Notes: a model not told the origin generated them from the letters alone. A stretch of 64,000 nucleotides of DNA from Escherichia coli (GCF_003334385.1 NZ_QOWN01000007.1), one strand, 5' to 3'. Positions 1 through 64,000 are shown, numbered from the stretch's first letter. A program made the numbers and translations.

Positions 1-472
1 TAGTCAGGATCGGCGCAACCAGTTCATAGGCTTCTTTCTGTCCGCCAGGCATAATGGAAGGACCTTTCAGCGCACCTTCTTCACCGCCGGAAACACCGGT
101 ACCAATGAAATTAAAGCCTTCTGCAGAAAGCTCACGGTTACGACGAATAGTGTCCTGGAAGAAGGTATTACCACCATCAATGATGATGTCACCTTTATCG
201 AGGAATGGCTTGAGGGAATCAATAGCAGCATCCGTGCCTGCACCTGCTTTCACCATTAACAGGATGCGACGAGGCGTTTCCAGAGATTCAACAAACTCTT
301 TCACCGTATAGTAAGGAACCAGTTTCTTGCCTGGATTTTCGGCAATCACTTCTTCCGTCTTTTCACGGGAACGGTTGAAAATAGAGACGGTATAACCACG
401 GCTTTCGATGTTGAGCGCAAGGTTGCGCCCCATCACTGCCATACCGACGACGCCGATCTGTTGCTTTGACAT
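1..472 (-). CDS. gnd: 6-phosphogluconate dehydrogenase, N-terminal part (3' end runs off the window)
   Basis: Reverse-complement from ATG at 470-472 reads [42 protein letters not shown]..., the recognisable Gnd N-terminus with a Rossmann GxxGxxG motif. It is absent from the ORF track because no stop codon falls in the window. The + ORF 54..311 is its antisense shadow. Confidence 0.95.
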
Positions 473-576
473 TGTTTACTCCTGTCAGGATTGCCGCTTT
501 GATGGTGGTATTTAAAATGATGTAAACATACACCTTTATTATCATAAATAATGAACCAATAAAAGTGTTGCCTCGA

Positions 577-1587
577 TTAATCATAACCCTTTGGATTTTT
601 GAGTTGCCAAAGCCAAGCATGCTTCAACATGTCCTCAAGATTATATTTTGCGCTCCAACTTAATTCAGCTCTAATCAATGATGGATCGGCCCAGCATTCA
701 GGCACATCACCCTTTCGTCGTTTGGAGATACGATAAGGAACAGAGACATTATTAACTCGCTCAAATGTATTTACTATCTCTAATACAGATGAACCAACAC
801 CCGTACCTAAATTATAAATATGTAGACCATTTGTTTTTTTATTATTCAATGCAGCTATATGTCCTTCAGCTAAATCGCAAACATGAATAAAATCTCTGAT
901 TCCAGTTCCATCAGGCGTACTATAATCATCGCCATAAATGGTCAAATACGGCAAATCCCCAATTGCGACTTTAGTCACGTAAGGTACTAGATTATTAGGA
1001 ACTCCTAGAGGATCCTCTCCAATCTCTCCTGAAGGGTGGGCACCAATAGGGTTAAAATATCTAAGAATAGTTATATTCCAATCGCCATCAGATTGAATTA
1101 AATCCATCAAAATTTGTTCGACCATATGCTTACTGGTCCCGTAAGGATTTGTAGTTCCTCCAGTTACACATTTTTCAGTTAATGGCATATTATCTGGCAG
1201 TCCATATACAGTCGCAGAAGAACTAAATATAATATCCTTTATCCCATTTATACACATTAACTGCAATAAGTTTAACGTTCCAACTACATTGTTGTGATAA
1301 TATGTTAAAGGTGCCCTACTAGATTCTGAAACTGATTTCAATCCAGCAAAATGAATAACCTTATTAATATCATGTTTAGAAAAAATTTCTTGCAGAGATT
1401 CAGCATTACAAATATCATAATCATAAAATACAAATTCTCCACCGCTCAGCGCTTTTATTCTGTCAATCACACTTGCTTTAGAGTTTGAAAAATTATCAAC
1501 AACTATGACGTTATATTTTAACTCAATCAATCGAATTAAAGTATGAGAACCTATATATCCTAAGCCACCAGTAACTAATATGTTCAT
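577..1587 (-). CDS. GalE-family NAD-dependent UDP-hexose / UDP-N-acetylhexosamine 4-epimerase (last gene of the O-antigen cluster)
   Basis: 336 aa. N-terminal MNILVTGGLGYIGSH Rossmann motif and a YGTSK catalytic Tyr-x-x-x-Lys motif (short-chain dehydrogenase/epimerase family). Low GC like the neighbouring O-antigen genes. Substrate (Glc/Gal versus GlcNAc/GalNAc) cannot be told from sequence alone. Confidence 0.85.
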   Translation of the reverse strand: MNILVTGGLGYIGSHTLIRLIELKYNVIVVDNFSNSKASVIDRIKALSGGEFVFYDYDICNAESLQEIFSKHDINKVIHFAGLKSVSESSRAPLTYYHNNVVGTLNLLQLMCINGIKDIIFSSSATVYGLPDNMPLTEKCVTGGTTNPYGTSKHMVEQILMDLIQSDGDWNITILRYFNPIGAHPSGEIGEDPLGVPNNLVPYVTKVAIGDLPYLTIYGDDYSTPDGTGIRDFIHVCDLAEGHIAALNNKKTNGLHIYNLGTGVGSSVLEIVNTFERVNNVSVPYRISKRRKGDVPECWADPSLIRAELSWSAKYNLEDMLKHAWLWQLKNPKGYD

Positions 1588-1605
1588 GTTGTTTCCTTTA
1601 CAATG

Positions 1606-2727
1606 TCAAATGACATTAAATAATTTTCTTTTAAAAAGAATACATAACCAAGTAAAGGTAAAAAAGTAAGGAATTGCAGTTGTTCCGAGTGACATTGATG
1701 CTATCAAAAATGGAAGCACGATGACAATAGCATCCTCTTTGAGGTAAATGCACATAATGCATAATAATACTAAAAATAAAAATAATCCAATCATGCCAGT
1801 TTCAATTAAGAAAGTCAGAAACAGATTATGTGCCCCCATACCAATAACATCGACTGCATTTCCAAGACCAACCCCCAGCAATATCACCTCAACATTATTA
1901 TTCTTAATGTATTCGAGTGAATACCTAATTAAATCAAATTTACTTTCAAAGCTTATATCATCCGTGAATTTTTTAAATACAAACCATGAAAGAACAATAA
2001 GTAATACTGGCATAAGCATATATGAGAAAGCTTTGATGCGCTTATTTTTCATTAGAACAGAAAGCACAAAAAGCAATATCATTGCTATGATAGCAGCCCT
2101 AGAGAAAGTTAAAACAACCCCAACAAATAAAGCACAAAAAACAAGAAAGTATCTTACGCGCAATAAACCAACAATTTTAATATCTCTGAAGAAATAAAGA
2201 AAACAGGATAATATAAAAACAGCTTCTAGACCAACAAAGTTGGAATCGGCATACATAAGTGAGTTTACTTTATATATTTGAAAGCCGATACCCAGTTCTT
2301 CTAACTTATCAACATTTGCAAGATACGGATGTTGAATTCTCCAAAAACCATCAAGAATGAAAACGAATGAATAAAACAAGAAAACATTCAATAAATTTCT
2401 TTTTGTAATGCTTCGTCCCTTATAATAAAAATCCACCAACATTGGAGAAAGCAGCACCATACACAGATTAATTACAAGTGAAAAATGCGAGTTTATAAAA
2501 AGGAAAGTTGACAATAGTGATATAATAAGACTTATGAGTGTGAAAAAAGAAACATCCCATTTCCTGCAACTAACATTTGTAAGAAAAACCAAAATCATTG
2601 AAAGAATAAAAATAAAATAAACAGGACTAATCGCAGTTATTTGGGTTATATATAAACCACAAGATATCAACCATAAAAGGCCGATAAATGAGATTTTTTT
2701 ATCAGCATTATTATTTTCAAGTTTCAT
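1606..2727 (-). CDS. wzy: O-antigen polymerase Wzy (polytopic membrane protein)
   Basis: 373 aa, very hydrophobic with about 10 or more TM segments. Very low GC. Contains an FSRAA segment typical of Wzy / O-antigen-ligase-like proteins. Sits in an O-antigen cluster alongside a separate Wzx. Its start overlaps the upstream GT stop by 4 nt. Confidence 0.7.
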   Translation of the reverse strand: MKLENNNADKKISFIGLLWLISCGLYITQITAISPVYFIFILSMILVFLTNVSCRKWDVSFFTLISLIISLLSTFLFINSHFSLVINLCMVLLSPMLVDFYYKGRSITKRNLLNVFLFYSFVFILDGFWRIQHPYLANVDKLEELGIGFQIYKVNSLMYADSNFVGLEAVFILSCFLYFFRDIKIVGLLRVRYFLVFCALFVGVVLTFSRAAIIAMILLFVLSVLMKNKRIKAFSYMLMPVLLIVLSWFVFKKFTDDISFESKFDLIRYSLEYIKNNNVEVILLGVGLGNAVDVIGMGAHNLFLTFLIETGMIGLFLFLVLLCIMCIYLKEDAIVIVLPFLIASMSLGTTAIPYFFTFTWLCILFKRKLFNVI

Positions 2728-3782
2728 TTTTCACCAATAAGTTTCATATATATATTAAATGTCTTTTCTGAAATCACATCAAACGAATATTTTTCGTTGA
2801 CCATATCTATTCCAGTTATATTAACACCCATATATTTATTTATATCAAACTTATCTTTATTATTGCAAATAAATCCACAAGAACCGTTATTTATCATTTC
2901 ATAAGCAAGCCCTCCCATTTCCCCAATTATCGGATAGACACCATTAGCAAGTGCCTCCAACACAACATTTGGCATACCTTCTCGCTCCGATAAATGTATT
3001 AGGAATTGAGAACGACACATTATTTCATTAATTTTTTGATGTTCAATTTTACCTAAAAAATGGATATTATTACTACTAAACTGCTTACAGTTCAGCACAT
3101 AACCTGCTTCAAAACCATCAAGACTTTCATTATCGGGGCCAATTATCAAAAGTTTATATCCTTGGTTTTCAAAATTATCTTTATAAAATTTTATTCCTTC
3201 TATTATTTTTTTTCTTGGTATAATTGCAGATATTATTAAAACTATTTTTTCCTTAATCTGTTCATTCCCGTACATACAATCAGGGGCACTGACGCCATTT
3301 GGAATAGTAACCAACCTAGTGATGGGAATGTATTTACTATTAATTTCATATATTTGTTTCGATAACGTATTGTTTATCGAAATAAACCTCAACAACCAGT
3401 GCTTAAGAGACCTCAAAGAACCACGATTTATCAATGTATGGAAATCATCACAATCCAATAAAGTTGATTTCCAATAGACAGGTATTTTGAAAATAGCACA
3501 AATACCAAGAAGACCAAAATCAGCCCCATGGAAATGAACAACATCCGGTTTAATAGATTTACACAAAAGAAAGAACTGCCAAAATCTTTTATATGATGAA
3601 GATATTTCCATTACACTGAATTGAACATCCTCACTTAATTTAGAAATACGATTCTGGCATCTAGTCACAAAAATTTGTTCGATATTGGGGGCATGTTTTT
3701 TTAAAGCCTTTGCTAAATTTTTTGCTTGAAGAGATGCGCCGCTAAAGCCATAATAATTATGTACTATATGGATCACTTTCAT
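2724..3782 (-). CDS. Glycosyltransferase, GT4 (GT-B fold) family
   Basis: 352 aa. C-terminal SEREGMPNVVLEALANG, the E-x7-E motif of retaining GT4 enzymes. Low GC. Confidence 0.85.
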   Translation of the reverse strand: MKVIHIVHNYYGFSGASLQAKNLAKALKKHAPNIEQIFVTRCQNRISKLSEDVQFSVMEISSSYKRFWQFFLLCKSIKPDVVHFHGADFGLLGICAIFKIPVYWKSTLLDCDDFHTLINRGSLRSLKHWLLRFISINNTLSKQIYEINSKYIPITRLVTIPNGVSAPDCMYGNEQIKEKIVLIISAIIPRKKIIEGIKFYKDNFENQGYKLLIIGPDNESLDGFEAGYVLNCKQFSSNNIHFLGKIEHQKINEIMCRSQFLIHLSEREGMPNVVLEALANGVYPIIGEMGGLAYEMINNGSCGFICNNKDKFDINKYMGVNITGIDMVNEKYSFDVISEKTFNIYMKLIGEK

Positions 3783-3991
3783 TTATATATTTTTCTCTTT
3801 GAAAACCTAATAGAAAACATTTTAAATTTATTTACTATTGTGCTGTCTATAATAAAATTTTTGCTATCACACAACACACAAAAAAGGTAAAACCATTGAA
3901 ATAACGTTAATAATATTTTATTACCGTCAGTTTTTTGGTCTTCAATACACCTTTACCTCAAGTGAATTCACCTTACACAAAGCAAGCGTAC

Positions 3992-5215
3992 TCAAATATA
4001 ACAATCGCTATTTTTAGCATCTCGAATGCTACATTTTATCGCATAACCGATAATACCCAAGTTGAAAAGCATACCAATTATAGAATAAATGTATATGAAA
4101 TCTATAAATGATAACTTCATATAAAAGCTATAGCATACAGCCATTACTCTAAATACCAATAGGAACATATCATAGATAAATAAAGATCTGAATCGTCCAA
4201 TAACAGTTAAATATGAAGTTGAAGTAACATTAGCAAAAGATACCAAGAGCCACCATGCTAAAGCTGAAGCTATTTCACCAGCGCCTTCCCATTCTTCACC
4301 TGCATAAATTTTAAAAAAATCAGTTGCAAATAAATTAATGAGAATTATTCCGATCATACTTAGAGATAGTAATAAGATCGAGCTTCTCCATATTATATTT
4401 GATAAAAGACGATAATTTCTTTTATTCCTATTTAACTCTCCCAGAATATATGGTCTAACGGCATTTGTGAAAAAAATAATTGGTACCTGAGTTAATCTTA
4501 CAGCCAAGCCATACAGACTTACAATATAAAAACCATATTGTCCAGAAATAAAAAGAACTGGCAATTGTGAAGAAAAAGAACTAGCAAGAGACTGAACAGA
4601 GCTCAAACCGGCTTCTCTGATCTTCAAAAAACTCACTTTAAACTTAAATTTTCTATTAAGTTTTCTTCCTAGTTTTAAGCAAAATAGGATACATATTATT
4701 TGAGATAATAGAAAGCTCACAATAAGCCCATTTTTAGAAAACTTAAACAAAATTAATTGTAATACAACTAAGCTTGAAGTCCTAATGATATTTAATATTA
4801 TTATGGTTCTGTAATAAGAATACAGACTAAAGTAAGACGTATATAACTGCAATATCGCAAAGGTAAATATTGATGGAGCAATAACAAGGTAACTTATATC
4901 AAATTTAAAAAAATAAAATAATGCTCCAGTCGCAATTAAACACAATAAGGATATGCATATTGCGATAACAAGTCCATTACAAAAACATATGTACCACGAA
5001 TATTTGTCATCGAAATTATACATTATCTGATCATATCTACCGCACGCAATAACTCCCAATATTAAAACCACTGCCATGATAGTAGAATATATACCAAAAT
5101 CACTTGGTTGATAAATTCTTGTAAGTAAGGGGGTGCCTAATATAACAATAATTTGTGCTAATGCATTACCACCGATTACTTTACTTATGGTGGTACTTAT
5201 TTTTTTTAGAGACAT
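3992..5215 (-). CDS. wzx: O-antigen flippase Wzx (MOP/PST family)
   Basis: The track ORF is 3992..5305. I place the start at the internal ATG 5213-5215 (MSLKKISTTISKVIGGNALAQIIVILGTPLLTRIY...), a typical polysaccharide-transporter N-terminus. The upstream 30 codons lie inside the preceding gene. About 12 TM segments. Confidence 0.8.
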   Translation of the reverse strand: MSLKKISTTISKVIGGNALAQIIVILGTPLLTRIYQPSDFGIYSTIMAVVLILGVIACGRYDQIMYNFDDKYSWYICFCNGLVIAICISLLCLIATGALFYFFKFDISYLVIAPSIFTFAILQLYTSYFSLYSYYRTIIILNIIRTSSLVVLQLILFKFSKNGLIVSFLLSQIICILFCLKLGRKLNRKFKFKVSFLKIREAGLSSVQSLASSFSSQLPVLFISGQYGFYIVSLYGLAVRLTQVPIIFFTNAVRPYILGELNRNKRNYRLLSNIIWRSSILLLSLSMIGIILINLFATDFFKIYAGEEWEGAGEIASALAWWLLVSFANVTSTSYLTVIGRFRSLFIYDMFLLVFRVMAVCYSFYMKLSFIDFIYIYSIIGMLFNLGIIGYAIKCSIRDAKNSDCYI

Positions 5216-5963
5216 ACTTTCTCTTTTCCGATAAATATATAAGTGCACTACGCAAATGCCAATAAAAATGTTTTGATAAAAAACGCCGATTATTGTGCCT
5301 CGCAATATGTATGGCTTTTATAGTTGGTATGTAAACTAACTTATAGCCATAAGAATTTATCCTCATGCATATATCTATATCTTCACAATACATGAAATAT
5401 CGGATATCAAAACCACCTACTTCTTTATAGATATATGACTTTAATGCCAAGAACGACCCTGCGGCCCAAGCTACGGTAGTATTTGAATTAATTGACGATT
5501 TGTTTATTATTGTTTTATTTGAGAAACCAAGATAACCACTTACAAAGTCAAGGATGCCCGGATAATTCCTGATTGATGGATCATATATTTTATAGTCTCT
5601 ATCTTTATAAAGATTTATAGTAGCAAACTCTATATTTTCACATATCATCTTATTTTTAAGTTTTATCAATTCATTTTCTTCAACAATTACATCTGGATTC
5701 ATTATTATAAATATATCATCTGACTGCATTTTCAATTCAGATATGCAATAATTAAATATAATATTATTATTCTCACCAAAGCCTTTAGGAATATCGCTAC
5801 TTAAATAGATTATATTATTATGCTTGCAATACTCTTTAAGATTGGATTCATTTTTATTATCTTTAAGCACAACACTAAACTTTTCCGAAAGTTTTTCTAA
5901 ACACCTTAATGACTCAATTAATTCCCCGTGTCCATGTGATACAACAGATATAAAAACCCTCAT
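5181..5963 (-). CDS. GT2-family rhamnosyltransferase, WbbL-like
   Basis: 260 aa. Blocks ISVVSHGHGELIESL, WAAGSFLAL, GFDIRYFMYCEDIDICMR and YWHLRSALIYL parallel the K-12 WbbL rhamnosyltransferase as I recall it. Co-located with rmlBDAC. Confidence 0.75.
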   Translation of the reverse strand: MRVFISVVSHGHGELIESLRCLEKLSEKFSVVLKDNKNESNLKEYCKHNNIIYLSSDIPKGFGENNNIIFNYCISELKMQSDDIFIIMNPDVIVEENELIKLKNKMICENIEFATINLYKDRDYKIYDPSIRNYPGILDFVSGYLGFSNKTIINKSSINSNTTVAWAAGSFLALKSYIYKEVGGFDIRYFMYCEDIDICMRINSYGYKLVYIPTIKAIHIARHNNRRFLSKHFYWHLRSALIYLSEKRKYVSKKNKYHHK

Positions 5964-7003
5964 TTTACTTCCTTACAAGTCATATATAATTCATGATATG
6001 ATTGAGCCATAGAATCTGAACTATAATTTTGCTTTAGCCTTATATACGCGTCATTTATATCATTATTTATTGAATTCTTTATCGCTTGAATAAGTGAGTT
6101 TGTATTATCCAGGTCAAAAAAAGACACTTGTCGTTCAGTAAAGGTTTCTTTAAATATTGGAATATTTGAGCAAACTACTGTTTTTTTTGCAGCAACAGCC
6201 TCAAGCAATGCGAGACTAAATCCTTCCGATCTACTTGGCATTAAATAAATATCGATATACTTTAGTAAATCTTTAGCGTTTTCTCTATAGCCCAGAATAA
6301 AAAATCGCTTTCTCACATTCAGACTTATAGCTAAATTCTCTAAATATTCTCTTGCAGGCCCATCACCAATAATTATAAATTTACAATTTGGTAAGAATGG
6401 CAAGGCATACAGAATCTGTTCTATACCTTTCCTGTGATTTGCTAAGCAAAGTGTTCCCAGAAGAGTACTGTTTCCTTTAAACTTCTTTATTATTTCCTTA
6501 TCTTCAGAACTAATATTACTTCCTATACACAGATCAATTCCATTATATATCACCTCTAATTTCTTAGGTTTTAGTTCATGTTCCGTATAATATTTTTTTG
6601 CTACTTTTGATAACACGACTATCTTATCAAATCTATTCCAAATCCTAAACCATAATTCAGAGACAATTTTAGATATCACGCTCCCATGTGTATATTGTAT
6701 ATCTTCTGTTACTATATTATGGATTGTACTTATTTTAAGTCCTTTATAAAATGGAAGTAACCCAACCAAGATATCTGGCCTAAGCATATGTGAATGCAAA
6801 ACATCAAAGGTGTATAATTTTCGCACATTACCTAAAGTCAAAACTTCTGTATCACAAGTAAAATTTAATCCTAATTCTTTTTTTATATAGAAAACCTTAA
6901 GGTACACACCTTCTTTATCGCTTAATCTATTAATAAGAGTATGTGCAACTCTATTCGGTCCAACGTTTTTCAATGATGGTAATATTATTGCTATTTTTAT
7001 CAA
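5960..7003 (-). CDS. Glycosyltransferase, GT4 family
   Basis: 347 aa. SRSEGFSLALLEAVAAKK, the E-x7-E motif. Low GC. Confidence 0.85.
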   Translation of the reverse strand: MIKIAIILPSLKNVGPNRVAHTLINRLSDKEGVYLKVFYIKKELGLNFTCDTEVLTLGNVRKLYTFDVLHSHMLRPDILVGLLPFYKGLKISTIHNIVTEDIQYTHGSVISKIVSELWFRIWNRFDKIVVLSKVAKKYYTEHELKPKKLEVIYNGIDLCIGSNISSEDKEIIKKFKGNSTLLGTLCLANHRKGIEQILYALPFLPNCKFIIIGDGPAREYLENLAISLNVRKRFFILGYRENAKDLLKYIDIYLMPSRSEGFSLALLEAVAAKKTVVCSNIPIFKETFTERQVSFFDLDNTNSLIQAIKNSINNDINDAYIRLKQNYSSDSMAQSYHELYMTCKEVK

Positions 7004-7004
7004 C

Positions 7005-7919
7005 TTAGTAACCCTTGTTATACTTTCTTTTAAAAACCTGCCGCTTTATTATATTTTGAACTGTATAAGGACTTATAAGCGACAAACATAAATAAGCTGC
7101 ACCTTTTAATGTTCTTTTATTCTCTATTGCTTTTTTTAAAAAGAAACATGACCAAGAATGTATTTTAGTGATGATGTTAAATTCATTTATTTTAGGTAAC
7201 TCAGACTCAATATCAATTGTATTAATGATGCCTTTTTTAAATTTTTTGCACAGATAGTTTGATATAACTCTTTGTTTTAGAGAAGATTCAGTTAGTGTAT
7301 TCCCCGAACGCAAACGTATCATTGATCCATAATACGGAACATTCCCTATTCTTATACCATAATCCAAACATCTTAAAATAAAATCATAATCTTCAGCTGG
7401 ATTTGTATTCCTGTATCCATTAAGTTTATCGTAAACATCTTTCTTTGCTAACCATATATGAAGTACAGGAGATGTATAGCTAACACATTGTCTCACTTCT
7501 AAGTCTGAAACCGGATATTTACATGAAGCTATTTGTCTGCCTGACTCATCTATGTTTTTTATCCAACATCCGACCAATCCATATTCTTGATTCTCCTTTA
7601 GAAAATCTATTTGCTTTTGAATTCGTAATGGATCTTGTATATCATCACCATCAGCTCTAGCTATATAATCACCGCTACAATATTTAAGCCCCTTGTTTAG
7701 TGCTACAGTTATCCCTGAGTTTACATTATTACGAACAATAATTATATTATTATTTCTTTTCGCAATTTCATCTATAATGAGCGAGGTACCATCAGTAGAC
7801 GCATCGTCTACAATCACTAATTCTATATTCTGATATGTTTGGTTTAAAATACTAGTAATCGCAGCCCTAATATATTTTTCCACATTATAAACAGGCATTA
7901 ATATGCTAACTTTATTCAT
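7005..7919 (-). CDS. Glycosyltransferase, GT2 family
   Basis: 304 aa. N-terminal VSILMPVYNVEKYI...LVIVDDASTDGT...ARADGDD, the GT-A fold with DxD motifs. Confidence 0.85.
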   Translation of the reverse strand: MNKVSILMPVYNVEKYIRAAITSILNQTYQNIELVIVDDASTDGTSLIIDEIAKRNNNIIIVRNNVNSGITVALNKGLKYCSGDYIARADGDDIQDPLRIQKQIDFLKENQEYGLVGCWIKNIDESGRQIASCKYPVSDLEVRQCVSYTSPVLHIWLAKKDVYDKLNGYRNTNPAEDYDFILRCLDYGIRIGNVPYYGSMIRLRSGNTLTESSLKQRVISNYLCKKFKKGIINTIDIESELPKINEFNIITKIHSWSCFFLKKAIENKRTLKGAAYLCLSLISPYTVQNIIKRQVFKRKYNKGY

Positions 7920-8476
7920 AATCTATCAACCACCATATGCACGTATTCATCGAGAGATACCCCTTTTGAATCTTTTTCTGAGAGTCTCATATACTCTGCA
8001 CGCTGCCACTCAATCCCTATTTTTTCATCATCAAATCGAATACAAACTTCATGTTTTGGAGAATAAAAATTAGTTGTTTTATAAAGAAATTCTGCATTAT
8101 CTGACAACGTTATGAATCCATGTGCAAACCCTTCCGGGATCCACAATTGCCGTTTATTTTCAGCAGATAAATTAATCCCTACCCATTTACCAAAAGTGGG
8201 TGAAGATTTACGGATATCAACCGCCACATCAAAAACTTCACCAACAACACAACGCACCAATTTTCCTTGTGCGTAAGGTTCTAGCTGATAATGTAGCCCG
8301 CGTAAAACACCTTTGCTTGACTTCGAATGGTTGTCCTGAACAAACTCGATCTTCCGCCCGACAGCTTCCTCAAAAACCTTCTGGTTAAAACTCTCAAAAA
8401 AGAAACCGCGCTCATCGCTAAAAACTTTCGGTTCAAAAATTAGCACATCTGGAATGTCAGTTTTAATTACGTTCAT
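7916..8476 (-). CDS. rmlC: dTDP-4-dehydrorhamnose 3,5-epimerase
   Basis: 186 aa. MNVIKTDIPDVLIFEPKVFSDERGFFFESF...LRGLHYQ...GKLVRCVVGEVFDVAVDIR, the RmlC cupin signature. Confidence 0.95.
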   Translation of the reverse strand: MNVIKTDIPDVLIFEPKVFSDERGFFFESFNQKVFEEAVGRKIEFVQDNHSKSSKGVLRGLHYQLEPYAQGKLVRCVVGEVFDVAVDIRKSSPTFGKWVGINLSAENKRQLWIPEGFAHGFITLSDNAEFLYKTTNFYSPKHEVCIRFDDEKIGIEWQRAEYMRLSEKDSKGVSLDEYVHMVVDRL

Positions 8477-8483
8477 TTTATTA

Positions 8484-9359
8484 CTAACCTTTAATCATTT
8501 TCAGCAGATACTGACCATAAGCATTTTTTTTCAGCGGCTCAGCTAATGCTTTCACCTGCTCTGCATCAATAAACCCTTTACGGTAAGCAATTTCTTCCGG
8601 GCAGGAAACCTTTAGTCCCTGGCGCTCTTCAATGGTGGCAATGAAGTTGCTTGCTTCAATAAGACTTTGATGCGTCCCCGTGTCAAGCCATGCATAACCA
8701 CGCCCCATCATGGCAACGGATAAACGCCCCTGTTCCATATAAATACGGTTAATATCGGTAATTTCCAGTTCACCACGGGCAGAAGGCTTAAGATTTTTCG
8801 CCATTTCGACAACGTCGTTATCATAAAAATAAAGCCCAGTTACCGCATAATTACTTTTTGGTTGTAACGGTTTTTCTTCCAGACTAATTGCCGTACCGTT
8901 TTTATCAAACTCAACGACACCGTAGCGTTCAGGATCATTTACGTGATAAGCAAATACTGTTGCACCACTTTCTTTGTTAACAGCGACATCCATTAACTTC
9001 GGCAGATCGTGGCCGTAGAAGATATTATCACCAAGAACCAAAGCACAATCATCACCACCGATAAACTCTTCACCGATAATAAACGCCTGCGCAAGCCCAT
9101 CTGGAGTCGGTTGCACTTTGTACTGAAGATTTAGCCCCCACTGGCTACCGTCACCCAGCAGTTGTTGAAAACGAGGAGTATCCTGTGACGTACTAATAAT
9201 CAGAATATCGCGAATACCCGCCAACATCAGTGTAGAGAGCGGGTAATAGATCATCGGCTTATCATAAATAGGTAATAGCTGTTTACTGACAGCCATAGTC
9301 ACAGGATAAAGACGTGTACCAGAACCACCCGCTAAAATAATACCTTTACGCGTTTTCAT
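8484..9359 (-). CDS. rmlA: Glucose-1-phosphate thymidylyltransferase
   Basis: 291 aa. [17 protein letters not shown] nucleotidyltransferase motif. Full-length RmlA-like sequence. Confidence 0.95.
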
Positions 9360-9416
9360 TTCATCATTCCTTTTAATTCATCTTGCTCCATCATCACGAA
9401 CAAGATGCAAAAACTA

Positions 9417-10316
9417 TTAAATTGCTGTAGTCGTAAACAATTCGTTGAGCATTCGTTTCACGCCAACCTGCCAGTCAGGCAAGACAAGCGCAAAGTTCTG
9501 CTGAAATTTTTCTGTATTAAGGCGAGAGTTATGTGGACGACGAGCTGGTGTAGGATAGGCTGATGTTGGTACTGCGTTGAGCTTGTTGAGCGCAAGGGGA
9601 ATGCCTGCTTTGCGCGCCTCTTCAAAAACAAGCGCAGCATAATCGTGCCAGGTTGTGGTACCACTGGCTACCAAATGGTACAAACCTGCGACTTCTAGCT
9701 TATTCAATGCCACACGAATGGCATGCGCCGTACAATCAGCCAGCAGCTCAGCACCTGTTGGTGCACCAAACTGATCGTTAATAACCGCTAATTCTTCACG
9801 CTCTTTTGCCAGACGTAACATCGTTTTGGCGAAGTTATTTCCTTTACCTGCATAGACCCAGCTGGTCCGGAAAATAAGGTGCTTCGCACAATGCTCTTGT
9901 AATGCTTTTTCTCCAGCTAACTTGGTTACACCGTAAACATTTAGCGGTGCGGTTGCATCCGTCTCCAGCCATGGCGTGTCGCCATTTCCAGGGAATACGT
10001 AGTCAGTTGAGTAATGAATTACCCAAGCCCCAACTTCATTAGCCGCTTTTGCAATTGATTCAACGCTAGTCGCATTGAGTAATTGTGCAAATTCGGGTTC
10101 TGACTCAGCCTTATCTACTGCGGTGTGAGCCGCAGCATTAACAATAACATCAGGGCGAATTTTTTTGACGGTTTCAGCCACACCTTCAGGATTACTAAAA
10201 TCACCACAATAATCAGTGGAGTGAACATCAAGAGCAATCAAATTACCCAAAGGTGCCAGAGCACGCTGTAGTTCCCAACCTACCTGCCCTGTTTTGCCGA
10301 AAAGGAGAATATTCAT
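9417..10316 (-). CDS. rmlD: dTDP-4-dehydrorhamnose reductase
   Basis: 299 aa. [18 protein letters not shown]... RmlD family. Position between rmlB and rmlA. Confidence 0.95.
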   Translation of the reverse strand: MNILLFGKTGQVGWELQRALAPLGNLIALDVHSTDYCGDFSNPEGVAETVKKIRPDVIVNAAAHTAVDKAESEPEFAQLLNATSVESIAKAANEVGAWVIHYSTDYVFPGNGDTPWLETDATAPLNVYGVTKLAGEKALQEHCAKHLIFRTSWVYAGKGNNFAKTMLRLAKEREELAVINDQFGAPTGAELLADCTAHAIRVALNKLEVAGLYHLVASGTTTWHDYAALVFEEARKAGIPLALNKLNAVPTSAYPTPARRPHNSRLNTEKFQQNFALVLPDWQVGVKRMLNELFTTTAI

Positions 10317-11401
10317 TACTGGCGGCCCTCATAGTTCTGTTCAATCCACGATTGATAGGCACCACTTTTCACATTCTCGACCCATTTTGCATTAGCCAGG
10401 TACCATTCCACCGTTTTACGAATCCCACTCTCAAACGTTTCCTGCGGTTTCCAGCCCAATTCGCGGCTAATCTTCTCTGCATCAATCGCATAACGGCGAT
10501 CGTGTCCCGGGCGATCGGCAACATAAGTAATTTGCTCGCGGTAAGATTTCTCTTTCGGTACAATCTCATCCAACAAATCACAAATAGTGAGCACTACATC
10601 GATGTTTTTCTTTTCGTTGTGTCCACCAATGTTATAAGTTTCACCCGCTTTACCTTCAGTAACGACTGTATATAACGCTCGAGCATGATCCTCGACATAC
10701 AACCAATCGCGAATTTGATCCCCTTTACCATAAATAGGTAATGCTTTACCTTCCAGAGCATTCAGAATAACCAATGGAATCAATTTTTCCGGGAAATGAT
10801 AAGGACCATAATTGTTAGAGCAGTTAGTCACAATGGTCGGTAAACCATAGGTTCGTTTCCACGCGCGGACTAAATGATCGCTTGATGCTTTCGAAGCAGA
10901 ATATGGGCTACTTGGTGCGTAAGCTGTTGTCTCAGTAAATAAGGGTAATTCTTCTTTATTATTTACTTCGTCAGGATGAGGCAGATCGCCATAAACTTCG
11001 TCAGTAGAAATATGATGAAAACGGAAGCTATTTTTCTTGTCGCCATCAAGAGCAGACCAGTAATTGCGAGCCGCTTCCAAAAGGACATAAGTACCAACAA
11101 TATTGGTTTCAATAAATGCCGCAGGGCCTGTAATTGAACGATCCACATGGCTTTCAGCAGCCAAGTGCATCACTGCATCCGGCTGATGCTGAGCAAAAAT
11201 CCGTGCCATTGCAGCAGCATCGCAAATATCCGCATGTTCAAAAACATAGCGTTCAGAGTCAGAAACATCAGCAAGTGATTCCAGGTTTCCGGCGTACGTT
11301 AATTTATCGACATTAACAACACTATCCTGAGTATTATTTATAATGTGACGAACTACAGCAGAACCAATAAATCCTGCGCCACCAGTAACAAGTATTTTCA
11401 C
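10316..11401 (-). CDS. rmlB: dTDP-glucose 4,6-dehydratase
   Basis: 361 aa. [14 protein letters not shown]...[15 protein letters not shown]. First gene downstream of the JUMPstart. Confidence 0.95.
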
Positions 11402-11477
11402 TTAATTTATTCCATATTACTTCAGAGCATGCTGTGAAATAAGCGGCTCTCAGTTTGATTAATAGAGGTATTAATGC

Positions 11478-11516
11478 ACGCTACCGCCCCTGGCTTTACA
11501 GCTACCAGAGCACTGC
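11478..11516 (-). promoter_or_regulatory. JUMPstart element containing the ops site (RfaH-dependent antitermination) upstream of the O-antigen operon
   Basis: The minus strand reads CAGTGCTCTGGTAGCTGTAAAGCCAGGGGCGGTAGCGTG. The 3' GGCGGTAGCGTG (11478-11489) matches the ops consensus GGCGGTAGnnTG. It lies in the galF-rmlB gap. Confidence 0.85.
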
Positions 11517-11773
11517 ATGCATGCCTACGATGTGACGAGCGTTACCCACTCGCGCTTAACCCGAAAAATTCAAACGCTAATTGTCTTACCAATCCGCCCT
11601 GGAAACAAGGAAAATCCTGGAAAACTTTGACTAAAATCCTATTGCTAACTCGTTGTTATTCTGATTGTTTATATAAAACAACGGCAGGAATATTCGCAAC
11701 AAATTACTTTCGCCACGAATCTTCACTGCCGTTATAATTTTCTTATCAACCGTTACATTCGGTCAGATTTTCA

Positions 11774-12667
11774 TTATTCGCTTAACAGCTTCTCAATACC
11801 CTTACGGAACTTCGCCCCTTCTTTGAGGTTGCGTAGTCCATACTTCACAAACGCCTGCATATAACCCATTTTTTTACCGCAGTCGTAGCTGTCACCAGTC
11901 ATCAGCATTGCATCAACAGACTGTTTTTTCGCCAGTTCGGCAATGGCATCTGTCAGTTGGATACGTCCCCATGCACCTGGCTGAGTGCGTTCAAGTTCCG
12001 GCCAAATATCTGCAGAAAGCACATAGCGACCAACGGCCATGATGTCTGAGTCCAGCGTCTGCGGCTGATCCGGTTTTTCGATAAATTCAACAATGCGGCT
12101 GACTTTGCCTTCGCGATCCAGCGGTTCTTTGGTCTGAATGACGGAGTATTCAGAGAGATCGCCCGGCATACGTTTTGCCAGCACCTGGCTGCGTCCCGTT
12201 TCGTTGAAGCGCGCAATCATGGCTGCAAGGTTGTAGCGCAGCGGGTCGGCGCTGGCATCGTCGATCACAACGTCTGGCAGCACCACGACAAATGGGTTGT
12301 CACCAATGGCGGGTCGTGCACACAAAATGGAGTGGCCTAAACCTAAAGGTTCGCCCTGACGCACGTTCATAATGGTCACGCCCGGTGGACAGATGGACTG
12401 CACTTCCGCAAGCAGTTGACGCTTCACGCGCTGCTCAAGGAGAGATTCTAATTCATATGAGGTGTCGAAGTGGTTTTCGACCGCGTTCTTGGACGCGTGA
12501 GTTACCAGGAGGATTTCTTTGATCCCTGCAGCCACAATCTCGTCAACAATGTACTGAATCATTGGCTTGTCGACGATCGGTAGCATCTCTTTGGGAATCG
12601 CCTTAGTGGCAGGCAACATATGCATCCCAAGACCCGCTACAGGAATAACTGCTTTTAAATTCGTCAT
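11774..12667 (-). CDS. galF: UTP-glucose-1-phosphate uridylyltransferase-like regulatory subunit GalF
   Basis: The track ORF extends to 12679. The recognised GalF N-terminus [32 protein letters not shown] starts at 12667 (297 aa). Confidence 0.95.
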
Positions 12668-12841
12668 TATTTCATCCACCTGTAAAATGGTTGCTGAATT
12701 ATAACTTGTTCGATTTTTTTCGCCAGCATCAATTACCCTGAATTGATTACTGAATTACTTGTGATGTTACGCCGCTTCGTTGTGGATTGCAGTAGCATTG
12801 TTCCTAAGTATGGCTCCATTTTTCCAGGAATGGTCGCAAAT

Positions 12842-14236
12842 CTACTCCCTCCGTTCCGGCAATCTAAAGTTAATCTTTTCCACATTAACAATATGGTGAT
12901 TTATCCTGTCGATATCGACGGAGCTTTGCCCTTTTTCATTCACCGCATGAACATTTGCAAGTGACAGCAGTGTTTCTTTTTTCGCCATAAAGACGCCGCG
13001 AACGTCTTTGCGCATGTCGAAGTTCATGCTCAATGCTGGTCCAACTGAGGATTCCTGCATCACCTTGATATTTCGCATAAAAAGATGTTGCGGTTTGTTG
13101 TGTAACTCCAGCGACGCACGCTTCATCTCAATGTTAGTCAGCGCCACAAAGGAGACAGCATTCCCGGCAGAGATTTGGATACCGCGCAATTTATAAGCAA
13201 GATGGGTGTTATCCATTTGAATATTATTCACTCGGAAATTTTGCGGTATCGAGAGATATTTGCCTTTAATTACCCCATAGCCGATTAACATCCCAGCGCT
13301 ATTAATCATTTCAATATTATCAATCACGAAATTGTCACAACCGTAAATAGCGACCGTCGCGTTATCAATACCTGCTTTCTTACTGAAATCCGGCGTGATA
13401 TTGCGGGCTTTGATATTACGAATAACAAAATGTTTACCATTTTCAACATGGATCAACTGCCGACAATCCGATCCCGTGATATTCGCCACGACAAAGTTTT
13501 TCACTGCCTGGTCTTCCGGGTAGTTATTATCATAAGTACTCCCCGCAAGGCCTATGCCGATGCCCCAGTTGATTTTGCCGTTAGTACAGTTGATGCGCTC
13601 GATGACATGGTCAGATATCAAAATATCATGGTCGTTAATCGCCACGTTCCATTCAATAGCGTCCCCCTGTAAGTCGCTGAACTTACAATTGGTGATGTTG
13701 GCACCGATAATCTGGTTATGAAATCCCTGGCGTAAGATGGCGTAATTAGCGTGGCTAACGGTGAGGTTATCGATGATCAGGTTGCGCATGACCCGTTTGT
13801 TTTTGCCACCAATATAAATCTGCGTTACCGGGCCAAAGCCGCTCATCGCCAGCCCTTTGATGGTGCAGTCAGAGCCGCGCACATCCAGGGTGATGTTATG
13901 CATACTGCCGCCCTTCTCCCCTGTCACCTGGCTGCCGTCCTGTAAGACAAATCGCCCTCTGCCGTTGCCGCGCAGGCTTCCAAGGATGTGTAACGTTTTG
14001 CCAGGAGGAATGAAGATGCCGGTGTTGATATTGTCACAAACGAATCCAGCAGGCACGACGACCGTTTGCCCTTCGCTGAAGGCTTGTTTAAATGAGGCGA
14101 TCCAGTCGTGAGGGGTGTAGTCGTTAATGTTAACGCTTTGTCGGGCGGGAAGCGCGCGGGCGAAAGGGGTATGGAGGAAGGCAAGCGCGGAGCTTGCCGT
14201 CAGGAAGGTGCGTCGGGAGAGTTTTTTAAATGGCAT
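12842..14236 (-). CDS. wcaM: Colanic acid biosynthesis protein WcaM (Tat-signal, beta-helix-like repeats)
   Basis: 464 aa. N-terminus [28 protein letters not shown] carries a twin-arginine motif. Recognisable WcaM sequence. Confidence 0.93.
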
Positions 14237-14246
14237 ACGTTCTCCT

Positions 14247-15467
14247 CTATAAAGCTTGCAGCAAGCTGGCGAGTTCTCGATTGATCACCTGCTGGTTAAA
14301 ATCGTGTTCGACTTTTTCGCGAGCACGTTTGACGACAGGAGCCAGTTCGTCGGTGTCCAGTTGGCTAAACGCCGCCAGTCGTTGCGCCAATGCGCGAGCA
14401 TCGTTCTCAGGCACCAGCCAGCCGGATTTATCGGCCTCCACCAGTTCCGGTATTCCACTATGCAGAGTAGAAACCACCGGAATGCCGACCGCCATCGCTT
14501 CCATTAGCGCCACCGGAATACCTTCCATATCGCCGTCCGCACCCGTTACCGAAGGCAGCAGGAAGACATCCGCGTCGTCGAGCATCGCTTTCACTTCATG
14601 GCTCGGTTTAAAACCCGGCATCTCCACCACATCTTCCAGTTGATATTGTTCGATAAGCGTGCGCAGGCGTCGTTCCCACGGGCCAATGCCGAGAATGCGA
14701 TAGCGAAATGCCACGCCCTGCTCTTTCAACTGACGGCAGGCTTCAATCGCCACATGCAGACCTTTTTTCTCGGTTAAGCGTGCGACGGAAATGATTTCCA
14801 GCGGCGTTGCAGGCGCTTTCACCGGACGCGGGCTAAAGCGCGTCATGTCCACACCCATACGCGATACGGCAATTTTTTCCCTCGGGCAGCCCATTTTTTG
14901 CAGCCTTCCGGCCCACAAATCGCTTATCGGTAACATCAGATCGCCACGGCGAAACAGTTGCTGATATTCGGGAGTGTAATGGTTGAGCACTTCCCGACTG
15001 GAAATATCAATGCCGTGGAAAATAGTGGCAATTTTGCCGCGAATGACACCCAGTTCGCGTAGTTTTGCTGCGGTTACCCCCGCAGGGCCAAAATGAGCGA
15101 TGAACACATCGGCGCGAAACGGTGTTGCGACCTGACCACAAATGGCAGACAAAATCAGGTTCCGCGACTCGGCACCATAGCGTTTGAGGTTGAGCGCCTG
15201 CCAGGTATTTTTACGATGAATGCCGCGTAAGGTCTGGCTGGCGCGGTGGCGCAGTTTCGCAACTTTGCCTTGTGGTTCGTCCTGTAACCAGCGGGTTCTG
15301 GCAGCAAGGTTGTATTTCGTCCATGCCGCGTGGGTGTTCTGGGTGTCGCCTTTTTGCAGCGCGACAATCTCCACCTCAAAGCCCATATCAATAAACGCGG
15401 TAATTTGATTGAGGACGAAGGTTTCCGAAGACAGCGGAAATTTCAGTAAAAAGAAGCCGACCTTCAT
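14247..15467 (-). CDS. wcaL: Colanic acid glycosyltransferase WcaL (GT4)
   Basis: 406 aa. GT4 E-x7-E region [17 protein letters not shown]. Position in the wca operon. Confidence 0.95.
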
Positions 15468-16744
15468 TTCACCTCCCCGATGCGCTCAAGCACAGATTGC
15501 ACCATCTGCATTCCCGTCTGACGCTCACGACTGACGGCTTCGCTAAGTCGTGCGTTCAGCGCCGGAAGCTGGCCTAAGGTATCCGCAACCATCGCTTGCA
15601 GGCTGCCGTCTAATAAATGACGGATATCAATTGCCATCTCCGGTAGTCCCAGCTGCTGCATAATCCCGGCGGATTTATGTTCATAGTTGATGGCAATCGC
15701 CGGAGTAGCAAAGTTCATTGAGATAATGGCGGAGTGCAGGCGCGTACCGACGGTGAGTTCACAGGCCCCCAGAATTTTGCCCATTTCCAGATCGTTGAGT
15801 TCATCCATCACTACGTGGTAACGGGCAGGATCGCTGATGTGCTGACGCAAGTTGAGCGCCACCATGCGGTCGTCTTTGTTATAGCTGTCGATGCCCGTAC
15901 AGGTGGAGAGCGCAATCACCTGATAGCCTTCGTCGAGAATGCGATTGACCACCCCGGCAAAGGCTTTTTCATACGCTTGCTGAGTGGTGCCGAGACGTTT
16001 GTCGAACGGTGCCAGTTCGCGCAGGGTAATTGCCACCGTTTTCTGTTGTGCGGCAACGTCCAGCCAGTGTTGAACGGCATAGCTGGCAGTGAAGTCTTCG
16101 GTGTGGTGATCGACCAGCCACGCAGTATCGACGCCATGTTCCACTTTTGCAGTGGTGATATTGCTGCGTTTCATCAGATCAAGGCTGACCGATTCGCGCA
16201 GGATCAGCGCGTCACAGTGACCAAAAACGTAGTTCGCCAGTTGGTTAAATTGCTCATCCTGGAAGGGACCGACGCTGTGACCAATCATAAACAGCGGCTT
16301 TTTCGCCATAAACGTGCAAAGTGCATGTTCAAACTGCGGCACGCCATAGAGATCGACAAAAAACGATCCGCCGACCTGGATAATGGCATCGTAACCTGAC
16401 AGTAGGCGCACGAAGTCAGTGAATCCCTGGGCGATGGCAATATTGCGCAGCTTGCCAGTGTCGGTGACGCGCGAGAGCAATACCTGGTGTTGATAGCGGC
16501 GACGGAGGACTTTTTTAACGCGCCCGACAACGCCCGCCGCGCTGTTGTGTTGTTTCATTTGAAGGAACAGCGGATCGCCCATTACCGGGCGGTTGAGCAG
16601 CCAGGAAGAACTGACCGGATAGCGGCTCATCACGTCCACTTCGGTATGTGGATTGAGGATGTTGATGGCATCAAGTAAGCCGCGCAAGATGGCGCTGTCG
16701 CCACGATTGCCGCAAGTGTGGTTGCCCAGAATAAGTAATTTCAT
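15464..16744 (-). CDS. wcaK: Colanic acid pyruvyl transferase WcaK
   Basis: 426 aa. MKLLILGNHTCGNRGDSAILRGL, the polysaccharide pyruvyl transferase family N-terminus. Confidence 0.95.
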   Translation of the reverse strand: MKLLILGNHTCGNRGDSAILRGLLDAINILNPHTEVDVMSRYPVSSSWLLNRPVMGDPLFLQMKQHNSAAGVVGRVKKVLRRRYQHQVLLSRVTDTGKLRNIAIAQGFTDFVRLLSGYDAIIQVGGSFFVDLYGVPQFEHALCTFMAKKPLFMIGHSVGPFQDEQFNQLANYVFGHCDALILRESVSLDLMKRSNITTAKVEHGVDTAWLVDHHTEDFTASYAVQHWLDVAAQQKTVAITLRELAPFDKRLGTTQQAYEKAFAGVVNRILDEGYQVIALSTCTGIDSYNKDDRMVALNLRQHISDPARYHVVMDELNDLEMGKILGACELTVGTRLHSAIISMNFATPAIAINYEHKSAGIMQQLGLPEMAIDIRHLLDGSLQAMVADTLGQLPALNARLSEAVSRERQTGMQMVQSVLERIGEVK

Positions 16745-16805
16745 TTTTTCCTCATAAATTTGATGCCAGGTGAGGCTGTGTTTGTTGTGTTCGTTGCCGT
16801 TTTTT

Positions 16806-17281
16806 GCCTGATGCGACGCTGGCGCGTCTTATCAGGCCTACAAGACCCGAGCACAGAACCGTAGGCCGGATAAGGCGTTCACGCCGCATCCGGCATTCAG
16901 TGCCTGATGCGACGCTGACGCGTCTTATCAGGCCTACAGGTCCCGAGCACAGAACCGTAGGATGGATAAGGCGTTCACGCCGCATCCGGCATTCAGTGCC
17001 TGATGCGACGCTGGCGCGTCTTATCAGGCCTACAAGACCCGAGCACAGAACCGTAGGCCGGATAAGGCGTTTTACGCCGCATCCGGCATTCAGTGCCTGA
17101 TGCGACGCTGGCGCGTCTTATCGGGCCTACAAGATCCAAGCCCTGAACCGTAGGCCGGATAAGGCGTTCACGCCGCATCCGGCATTCAGTGCCTGATGCG
17201 ACGCTGACGCGTCTTATCAGGCCTACAGGTCCCGAGCACAGAACCGTAGGATGGATAAGGCGTTTTACGCTGCACCCGGCA
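16806..17281. repeat. BIME array: five tandem units of about 96 bp, each a pair of inverted REP sequences
   Basis: GCCTGATGCGACGCTG(G/A)CGCGTCTTATCAGGCCTAC starts at 16806, 16902, 16998, 17095 and 17191. Each copy is followed by GTAGG(CC/AT)GGATAAGGCGTT(C/T)ACGCCGCATCCGGCA in the opposite orientation. Confidence 0.9.
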
Positions 17282-17308
17282 ACCGTTGTCGGAACCGAAA
17301 ACAACAAC

Positions 17309-18787
17309 TCACCCCGCCCGTAAAAGCATTTTCATTTTTTCGCTGCGACAAAACTGACGCTTCACTTCCACCACCAGCGGATGGCGCGACAGCACAATCA
17401 TCACCACAAACGCCAGCACGCCCGCGGCTATTTGCACCGCCAGCAGCATCCCCAGCGCCAGTTGCCCTTTCAGCACAATGCCCAGCACATAACTGACCAC
17501 CAGCGTCGGCAGCGAGAGATAAAACGGCAGCCACAAACTCAGGATGTACTGGCGATAACTGGAACCAAGAACCGGTTTAATCATCACGAAGTAACTCAGA
17601 ATGGTGTTGATAATCTGCACCAGCAGGAAACCGAGCGTGACGCCGATTGCGCCCGCCATCTGCCCACCAATAACAATCGCCGGAATAAACAGAAATGTTT
17701 TGAATACGTTGAATTTAAAGCTGATGTCGACCCGCGCTTTCGCCATCAGTAGCGAACCAATCGGGTTACCCACCGAACGCAGCAGACCCACCACACACAG
17801 CAATTGCAGCACCGGAATAATGCTGTTCCACTTCTCACCAAAGACCAGCGGTACAAAGTTATTTGACACCACCATCAGCCCCAGCAGCGCCGGAAAGTTG
17901 ATAATCCCCACCACCGACAGCAGCTTGTAGAAGTTGACGCGCAGCTTTTCGGTATCGTCCTGAATTTTGGCGAATGCCGGAAACAACACGCGGGTGATGA
18001 TCGGGTTCAGCTTCATCGGCGGCACAACGGCCACGTTGTACGCCAGGTTGTATCCCCCGGCCACGCCCGCGCCGAGAATACGCGCCAGCACCAGCGTCGA
18101 AAGGTTGGTGTTGAGATAGTTGATGATGCTGTCCGCCGTCAGCCAGGCACCAAAGCGTAAGTTCGGTGCCACCGACGCCAGCGAGAAATGCAGACCGGGG
18201 CGATAAATTTTGCGGCCAAAGTAGCCAAACAGCAGCGTTCTCACCGCACTATTGACCAGATAACCGAGGATCGCGGTCATCGCCAGCGGCCAGAAATGGG
18301 CGCTAACCACCGTAAAAGTGAAGCCCGCCAGTACCGCGCTGGTTTCGATCATGCCGATTTTGTTGAACTCCAGCTCCTTCTGCATCAACGCGCGGAACTG
18401 TTGCCCGTGGGGGATCACCACAAACGCCAGCGACAATGTTTTAATCAACGGTGCCAGGTCCGGGTTATTCAGCACGTCGCCGATGAGATCACTCAACAAA
18501 AACACCGCCACGCACACCACGATCCCCAGCCCGACGTTCAGCCAGTACAACGTGGTGAGTTCAAGGTGACTGATTTCTTTTCGCTGAATAATCGAGTTAG
18601 CGATACCAAAGTCAGAAAGCGTATCTGCCAGCGCGATGATCACCAGCGACACGGTAAGCAAACCGAACTGGTGGTTGTCGATAATCCGCGCCAGCACGGT
18701 CATCTGCACCAGCCCGAGGCCGATGATGATCACCGTGGCAATCGCCGACCACTTCGCGCCGCTGATGGTTTTTTCACGTAAGCTCAT
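17309..18787 (-). CDS. wzxC: Colanic acid repeat-unit flippase
   Basis: 492 aa polytopic MOP-family protein. MSLREKTISGAKWSAIATVIIIGLG... Position in the wca operon. Confidence 0.95.
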   Translation of the reverse strand: MSLREKTISGAKWSAIATVIIIGLGLVQMTVLARIIDNHQFGLLTVSLVIIALADTLSDFGIANSIIQRKEISHLELTTLYWLNVGLGIVVCVAVFLLSDLIGDVLNNPDLAPLIKTLSLAFVVIPHGQQFRALMQKELEFNKIGMIETSAVLAGFTFTVVSAHFWPLAMTAILGYLVNSAVRTLLFGYFGRKIYRPGLHFSLASVAPNLRFGAWLTADSIINYLNTNLSTLVLARILGAGVAGGYNLAYNVAVVPPMKLNPIITRVLFPAFAKIQDDTEKLRVNFYKLLSVVGIINFPALLGLMVVSNNFVPLVFGEKWNSIIPVLQLLCVVGLLRSVGNPIGSLLMAKARVDISFKFNVFKTFLFIPAIVIGGQMAGAIGVTLGFLLVQIINTILSYFVMIKPVLGSSYRQYILSLWLPFYLSLPTLVVSYVLGIVLKGQLALGMLLAVQIAAGVLAFVVMIVLSRHPLVVEVKRQFCRSEKMKMLLRAG

Positions 18788-18788
18788 A

Positions 18789-20183
18789 TCAATATGCCGC
18801 TTTGTTAACGAAGCCTTTGAATACCGTCAGGAAAACGATTTTGATATCGAACCAGACGCTCCATTCGCGGATGTACTCAAGGTCGAACTCGACGCGTTTT
18901 TCCATTTTCTCCAGCGTGTCGGTTTCGCCGCGCCAGCCGTTAATCTGCGCCCAGCCGGTAATGCCCGGTTTCACCTTATGACGCAGCATGTAGCCTTCAA
19001 TGAGCTGTCGATACTGTTCGTTATGCGCCACCGCGTGCGGACGTGGACCGACAATCGACATCCCCCCGGTCAGCACATTGATAAACTGCGGCAATTCATC
19101 CAGCGAGGTGCGGCGCAGAAAGTTCCCCACTTTGGTGACGCGCGGATCGTTCTGCGTCGCCTGGGTCACCACTTTGTCGTTCTCCATCACTTTCATGGAA
19201 CGGAACTTCCACACTTTGATCGGCTTGCCATCCATGCCGTAGCGAGTCTGGCGGAAAATAACCGGCCCAGGTGAACTGAGTTTCACCGCCAGCGCAATGC
19301 AGCACAGCACCGGGGAGATCAGCAGCAGGATAAGCGTCGCCAGCACAATGTCTTCCGCACGTTTGAGCAGGCGGTTAACCCCGGAAAGCGGCGTGTCGTA
19401 AAGCGGCACCACCGGAACGCCGTTCATCTCTTCAAGACGTGAATGGAGAATGTTGAAGGTAAAGACATCGGGGATCAGCAGCACCGAACAGGTGGTGTCC
19501 GCCAGTTGATGGACCAGTTTTTTCACTCGCGCGCCGTCGCACATTTGCATCGCGATATAGACGTTATGAATCTTGCCTGCTTTAGCATCCTCGACCAGCT
19601 GTTGCAGGTTACCCGCCCAGTCGTTAGAAACGCCGCCCGGTTTCGGGTCGTGGTAAACCCCCACCACTTCAAACCCTAACCACGGCTGATTACGGAAGCT
19701 CTCCATCAGCATTTGTCCGGCGGCTAAATCCCCCGCCACCGCGACCATGCGCTTGTTATAGCCATGATTACGCAGCCAGCCCGCCCCAATGCGAATACAC
19801 GAACGGCAAACCACCAGTCCGATGCTGGTCAGCCCATACCACGCCAGCCAGATTTTCAGTTGCGTGTCGAAATCATTGTTGAACGCCACCAGTCCGGCGC
19901 TGAAAATCACGCTTAACGTCCAGTTTTGTAGCAACAGGGCAAATTCTGTCGCTGCCCGAACACCGCGCCATGAGCGATAAAAATCGGTGATGCCGCCCAG
20001 CATCTGGAACACCACCAGCGTAATCAGCGCCACCAACAGGTGCATGTAGAGGAATGACAGTCCGCTGACTTCGCAAACCAGCCATAGCCCGGCAAACATG
20101 ATGGTGATATCTGAAAAGCGTTGCACCATAGAGATTAACGATGCATTGGTTTTCGCTCGCTCGCGCTTTTTTAGATTTGTCAT
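18789..20183 (-). CDS. wcaJ: UDP-glucose:undecaprenyl-phosphate glucose-1-phosphate transferase
   Basis: 464 aa. C-terminal polyisoprenyl-phosphate hexose-1-P transferase domain (DELPQFINVL...GPRP...KPGITGWAQINGWRGETD). Confidence 0.95.
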   Translation of the reverse strand: MTNLKKRERAKTNASLISMVQRFSDITIMFAGLWLVCEVSGLSFLYMHLLVALITLVVFQMLGGITDFYRSWRGVRAATEFALLLQNWTLSVIFSAGLVAFNNDFDTQLKIWLAWYGLTSIGLVVCRSCIRIGAGWLRNHGYNKRMVAVAGDLAAGQMLMESFRNQPWLGFEVVGVYHDPKPGGVSNDWAGNLQQLVEDAKAGKIHNVYIAMQMCDGARVKKLVHQLADTTCSVLLIPDVFTFNILHSRLEEMNGVPVVPLYDTPLSGVNRLLKRAEDIVLATLILLLISPVLCCIALAVKLSSPGPVIFRQTRYGMDGKPIKVWKFRSMKVMENDKVVTQATQNDPRVTKVGNFLRRTSLDELPQFINVLTGGMSIVGPRPHAVAHNEQYRQLIEGYMLRHKVKPGITGWAQINGWRGETDTLEKMEKRVEFDLEYIREWSVWFDIKIVFLTVFKGFVNKAAY

Positions 20184-20237
20184 CGTTGTTCCTGTTATTA
20201 GCCCCTTACCCGCAATGGGGTAAGGGAAGATCCGACA

Positions 20238-21608
20238 TTACTCATTCAGCAACGTCAGCAGAGTTCGCGTTCGCGCTTCCATCAGCGGCACATCACCGCG
20301 CGATTCCACATTCAACCGCACCACCGGTTCGGTGTTGGAGGAGCGCAGGTTAAAACGCCAGTCGGCAAAGGTCATACTGATGCCATCGGTACGATCCACC
20401 GCCAGCGCCTCACGGCTAAAATGCTGTTCCACGCGGTTAATCGCCTCAGCGGGTTGCGCCAGTTTGCTGTTGATCTCACCGCTTGCCGGAAACGCCACCA
20501 TCCGGTCGCGTACCAGTTCGCCCAGCGTTTTCTCTTTCAGGCACACCAGTTCGGCTACCAGTAGCCACGGGATCATGCCGCTGTCGCAGTAAGCGAAATC
20601 ACGGAAGTAATGGTGAGCGCTCATTTCGCCACCGTAGATGGCGTCCTCCTTGCGCATACGTTCTTTAATAAAGGCGTGTCCGGTTTTCGACATTACCGGC
20701 GTGCCACCTGCGGCAGTCACCACATCAACGGTGTTCCAGGAGAGACGTGGATCGTGGATGATCTTCGCGCCGGGATTTTTTTCGAGGAATGCTTCTGCCA
20801 GCAGGCCGACAATGTAATAGCCCTCGATAAACTGCCCTTTTTCGTCAAACAGGAAACAGCGGTCAAAATCGCCATCAAAGGCAATGCCCATATCCGCGCC
20901 GTGTTTGATGACCGCATTGCGGGTGTCGTCGCGACATTCCGGTAGCAGCGGGTTAGGAATACCGTTGGGGAAATTGCCGTCCGGTGTGTTGTGTACTTTG
21001 ATTAATTCCACGGGCGCGCCGAGGGCTTTAAAGCGGGCTTCAATGGCGTCCACCACCGGACCCGCTGCGCCATTCCCGGAGTTGATCACCAGCTTGAGCG
21101 GCGTGAGATTTTTGACATTGATATAACCGAACAGGTGATCAACGTAAGCGTCACGCAGGTTGATTTGCTGATAGCGACCGCGTTTGGTTTCATCGACGGG
21201 AGGAAAGTCGTTGGCTTCAGCCAGACGCTGGACGTCGCGCAGTCCGGTATCACCGCTGATCGGGCGAGCCCCTTCGCGCACCAGCTTCATGCCGTTATAA
21301 TCCATCGGATTATGGCTGGCGGTGACTTCAATGCCGCCATCCACGCCGAGATGGAACGTGGCGAAATAGATCTCTTCGGTGCCGGACATACCGATATCCA
21401 GCACGTCAACGCCCGCATCCTGTAAACCTTTTGCCAGCGCCAGTTTTAAGGTTTCGCTGGTGAGACGGACATCACCGCCTAACACAATGGTTTTCGGTTT
21501 GAGAAATTCGCCATAGGCGCGACCAATGCGCCAGGCGATATCTTCATTCAGTTCTTCGCCTAATTTCCCGCGAATATCATAGGCTTTAAAGCAGGTTAAT
21601 TTTTTCAT
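20238..21608 (-). CDS. cpsG: Phosphomannomutase
   Basis: The track ORF runs to 21656. The recognised start [14 protein letters not shown] is at 21608 (456 aa). Active-site TASHNP motif present. Confidence 0.95.
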
Positions 21609-21698
21609 GTCGTTACCCTTTTTCAGGCAATAGTTGGCCCTGACCGAAACGGCCAATTTTGTTTTTGTCGTTATTTACATCTCGGTTTCGCATTCATT

Positions 21699-21799
<101 letters not shown>

Positions 21800-21800
21800 T

Positions 21801-23237
21801 TTACACCCGTCCGTAGCGATCCGCGAAGCGCACCACATCATCCTCTTCGAGATAAGAGCCGGAGCGCACTTCAATTAAATCGAGCGGAATTTTCCCCGGG
21901 TTTTCCAGGCAATGCGTCGCCCCCAGCGGAATATAAATGGACTCGTTTTCACCAAGCAGTTTGATATCACCGTCAATGGTGACTTTTGCCGTTCCCGCGA
22001 CCACTACCCAGTGTTCCGCGCGGTGATGATGCATCTGTACTGACAAGCCTTCGCCCGGTTTCACGGTGATGCGTTTCACCTGATAGCGGTCGCCCGCGTC
22101 AATAGAGTCATATTTGCCCCACGGGCGATAGACCTCGCGATGTACCCGATGCTCATGGCGACCATCGGCTTTGATCTGCTCGACCACTTTTTTCACATCC
22201 TGCACCGCGTTACGGTCGGCAATCAGCACCGCATCTTTGGTCTGCACCACTACCAGATCTTTCACCCCGACGGTGGTGACCAGGCCAGATTCGGCGTACA
22301 CATAGCTGTTTTCAGTTTTGTGATTAATCACATCGCCGTGGCAAACGTTGCCCTCGGCGGTGTGGGCGCTGATCTCCCATAATGAAGACCAGGAACCGAC
22401 ATCACTCCAGCCCGCATCCATCGGCACCACAACGGCATCTGCCGTACGTTCCATGACCGCGTAATCCACCGACTCTTCCGGGCAGGCGAGAAACGCTTCT
22501 TCATCCACACGAATAAAATCGAGATCCGGATCAATGGCGCTCATCGCTTTTTCACAGGCATCGAGAATATCCGGGCGATATTTTTTCAGTTCTTCGAGAT
22601 AGCGTCCGGCGCGGAACAGGAACATACCGCTGTTCCAGTAATATTCGCCGCTTGCCACATAGGCCTGGGCGGTTTCCAGATTCGGTTTTTCGACAAACTG
22701 CGCCACTTCAAAGGCCACCGTATCCTGCTCACCCGCAGACACTTCACCGCGACGAATATAGCCATAACCGGTTTCTGGTAGATCCGGCACAATGCCGAAG
22801 GTCACCAGCTTGCCCGCTTCGGCATATGGCATGGCATTACGCACGGCGGCACGGAACGCGTCTTCATCGGCAATCACATGATCCGCCGCCAATACCAGCA
22901 TTAACGGGTCGCTCTCCGGGCTATGACGTTTTGCCGCCAGCGCCGCCAGTGCAATGGCAGGTGCAGTGTTACGCCCTGCCGGTTCGAGAATAATGTTCTC
23001 GGTGAGTTTGTTCAGTTGACGCAGCTGTTCCGCGACAATAAAGCGGTGCTGCTCATTGCAAATCACCACCGGGCTTTCGCACTCCACGCCGTTCAGGCGG
23101 CAGATGGTGGTTTGCAGCATGGTGAGATCGCCTTTCAGGCATAAAAACTGCTTGGGGTAAAGTACGCGGGAAAGCGGCCATAAGCGGCTACCGGAGCCAC
23201 CTGCCATCACAACTGGATAGAGTTTCGACTGCGCCAT
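21801..23237 (-). CDS. cpsB: Mannose-1-phosphate guanylyltransferase
   Basis: 478 aa. [24 protein letters not shown] nucleotidyltransferase motif plus a C-terminal cupin domain. Confidence 0.95.
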
Positions 23238-23239
23238 AA

Positions 23240-24463
23240 TTATCCCCGAATATCATTTATAAATTGACGTAACACGTTCTCTTTATCGAGTGTGCGTTCG
23301 GCATATTCACGTGCCACCGTGTTGTGTTTGGGCAGCAGGAGCGCCTGACGGATCCCCGCCACCAGCGCCTCGACCGATTCCGGTTCTACGCAAACCGCAA
23401 TGCCCGGAAAGGTTTCGCAAAGCTGCCCCAGTTCTGTGTGGGCCTCTGCGGTAATCACCGCGTTACCGCCTACCGCCAGAATATTGGTCAGTTTCGACGG
23501 CAATACGGCATCTGCCGCGCCGCGTTTTTGCACCACCAGATGGCAATCGCCCATCTTCAGCAGTGCGGGTAAAGCGTCATACGATTGCAGCGGGAAAAAT
23601 TGCATGTTGCGCAGTCCACGCTGCTGCGCCATTTTTTCCAGCCGCGCTTTGCCGCCGCCCTGCCCGACAATGGCAAAAATCAGCGGTTCATCGCGCAGAC
23701 GATCGGCAGCTTCAATAACGTTTTCCAGCCCCTGCTTTTCACCAATATTGCCGGAGTAAAGAATGATTTTTTTGTTATCCGGCAGGTCAAGCTGGTTACG
23801 AAGGGCGTCAACATCGGCATCTGCAACATGCTGAAAACGGGCAATTTCCGACCAGTTGGGGAAGAAGATGACGTTTTCCGCCGCCACGCCTTTTTCGATG
23901 GCTTTATTCATCATTGAACGCGAAATCGTGGAGACGTTATCGACGTTATGCAGTCCGCTACGTTCGAACGCCGTTGCCAGCTGTGCCACTTTGCCGCCTT
24001 TGCCTTTTCCGGCAAGGCCCAGCCCCAGCATGGCGTCCACTTCGTAATCCTGAATATGCAGCACGGTACGCGCACCAGAGAGCTTCGCCAGCAGGCGCAT
24101 TCCCGGCGTGCAAAACAGCGTTGGCACTACGCCGATAATGCGATCCGGCTTCCAGCGACGTTGCGCCATCAGTGGAAAGAAACTGCTGACGGCAAAACTG
24201 CCGAGATGCAACAAGCGTTTCAGGGTGCTCGGCTGTTTTGGCACGTACAGCGGGCAGCGCCACACCGTGGCGGCCCCCTCTTCTCGTTTGTAGCGCCAGG
24301 CGGAATAGTTCTCGCCCACCTGCCACTGCGGGTAGTAAGGCGGTGCGGTAATAACCCGCACCTCATGACCTTGTGCCGCCAGCCATTCCACCATCTCGCC
24401 GGTGTATTTGCCGATACCGGTTAACTCCGGCGAGTAGTTAATGCCGTAGACCAGTATTTTCAT
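23240..24463 (-). CDS. wcaI: Colanic acid glycosyltransferase WcaI
   Basis: 407 aa. [24 protein letters not shown]... GT4-like. Operon position. Confidence 0.95.
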
Positions 24464-24939
24464 AATCCGGGTACTCCGGCACGCTTCTCAGCGAGAAAAT
24501 AGGCGCGGCTGTTAGCGTGAACATCGTTACTGGCGAGCAGCGCGTCCGGCGTCAGCCAGCGGTAATCGTCATGCTGCTCATCCGGCAGTATCAGATCTTC
24601 TTCAGCGACTCTGAAGCGAAAACCGAGCACCACATAGTGAGTGGTGAAATCCGTGCCGGAGAAGTTATCGTCATAAAAGTGCTGCCAGACACCGTAAAAC
24701 TGGCCTGCTGTTATCGGCAGACGCAGCCCCAGTTCCGCCATCGTCAGCCGCTCGAATGCGGCTTCCAGCGTTTCGTCTTTCTGCACGCGCCCTCCCGGCA
24801 CAAACCAGTAACCCTGCGCCGGGCGGTTGGTTCTTTTGCCAAGCAGAAACTCGCCGCGACTGTTCTCGACAATAAAGTCGAGAGAGACAAGCGGAGTGGA
24901 GCGCACTACCGTGGCAAAGTCTTCCTGACGTAAAAACAT
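24460..24939 (-). CDS. gmm: GDP-mannose mannosyl hydrolase (Nudix)
   Basis: The ORF begins [10 protein letters not shown] take the second Met (159 aa), which is the K-12 length as I recall it; the first Met at 24942 is equally possible. Nudix-like [23 protein letters not shown]. Confidence 0.92.
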
Positions 24940-24941
24940 CA

Positions 24942-25907
24942 TTACCCCCGAAAGCGGTCTTGATTCTCAAGGAACCACTGGTAAGTGCTGGCAAGCCCCG
25001 CTTCCAGTGAGATTTCGTGATACCAGCCAAGCTGATGCAGGCGCGTCACATCCAGCAGTTTGCGCGGCGTACCATCCGGTTTACTGGCATCAAAAACCAC
25101 CCGACCTTTGTAACCCACCACTTTGGCGATGGTTTGCGCCAGCTCGCGGATAGTGCAGTCAACGCCCGTGCCGACGTTAATGTGCGACAGCATCGGCTGG
25201 GTGTTCTCCAGCCAGACTTCGTGCGCCAGCTCCATCACATGAATGCTTGCCGCCGCCATATCATCGACGTGCAGGAATTCACGCATCGGTGTACCGCTGC
25301 CCCACACCACCACGTCCGGCGCATTCTGTGCCGTCGCCTCGTGGAAGCGACGCAGCAATGCAGGGATCACATGCGAATTACTCGGGTGGAAGTTGTCGTG
25401 TGGCCCGTACAGGTTGGTCGGCATGACTGAACGGTAATCTCGTCCGTACTGGCGATTGTAAGATTCGCACAATTTGATCCCGGCGATTTTGGCAATAGCA
25501 TAAGGCTCGTTAGTCGGCTCCAGCGTGCCCTGCAACAACTCGCTTTCTGCCATCGGCTGTTTTGCCAGTTTCGGGTAGATGCAGGACGATCCGAGAAACA
25601 GCAGTTTGTTCACGTCGTTCTGATGCGCGGCGTGAATGATGTTGCTCTCAATCATCATGTTCTGGTAGATGAAATCCGCCGGATAGGTGTTGTTGGCAAC
25701 AATGCCGCCCACTTTCGCCGCCGCCAGATAGACCTGGTCAATACGTTCGCTGGCAAAGAAATCATGCACGGCGCGGCTGTCCAGCAGGTTCAGCTCGTCG
25801 CGGGTGCGTAATACCAGTTCCACATCACCGCGCTGTTCGAGCTGTCGCTTGATGGCGGAACCGACCATCCCGCGATGGCCAGCGATAAAAATTCGTTGTT
25901 TACTCAT
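24942..25907 (-). CDS. fcl: GDP-L-fucose synthase
   Basis: 321 aa. [22 protein letters not shown] family. Follows gmd. Confidence 0.95.
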
Positions 25908-25909
25908 GC

Positions 25910-27031
25910 TTATGACTCCAGCGCGATCGCCACGTCGTAGCCGTGAGATTTCAGCAGAGAGTGTTTTTTCGCCGCCTCGAGGTCATTAGCCACCATTTCA
26001 GACACCATCTCTCTGAGGGTGATTTCCGGTTTCCAGCCCAGTTTTTCGTGCGCTTTAGTCGGGTCGCCGAGCAGCGTTTCAACTTCAGCCGGACGGAAGT
26101 AACGCGGGTCAACGGCGATAATCACATCCCCCGGTTTAACGCCCGGCGCGTCATGCCCGGTGACGGAAACCACAATGCCCTTCTCTTCAACGCCCGTGCC
26201 TTCAAAGCGCAGTTTGATGCCCAGCTGTGCTGCCGCCATTTCTACGAACTGACGCACGGAGTACTGAACGCCGGTAGCAATAACGAAATCTTCTGGCTGT
26301 TCCTGTTGCAGCATCATCCACTGCATTTTTACGTAGTCTTTGGCATGGCCCCAGTCACGCAGGGAATCCATATTGCCGAGGTACAGGCACGACTCCAGCC
26401 CCTGGGCGATGTTGGCGATTGCGCGGGTTATTTTGCGGGTAACGAAGGTTTCGCCACGGCGCGGGGATTCATGGTTGAAGAGAATACCGTTGCAGGCGTA
26501 CATGCCGTAGGATTCGCGGTAGTTAACGGTGATCCAGTAGGCGTACAGTTTGGCGACCGCATACGGAGATCGCGGGTAGAACGGCGTGGTTTCTTTCTGC
26601 GGAATTTCCTGCACCAGACCATACAGTTCAGAGGTGGAAGCCTGATAGAAACGGGTTTTCTTTTCCAGACCGAGGAAGCGGATCGCCTCGAGCAGGCGCA
26701 GCGTACCCATCGCGTCGACGTCAGCGGTATATTCCGGTGACTCAAAAGAAACCGCAACGTGGCTCATTGCCCCCAGGTTGTACACTTCATCCGGCTGTAC
26801 TTCACGCAAAATGCGCGTCAGGTTGGAGGTATCACTCAGGTCGCCATAATGCAGATGGAATTTCGGGTTGCAGGTGTGCGGATCCTGATAAATGTGATCC
26901 ACGCGCTCGGTGTTGAATGACGATGCGCGACGCTTAATACCATGCACCTCGTAACCTTTTTCCAGCAGAAACTCTGCCAGGTAAGAACCGTCTTGTCCGG
27001 TTACACCGGTGATGAGAGCGACTTTTGACAT
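25910..27031 (-). CDS. gmd: GDP-mannose 4,6-dehydratase
   Basis: 373 aa. [35 protein letters not shown], the unmistakable Gmd N-terminus. Confidence 0.97.
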
Positions 27032-27057
27032 GTCTTATTCCTCTGTATTTTTTGAAT

Positions 27058-27606
27058 TTATTCAGTTTCAACGCGTTCGCGTATCACCACTGCTGGATTC
27101 CCCCGGCAAACCACATTTGCCGGAAGCGATTTAAAAACACTGCTTCGCGCACCCACGACGGTGCCGTTACCGATCGTGACGCCTGGGGCAACAAAGACAT
27201 CGGTTGCCAGCCAGCATTTCTCGCCAATCACAATAGGCGTGGCGTTAATGGTGAAATGTTGACTTGCATGGTCGTGGCTCCCGGTGCATAAATAACTTTT
27301 TTGCGATATCACCGAATGTGCGCCAATGGTTATTTCACCGAGGGTATATAAATTGACGTCATCGCCGACCCACGCGTAATCACCTAAGGTTAATTTCCAC
27401 GGATAGGTAATTTTTACTGACGGACGAATAACTACGTTTTTTCCTATTTTTGCGCCGAATAAACGTAATAAAAATGCCCGCCAGCGATACAATACTTGTG
27501 GCGACCAGGCAAATATTGTTGCCTGTACTGCCCACCATAATTGCACTTTAATAGCGTTGCCGCCCCGGAACCCTTTCGGCACCGAGAAACCGCTTAAATC
27601 TTGCAT
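27058..27606 (-). CDS. wcaF: Colanic acid acetyltransferase WcaF (hexapeptide repeat)
   Basis: 182 aa. Left-handed beta-helix hexapeptide repeats (IGEKCWLATDVFVAPGVTIGNGTVVGARS). Confidence 0.95.
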   Translation of the reverse strand: MQDLSGFSVPKGFRGGNAIKVQLWWAVQATIFAWSPQVLYRWRAFLLRLFGAKIGKNVVIRPSVKITYPWKLTLGDYAWVGDDVNLYTLGEITIGAHSVISQKSYLCTGSHDHASQHFTINATPIVIGEKCWLATDVFVAPGVTIGNGTVVGARSSVFKSLPANVVCRGNPAVVIRERVETE

Positions 27607-27621
27607 CGTTTTCCCTTATAT

Positions 27622-28368
27622 TCAGCTTTTGTTATATAAGGCTTTCGTCTTTGAGGTAGTACGTTGGCGTAAATGCCAGGATAATTCTGCCCAGAAGCCA
27701 GGCACATGTAATATCTGCCGTTGGACTTTTTTGGCGTCAGCACACAATTCCATATTATTGGTGGTTGATACCCCACCCATTGAAAATTCAGACACCAGGC
27801 CATTGAGTTTTTTAAATGCATAACCGGCTTTATACATTTTAGCCGCCAGCGCGTAATCGGAAGAAACTTTATATTCCAGGTCATAACGCCATTTTTTCAA
27901 GCCGGACACCGGGAAAAATATCGCCTGATGACTGGCGGGCAGACTGTGGTAAATATACCAGCCAGGTTTGGCGCTACGTTTAATTTTATGCCCGTCGCCA
28001 AAATCCAGCAGCGCATCGCCGGTGATCATCACGTTATCTTTTTGCATTTTTAACTTACGGACAAAATTTGCGGCATCCTGATGAAAAATATCGCCCGAGT
28101 TGAGAAACAACGCGAACTTGCCTTGTGCCATCGCAATGCCTTTGTTCATGGCGTCGTAGATACCGTTATCTGGCTCGCTGACAAAGCGTAGGTTATAGAT
28201 ACCATTGAGATTTTCCAGATACTCACGGGTGCCGTCATTGGAGCCGCCATCGACAACAATCCATTCGAAGCTGATATCGTCCGCCTGCGCCAGATGCGCC
28301 AGCGAGGCATGTGTTTTGACTATCCCTTCGAGGTTACGAAACGCGACAGTGATTATGCTAAGCAACAT
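27622..28368 (-). CDS. wcaE: Colanic acid glycosyltransferase WcaE (GT2)
   Basis: 248 aa. [16 protein letters not shown]...[12 protein letters not shown]2 motifs. Confidence 0.95.
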
Positions 28369-28378
28369 GTTCTTATTA

Positions 28379-29596
28379 TTACCTCGTAATATTTAACGCT
28401 TTTCGCAAAATAAACGGACAGACGATTAAAAATGCATATTCCGGGCTAAATATCGAACCGGTAAAAAACAGCGATACCGGAGTAAAAAGATATAATTGCA
28501 CGCGAAAATTGCGGTTATCACCAAAAGCGTTGATCATCATTTTTATCACTTTCCCCATGTACCACAGCGATAAAAACACCGCGAACCAGGAAAAATAAAT
28601 AATCAGCAGATACAAACCATTGTCTATGGTTTTTCCGACATCCGCACCGTTAAATATTCCGAATGATGCGACATATTCATAAAGTGAGCCAAATCTGACT
28701 ACACCGTCAATATGGGTCAAAGAATAACCGACCATCACCAGCGGACCGACAATACGATAATACGATGACGATCCTTCCGTACCTAAATCGCCCAGACGGG
28801 TGGAAATATAAGGAAATGCGATTACCACACCAACCAGGAATACAGCCAGAGAAATCAATGCTAACGGTAACTTTTTCTTAATCGCCTCTTTATTCAGATA
28901 TTGAAATGCCCACTCCAGCAAATAAAACAGGATAAAGGTCATAACCCCTGAAAACGATCCGGATAATATTATCCCTGCGAGAATCATAGCATCTGTTTTA
29001 GGCGTTTTGATACCAAACTGTTTGATGCTGAGCCAAATTGAGATTAATGCCAGAGCGAAAAATGCCGGTTCGAAATAAAGTGCTGTCGTGCGCTTGCCGC
29101 CGAATTTAATGAAATTCAGCACATAGCTGTTGCTGTAAATCAGATATTTCGAAATCGACTCCATAATACTGCTGCCACCGGTGAGGATAATTTGCGCCAT
29201 CTCCACCGCCGCCAGCGCCACCACCAGCCCGACCACCAGATAAAAGAAACGTAATATCTTGCGATGGTTGTGTGGCGAAATCGTTTTAAAGCGAATACTC
29301 CACACCATGCCAATAATGATCACAATATAGACAAACAGCATGGTTGAAGTGACGTATTTACTGGCATCCAACGACTGACCAAACAGGTAGTTAAACGCCG
29401 TGAGTCCCGCACCAATCCCTAAGGCAATAATCAATTTTTTAACGCTGATGCGTTCTAAAAACAGCAGTAATAAGACAGGTAAAAAAGTGACGATGGTGAT
29501 GGGGAAACTTTCGCCAAGCTGGGCGATTTTGACGTTAACCAGCAGGTAGATCAGCGGCAGCAGCAGGTAGCTACAGATTCTGATAGAAGTTGACAT
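28379..29596 (-). CDS. wcaD: Colanic acid polymerase WcaD
   Basis: The track ORF extends to 29668. The recognised start [21 protein letters not shown] is at 29596 (405 aa), overlapping the wcaC end by 26 nt. Polytopic membrane protein. Confidence 0.92.
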
Positions 29597-30788
29597 ACTC
29601 CTCCAGCATCTGTTGTCCACTGTAGGCGGCGCGGCTGCGTTGGCTGAACTCAGCCAGCGTGGTACCAAATATCGCCTGCGCGATTTCCGGTTTGCTTAAC
29701 TGCACCAGTTGCAGCACGTCTTCTTCGCTGACGGTTTTACCGCCGGATTTTTGCAGCACTTCCCGCGCCGCGTCGCTATGGGTGGCAATCACCGGCACGC
29801 CAATCGATAGCGCCTCACACAAAATCAGCGGGTAGTTATCGACGCGAGAACTGAACACCAGCGCATCCATCTGATTGAGCGCGCTCATCAACTTGCGCTT
29901 GTCAGTTTCAAAGCCGTGATTAACCACGTTGCCAGCGGTGAACGGCGAGAACTTACCAAAGGTATGCAGTTCGATTTTATCGCCCAGCGCCATCATCTCA
30001 CGCACCAGTTGCTGGTTAGTCTTGCCGTCGTAACGCAGGTCATGCGCCACCACCGCGATTTTCGGCTTGCCCTGGGTTTCGCGTACCGGAGGCAAGTCCG
30101 CCAGAATCGCTTCTGTTGCCACATCAATACCATTATTGATAATCCGGCAACGCCCTGGACCGTACAGACTATTGAAAGCGTCAGCCACATGCTGGCTGGG
30201 GGAAATAAACTGACAGCCCAGTGCCAGCATCTCGCGGAATAACTGGCGTTTGCCCGCCACCAGCTGGTGCGCCCGATCAATCTTCACCGGCGGATAGTTA
30301 TTTAAGGTCGGGCATTTCTGGCAGCCCGTTTTCCAGCCTTCGCAACCGTCGGTAAAGGCGCAGCGTCCGGTAACGCTCCAGTGATCGTGCAGCGTCCAGA
30401 CCAGAGTGGCGTCCGGTTTATGGTTTTTCACCTTTTCGCAAAAGCGCACCACGCTGTTAAGATTCAACCAGTAGCTGTGCAGCACATGAAAATGCAGGAC
30501 CACCGGACCCGGTGTGCGAGTAATGGTGCGATATAACTCATTGAAATTGCCGAACAGATCGCGATTAAACAGACGAAACAGGGCAATGTTCGCCATCGCG
30601 GTCATCCGCGGCGTATGTTTGATGACCTGCGGATAGTTTTGATGGCTGACGCTCTCTTTGCCGCCTTTGCCGTAACCGTAGACAAAATGTGACGCCAGCC
30701 CCTGTTGCAGCGCACGCTGGTGGAGATCTAACGCCACACCTGCTGCCCCGCCTTCCGCCAGTCGCACATTAAATTGCAAAATATTCAT
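29571..30788 (-). CDS. wcaC: Colanic acid glycosyltransferase WcaC
   Basis: 405 aa. MNILQFNVRLAEGGAAGVALDLHQR... GT4-like. Confidence 0.95.
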   Translation of the reverse strand: MNILQFNVRLAEGGAAGVALDLHQRALQQGLASHFVYGYGKGGKESVSHQNYPQVIKHTPRMTAMANIALFRLFNRDLFGNFNELYRTITRTPGPVVLHFHVLHSYWLNLNSVVRFCEKVKNHKPDATLVWTLHDHWSVTGRCAFTDGCEGWKTGCQKCPTLNNYPPVKIDRAHQLVAGKRQLFREMLALGCQFISPSQHVADAFNSLYGPGRCRIINNGIDVATEAILADLPPVRETQGKPKIAVVAHDLRYDGKTNQQLVREMMALGDKIELHTFGKFSPFTAGNVVNHGFETDKRKLMSALNQMDALVFSSRVDNYPLILCEALSIGVPVIATHSDAAREVLQKSGGKTVSEEDVLQLVQLSKPEIAQAIFGTTLAEFSQRSRAAYSGQQMLEEYVNFYQNL

Positions 30789-31273
30789 TTAATTACCTTC
30801 ACTCGCGCTTTTTCTCCCACCACCAGCGCGTTGTCCGGGACAGAGTCGAGCACCACGCTGCCCGCACCCACGGTGACGTTGTTACCAAGCGTGATATCAC
30901 CAAGAATAATGACGTTGGCACCGAGTTCGACGCCGTTGCCAATGTGTGGACATGCCATGTTATCGGCACCACGATTGCCGATAGTGACGCCGTGGCGAAT
31001 GGTGAAATCATCCCCCGCCACCACGTTTTTATTGATCACTACGGCGTAACCGTGATGGATAGTAAAGCGGCGGCCAATGGTCGCGGCGGCCTGGATTTCA
31101 TAACCGAAAAAGCATTCGGTGATAATGCGATACAGCACCAGCAGCGGGGCCGCCCACAGATTGTTGAGGACGTTCTTTTTGCGCCACACCGAACAAAAAT
31201 GAGCAACGCGATAGGCAAGAACCATGCAGCACGGGCGTAAACTCCAGCTGTTGGCGCGCAGATCTTCCAGCAT
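30785..31273 (-). CDS. wcaB: Colanic acid acetyltransferase WcaB (hexapeptide repeat)
   Basis: 162 aa. Serine-acetyltransferase-like hexapeptide repeats (IGNGVELGANVIILGDITLGNNVTVGAGSVV). Confidence 0.95.
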   Translation of the reverse strand: MLEDLRANSWSLRPCCMVLAYRVAHFCSVWRKKNVLNNLWAAPLLVLYRIITECFFGYEIQAAATIGRRFTIHHGYAVVINKNVVAGDDFTIRHGVTIGNRGADNMACPHIGNGVELGANVIILGDITLGNNVTVGAGSVVLDSVPDNALVVGEKARVKVIK

Positions 31274-31275
31274 CT

Positions 31276-32115
31276 TTAGCGCCCCCGAATACCATCAGCC
31301 AGACGTTTGCCGTTACGCACCGACAGCAGCGTCAGCAAAGTGCGCCAGGTCATACGTTTATTGCGGATCTGGTAGAGGGTAAACAGCTGATATTTTTTGC
31401 TTGCACGGTCAAATTTATCTTTGTGCTTGCGGTAAAAGTGGAAGTACCCGGAGAATTTTTTCGGTGACGAGGTGATCTGCATTTCACCGTGATTGATATG
31501 CAGGATCTGCGTCGCCTCTTCCACTTTCCACGGTTCGCCATACTCCACCACCATCCGCAGGAAGATGTCGTAATCCTGTGCTGCTTTCAGTTCGGTATCG
31601 AACAAGCACTCTTTGAAACGCCACGCCCAGGTAAAAACCTGATTGCCAATGATATTGCGTTTATAGAACAGGCGGCGTGAGTACGGCGATTTGGGATACA
31701 GTGGTAAGCTTGCTGGTTGGGAATAAACTTCTCCCTGGCATACGTAGTCGTTAGCGTACAAAAAGGCGTGAGTGACCAGTTGCTGTTTATGGGCGAGGAA
31801 GACGCTCAGGCGGTTGGGCGTCCATTCATCATCGTCATCGATCCCGGTAATGTATTCCCCTTGCGCCAGCATAATCGCCTGGTTACGTACCGCGCACGCC
31901 CCGCTGTTAATGTCGTTGTGAATGTAGGTAATACGCGGATCGTTGAGGGCAGTGACGTACTGTTGCAGTTGTTCCCAGGAGGTGGAGCAATCATCCACGA
32001 TGATCATCTCCCAGTTGCTGTAGTCCTGGCGCAGGACCGATTTTATCGCCCGAATCGCCAGTTGTTGGCGGTTCCAGGTCGGCATATAGATTGAAATCAG
32101 CGGATTGTCTTTCAT
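31276..32115 (-). CDS. wcaA: Colanic acid glycosyltransferase WcaA (GT2)
   Basis: 279 aa. LISIYMPTWNRQQLAIRAIKSVLRQDYSNWEMIIVDDCS...GIDDDD. Confidence 0.95.
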   Translation of the reverse strand: MKDNPLISIYMPTWNRQQLAIRAIKSVLRQDYSNWEMIIVDDCSTSWEQLQQYVTALNDPRITYIHNDINSGACAVRNQAIMLAQGEYITGIDDDDEWTPNRLSVFLAHKQQLVTHAFLYANDYVCQGEVYSQPASLPLYPKSPYSRRLFYKRNIIGNQVFTWAWRFKECLFDTELKAAQDYDIFLRMVVEYGEPWKVEEATQILHINHGEMQITSSPKKFSGYFHFYRKHKDKFDRASKKYQLFTLYQIRNKRMTWRTLLTLLSVRNGKRLADGIRGR

Positions 32116-32177
32116 AGGTTGTTCTCCCGGAGTGTCGAGATGTTCTGCCGGTTTATAAGCTTGTTTACGGGTTCTGT

Positions 32178-32282
32178 TGCCGGATGCGGCGTGAGCGCCT
32201 TATCCGGCCTACGGAGCTGGTTTGCTTGCCGGATGCGGCGTGAAGGTAGGTCGGATAAGATGCGTCAGCATCGCATCCGACA
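32178..32282. repeat. REP cluster between wzc and wcaA
   Basis: TGCCGGATGCGGCGTGAGCGCCTTATCCGGCCTAC, a truncated second copy, and GGTAGGTCGGATAAGATGCGTCAGCATCGCATCCGAC. Confidence 0.85.
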
Positions 32283-32292
32283 GCGGATGTCG

Positions 32293-34455
32293 TTATTTCG
32301 CATCCGACTTATATTCGTATTCGTAATAGCCATAATCCTGATACGCGCTGGCGCGGCGGAAGATGGAGTTCAGAATCACCCCTTTCACCGGAATACCGTT
32401 TTGCTCAAAGCGGCTCAGACTGGTTTCCACTTCTTTCAATGTGTTGACCGCATAACGCGCCACCATTAACGTGGTTCCGACATGACGACCAACAATTGCG
32501 GCATCGGTCACTGCCAGAATCGGCGGCGTATCAATCAACACCAGGTCATAGTTTTTACTCGCCCAGTTCACCAGTTCGGCAAAGCGTTCGCTCATCAACA
32601 GCTCAGAAGGATTTGGCGGCACCTGACCGCGCGGGATCAGGTCAAATTTGGCAATAGAGGTCGGTTTAGCAGCGGTAGTAATATCGCCCTGACCAATCAG
32701 AATTTCCGACAGACCATTGACGTTATTGGTGCCCAACAGCTCGTGGGTGTAGCCTTTGCGCATATCACAGTCGATCAACAACACCCGTTTATTGGTCTGG
32801 CTGATCACCGCCGCCAGGTTGGCGCAGACAAAGGTTTTACCAATTGACGGGCTAACCCCGGTCATCATCAACACATTGTTCTGCGCCTGCATCATCGCGA
32901 AGTGCAGACTGGTACGCAGACTACGGATGGCTTCAATCGCCAGATCGGTTGGATTCCCCACTGCCAGTAGCTGGCTCTGTTTATAGCGTTTAACCCCTTT
33001 GATGGTTTTGACGCTATCGCGCGCTTTCTGCCACTCCGACAGCGGGATGCTGGCATAGACGCTGATTCCGTGTTCTTCCAGCACTTGCGGGCTTTCGATG
33101 CCGCGATTAAACAACGAGCGCAGCAGCACACCCACGATAGAGAGCATCAGGCCAAGGATAATCGCGCCGAGGATAATCAGCCCTTTCTTCGGTTTTAGCA
33201 CGCCAGGCTGGGTGATTGCCGGGTCAACAATGCGCACATCGCCGACGGTGCTGGCTTCGGTGATTTTCAGCTCCTGCTCTTTATTCAGCAGTTGCATATA
33301 GACCTGCTGACCAGACTCGACATCGCGGGTCAGGCGCACAATCTCCTGCTGGGTTTTCGGCATCGCCGTTACGCGACCGTTAAGTTTGGCTTTCTCTTCT
33401 TCCAGCGCCTGACGTTTCTCCAGCAGCGTGCGGTACGCCGGGTGAACTTTGGTGTACAGCTTGGAGATTTCCGCCTCTTTAAAGGTCAGTTCGTTCAACT
33501 GCGCGTCAATGTTCACCATCGAATCGAGCACCGCTTTCGCTTCAAGCGGCAGATCAACAGAATCTTTATCCTGACGGAAGGCATTCAGTTTGTTTTCGGC
33601 AACATCGAGGCGGCTACGTACTTCCGGTAACTGTTGCGCGAGGAAAGCGAGGCTTTTCGACGCTTCCGCCGATTTGCGCTCAATATTTTGTTCCTGATAG
33701 TTACGGGCGATGCTGTTAAGAATGTCGCGGATCTGTTCGCGATCTTCACCGGTATAAGTCAGGCTCAGTACGCCTGCGTCTTTGCCGTTCTCCGTTACCG
33801 TCAGGCTGTTTTGCAGTTGGTTGATCATCCCCAACGTGGAGTATTTGGTGACGGTAAACTCACTGCCCGGGCGGGCGTGAATGGCTTCAACCATCAGCGT
33901 GACGCCTTCTTTTTTCAGCATCTGGCCCGCTTGCCCACGGGCGCTAAAGCCGCCATCACTGCTCAGGGTGTAGTTTTTATTGTCCAGCACATTAAGCGTA
34001 AACACCTGGTCCGCCATCTCTTTCGGGCGGTTAAAGGTGGTCACTTTCACCGTCTCGTTCTGACGTCCCATCAAACGATCCCAGCCCGCACCGAAAATCG
34101 GGAACGTGTTTTTGCTCACCGCAATATCGAGGTCTAGATCGTCCACCGTTTTACCAAGCACCAGACGCGAACGAATCAACTGGATCTCGGCGTCCGATGC
34201 AGGCGGTTTGTTGGCTAATGCCGAGCCGATATCCTGCACCAGCGAATTGCCGCTGCTTTGCTCGATTTGTACCAGTGCGTCGGCACTATAAATCGGCGTG
34301 GCGAAGAAGGTGTAAACCACGGCACAGAGGGCAAATACGGCGGTGATGCCAATCACCCACCAGCGCGCTTCAATGACGGTGCCGATCAGGCGACCAATAT
34401 CGATTTCATCACTGCCCGTTACCGGAGCGGCATGTTGTTTTACTTTTTCTGTCAT
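32293..34455 (-). CDS. wzc: Tyrosine autokinase / polysaccharide co-polymerase Wzc
   Basis: The track ORF extends to 34491. The recognised start MTEKVKQHAAPVTGSDEIDIGRL is at 34455 (720 aa). Walker A GVSPSIGKT. C-terminal tyrosine cluster YQDYGYYEYEYKSDAK. Confidence 0.96.
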   Translation of the reverse strand: MTEKVKQHAAPVTGSDEIDIGRLIGTVIEARWWVIGITAVFALCAVVYTFFATPIYSADALVQIEQSSGNSLVQDIGSALANKPPASDAEIQLIRSRLVLGKTVDDLDLDIAVSKNTFPIFGAGWDRLMGRQNETVKVTTFNRPKEMADQVFTLNVLDNKNYTLSSDGGFSARGQAGQMLKKEGVTLMVEAIHARPGSEFTVTKYSTLGMINQLQNSLTVTENGKDAGVLSLTYTGEDREQIRDILNSIARNYQEQNIERKSAEASKSLAFLAQQLPEVRSRLDVAENKLNAFRQDKDSVDLPLEAKAVLDSMVNIDAQLNELTFKEAEISKLYTKVHPAYRTLLEKRQALEEEKAKLNGRVTAMPKTQQEIVRLTRDVESGQQVYMQLLNKEQELKITEASTVGDVRIVDPAITQPGVLKPKKGLIILGAIILGLMLSIVGVLLRSLFNRGIESPQVLEEHGISVYASIPLSEWQKARDSVKTIKGVKRYKQSQLLAVGNPTDLAIEAIRSLRTSLHFAMMQAQNNVLMMTGVSPSIGKTFVCANLAAVISQTNKRVLLIDCDMRKGYTHELLGTNNVNGLSEILIGQGDITTAAKPTSIAKFDLIPRGQVPPNPSELLMSERFAELVNWASKNYDLVLIDTPPILAVTDAAIVGRHVGTTLMVARYAVNTLKEVETSLSRFEQNGIPVKGVILNSIFRRASAYQDYGYYEYEYKSDAK

Positions 34456-34457
34456 TC

Positions 34458-34901
34458 TTATACCTGCTCTGCGTTCAATGCCTGCGCCCACTGGCGGGCA
34501 GACCGTTCAAGTAATGTGTACACCGCTGCAAACGTTTCCCGGCTTTTGCGATACGGATCGGGGATTTCACATTCGTTATCCCAGTGACCAAACAGCATCA
34601 CTTTGCCGCGCATCTCAGGTGCCATCTCGCATAAGCGTTCGATATGGCGCTTTTCCATGGTCAAAATCAGGTCATAGTTGCGACACAGACGGCGGCTGAT
34701 TTGCCGTGCACAGTGACCTTCCAGAGACAGTTGATGTTCTGCGGCGACGCTGATAGCGGTAGGATCAGCGCCCTTACCGACCAGCGCGCCGAGTCCAGCG
34801 GACTCCACTTTCAGTTCCGGGTGATAACGTTGCAGTAAGCGTTCCGCCGTCGGGGAACGGCAAATATTGCCGACACAGACAACTAAGATGTTGTTAAACA
34901 T
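34458..34901 (-). CDS. wzb: Low-molecular-weight protein-tyrosine phosphatase Wzb
   Basis: 147 aa. CVGNICRS, the C-x5-R-S P-loop, at the N-terminus. Confidence 0.96.
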   Translation of the reverse strand: MFNNILVVCVGNICRSPTAERLLQRYHPELKVESAGLGALVGKGADPTAISVAAEHQLSLEGHCARQISRRLCRNYDLILTMEKRHIERLCEMAPEMRGKVMLFGHWDNECEIPDPYRKSRETFAAVYTLLERSARQWAQALNAEQV

Positions 34902-34906
34902 GACGA

Positions 34907-36046
34907 TTACCAGTTATGAATGTCGCTGGCTGTATCCGTCATGTAACGGACACCGCTAATAGTTGGCAGCAACTGATTGATCAGACGGTTCCAGCGGGAA
35001 ACCGGGGCGGTGGTGACATACACCACGTCATAAGGTTGCAGGCGGAATTCTGTCGCCATCACCAGCGACGTCGCATCGGACATATCCAGCTGGTAGATAT
35101 TGGCAATCTTGCCATTACGCCCGCCCTCGCCTTTCAGCGGACGAATGACAAAGATGCCGCTGGCGTTGGAGGTGGTCATGTCGATGCCTTCAGCATTACC
35201 CAGGGCTTCAGTCAGGGTCATGCCGCTAAAGTCCATTTTCAGGGTGCTCTGTTTCTTCACTTCACCCATCACAAATACTTTCAGATCATCATTACGCGGC
35301 ACGTAGAGAATATCGCCGGGATAAAGCAGTCGGTTCTGATTGAGGTCGCCGTTTTGCATCAGCGCCTGCAAAGAAATGCGTTCTTCACGACCATTGTGTG
35401 TTAGCACCACGTTGCGCCAGTCAGCGGTGTCGGTCAGGCCACCTGCGGCGTTGATGGCGTCGAGAATAGTCAGTGGTACGTTGGTGATCGCCTGTTGACC
35501 GGATTTATTCACCTGACCTGAGATATAGGCCTTTTGTGAGCGGAAGGCGGCGATATTAACGTCCACCTGCGGGTCAGCGATGTACGTCGCTAAGCGCCCG
35601 GTAATATCACTGCGGATTTCAGCGAGCGTTTTCCCGACTACGTGAACCTTGCCGATATACGGGTAGAACATGGTGCCGTCAGGCTGTACCCAGTTGCCGG
35701 TGTCACTGGAGCTGCGGTACTGACCGGCTGGCGTGGTGAGTTCCGGGTGATCCCAGACGGTGACATTAAGAACGTCCCCCGGCCCGACGCGATACTGGTA
35801 ATTCGCGATCTCGCTTTCCAGCGTCATATTGGGGCGCGCTACGTTGGGTCGTGGACGTAATTGGTCAATCAGGCGCGGGGTCAACGGATAAACATTCACC
35901 ATTTTGTCGAGATCGAAATCAGCGTCCTGCTGTTTGATGACGTCTTTGCCCATCGTCGACATATTGCTGCCCGGAAGTACTGTGCAACCGCTTATCAAGG
36001 TTACTGACACCAATAATGGCATCAATTTCATTTTGGATTTCATCAT
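34907..36046 (-). CDS. wza: Outer-membrane polysaccharide export lipoprotein Wza
   Basis: 379 aa. Signal peptide ending in the lipobox LISGC. Recognisable Wza sequence. Confidence 0.96.
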
Positions 36047-36224
36047 TGTTTATTTATCACTTTGGCAGAGTAATTATCCTGTGCACTATTAATAGCAATG
36101 TCGCCATGCACATTTACCTTGCAGTTAATTGAATACAAATTTAACTGGCATCAGTCCTAAAAAAATTGATTTCATCCGCAGGCTATTGACAGAATAATTC
36201 AGACTGGTCTTTCAGGCATCCAGA

Positions 36225-36263
36225 CACGCTACCGCCCCTGGCTTTTTAGCTACCAATACACTG
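36225..36263 (-). promoter_or_regulatory. JUMPstart/ops element in the wza (colanic acid operon) leader
   Basis: The minus strand reads CAGTGTATTGGTAGCTAAAAAGCCAGGGGCGGTAGCGTG. The ops core GGCGGTAGCGTG (36225-36236) is identical to the one at 11478-11489. It lies about 180-215 nt upstream of the wza ATG. Confidence 0.85.
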
Positions 36264-36449
36264 ATTTAGCTTAATTTTTCAAACCCTCTCTGCATACAAT
36301 CGTTGATGAGAAAGGGTTATTGCGGAAATTAACTTCCGAATATAAGGTGACATTATGGTAATTGAATATTGGCTCTCCAATAATGCAGGAGGAAGTGTTA
36401 CAGCTAACGGAATAGCAGGCAAGGTAACAATTCGGCAATTGGCTATTTT

Positions 36450-36465
36450 TAAGAATTATATTAAG
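36450..36465. promoter_or_regulatory. Candidate RcsAB box upstream of the colanic acid promoter
   Basis: TAAGAATTATATTAAG has one perfect TAAGAAT half-site of the RcsAB consensus (TaAGaatatTCctA, as I recall it). The second half is degenerate. It lies about 405-420 nt upstream of the wza ATG, upstream of the JUMPstart. Confidence 0.35.
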
Positions 36466-36704
36466 TGTCATTCAATATGGTTTTTAGGAGTTTCTTTAGG
36501 TTGACAATATTTAATATTGCGCCTCCACATGCGATATTTCTTAAATAATGTTTTATTATTACCACTTTTAATTCAGGGATAATGTGAGGTTATTACCCTC
36601 AAATAATATGAGATAAATAGTGCTGCAACATTGCATTTTTGCCCCGATTTATCCATGATCGAATTGTGACATTTGTCATACAACGAATAGGTTTTGTACT
36701 TACT

Positions 36705-38288
36705 ATGGAATGGATTGCCGATCCGTCTATCTGGGCCGGGTTAATCACGCTGATTGTGATCGAACTGGTCCTCGGCATTGATAACCTGGTCTTTATTGCC
36801 ATCCTCGCCGAAAAACTACCGCCGAAGCAGCGCGACCGCGCACGGGTTACCGGGCTGCTGCTGGCGATGTTAATGCGCCTGTTACTGCTGGCGTCAATCT
36901 CCTGGCTGGTCACCCTGACTCAACCGCTGTTCAGCTTCCGCTCGTTTACCTTTAGCGCCCGCGACTTAATCATGCTGTTTGGTGGTTTCTTCCTGTTGTT
37001 CAAAGCCACGATGGAGCTGAACGAACGGCTGGAAGGGAAAGACAGCAATAATCCCACACAACGCAAAGGTGCGAAGTTCTGGGGCGTGGTGACGCAAATT
37101 GTGGTACTGGACGCCATTTTCTCACTCGACTCAGTGATTACCGCCGTCGGGATGGTCGACCATTTACTGGTCATGATGGCCGCCGTGGTTATCGCTATCA
37201 GCCTGATGTTGATGGCCAGCAAGCCGTTAACGCAATTTGTTAACAGTCACCCGACGATCGTTATTCTCTGCTTAAGCTTCCTGTTGATGATTGGCTTTAG
37301 CCTGGTGGCAGAAGGTTTCGGCTTCGTCATTCCGAAAGGCTACCTGTACGCTGCCATTGGTTTCTCGGTGATGATCGAGGCGCTCAATCAGTTGGCTATC
37401 TTTAACCGGCGACGTTTTCTTTCCGCTAACCAGACACTGCGCCAGCGGACTACCGAAGCGGTAATGCGCCTGCTTAGCGGGCAAAAAGAAGATGCGGAAC
37501 TGGACGCCGAAACCGCGTCCATGCTGGTGGATCATGGTAACCAGCAGATCTTTAATCCGCAGGAACGGCGGATGATTGAGCGGGTACTTAATCTTAACCA
37601 GCGTACTGTCAGCAGCATTATGACGTCGCGCCACGATATTGAGCATATCGATCTCAACGCGCCGGAAGACGAGATCCGCCAGTTGCTGGAGCGAAATCAG
37701 CATACGCGGCTGGTGGTTACCGACGGTGATGACGCAGAAGATTTGCTCGGTGTTGTTCACGTTATCGACCTGCTACAACAGTCACTGCGTGGCGAACCGC
37801 TCAACCTGCGGGTGTTGATTCGCCAGCCGCTGGTGTTCCCGGAAACCTTGCCGTTGTTACCTGCCCTGGAGCAGTTCCGTAATGCCCGCACGCACTTTGC
37901 TTTTGTGGTGGATGAGTTTGGCTCGGTGGAAGGGATTGTGACATTAAGTGACGTCACTGAAACCATTGCCGGTAACTTACCGAACGAAGTGGAAGAGATC
38001 GACGCCCGCCATGATATTCAGAAGAATGCGGACGGTTCCTGGACGGCGAATGGTCATATGCCGCTGGAAGATCTAGTGCAATATGTGCCGCTGCCGCTGG
38101 ATGAAAAACGTGAATATCACACCATTGCCGGGCTGTTGATGGAATATTTACAGCGTATTCCAAAACCTGGCGAAGAAGTTCAGGTGGGGGATTATTTGCT
38201 TAAAACGTTGCAGGTGGAAAGCCATCGCGTGCAGAAGGTGCAGATTATTCCGCTGCATAAGGATGGCGAGTTGGAGTACGAGGTGTGA
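36705..38288 (+). CDS. yegH: Inner-membrane protein YegH (TerC-like membrane domain + CBS pair + CorC/HlyC C-terminal domain)
   Basis: The track ORF starts at 36639. The recognised start [40 protein letters not shown] is at 36705 (527 aa). Confidence 0.93.
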
Positions 38289-38504
38289 TGGTATCGGTCA
38301 TTTTACCCGATAGCCGAAAGGAATAAGATGAGGGAACCGCGCCAGCGGCGATTTACCTCCGGGAGCCCGGGTTGCCAGGGGGGTGGCGATTGAGCCACCC
38401 TGGCACGTTCACCGGCTTGAGCGTTCCATAGTAGTGAGGAACATCAAGTGAACGGAACAGCCTTCGATCTTACATATTCAGAATATAATGGTGCCGCCGC
38501 GAAC

Positions 38505-38541
38505 GCCTGATGCGACGCTTTACGCGTCTTATCAGGCCTAC
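38505..38541. repeat. Single REP element downstream of asmA
   Basis: GCCTGATGCGACGCTTTACGCGTCTTATCAGGCCTAC. Confidence 0.85.
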
Positions 38542-38561
38542 AGGACAGGTCACCTGGTAAC

Positions 38562-40415
38562 CTACATCTTCTCCAGCAACTTCTTCACATCTTTGCCATT
38601 GCGGGAATCTTTATTCCGCTCGGCCCAGTCATTCAGGCGACGTTTCGCTTCGTCCTGTAGATGTTTGCGCAGTAACTGATCCACTTGCAGACTGTAATTG
38701 AGTTGCTGCCAGTTGCCATAAACCCGCAGCGGTACTGGCGTTTCTTTGAGGAAATCAATCAGTTTGCTTTCCCCGTTCCAGCCACCCACGACCCGAATAT
38801 CAAACTGGGTGTCGCAGGTTTGATCTGCCAGATTCAACATGCCTTCCCCTGTCAGCGCCAGCACAGGCGATTGACCTTGCATGTCGTTTAACGTCACGAC
38901 GCCATCCTTCAACGTCAAATCGGTGGTAAAGCGGTCAAGACGCGTTACGTTATCGAAGTTTTCAGCGGCCTTCACATCACCACCATTACGTTCTACCGCT
39001 TGCTGAATCATCTGCTGGAAGTTCATCCCTTCCATGCGCGTGTCGGTCATTTCGACATGTGCCTGTCCTTGCCAGTTGTGGCGGAATGCGTCGGCATCTA
39101 TGTCAGCACCGGAGAAATCACCAGCCAGTGACATTTTTCCGGTCAACGAAATCGGATAGTTAAACGCCTTCAGAATGGTACCAATCTCAACGTTTTCCAG
39201 CCGTGGCTGGAAGTTTATCCGCGGATTTACTGATGTCGCGTCCAGCGTGCCCGGCAGTGAAACCTGTCCACCGTTAAGTTTGCCCTGCAACTGGATAATC
39301 TCCAGCAAACCCGACTTGTTGGTCATTTGCGTGGCAACATCTGTAAAATTCATTCCGCGCCAGCGCACGTTACTGGCCTGCAACAAAATATCAGCCGTAA
39401 AGCCTTGCAGTCCCTGATATGCCGGTTCATCAATACGCGAAGAAATGACCGGGCGCGGCAATGTTGATTGGCTCTGCCCCTGCTGCGCGGCACCGTTTTC
39501 ACCATTCGCTGTTTCATTAAGCGGGATGAGGTTGTCAAGATTCAGTTGCGGGAATTGCAGTCTCAGCTGCCATTCAGGTTTCTCTGTCAGCGTGACCTGT
39601 GCTTGCCCGCTCAGCGTGCTGTCATTGGCGGTCAAGCTGATTTGGTTAAATGAAAGGCGTTTATGTGACTCCTGCCACTGGGCCTGGAAACTCCCCTGCC
39701 CCTGAATACCTTGTTTTGGTAAATCTGCACCCTGCAACTGCCAGTTAATTTGTTCAATAGCCGCCGTTAAATCATGCGGATAATCAGAAGCATCTACCGT
39801 ACCGTTAAGGGATATCGTGAGATCGCGCTGATCGCGATTAACCCGCCCGGAGAACTCAAATGAACCACGATGTTGGGGATCTTGTTCCATTTGCAGGCGA
39901 ATATTGCGGATTGTCACCTGCTCGTCATCTTCATGCTGGAACACCAGCACGCTGTCCGCCACCTTAAGACTGGATATATCAAACGACCATCCGCGATCGT
40001 CTGACAGATCCGGCAAGGTATTGTCGCGCGGTGCAACCGGAGCGTCTTCACTGCGCACCGCTTCCGTCTGCGGCGTCAGTTGAATCACTGCCCCTTTTAG
40101 CATCACCTGCTTAACGCTCAGTTGATGACTCAGTAGTGGTAAAAGCGCCACGTCCAGACGCATGTTGTCGGCGCGAACCAGTGGCTGGCTTGCGCCCTGG
40201 GCGGTGAGAGACATTCGCCCGGAGAGGATACTAAGCTGCGGCCAGACGTGCCAACGCAGTGGCCCGTCGAGCTGCAATTGATAACCGCTACGTGCAGCAA
40301 CTTGCTTGACCATATAGTCGCGGAAATCATTCGGATTCACCAGCAACACTAACGCAGATAACCCGGCCACCAGCACGACCAGGAGTATCATCAGCGTCGT
40401 CAGAAATCGTCTCAT
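38562..40415 (-). CDS. asmA: AsmA (outer-membrane assembly / lipid transport AsmA-like family)
   Basis: 617 aa. MRRFLTTLMILLVVLVAGLSALVLLVNPNDFRDYMVKQVAARSGYQLQLDG, an N-terminal anchor followed by a long beta-rich domain. Confidence 0.95.
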   Translation of the reverse strand: MRRFLTTLMILLVVLVAGLSALVLLVNPNDFRDYMVKQVAARSGYQLQLDGPLRWHVWPQLSILSGRMSLTAQGASQPLVRADNMRLDVALLPLLSHQLSVKQVMLKGAVIQLTPQTEAVRSEDAPVAPRDNTLPDLSDDRGWSFDISSLKVADSVLVFQHEDDEQVTIRNIRLQMEQDPQHRGSFEFSGRVNRDQRDLTISLNGTVDASDYPHDLTAAIEQINWQLQGADLPKQGIQGQGSFQAQWQESHKRLSFNQISLTANDSTLSGQAQVTLTEKPEWQLRLQFPQLNLDNLIPLNETANGENGAAQQGQSQSTLPRPVISSRIDEPAYQGLQGFTADILLQASNVRWRGMNFTDVATQMTNKSGLLEIIQLQGKLNGGQVSLPGTLDATSVNPRINFQPRLENVEIGTILKAFNYPISLTGKMSLAGDFSGADIDADAFRHNWQGQAHVEMTDTRMEGMNFQQMIQQAVERNGGDVKAAENFDNVTRLDRFTTDLTLKDGVVTLNDMQGQSPVLALTGEGMLNLADQTCDTQFDIRVVGGWNGESKLIDFLKETPVPLRVYGNWQQLNYSLQVDQLLRKHLQDEAKRRLNDWAERNKDSRNGKDVKKLLEKM

Positions 40416-40436
40416 GGTATCCTCAATGGGCCTGAA

Positions 40437-41018
40437 TTAGTCTTTATCGATTCGGCTGGCTACCGCGCCCTGCTGATTGCGATATTTCGCATCTTCACGG
40501 CGGTTGTAAGGTCGCGCCGCCGGGCCGGAAAGCGGCTCAAAGCTCAGCGCACCAATTAACATGCCCGGACGCAGCGCCAGCGGCAGCTTACCGGAGTTGT
40601 AGAACTCCAGCACAATGCAACCAGACCAGCCCGGATCGATACGGTGCGCGGTGACGTGCACCATCAGCCCCAGACGCGCCAGTGAGGAACGCCCGTCCAG
40701 CCAGCCCACCAGATCGGCTGGCAGCGTCACCGACTCCAGCGTCACCGCCAGCGCCAGCTCTCCTGGGTGAAGATAGAACGCCTCGCCCTCGTCGAGAACG
40801 ATCTCATCGCTCATCACGCGGTCAAGCGCGGCGCTCACTTCATCTTTGGGACCGCTCAGATCGATAAACGCTGCCGTGTGACCACGGAAGGTACGAAATT
40901 TATTGCCCAGGCGTACATCCACCGTCGCGCCGTTAATACGCTCCACTGGCGGACGTGGGTTGATCGACAAACGGCCTTCATCAAGCCAGGCTTCAATATC
41001 TCGGTCACACAGACGCAT
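40437..41018 (-). CDS. dcd: dCTP deaminase
   Basis: 193 aa. [23 protein letters not shown]... Confidence 0.97.
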
Positions 41019-41109
41019 GGCATTTTCTCCTTTCGCGCATCACTCCCTTAACGCCAATTACGTCAAGGGCATACCAGGTTATCACTGAACGGTACACAAT
41101 TTATCAAGC

Positions 41110-41751
41110 TTATTCAAAGAACTGACTTATTTTCGCTTTCAATATATCGATCGCGATGCGGTTTTTCCCGCCGCGCGGCACGATAATGTCCGCATATTGT
41201 TTAGAAGGCTCAATGAATTGCAGGAACATCGGGCGCACGGTTTTTTGATATTGCGCCATCACGGAATCCATTGAACGCCCACGCTCGTTAACGTCACGCT
41301 TGATGCGGCGCATCAGGCAGATATCCAGCGGGGTATCAACGAAAATGGAGAAGTTAAGTTCGTCACGCAAACGCGCATCCGTCAGCAACAAAATGCCTTC
41401 GAGAATGATGACCTTCTTCGGCTCAACCGTCACCGTTTCTTTCATACGCGTATGTTCAACATAGCTGTAAACCGGCAGGTCAATTGCCGAGCCGCGTTTC
41501 AACGCTTGTAAATGCTCAAGCAACAGGCTGTGATCCATCGCGCTGGGATGGTCGTAGTTGGTCTTAACGCGTTCTTCCATCGACAGATGGCTTTGATCTT
41601 TGTAATAGCAGTCTTCGGGAATTACGCCGATGTGTTCATCACCGACTTGCTCACGTAATTCACGATAAAGGGTACTGGCAATAAGACTCTTGCCGGAAGC
41701 CGATGCGCCAGCGATACCGATAATGACGCACTGATGAGACTGATCAGTCAT
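41110..41751 (-). CDS. udk: Uridine/cytidine kinase
   Basis: The track ORF extends to 41814. The recognised start [25 protein letters not shown] (P-loop) is at 41751 (213 aa). Confidence 0.95.
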
Positions 41752-42068
41752 ATATTTAGCGACCTGATTAACCTGGATGTTAGGAAGGGGGCGACGAAGC
41801 GCCAAACGCGGCAATTATAGGGATTTCATCCGTCTGATACCAGTCGAATAGCGTTGCCGCGCGCTCAGAGTTAATTGTTGACAAAGAATTCCCGGTGGCA
41901 AATTACGTTGATCAGTTTTATGTAAGGTAAAAAATGTTATACGCAGTTGCGCAAATTATCCGCCTTTACGTCACTTTATGAGCAATTCGCATATAAAATG
42001 TAAAACTTTTGTACTAGCATAAACACAGAAACGAATACTGGCGACCTGGTCTTGCGGATAAAGCGGTA

Positions 42069-45000
42069 ATGAGCAAACAATCACAGCATGTATTAATTGC
42101 CCTGCCCCACCCGCTGCTTCACCTGGTCAGTTTAGGTTTAGTCTCGTTTATCTTTACCCTTTTCTCGCTTGAGCTTTCGCAGTTTGGCACCCAACTCGCC
42201 CCACTGTGGTTCCCGACGTCCATCATGATGGTGGCGTTTTATCGCCATGCCGGGCGCATGTGGCCGGGAATTGCGCTGAGCTGTTCGCTGGGAAATATCG
42301 CCGCATCCATCCTGCTTTTTTCCACCAGCTCGCTGAACATGACCTGGACGACCATCAATATTGTTGAAGCCGTGGTCGGGGCAGTGCTGCTACGTAAATT
42401 GCTGCCGTGGTATAACCCCTTGCAAAATCTGGCTGACTGGCTGCGTCTGGCACTCGGCAGCGCCATTGTTCCGCCTCTGTTGGGGGGGGTTCTGGTTGTC
42501 CTGCTGACGCCCGGAGACGATCCTCTCAGGGCATTTTTGATATGGGTACTGTCAGAATCCATCGGCGCTCTGGCACTGGTGCCGCTGGGATTGTTATTTA
42601 AACCACACTATCTGCTGCGCCATCGCAACCCACGGTTGCTTTTTGAGTCGCTGCTCACGTTAGCCATCACACTGACGTTAAGCTGGCTTTCGATGCTGTA
42701 TCTGCCGTGGCCTTTTACTTTCATTATTGTGCTGTTGATGTGGAGCGCCGTGCGTCTGCCACGAATGGAAGCCTTTTTGATCTTCCTTACCACGGTGATG
42801 ATGGTGTCGCTGATGATGGCCGCGGATCCCTCCCTGCTTGCTACGCCGCGTACGTACCTGATGAGCCATATGCCGTGGCTACCGTTTTTGCTGATCCTGC
42901 TGCCCGCCAACATCATGACCATGGTGATGTATGCCTTTCGTGCGGAACGCAAACACATTTCCGAAAGCGAAACCCACTTTCGGAACGCGATGGAATATTC
43001 CGCTATCGGTATGGCGTTAGTGGGCACCGAGGGACAATGGCTGCAAACCAACAAAGCGCTCTGCCAGTTTCTCGGGTACAGTCAGGAAGAGCTGCGCGGA
43101 CTCACCTTTCAGCAACTGACCTGGCCGGAGGATCTCAATAAAGATCTCCAACAGGTTGAAAAGCTGATAAGCGGTGAAATAAACACCTATTCAATGGAAA
43201 AACGCTACTACAACCGCAATGGCGATGTTGTCTGGGCGTTGCTTGCCGTCTCACTGGTGCGCCACACGGATGGCACGCCGCTCTATTTTATCGCTCAGAT
43301 TGAAGACATTAACGAGCTAAAACGCACCGAACAGGTCAATCAGCAACTGATGGAGCGCATCACTCTGGCTAACGAAGCGGGCGGGATTGGCATCTGGGAG
43401 TGGGAGTTGAAGCCGAATATTTTTAGCTGGGATAAGCGGATGTTCGAGCTGTATGAAATTCCTCCACATATCAAACCGAACTGGCAGGTGTGGTACGAGT
43501 GCGTGCTGCCGGAAGATCGCCAGCATGCCGAAAAAGTGATTCGTGATTCGTTGCAATCACGCTCGCCCTTTAAACTGGAATTTCGCATTACCGTAAAAGA
43601 CGGTATTCGCCATATCCGCGCCCTCGCCAACCGGGTACTGAATAAAGAAGGCGAAGTCGAACGTCTCCTCGGCATCAATATGGATATGACCGAAGTGAAA
43701 CAGCTTAACGAGGCATTGTTTCAGGAAAAAGAGCGCCTGCACATTACGCTTGATTCCATCGGTGAAGCCGTGGTCTGTATTGATATGGCGATGAAAATTA
43801 CCTTTATGAATCCAGTGGCGGAGAAGATGAGCGGCTGGACGCAGGAAGAAGCGTTAGGTGTTCCGCTCCTGACGGTGTTGCATATTACTTTTGGCGACAA
43901 CGGACCATTAATGGAGAACATTTACAGTGCCGACACCTCACGTTCCGCGATCGAGCAAGATGTGGTGTTGCACTGTCGGAGCGGCGGCAGTTACGACGTG
44001 CATTACAGTATTACGCCGTTAAGTACTCTGGACGGCAGCAATATTGGTTCGGTTCTGGTGATTCAGGACGTTACCGAATCACGCAAAATGCTGCGCCAGC
44101 TGAGCTACAGCGCCTCCCATGATGCACTGACGCATCTCGCCAACCGCGCCAGTTTTGAGAAACAACTGCGTATCCTGCTGCAAACGGTAAACAGTACACA
44201 TCAGCGACATGCCCTGGTGTTTATCGATCTTGATCGCTTTAAAGCGGTGAATGACAGCGCCGGGCATGCGGCGGGTGACGCTTTGCTGCGCGAACTGGCG
44301 TCGTTAATGCTGAGTATGCTGCGTTCCAGCGACGTGCTGGCGCGACTCGGTGGGGATGAATTTGGTCTGCTGCTACCAGACTGTAATGTTGAAAGCGCGC
44401 GTTTTATCGCTACACGCATTATCAGTGCCGTGAATGACTATCACTTTATATGGGAAGGCCGTGTGCATCGGGTAGGTGCCAGTGCCGGGATTACCTTGAT
44501 TGATGACAACAATCATCAGGCGGCAGAAGTGATGTCGCAGGCTGATATCGCCTGTTATGCCTCCAAAAATGGTGGCCGGGGCCGGGTGACGGTTTACGAA
44601 CCGCAGCAAGCTGCCGCACATAGCGAACGGGCGGCGATGTCGCTTGATGAACAGTGGCGGATGATTAAAGAGAATCAGTTGATGATGCTCGCCCACGGTG
44701 TCGCTTCGCCACGGATCCCGGAAGCGCGTAATTTGTGGCTGATTTCACTTAAGCTCTGGAGTTGCGAAGGCGAGATTATTGATGAACAAACATTTCGTCG
44801 TAGCTTCAGCGATCCGGCACTTAGCCATGCTCTTGACCGACGGGTATTCCACGAATTTTTCCAGCAGGCCGCAAAAGCGGTTGCCAGTAAAGGCATAAGC
44901 ATCGCCCTCCCCCTTTCCGTTGCCGGTTTGAGTAGCGCCACGCTGGTGAATGATCTGCTTGAGCAGCTGGATAATAGCCCTCTACCACCACGGTTATTAC

Positions 45001-45386
45001 ATCTGATTATTCCGGCAGAAGCGATTTTAGATCACGCAGAAAGCGTGCAAAAACTGCGGCTGGCGGGATGTCGGATAGTGCTCAGCCAGGTGGGCCGCGA
45101 TCTGCAAATCTTCAACTCGCTGAAAGCGAATATGGCAGATTACCTGCTACTTGATGGTGAGTTATGCGCCAACGTGCAGGGTAATTTGATGGATGAGATG
45201 CTGATTACGATTATTCAGGGGCACGCTCAGCGACTCGGGGTGAAGACTATAGCCGGGCCAGTCGTTTTACCCTTAGTGATGGATACGCTTTCGGGCATCG
45301 GCGTCGATCTGATTTATGGTGATGTGATTGCCGATGCCCAACCGCTGGATTTGCTGGTGAATAGTAGTTATTTCGCGATTAACTGA
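42069..45386 (+). CDS. dgcE: Diguanylate cyclase DgcE (MASE1 - PAS x3 - GGDEF - degenerate EAL)
   Basis: 1105 aa. Hydrophobic MASE1-like N-terminus. Three PAS-like blocks. RLGGDEFGLLL active site with an RSSD (RxxD) I-site five residues upstream. The C-terminal EAL-like domain lacks the EAL, DDFGTG and EGVE motifs (ISLKLW, SQVGRD, AGPV in their place). Confidence 0.95.
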   Translation: MSKQSQHVLIALPHPLLHLVSLGLVSFIFTLFSLELSQFGTQLAPLWFPTSIMMVAFYRHAGRMWPGIALSCSLGNIAASILLFSTSSLNMTWTTINIVEAVVGAVLLRKLLPWYNPLQNLADWLRLALGSAIVPPLLGGVLVVLLTPGDDPLRAFLIWVLSESIGALALVPLGLLFKPHYLLRHRNPRLLFESLLTLAITLTLSWLSMLYLPWPFTFIIVLLMWSAVRLPRMEAFLIFLTTVMMVSLMMAADPSLLATPRTYLMSHMPWLPFLLILLPANIMTMVMYAFRAERKHISESETHFRNAMEYSAIGMALVGTEGQWLQTNKALCQFLGYSQEELRGLTFQQLTWPEDLNKDLQQVEKLISGEINTYSMEKRYYNRNGDVVWALLAVSLVRHTDGTPLYFIAQIEDINELKRTEQVNQQLMERITLANEAGGIGIWEWELKPNIFSWDKRMFELYEIPPHIKPNWQVWYECVLPEDRQHAEKVIRDSLQSRSPFKLEFRITVKDGIRHIRALANRVLNKEGEVERLLGINMDMTEVKQLNEALFQEKERLHITLDSIGEAVVCIDMAMKITFMNPVAEKMSGWTQEEALGVPLLTVLHITFGDNGPLMENIYSADTSRSAIEQDVVLHCRSGGSYDVHYSITPLSTLDGSNIGSVLVIQDVTESRKMLRQLSYSASHDALTHLANRASFEKQLRILLQTVNSTHQRHALVFIDLDRFKAVNDSAGHAAGDALLRELASLMLSMLRSSDVLARLGGDEFGLLLPDCNVESARFIATRIISAVNDYHFIWEGRVHRVGASAGITLIDDNNHQAAEVMSQADIACYASKNGGRGRVTVYEPQQAAAHSERAAMSLDEQWRMIKENQLMMLAHGVASPRIPEARNLWLISLKLWSCEGEIIDEQTFRRSFSDPALSHALDRRVFHEFFQQAAKAVASKGISIALPLSVAGLSSATLVNDLLEQLDNSPLPPRLLHLIIPAEAILDHAESVQKLRLAGCRIVLSQVGRDLQIFNSLKANMADYLLLDGELCANVQGNLMDEMLITIIQGHAQRLGVKTIAGPVVLPLVMDTLSGIGVDLIYGDVIADAQPLDLLVNSSYFAIN

Positions 45387-45403
45387 GGGAGCGTTTGCCC
45401 ATT

Positions 45404-45496
45404 GCCTGATGCGACGCTAACGCGTCTTATCAGGCCTACAAATCTACAAATCGCTCATTCTCCAGGCCGGATAAGGCGCTCGCACCGCATCCGGCG
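45404..45496. repeat. REP pair between dgcE and alkA
   Basis: GCCTGATGCGACGCTAACGCGTCTTATCAGGCCTAC (45404-45439) and inverted AGGCCGGATAAGGCGCTCGCACCGCATCCGGCG (45464-45496). Confidence 0.85.
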
Positions 45497-45503
45497 ACCA
45501 ACG

Positions 45504-46352
45504 TCATGCTTCGTCTGGTTGCCAGCCTTCCGTATACCAGATATGCAACAGCGCATAAGAGCGCCAGGGCTTCCAGCGTTCGGCATAACGGCGGATTTGT
45601 GCTGGTGTCATTCCCGGAAATCGCTGTTTAATCAGATAATCATCCGGCAGGAAAACATCTTTCGCCTGCCAGTCACGCAAAGCGAAATAATTCGCCGTCC
45701 AGCGCCCGATACCCGGAAAAGTTTGCAGCGTTTTCATCGCTTGTTCTACGTCGCCCGGTATTGTCATTGGTAAGGTGCCCTCCAGCGCCGCATTTGCCAG
45801 ATGAATCAGTGCCTCTGCCCGTTTCAACGGCATGCCTAACGCTTTTAATGCCTGCGGGTCTGCTGCTGCCAGCCGCTGAGGCGTGGGGAAGCAGATATAC
45901 TCCGGAAAATCATCCAGCCGTTCGCCATAAAGCTGTGCCACTTTGGCGGTCAATTTTGCCGCCATCGCCACGCTCACCAGTTGGCCTAAAATGGCACGCA
46001 CGCCCTGTTCAAAAGCATCAACACAGCCGGGTAAACGCAATCCGGGCCGCGCCGCGCCTAACTTGCCCAACGCACCGTTAACAATCTGCGGGTTACATTG
46101 CAGATCAAGCAGGCGGCTCATTTTCGCCATACACTCAGCGGCAACGGGTTCTAAACCTGCACTTAAATTTATGTGCAGAGTATGGCGGGCTATATCCGGA
46201 ATAGCAGTCACCACGCCGCGATATTCGCCCACCGCCAGACTACGGGCATAATAACTGTCCGCGACAGTTTCCACACCACTCACCGCACGGGCGGCGAGAA
46301 ATCCCAACATCCACGACCAGTCATACGGCGGCTGCCAGTTCAGGGTATACAT
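45504..46352 (-). CDS. alkA: 3-methyladenine DNA glycosylase II
   Basis: 282 aa. MYTLNWQPPYDWSWMLGFLAARAVSGVETV... HhH-GPD region LQTFPGIGRWTANYFALR. Confidence 0.96.
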   Translation of the reverse strand: MYTLNWQPPYDWSWMLGFLAARAVSGVETVADSYYARSLAVGEYRGVVTAIPDIARHTLHINLSAGLEPVAAECMAKMSRLLDLQCNPQIVNGALGKLGAARPGLRLPGCVDAFEQGVRAILGQLVSVAMAAKLTAKVAQLYGERLDDFPEYICFPTPQRLAAADPQALKALGMPLKRAEALIHLANAALEGTLPMTIPGDVEQAMKTLQTFPGIGRWTANYFALRDWQAKDVFLPDDYLIKQRFPGMTPAQIRRYAERWKPWRSYALLHIWYTEGWQPDEA

Positions 46353-46399
46353 CGCATCTCCTTGTTAATCCGCTTTCAGCATAAACGTTATTCAGACGC

Positions 46400-46418
46400 T
46401 ACGCTTTGCTTTCATATT
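46400..46418 (-). promoter_or_regulatory. Ada-binding site of the alkA promoter
   Basis: The minus strand reads AATATGAAAGCAAAGCGTA. It fits AAT-N6-GCAA and matches 12 of 13 positions of the older AAANNAAAGCGCA consensus (both as I recall them). It lies 48-66 nt upstream of the alkA ATG. Confidence 0.5.
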
Positions 46419-46485
46419 CCGGTTGTCGCGACGGCAACATTTCGCTAAAGTCACGCCCCTTCTTCACCGGCATGGGGATTATTTC

Positions 46486-47838
46486 GTGTTTATTGGTTTT
46501 GATTACGGTACAGCAAACTGTTCAGTGGCGGTCATGCGTGACGGTAAACCGCACTTGCTAAAAATGGAAAACGACAGCACGCTGCTGCCTTCAATGCTTT
46601 GCGCGCCAACGCGTGAAGCGGTAAGCGAATGGCTGTACCGCCATCATGATGTTCCGGCAGACGACGATGAAACGCAGGCGCTGTTGCGTCGGGCGATTCG
46701 TTATAACCGCGAAGAAGATATCGATGTTACGGCGAAAAGCGTGCAGTTCGGTCTTTCCTCACTGGCACAGTACATTGATGATCCAGAAGAAGTGTGGTTT
46801 GTGAAATCACCAAAATCGTTCCTCGGTGCCAGCGGCTTAAAACCGCAGCAGGTAGCGCTGTTTGAGGATCTGGTCTGCGCAATGATGTTGCACATTCGCC
46901 AACAGGCGCAGGCTCAACTGCCGGAGGCAATTACTCAGGCAGTGATTGGTCGCCCGATCAACTTCCAGGGGCTTGGCGGCGATGAAGCAAACGCCCAGGC
47001 GCAAGGGATTCTGGAACGCGCGGCGAAGCGTGCCGGATTCAGGGACGTGGTATTCCAGTACGAGCCGGTCGCGGCTGGGCTGGATTACGAAGCCACCTTG
47101 CAGGAAGAAAAACGGGTGCTGGTGGTGGATATCGGCGGTGGTACGACTGACTGTTCATTGCTGCTGATGGGGCCGCAGTGGCGTTCGCGTCTCGATCGTG
47201 AAGCCAGCCTGCTGGGTCACAGTGGTTGCCGTATTGGCGGTAACGATCTGGACATCGCACTGGCGTTTAAAAACCTGATGCCGTTACTGGGCATGGGTGG
47301 CGAAACCGAAAAAGGCATCGCCCTGCCGATTCTGCCGTGGTGGAATGCGGTTGCCATCAACGACGTACCTGCGCAGAGTGATTTCTACAGTAGTGCCAAC
47401 GGTCGTCTGCTTAACGATCTGGTACGCGATGCCCGCGAACCGGAAAAAGTGGCCCTGCTACAGAAAGTCTGGCGTCAGCGTTTAAGCTATCGCCTGGTGC
47501 GTAGCGCAGAAGAGAGCAAAATTGCTCTTTCCAGCACTGCGGAAACCCGCGCCTCACTGCCGTTTATTAGCGATGAACTGGCTACGCTGATTAGCCAGCA
47601 AGGGCTGGAAAGCGCCCTCAGCCAGCCACTGGCGCGGATTCTGGAACAGGTGCAACTGGCCCTGGATAACGCCCAGGAAAAACCGGACGTTATATACCTG
47701 ACCGGCGGTAGCGCCCGTTCGCCGCTGATTAAAAAAGCGCTGGCAGAACAGTTGCCGGGCATTCCGATTGCAGGCGGCGATGACTTTGGCTCCGTCACCG
47801 CCGGGCTGGCACGCTGGGCGGAAGTGGTGTTTCGTTAA
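46486..47838 (+). CDS. yegD: Hsp70/actin-fold ATPase YegD
   Basis: The track ORF starts at 46423. The conserved Hsp70 N-terminal phosphate-1 motif (V)FIGFDYGTANCSVAV begins at the GTG at 46486, giving 450 aa. Second phosphate motif VVDIGGGTTDCSLL. Confidence 0.9.
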   Translation: MFIGFDYGTANCSVAVMRDGKPHLLKMENDSTLLPSMLCAPTREAVSEWLYRHHDVPADDDETQALLRRAIRYNREEDIDVTAKSVQFGLSSLAQYIDDPEEVWFVKSPKSFLGASGLKPQQVALFEDLVCAMMLHIRQQAQAQLPEAITQAVIGRPINFQGLGGDEANAQAQGILERAAKRAGFRDVVFQYEPVAAGLDYEATLQEEKRVLVVDIGGGTTDCSLLLMGPQWRSRLDREASLLGHSGCRIGGNDLDIALAFKNLMPLLGMGGETEKGIALPILPWWNAVAINDVPAQSDFYSSANGRLLNDLVRDAREPEKVALLQKVWRQRLSYRLVRSAEESKIALSSTAETRASLPFISDELATLISQQGLESALSQPLARILEQVQLALDNAQEKPDVIYLTGGSARSPLIKKALAEQLPGIPIAGGDDFGSVTAGLARWAEVVFR

Positions 47839-47847
47839 TTGAAAAAT

Positions 47848-47891
47848 GGCTCAGCAGCGGCTTAAATCTGCCTGCGCCTGAGCCAGTTTTT
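47848..47891 (+). terminator. Candidate intrinsic terminator for yegD, embedded in the 3' codons of convergent yegI
   Basis: GGCTCAG (47848-54) pairs with CTGAGCC (47878-84) and is followed by AGTTTTT. The loop is long (23 nt), so the structure is only moderately convincing. Confidence 0.35.
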
Positions 47892-49797
47892 CTGCCGCCT
47901 GACGTAACGGTTCCATCAACGGCATGGTCCGTGCTGGCGCATGAAGGCGGAATCGCTGCAACTCTGTCGCGCCGACAGTCAACGTCGATTCCAGCCGATG
48001 TCGTTTGGCGGCCATTTTAGTCATTACCGCTTGTCTGTCTGCAGGCGTTACCGCTTCGTTCGGCCTGAACACAAAACGGCGTTCACAGCTCGCTTTCCAG
48101 TCGATAACCGCCTGGGTCAGATGGTCGCCAAACCCTTTCACTTGCTTAACGCCACGACGGGTAACATCTGCTGCTGTTTCAATACCAAAGGACCGTAACG
48201 CCGCTTTACGCGCAGGGCCAACACCGGGAATAGAGGCAACATCAATAAAAAATCTCTCCAGAAACTTCTGTTTCTGCCGTTCCCTTGCAGTGTCATGAAG
48301 TGCTGCCAGAGCGCGTTTCTCTTCTTCCGGTAACCCGAGAATTTTGTCCTTCATTTTTTCGAGCATCGCCCGTTTGGCGATAAAACCTTCCAGCCCGCCC
48401 AACTGTTGGATCTGGTTGACTAAATGGTCATAGTCCATTTTCGCGCGATTAAATACCTCACGGCGTTGCTGAACTTCTGCTTTGTACGCTTTGCTTGTCA
48501 GACTGCCAATAATCCAGATAGCCGCCAGCACAGGAACCAAAATAATATAACGCGGTTCTGCCTGAAGGCCGCAAAGCAACAGCGATAACGCTGACAGTGC
48601 GATCTCAATCAGAATGATGTATTCGCGCCGTAACAGGCCTAAAGGAAGCGGCCTGCCAGTCGGTTGGAAATGATCGGGTAATGGCAGTTGCAATGCTGGC
48701 GGCGCTACTGACGCCATCACCATCGCCCAGACTTTCGCCAGCACAAAATCACCGCTGGTGGTAATGACCTCTTCGCCGAGATCAATAAAATAGATAACGC
48801 CTTGATTATCCAGCGCACACCACGGGCAGTCAGTCAAATGAGCGGGGTAAACATGCATTGCTGAAACGGTACATTTCTTTAACTGTTGGCGTAGAGAGTC
48901 CAGTGCCGCTACCCACGCTTTAGCCGTCGGACGCCCCGTTGCCACGCCACTTTCCGTGAATGCCTGCTGAAACATGGCTTCAACATCGCCCGGTAACATC
49001 GACAGCGGAATCGATCGTGGCGGCGGTTTTAAACCACGTCGCTGATTATCTGACGCGTAGGCATAACGGAAATGGGCAATATCCGTCTCCAGCGCATTAC
49101 CCGCATCAGAGATAAGCGGCACACCAGAATAAGGATGCCGCCCACCAAACAAGACGTGAAAAATCAGCAACGCAAGGCCAAAATTATCGTGATTCGCGGT
49201 ACGTTCAAAACCGACAAATGACGACAAGGTTTGTAGCTCTGGCGGCGTAAAATGCGACACGCCGACTTCGCATAAATGCAGTGTGCCATTGGCGTTAATC
49301 TGAAAGGAGTCACTATCGATCAACACCACTTTGCTGTCGCGACCTACCATAAAGCTGTTCTGGTTTACGTCCCCCACGACGTGCCCGTGCTCGTGAACCG
49401 TAGCAAAAGATGAAGCAATATTGCGCGCAACATAGAGTAGAAAATCCCACGCACAATGAGGGTAACTCTGGCGACGATGTGCCGGGCTATAGATCATATG
49501 AATCGGTTCTTTACCAGAAACTTTTGGCATCATAAAACCGATAACTTTTCCGCCTCGTCCACCGTGAAGCGTTGCCTGCGGCCAGGCGACATAATTCAAC
49601 AACTGCGCGTCAGCTGTCGCAGCCATAAAGGCAAGTTTGTCCTGTTTTAAGGCGGGTGGCGGCGTGTGATAAATCTTGGCGACGCTATCGACAAACTCCT
49701 CGATATCATAAACCGCGCCTTCACCACCTTTGCCCAGTTCACGGCCAAGAGTGGTCAATTCACCTGTCGATGTAAATACTTTTATATTTGTTTTCAT
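47851..49797 (-). CDS. yegI: Eukaryotic-like Ser/Thr protein kinase YegI (kinase + 2 TM + coiled coil + tandem HhH)
   Basis: 648 aa. Glycine loop LGKGGEGAVYDI, VAKIY lysine, catalytic loop HGHVVGDVNQNSF, IDSDSF (DFG equivalent), FTPPE (APE equivalent). Two hydrophobic segments (YIILIEIALSALSLLLCGL, YIILVPVLAAIWIIGSL). C-terminal IPGVGPARKAALRSFGI and VKGFGDHLTQAVIDW helix-hairpin-helix-like motifs. Confidence 0.9.
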   Translation of the reverse strand: MKTNIKVFTSTGELTTLGRELGKGGEGAVYDIEEFVDSVAKIYHTPPPALKQDKLAFMAATADAQLLNYVAWPQATLHGGRGGKVIGFMMPKVSGKEPIHMIYSPAHRRQSYPHCAWDFLLYVARNIASSFATVHEHGHVVGDVNQNSFMVGRDSKVVLIDSDSFQINANGTLHLCEVGVSHFTPPELQTLSSFVGFERTANHDNFGLALLIFHVLFGGRHPYSGVPLISDAGNALETDIAHFRYAYASDNQRRGLKPPPRSIPLSMLPGDVEAMFQQAFTESGVATGRPTAKAWVAALDSLRQQLKKCTVSAMHVYPAHLTDCPWCALDNQGVIYFIDLGEEVITTSGDFVLAKVWAMVMASVAPPALQLPLPDHFQPTGRPLPLGLLRREYIILIEIALSALSLLLCGLQAEPRYIILVPVLAAIWIIGSLTSKAYKAEVQQRREVFNRAKMDYDHLVNQIQQLGGLEGFIAKRAMLEKMKDKILGLPEEEKRALAALHDTARERQKQKFLERFFIDVASIPGVGPARKAALRSFGIETAADVTRRGVKQVKGFGDHLTQAVIDWKASCERRFVFRPNEAVTPADRQAVMTKMAAKRHRLESTLTVGATELQRFRLHAPARTMPLMEPLRQAAEKLAQAQADLSRC

Positions 49798-49996
49798 AAT
49801 ATTTCGCGGGTAGTTATATTATATTTCAATGAATAATAACAACTAACCATTAAAATTATTTCTATATGGGGAAAACCCACTCAAGAATAAAAATGATAAT
49901 GCAATTTTATCAGGATACAATTCAATTTCGGCCTGATAATGATTAACTTCCACAGGTTTTTGCTAACTTTGACTACAAAGGGATTCTGGAGAAAAA

Positions 49997-50458
49997 ATGA
50001 AAAAGATATTACTTATGTTGAGTCTGCTATTTTTTACTACCGCGGGCTTTAGTGAAGTTTCGGATACGTTAGTGACGGGAGGTTATGATAAACAAGCGAT
50101 GTCTGACGCGATTAAACATGCGCGGAAAGAAACCGATAAATTCATCGAGGTTATGAATAAAAAAGATGCCGATACTTTCGCAGTCAAAGCCCCGATAACC
50201 GATCACGGAAGAACCGAGCATTTCTGGCTTACGGATGTCACTTATTCTAACGGCATGTTTATTGGCGTAATCAGCAATGACCCTGGTATTGTTACAAACG
50301 TAGAATATGGCCAGGAGTGGAAAATCAAGAAAGAAGATATTTCAGACTGGATGTATACGCGCGGGGATAAAATTTACGGCGGTTATACCATTGATCCTTT
50401 ATTGGTCACCTATCCAAAAGAAGAAGCCGACGAGCTAAGAGCAAAATTAGTTCGCTAA
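49997..50458 (+). CDS. yegJ: Secreted DUF2314-type protein YegJ
   Basis: 153 aa. Signal peptide MKKILLMLSLLFFTTAGFS. Recognisable YegJ sequence. Lower GC than its neighbours. Confidence 0.88.
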   Translation: MKKILLMLSLLFFTTAGFSEVSDTLVTGGYDKQAMSDAIKHARKETDKFIEVMNKKDADTFAVKAPITDHGRTEHFWLTDVTYSNGMFIGVISNDPGIVTNVEYGQEWKIKKEDISDWMYTRGDKIYGGYTIDPLLVTYPKEEADELRAKLVR

Positions 50459-50485
50459 TCAGCCGTTATATTTATTGTTTAAACT

Positions 50486-50513
50486 GGCGGTTGAATTGTT
50501 GTCTTCAACCGCC
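50486..50513. terminator. Perfect 10-bp hairpin between convergent yegJ and yegK (candidate bidirectional terminator)
   Basis: GGCGGTTGAA (50486-95), an 8-nt loop, then TTCAACCGCC (50504-13). A partial T-run is present only on the minus-strand side. Confidence 0.5.
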
Positions 50514-50522
50514 ATGAGAAAC

Positions 50523-51284
50523 TCACTCTGCCCACAGCGCCAGTGCCAACGTTTTATCATCATCCGTACGCTCGTTTACCGCCGGGCTGGACAAAAACTG
50601 CTTTAACAATTCAGGTAATAAATCGAGTTGTTCCTGCGTTGCTGCCGCCAGTCCATTGAAAAACGGGGTAAAGAAAGGCACATGAGGAGAATTATCCAGC
50701 ATATTTAACGCCAGTCGCTGGATACCATCCGTAAATGCTGCAACTTTGTGCGCACGCCCAGTGCTGGTGAAAGTTTCCAGTCTGGAAACGGCATCTTCGT
50801 CGGTAATGAAGTGCGTCATGTTGGCATATTCACCCGCCATCGGCGTGAGAGGCAATTGCAGACCGTGACCCAAATCTACCACCACGCCGCCATCGCCAAT
50901 CTGCATAATCAAGGTGCCGTCAGGCGATGAAATCAGTCCCAGAAATGTGCAGGCAAAATCGCGAACCGCTAATTCTTTGGCTTCCGCCTCGGCAAAAAGT
51001 CGTTGACGAATGGTCAGTACCATATTTGTGGCGAGGACATCATTAAGCCCCAATTCCCCGCCCTGCACTTTTTGCGACATATAAGCCATCGCTTCATTGA
51101 CGGCGAGCATCGCGCCTTCGCCACCCTGCGAGACACTGCCTGCGCCATCAGCGACAAATACCGACAATAATGGCTGCTGGTCATTTAACCAGGCAATCTG
51201 CATCTGGCAGGCATCCTGACAAGGCAAGTCCGCGCTGATGTGCGACGTTCCAACGGTTGATGCATAGACCAGACGCCAGCTCAC
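50523..51284 (-). CDS. yegK: PP2C-family Ser/Thr protein phosphatase YegK (PphC)
   Basis: 253 aa. [17 protein letters not shown] and FTDGIQRL metal-binding aspartate motifs of PP2C-like phosphatases. The start overlaps the yegL stop by 4 nt. Confidence 0.9.

Positions 51285-64000: not shown

Follow-up and report, generated by a model that had tools for sequence, protein, structure and literature searches.

WcaM of the Escherichia coli colanic acid operon, a sequence homolog of phage colanidases and a predicted Tat-exported glycanase

Enzymes that attack a bacterium's own exopolysaccharide (EPS) are encoded in EPS loci themselves, as exemplified by the self-polysaccharide glycanases and lyases AlgL, PslG, BcsZ, and PelA, and these particular enzymes are exported, in the known cases, through the Sec rather than the Tat pathway. 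AmsF of Erwinia amylovora belongs to the same type as WceF of Pantoea stewartii, both being glycanases of EPS clusters whose fold resembles a tailspike. WceF is a protein of 736 amino acids and three domains, equipped with a Tat signal and a tailspike-like right-handed beta-helix, and is a proven trimer that slowly hydrolyzes its own EPS, stewartan, to repeat units; knockouts of its gene produce longer chains (PMC7949094). Furthermore, WceF is 25% identical to the tailspike of phage phiEa1h, a phage depolymerase that acts on the same polymer (PMC7949094). On the phage side, gp150 of phage Phi92 (PDB 6E0V/6E0W; PHROG 6117) is reported to hydrolyze colanic acid at the Glc-Fuc bond and to release repeat units (PMC13450770, 2026, citing Xu 2025).

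In the colanic acid operon of E. coli K-12, wcaM is the one gene without a stated role, and roles have been assigned to all other wca products (PMC9143390). A preliminary description of the locus had placed WcaM at the end of this operon, had recognized in it a twin-arginine leader and parallel beta-helix repeats, and had put forward a periplasmic activity that trims or depolymerizes colanic acid, while holding that no enzymatic role was established for the protein. That last point agrees with our literature search, which had most subscription journals outside its reach and found neither an enzymatic role nor an assay for WcaM. In the literature searched we likewise found no measurement of colanic acid size in a wcaM mutant and no paper that draws the colanidase conclusion for WcaM. 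Existing catalogues already cover the gene, the Tat leader, and the family, and the colanidase homology described below is already implicit in phage annotations and in the PHROGs. The locus was analyzed in a stretch of 64,000 nucleotides of E. coli DNA (GCF_003334385.1 NZ_QOWN01000007.1), referred to here as the window (Table 1).

The wcaM open reading frame (ORF) comprises 464 codons on the minus strand, from an ATG start to a stop codon at 12844-12842. The possibility that this minus-strand ORF is an artefact was considered and rejected, as the plus-strand translation of the same interval is riddled with stop codons. The product matches two NCBIfam models over residues 1-464, namely, NF007517 (1025.9 bits against a cut-off of 808) and TIGR04004 (974.1 bits against a cut-off of 794.6); annotated wcaM genes are 100% identical to the window ORF, and Pfam PF27800, the WcaM family, appears in the precomputed annotations of all orthologs. 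The identity of the 464-residue product as WcaM is certain. A wcaM match is present in 4640 of 5426 complete E. coli genomes. A Pfam scan of the protein returned no beta-helix family, and its sole match was a sub-threshold one to TAT_signal.

Immediately upstream, the stop codon of wcaL (14247-14249) lies 10 nt ahead of the wcaM start codon, and an AGGAG falls in the gap; as the final gene of the operon, wcaM is thus tightly linked to its neighbor. The window and strain MSI001 share the order wzxC-wcaK-wcaL-wcaM-galF, and the remainder of the wca operon, including wcaD, lies farther upstream on the same strand as wcaM. A simple terminator scan of the interval between wcaM and galF gave nothing convincing. 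Equivalog models, gene order, and neighbors all confirm the proposed location of WcaM, with its gene closing the colanic acid operon on the 3′ side, and the wcaM transcript tracks that of wza (PMC8117528).

Table 1. Features of wcaM and its surroundings in the window, numbered from the first nucleotide of the window.
Feature	Position	Strand	Basis
galF, downstream neighbor, end mark of the wca cluster	11774..12679	minus	NCBIfam TIGR01105, 689 bits; annotated context
wcaM coding sequence	12842..14236	minus	ORF list and translation; NCBIfam NF007517 and TIGR04004; identity to annotated genes
Mature protein, residues 29-464: N-terminal cap helix, then right-handed parallel beta-helix	12845..14152	minus	
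Core closest to the Phi92 gp150 colanidase	13181..13744	minus	phmmer against the PDB; BLASTP
I-H263-V-E265 motif, candidate catalytic His and Glu	13442..13453	minus	gp150 equivalents H461 (H263) and E463 (E265)
N-W224-G225-I-G-I-G motif, next rung after D192/E195	13550..13570	minus	gp150 equivalent N420-G426
G-D192-A-I-E195-W-N197-V motif, candidate catalytic carboxylates D192/E195	13643..13666	minus	gp150 equivalents D387 (D192) and E390 (E195)
Predicted Tat signal peptide, residues 1-28	14153..14236	minus	Sequence features; low pLDDT; peptide in PMC7549933
Twin-arginine motif S7-R8-R9-T10-F11-L12-T13	14198..14218	minus	Regular-expression match; ortholog conservation
AGGAG ribosome-binding site	14242..14246	minus	Upstream sequence, 6-10 nt before the wcaM ATG
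wcaL (glycosyltransferase), upstream neighbor	14247..15467	minus	NCBIfam TIGR04005, 883 bits
wcaD, colanic acid polymerase	28379..29596	minus	NCBIfam TIGR04010, 870 bits, match from ORF residue 25

The leader of WcaM has the layout of a Tat signal peptide. Its twin-arginine motif fits the S/T-R-R-x-F-L-K consensus, its h-region is mildly hydrophobic (mean Kyte-Doolittle value of 1.1), and its c-region, P-F-A-R-A, has a basic residue at −2, with cleavage predicted after A26-R27-A28. R8 and R9 are invariant among 24 WcaM orthologs (74-98% identity), and most of the short, distant relatives of WcaM also carry RR leaders. Residues 1-28 receive low pLDDT in the AlphaFold2 model, as expected of a leader. 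WcaM is listed among the predicted or accepted Tat substrates of E. coli and Salmonella (PMC7549933; PMC8262268; PMC3027627), in one case with the very peptide of residues 1-28 entered as the Tat signal (PMC7549933). The Pfam TAT_signal model scored WcaM at an E value of 0.14 and 12.6 bits, below its cut-off of 22.7 bits, a miss that constitutes weak negative evidence because a short model is here applied to a short motif. Taken with the consensus motif, the A-R-A site, the invariant arginines, and the published lists, the twin-arginine leader of the preliminary description stands, and a Tat-type leader is supported as the predicted export route of WcaM.

The mature part of the protein is modeled by AlphaFold2 as a right-handed parallel beta-helix (pTM 0.81 for the WcaM model). 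All seven peptide blocks that the preliminary description had singled out were found in the translation, at residues 7, 114, 152, 179, 205, 247, and 303, and the six that lie outside the leader each fall on predicted beta-strands of the model, in keeping with its view of them as beta-helix repeats. It had also suggested a structural comparison by AlphaFold and Foldseek; Foldseek placed Phi92 gp150, a tailspike, at the top of the matches (E = 4.7e-9, TM 0.65), with the runner-up at 6e-5. The viral models that best match the WcaM fold are colanidase tailspikes, and RbmB of Vibrio cholerae (PDB 9OZD) is present among the fold matches.

The relationship goes beyond analogy of fold: WcaM is a sequence homolog of the phage colanidases. 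A phmmer search of PDB sequences matched gp150 (PDB 6E0V) to WcaM at E = 1.5e-24, BLASTP aligned WcaM residues 165-352 with gp150 residues 360-556 at 33% identity over about 190 residues (E = 3e-27), and PHROG 6117, "colanic acid degradation," matched WcaM over residues 86-460 (E = 1.1e-52). Using WcaM as a tblastn query, we obtained matches in about 250 phage records, many of them annotated as colanidase, and closer tailspike-like relatives align with the whole of mature WcaM at 36-40% identity. It is only the central body of gp150 to which WcaM aligns. Whereas gp150 extends over 804 amino acids, with an N-terminal virion adaptor and a C-terminal Ig-like tailspike domain (TSP_Ig-like), and other tailspike relatives carry Phage_T7_tail adaptors, the 464-residue WcaM has neither element and is instead chromosomal, operon-encoded, and furnished with a Tat leader. 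Because these terminal domains are absent, WcaM represents a homolog of the catalytic body and no tailspike. The beta-helix bodies of gp150 and WcaM belong to one sequence family, gp150 being the best structural match of WcaM; the HVE motif and an invariant D/E/H/E set are common to both, and the same polysaccharide would be expected as their substrate.

WceF offers a parallel of a different kind. Like WcaM, it is encoded in an enterobacterial Wzx/Wzy EPS cluster, bears a Tat leader, adopts a beta-helix, and is homologous to a phage depolymerase, although its activity is demonstrated and that of WcaM is predicted. The WceF paper makes no mention of WcaM or colanic acid (PMC7949094). Membership of WceF in the WcaM sequence family was considered and rejected: a WcaM family profile run against all PDB sequences recovered gp150 together with weak GH28, GH55, and GH82 matches and missed WceF. 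Nor is WceF among the best 50-60 fold matches of WcaM. WceF is thus an analogy and not a family member, given that no sequence relationship to WcaM is detectable. AlgL, PslG, BcsZ, PelA, and RbmB resemble the proposed WcaM in that each degrades a polymer made by its own cell, has its gene among those for synthesis of that polymer, and works beyond the cytoplasm, where it clears, trims, or releases the product; RbmB shares the beta-helix as well. In contrast to WcaM, they have unrelated sequences and mostly other folds or chemistries (lyases, GH8, GH39-like), and none is known to act on colanic acid.

Residue conservation was assessed over 76 full-length family representatives, bacterial and phage, and over the 24 WcaM orthologs. 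D192 is retained in 75 of the representatives, E195 in 71, and N197 in 73, and all three are invariant in the orthologs. W224 occurs in about 90% of the representatives, while G225, H263, and E265 are present without exception in both sets (76/76 and 24/24). Along the sequence these residues are set about one rung of the helix apart (192/195, 224/225, and 263/265), a pattern that would be expected of an active-site stripe running along the groove of a beta-helix. From conservation and spacing, we infer that D192, E195, H263, and E265 line the substrate site.

An initial homolog search retrieved orthologs of at least 74% identity only, and the distant members come from HMMER, run exhaustively over 1.84 billion representative proteins, which yielded just 190 WcaM relatives. 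Two architectures are represented, a short bacterial one and a long phage-type one. The short relatives (~370-500 amino acids) carry an RR leader in 16 of 25 full-length representatives by a loose motif test, and the others have a leader that looks Sec-type or lipoprotein-like, or a truncated start. The long relatives (600-1000 amino acids) have no leader, an N-terminal phage tail-fibre adaptor (for example Phage_T7_tail, the T7 tail-fibre N-terminal domain, at E = 1e-36), and a common C-terminal tailspike module; these proteins are real tailspikes. A rough neighbor-joining tree mixes bacterial with phage clades, an arrangement that is suggestive only because the tree carries no support values. 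Among the phage members of this rough tree, P0126, P0128, and P0131 lie nearer to WcaM than does the gp150 clade.

A scan for the NWGIGIG-type pattern across one genome per species located relatives in 199 of about 185,000 species. Almost all of these are Enterobacteriaceae, throughout which wcaM occupies a fixed site as the terminal wca gene (74-98% identity). Outside this setting, distant short relatives were placed in four loci, namely, a Raoultella K-type locus, Bradyrhizobium, Sphingomonas, and a soil metagenome. All four are polysaccharide clusters of the Wzx/Wzy-dependent kind, which also encode Wzc/Wza-type export proteins, glycosyltransferases, and initiating transferases, and in each of them a WcaD-type polymerase is encoded beside the WcaM-family gene. 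The co-occurrence of WcaM with WcaD is a statement about these four distant loci, since the 10-kb flanks used miss wcaD in the enteric operons. Genes for fucose and pyruvyl transferases, typical of colanic acid-like polymers, also co-occur with WcaM relatives.

On balance, and with moderate confidence, we read WcaM as a Tat-exported periplasmic endo-glycanase of colanic acid, analogous to WceF of Pantoea. As a beta-helix protein with an export leader, from the sequence family of the colanidase tailspikes, it most likely serves the cell as an enzyme for trimming its slime polysaccharide, and it is best described as a self-polysaccharide glycanase in an EPS locus, a known type of enzyme. The colanic acid-trimming activity, at first proposed from the sequence alone, is now better supported while remaining a prediction. 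WcaM would be made as the final product of the Rcs-controlled wca operon, would fold into its right-handed beta-helix in the cytoplasm, and would be exported in folded form by the Tat machinery. Signal peptidase would cut after A26-R27-A28 and set WcaM free in the periplasm, where it would bind colanic acid along the helix groove and hydrolyze a backbone bond, the carboxylates D192/E195 and E265 probably participating in hydrolysis and H263 assisting.

In Wzy-type polymerization, the inter-repeat bond runs from the initiating sugar. WcaJ starts each repeat with glucose-1-phosphate. Given this starting sugar and the Glc-Fuc cleavage reported for gp150 (PMC13450770), the bond cut by WcaM is most probably the one made by WcaD. 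WcaD would then be the functional counterpart, forming the inter-repeat bond that WcaM would cut, and WcaM would undo polymerase steps so as to limit chain length and/or clear polymer stalled in the periplasm, a role proposed likewise for WceF with stewartan and for AlgL-type enzymes in other systems. A broader proposal, which we regard as speculative and rather doubtful, is that WcaM-type glycanases and WcaD-type polymerases constitute matched pairs, in which the glycanase cuts the very inter-repeat bond that its partner forms (Glc-Fuc in colanic acid), sets chain length, and perhaps frees the polymer from undecaprenyl-diphosphate, with the host family acting as a reservoir for repeated exchange of colanidase modules with phages. 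To our knowledge, the release of Wzy-dependent secreted polysaccharides from their undecaprenyl-diphosphate anchor is still unexplained.

WcaM could be weak or inactive if its site or its stability needs a trimer built by the terminal domains of the tailspikes. A K-12-derived overproducer yields colanic acid of 8.7 MDa, and an added phage hydrolase was needed to lower its size (PMC9143390). If the wcaM of this overproducer is intact, as it presumably is, WcaM is no efficient bulk depolymerase and would at best be slow or spatially restricted, like WceF.

The persistence of polymer of this size in a strain that presumably retains wcaM also fits the idea that the protein has kept the colanidase fold and lost the activity. 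WcaM would then be a non-catalytic, lectin-like periplasmic binder or assembly factor, which either hands nascent colanic acid from the polymerase to Wza/Wzc or organizes the capsule. Databases uniformly name WcaM a biosynthesis protein, and WceF itself agglutinates in a lectin-like manner with its polymer while its catalysis is very slow (PMC7949094). In Salmonella biofilm studies, furthermore, a delta-wcaM strain is taken and used as colanic acid-deficient. That label, however, is an entry in a strain table citing Adcox et al. 2016. If the deficiency is correct, it points to a requirement for WcaM in production, which fits a clearing enzyme and is not predicted by simple trimming. A further argument against a binder comes from the conserved residues: those invariant across phage and bacterial members form a D/E/H/E set typical of glycosidase centers, and the set is strictly kept in all 24 orthologs, whereas for a pure binder one would expect at least some lineages to have dispensed with it. 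We consider a binder unlikely.

Very unlikely, in our estimate, is a catalytic WcaM with another chemistry on colanic acid, either a lyase acting at the side-chain glucuronic acid or an epimerase or other modifier, for which AlgG/AlgE4, PL6, RbmB, and the K5 lyase would be the precedents. Colanic acid does contain a uronic acid, and a beta-helix fold by itself does not separate one chemistry from another; the sequence relatives of WcaM, however, are colanidases, of which gp150 is reported as a Glc-Fuc hydrolase (PMC13450770). The colanic acid enzyme of phage NST1, for which kinship with WcaM is not claimed, releases repeat units as reducing sugar (PMC9143390), which likewise speaks against these chemistries. 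None of the Lys or Arg positions of the family is invariant, the best being R259 at 84% and R169 at 61%, and a lyase would seem to be left without its conserved base. An AlgG-type epimerase was considered and rejected, as the DPHD-like stretch of WcaM, N-D-H-D at residues 201-204, is not conserved even among orthologs.

The interleaving of bacterial and phage members in the rough tree and the rarity of the family might suggest a domesticated tailspike fragment that matters little, if at all, to colanic acid physiology, or a protein whose main role is phage-related, thinning or reshaping the capsule that serves as receptor for colanidase phages. Against these readings stand the unchanging placement of the gene as the last of the wca operon across the Enterobacteriaceae, the co-expression with wza, the conserved Tat leader that is absent from the phage proteins, and the independent distant relatives, which sit in EPS clusters and not in prophages; such readings are highly improbable. 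Equally hard to credit is an active glycanase directed at another envelope glycan (the O-antigen, the enterobacterial common antigen, or the lipid-linked intermediates of a different pathway), since, for all that wcaM lies where the wca genes give way to galF and the O-antigen cluster and that substrate specificity is unreadable from sequence, O-antigen clusters differ beside an identical wcaM (the window versus MSI001) and WcaM is conserved with the wca genes, its relatives co-occur with WcaD-type polymerases and fucose/pyruvyl-transferase genes, and the homologous phage enzymes are specific for colanic acid.

Returning to WcaM as a colanic acid endo-glycanase, such an enzyme, for which both the candidate catalytic residues and the bond to be cut can be named, would, if true, complete the colanic acid pathway. 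It would also provide a second case, after WceF and the phiEa1h tailspike, of a host and a phage bringing related beta-helix enzymes to bear on one polymer. Should WcaM trim or clear polymer, the Salmonella delta-wcaM strains described as colanic acid-null may make an altered rather than an absent polymer. Low-molecular-weight colanic acid is now made with an added phage enzyme (PMC9143390; PMC13450770), and a trimming WcaM would be a lead for biotechnology.

A minor observation concerns nomenclature. A number of tailspikes from phages bear the label "colanic acid biosynthesis protein," a name copied from WcaM and, on tailspikes, an annotation error inherited from it.

The WcaM family, which spans short bacterial proteins and long phage tailspikes, includes a metagenomic hybrid (P0182, 605 aa) that combines a twin-arginine leader (SRRKFI) and a WcaM-type beta-helix with the tailspike C-terminal module, a module otherwise found only in phage tailspikes. 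Other unusual entries are probably spurious. P0084 (761 aa), in which a 95% identical WcaM is joined to WcaJ-type domains, is probably a product of mis-assembly or gene calling, and the entries assigned to Bacillus amyloliquefaciens and Vagococcus sp. (P0337 and P0054, the latter at locus L054) probably stem from contaminated or mislabelled assemblies.

The tailspike genes of phages H22 (PP777464.1) and H30 (MW822008.1), as well as the phage tailspike A0A0S1S1H9 in BFVD, bear the annotation "colanic acid biosynthesis protein (WcaM)", evidently a name carried over from the bacterial gene, and the "biosynthesis" label likely states the opposite of what the enzyme does. Salmonella biofilm studies use a delta-wcaM mutant as their colanic acid-deficient strain (PMC8171120); should WcaM trim or clear the polymer and not act as a synthase, the polymer of such strains may be altered instead of absent.

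A paralog with 41% identity and a twin-arginine leader (P0123) lies between gnd and a wcaJ-like gene in Raoultella planticola. Around it, the capsule locus includes gmd/fcl/gmm along with genes for a WcaD-type polymerase and a pyruvyl transferase, a gene content suggesting that the product is probably a colanic acid-like capsule, to be compared with that of Klebsiella K108 (cited in PMC13385381).

Within E. coli, wcaM has no megablast match in 786 of 5,426 complete genomes; one genome holds two copies, and one match is plasmid-borne. Strains with group 1 capsules have a missing or truncated wcaM (PMC6128206).

On the galF side, a simple terminator scan of the wcaM–galF interval found no terminator-like site, and the JUMPstart element marks the start of the O-antigen operon. 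Beyond galF, the window carries rmlB/rmlD-type genes (9417-11401), in whose place a nonulosonic acid O-antigen cluster of the NeuB/LegC type is found in the comparison strain MSI001 (L001 14896-23655), whereas wcaM is 100% identical between the two; an O-antigen recombination boundary thus lies close to wcaM/galF.

The intergenic region between wcaK and wzxC (window 16782-17263) contains tandem units of ~96 nt, with four matches to naRNA4, a REP325-type nucleoid-associated RNA, at 72-80 bits (Rfam gathering score, 59.5). Spurious ORFs of this region, when translated, encode a peptide repeated three times.

Coordinates of the paralog and RNA features (window positions unless a locus is named)
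Feature	Position	Strand	Basis
WcaM paralog P0123	Raoultella planticola L003 10001-11344		41% identity to WcaM
JUMPstart RNA element (RF01707), between galF and rmlB	11477-11515	minus	Rfam, 60 bits
naRNA4 copy 1 (RF02564)	16864-16934	plus	Rfam
naRNA4 copy 2 (RF02564)	16960-17030	plus	Rfam
naRNA4 copy 3 (RF02564)	17056-17127	plus	Rfam
naRNA4 copy 4 (RF02564)	17153-17223	plus	Rfam
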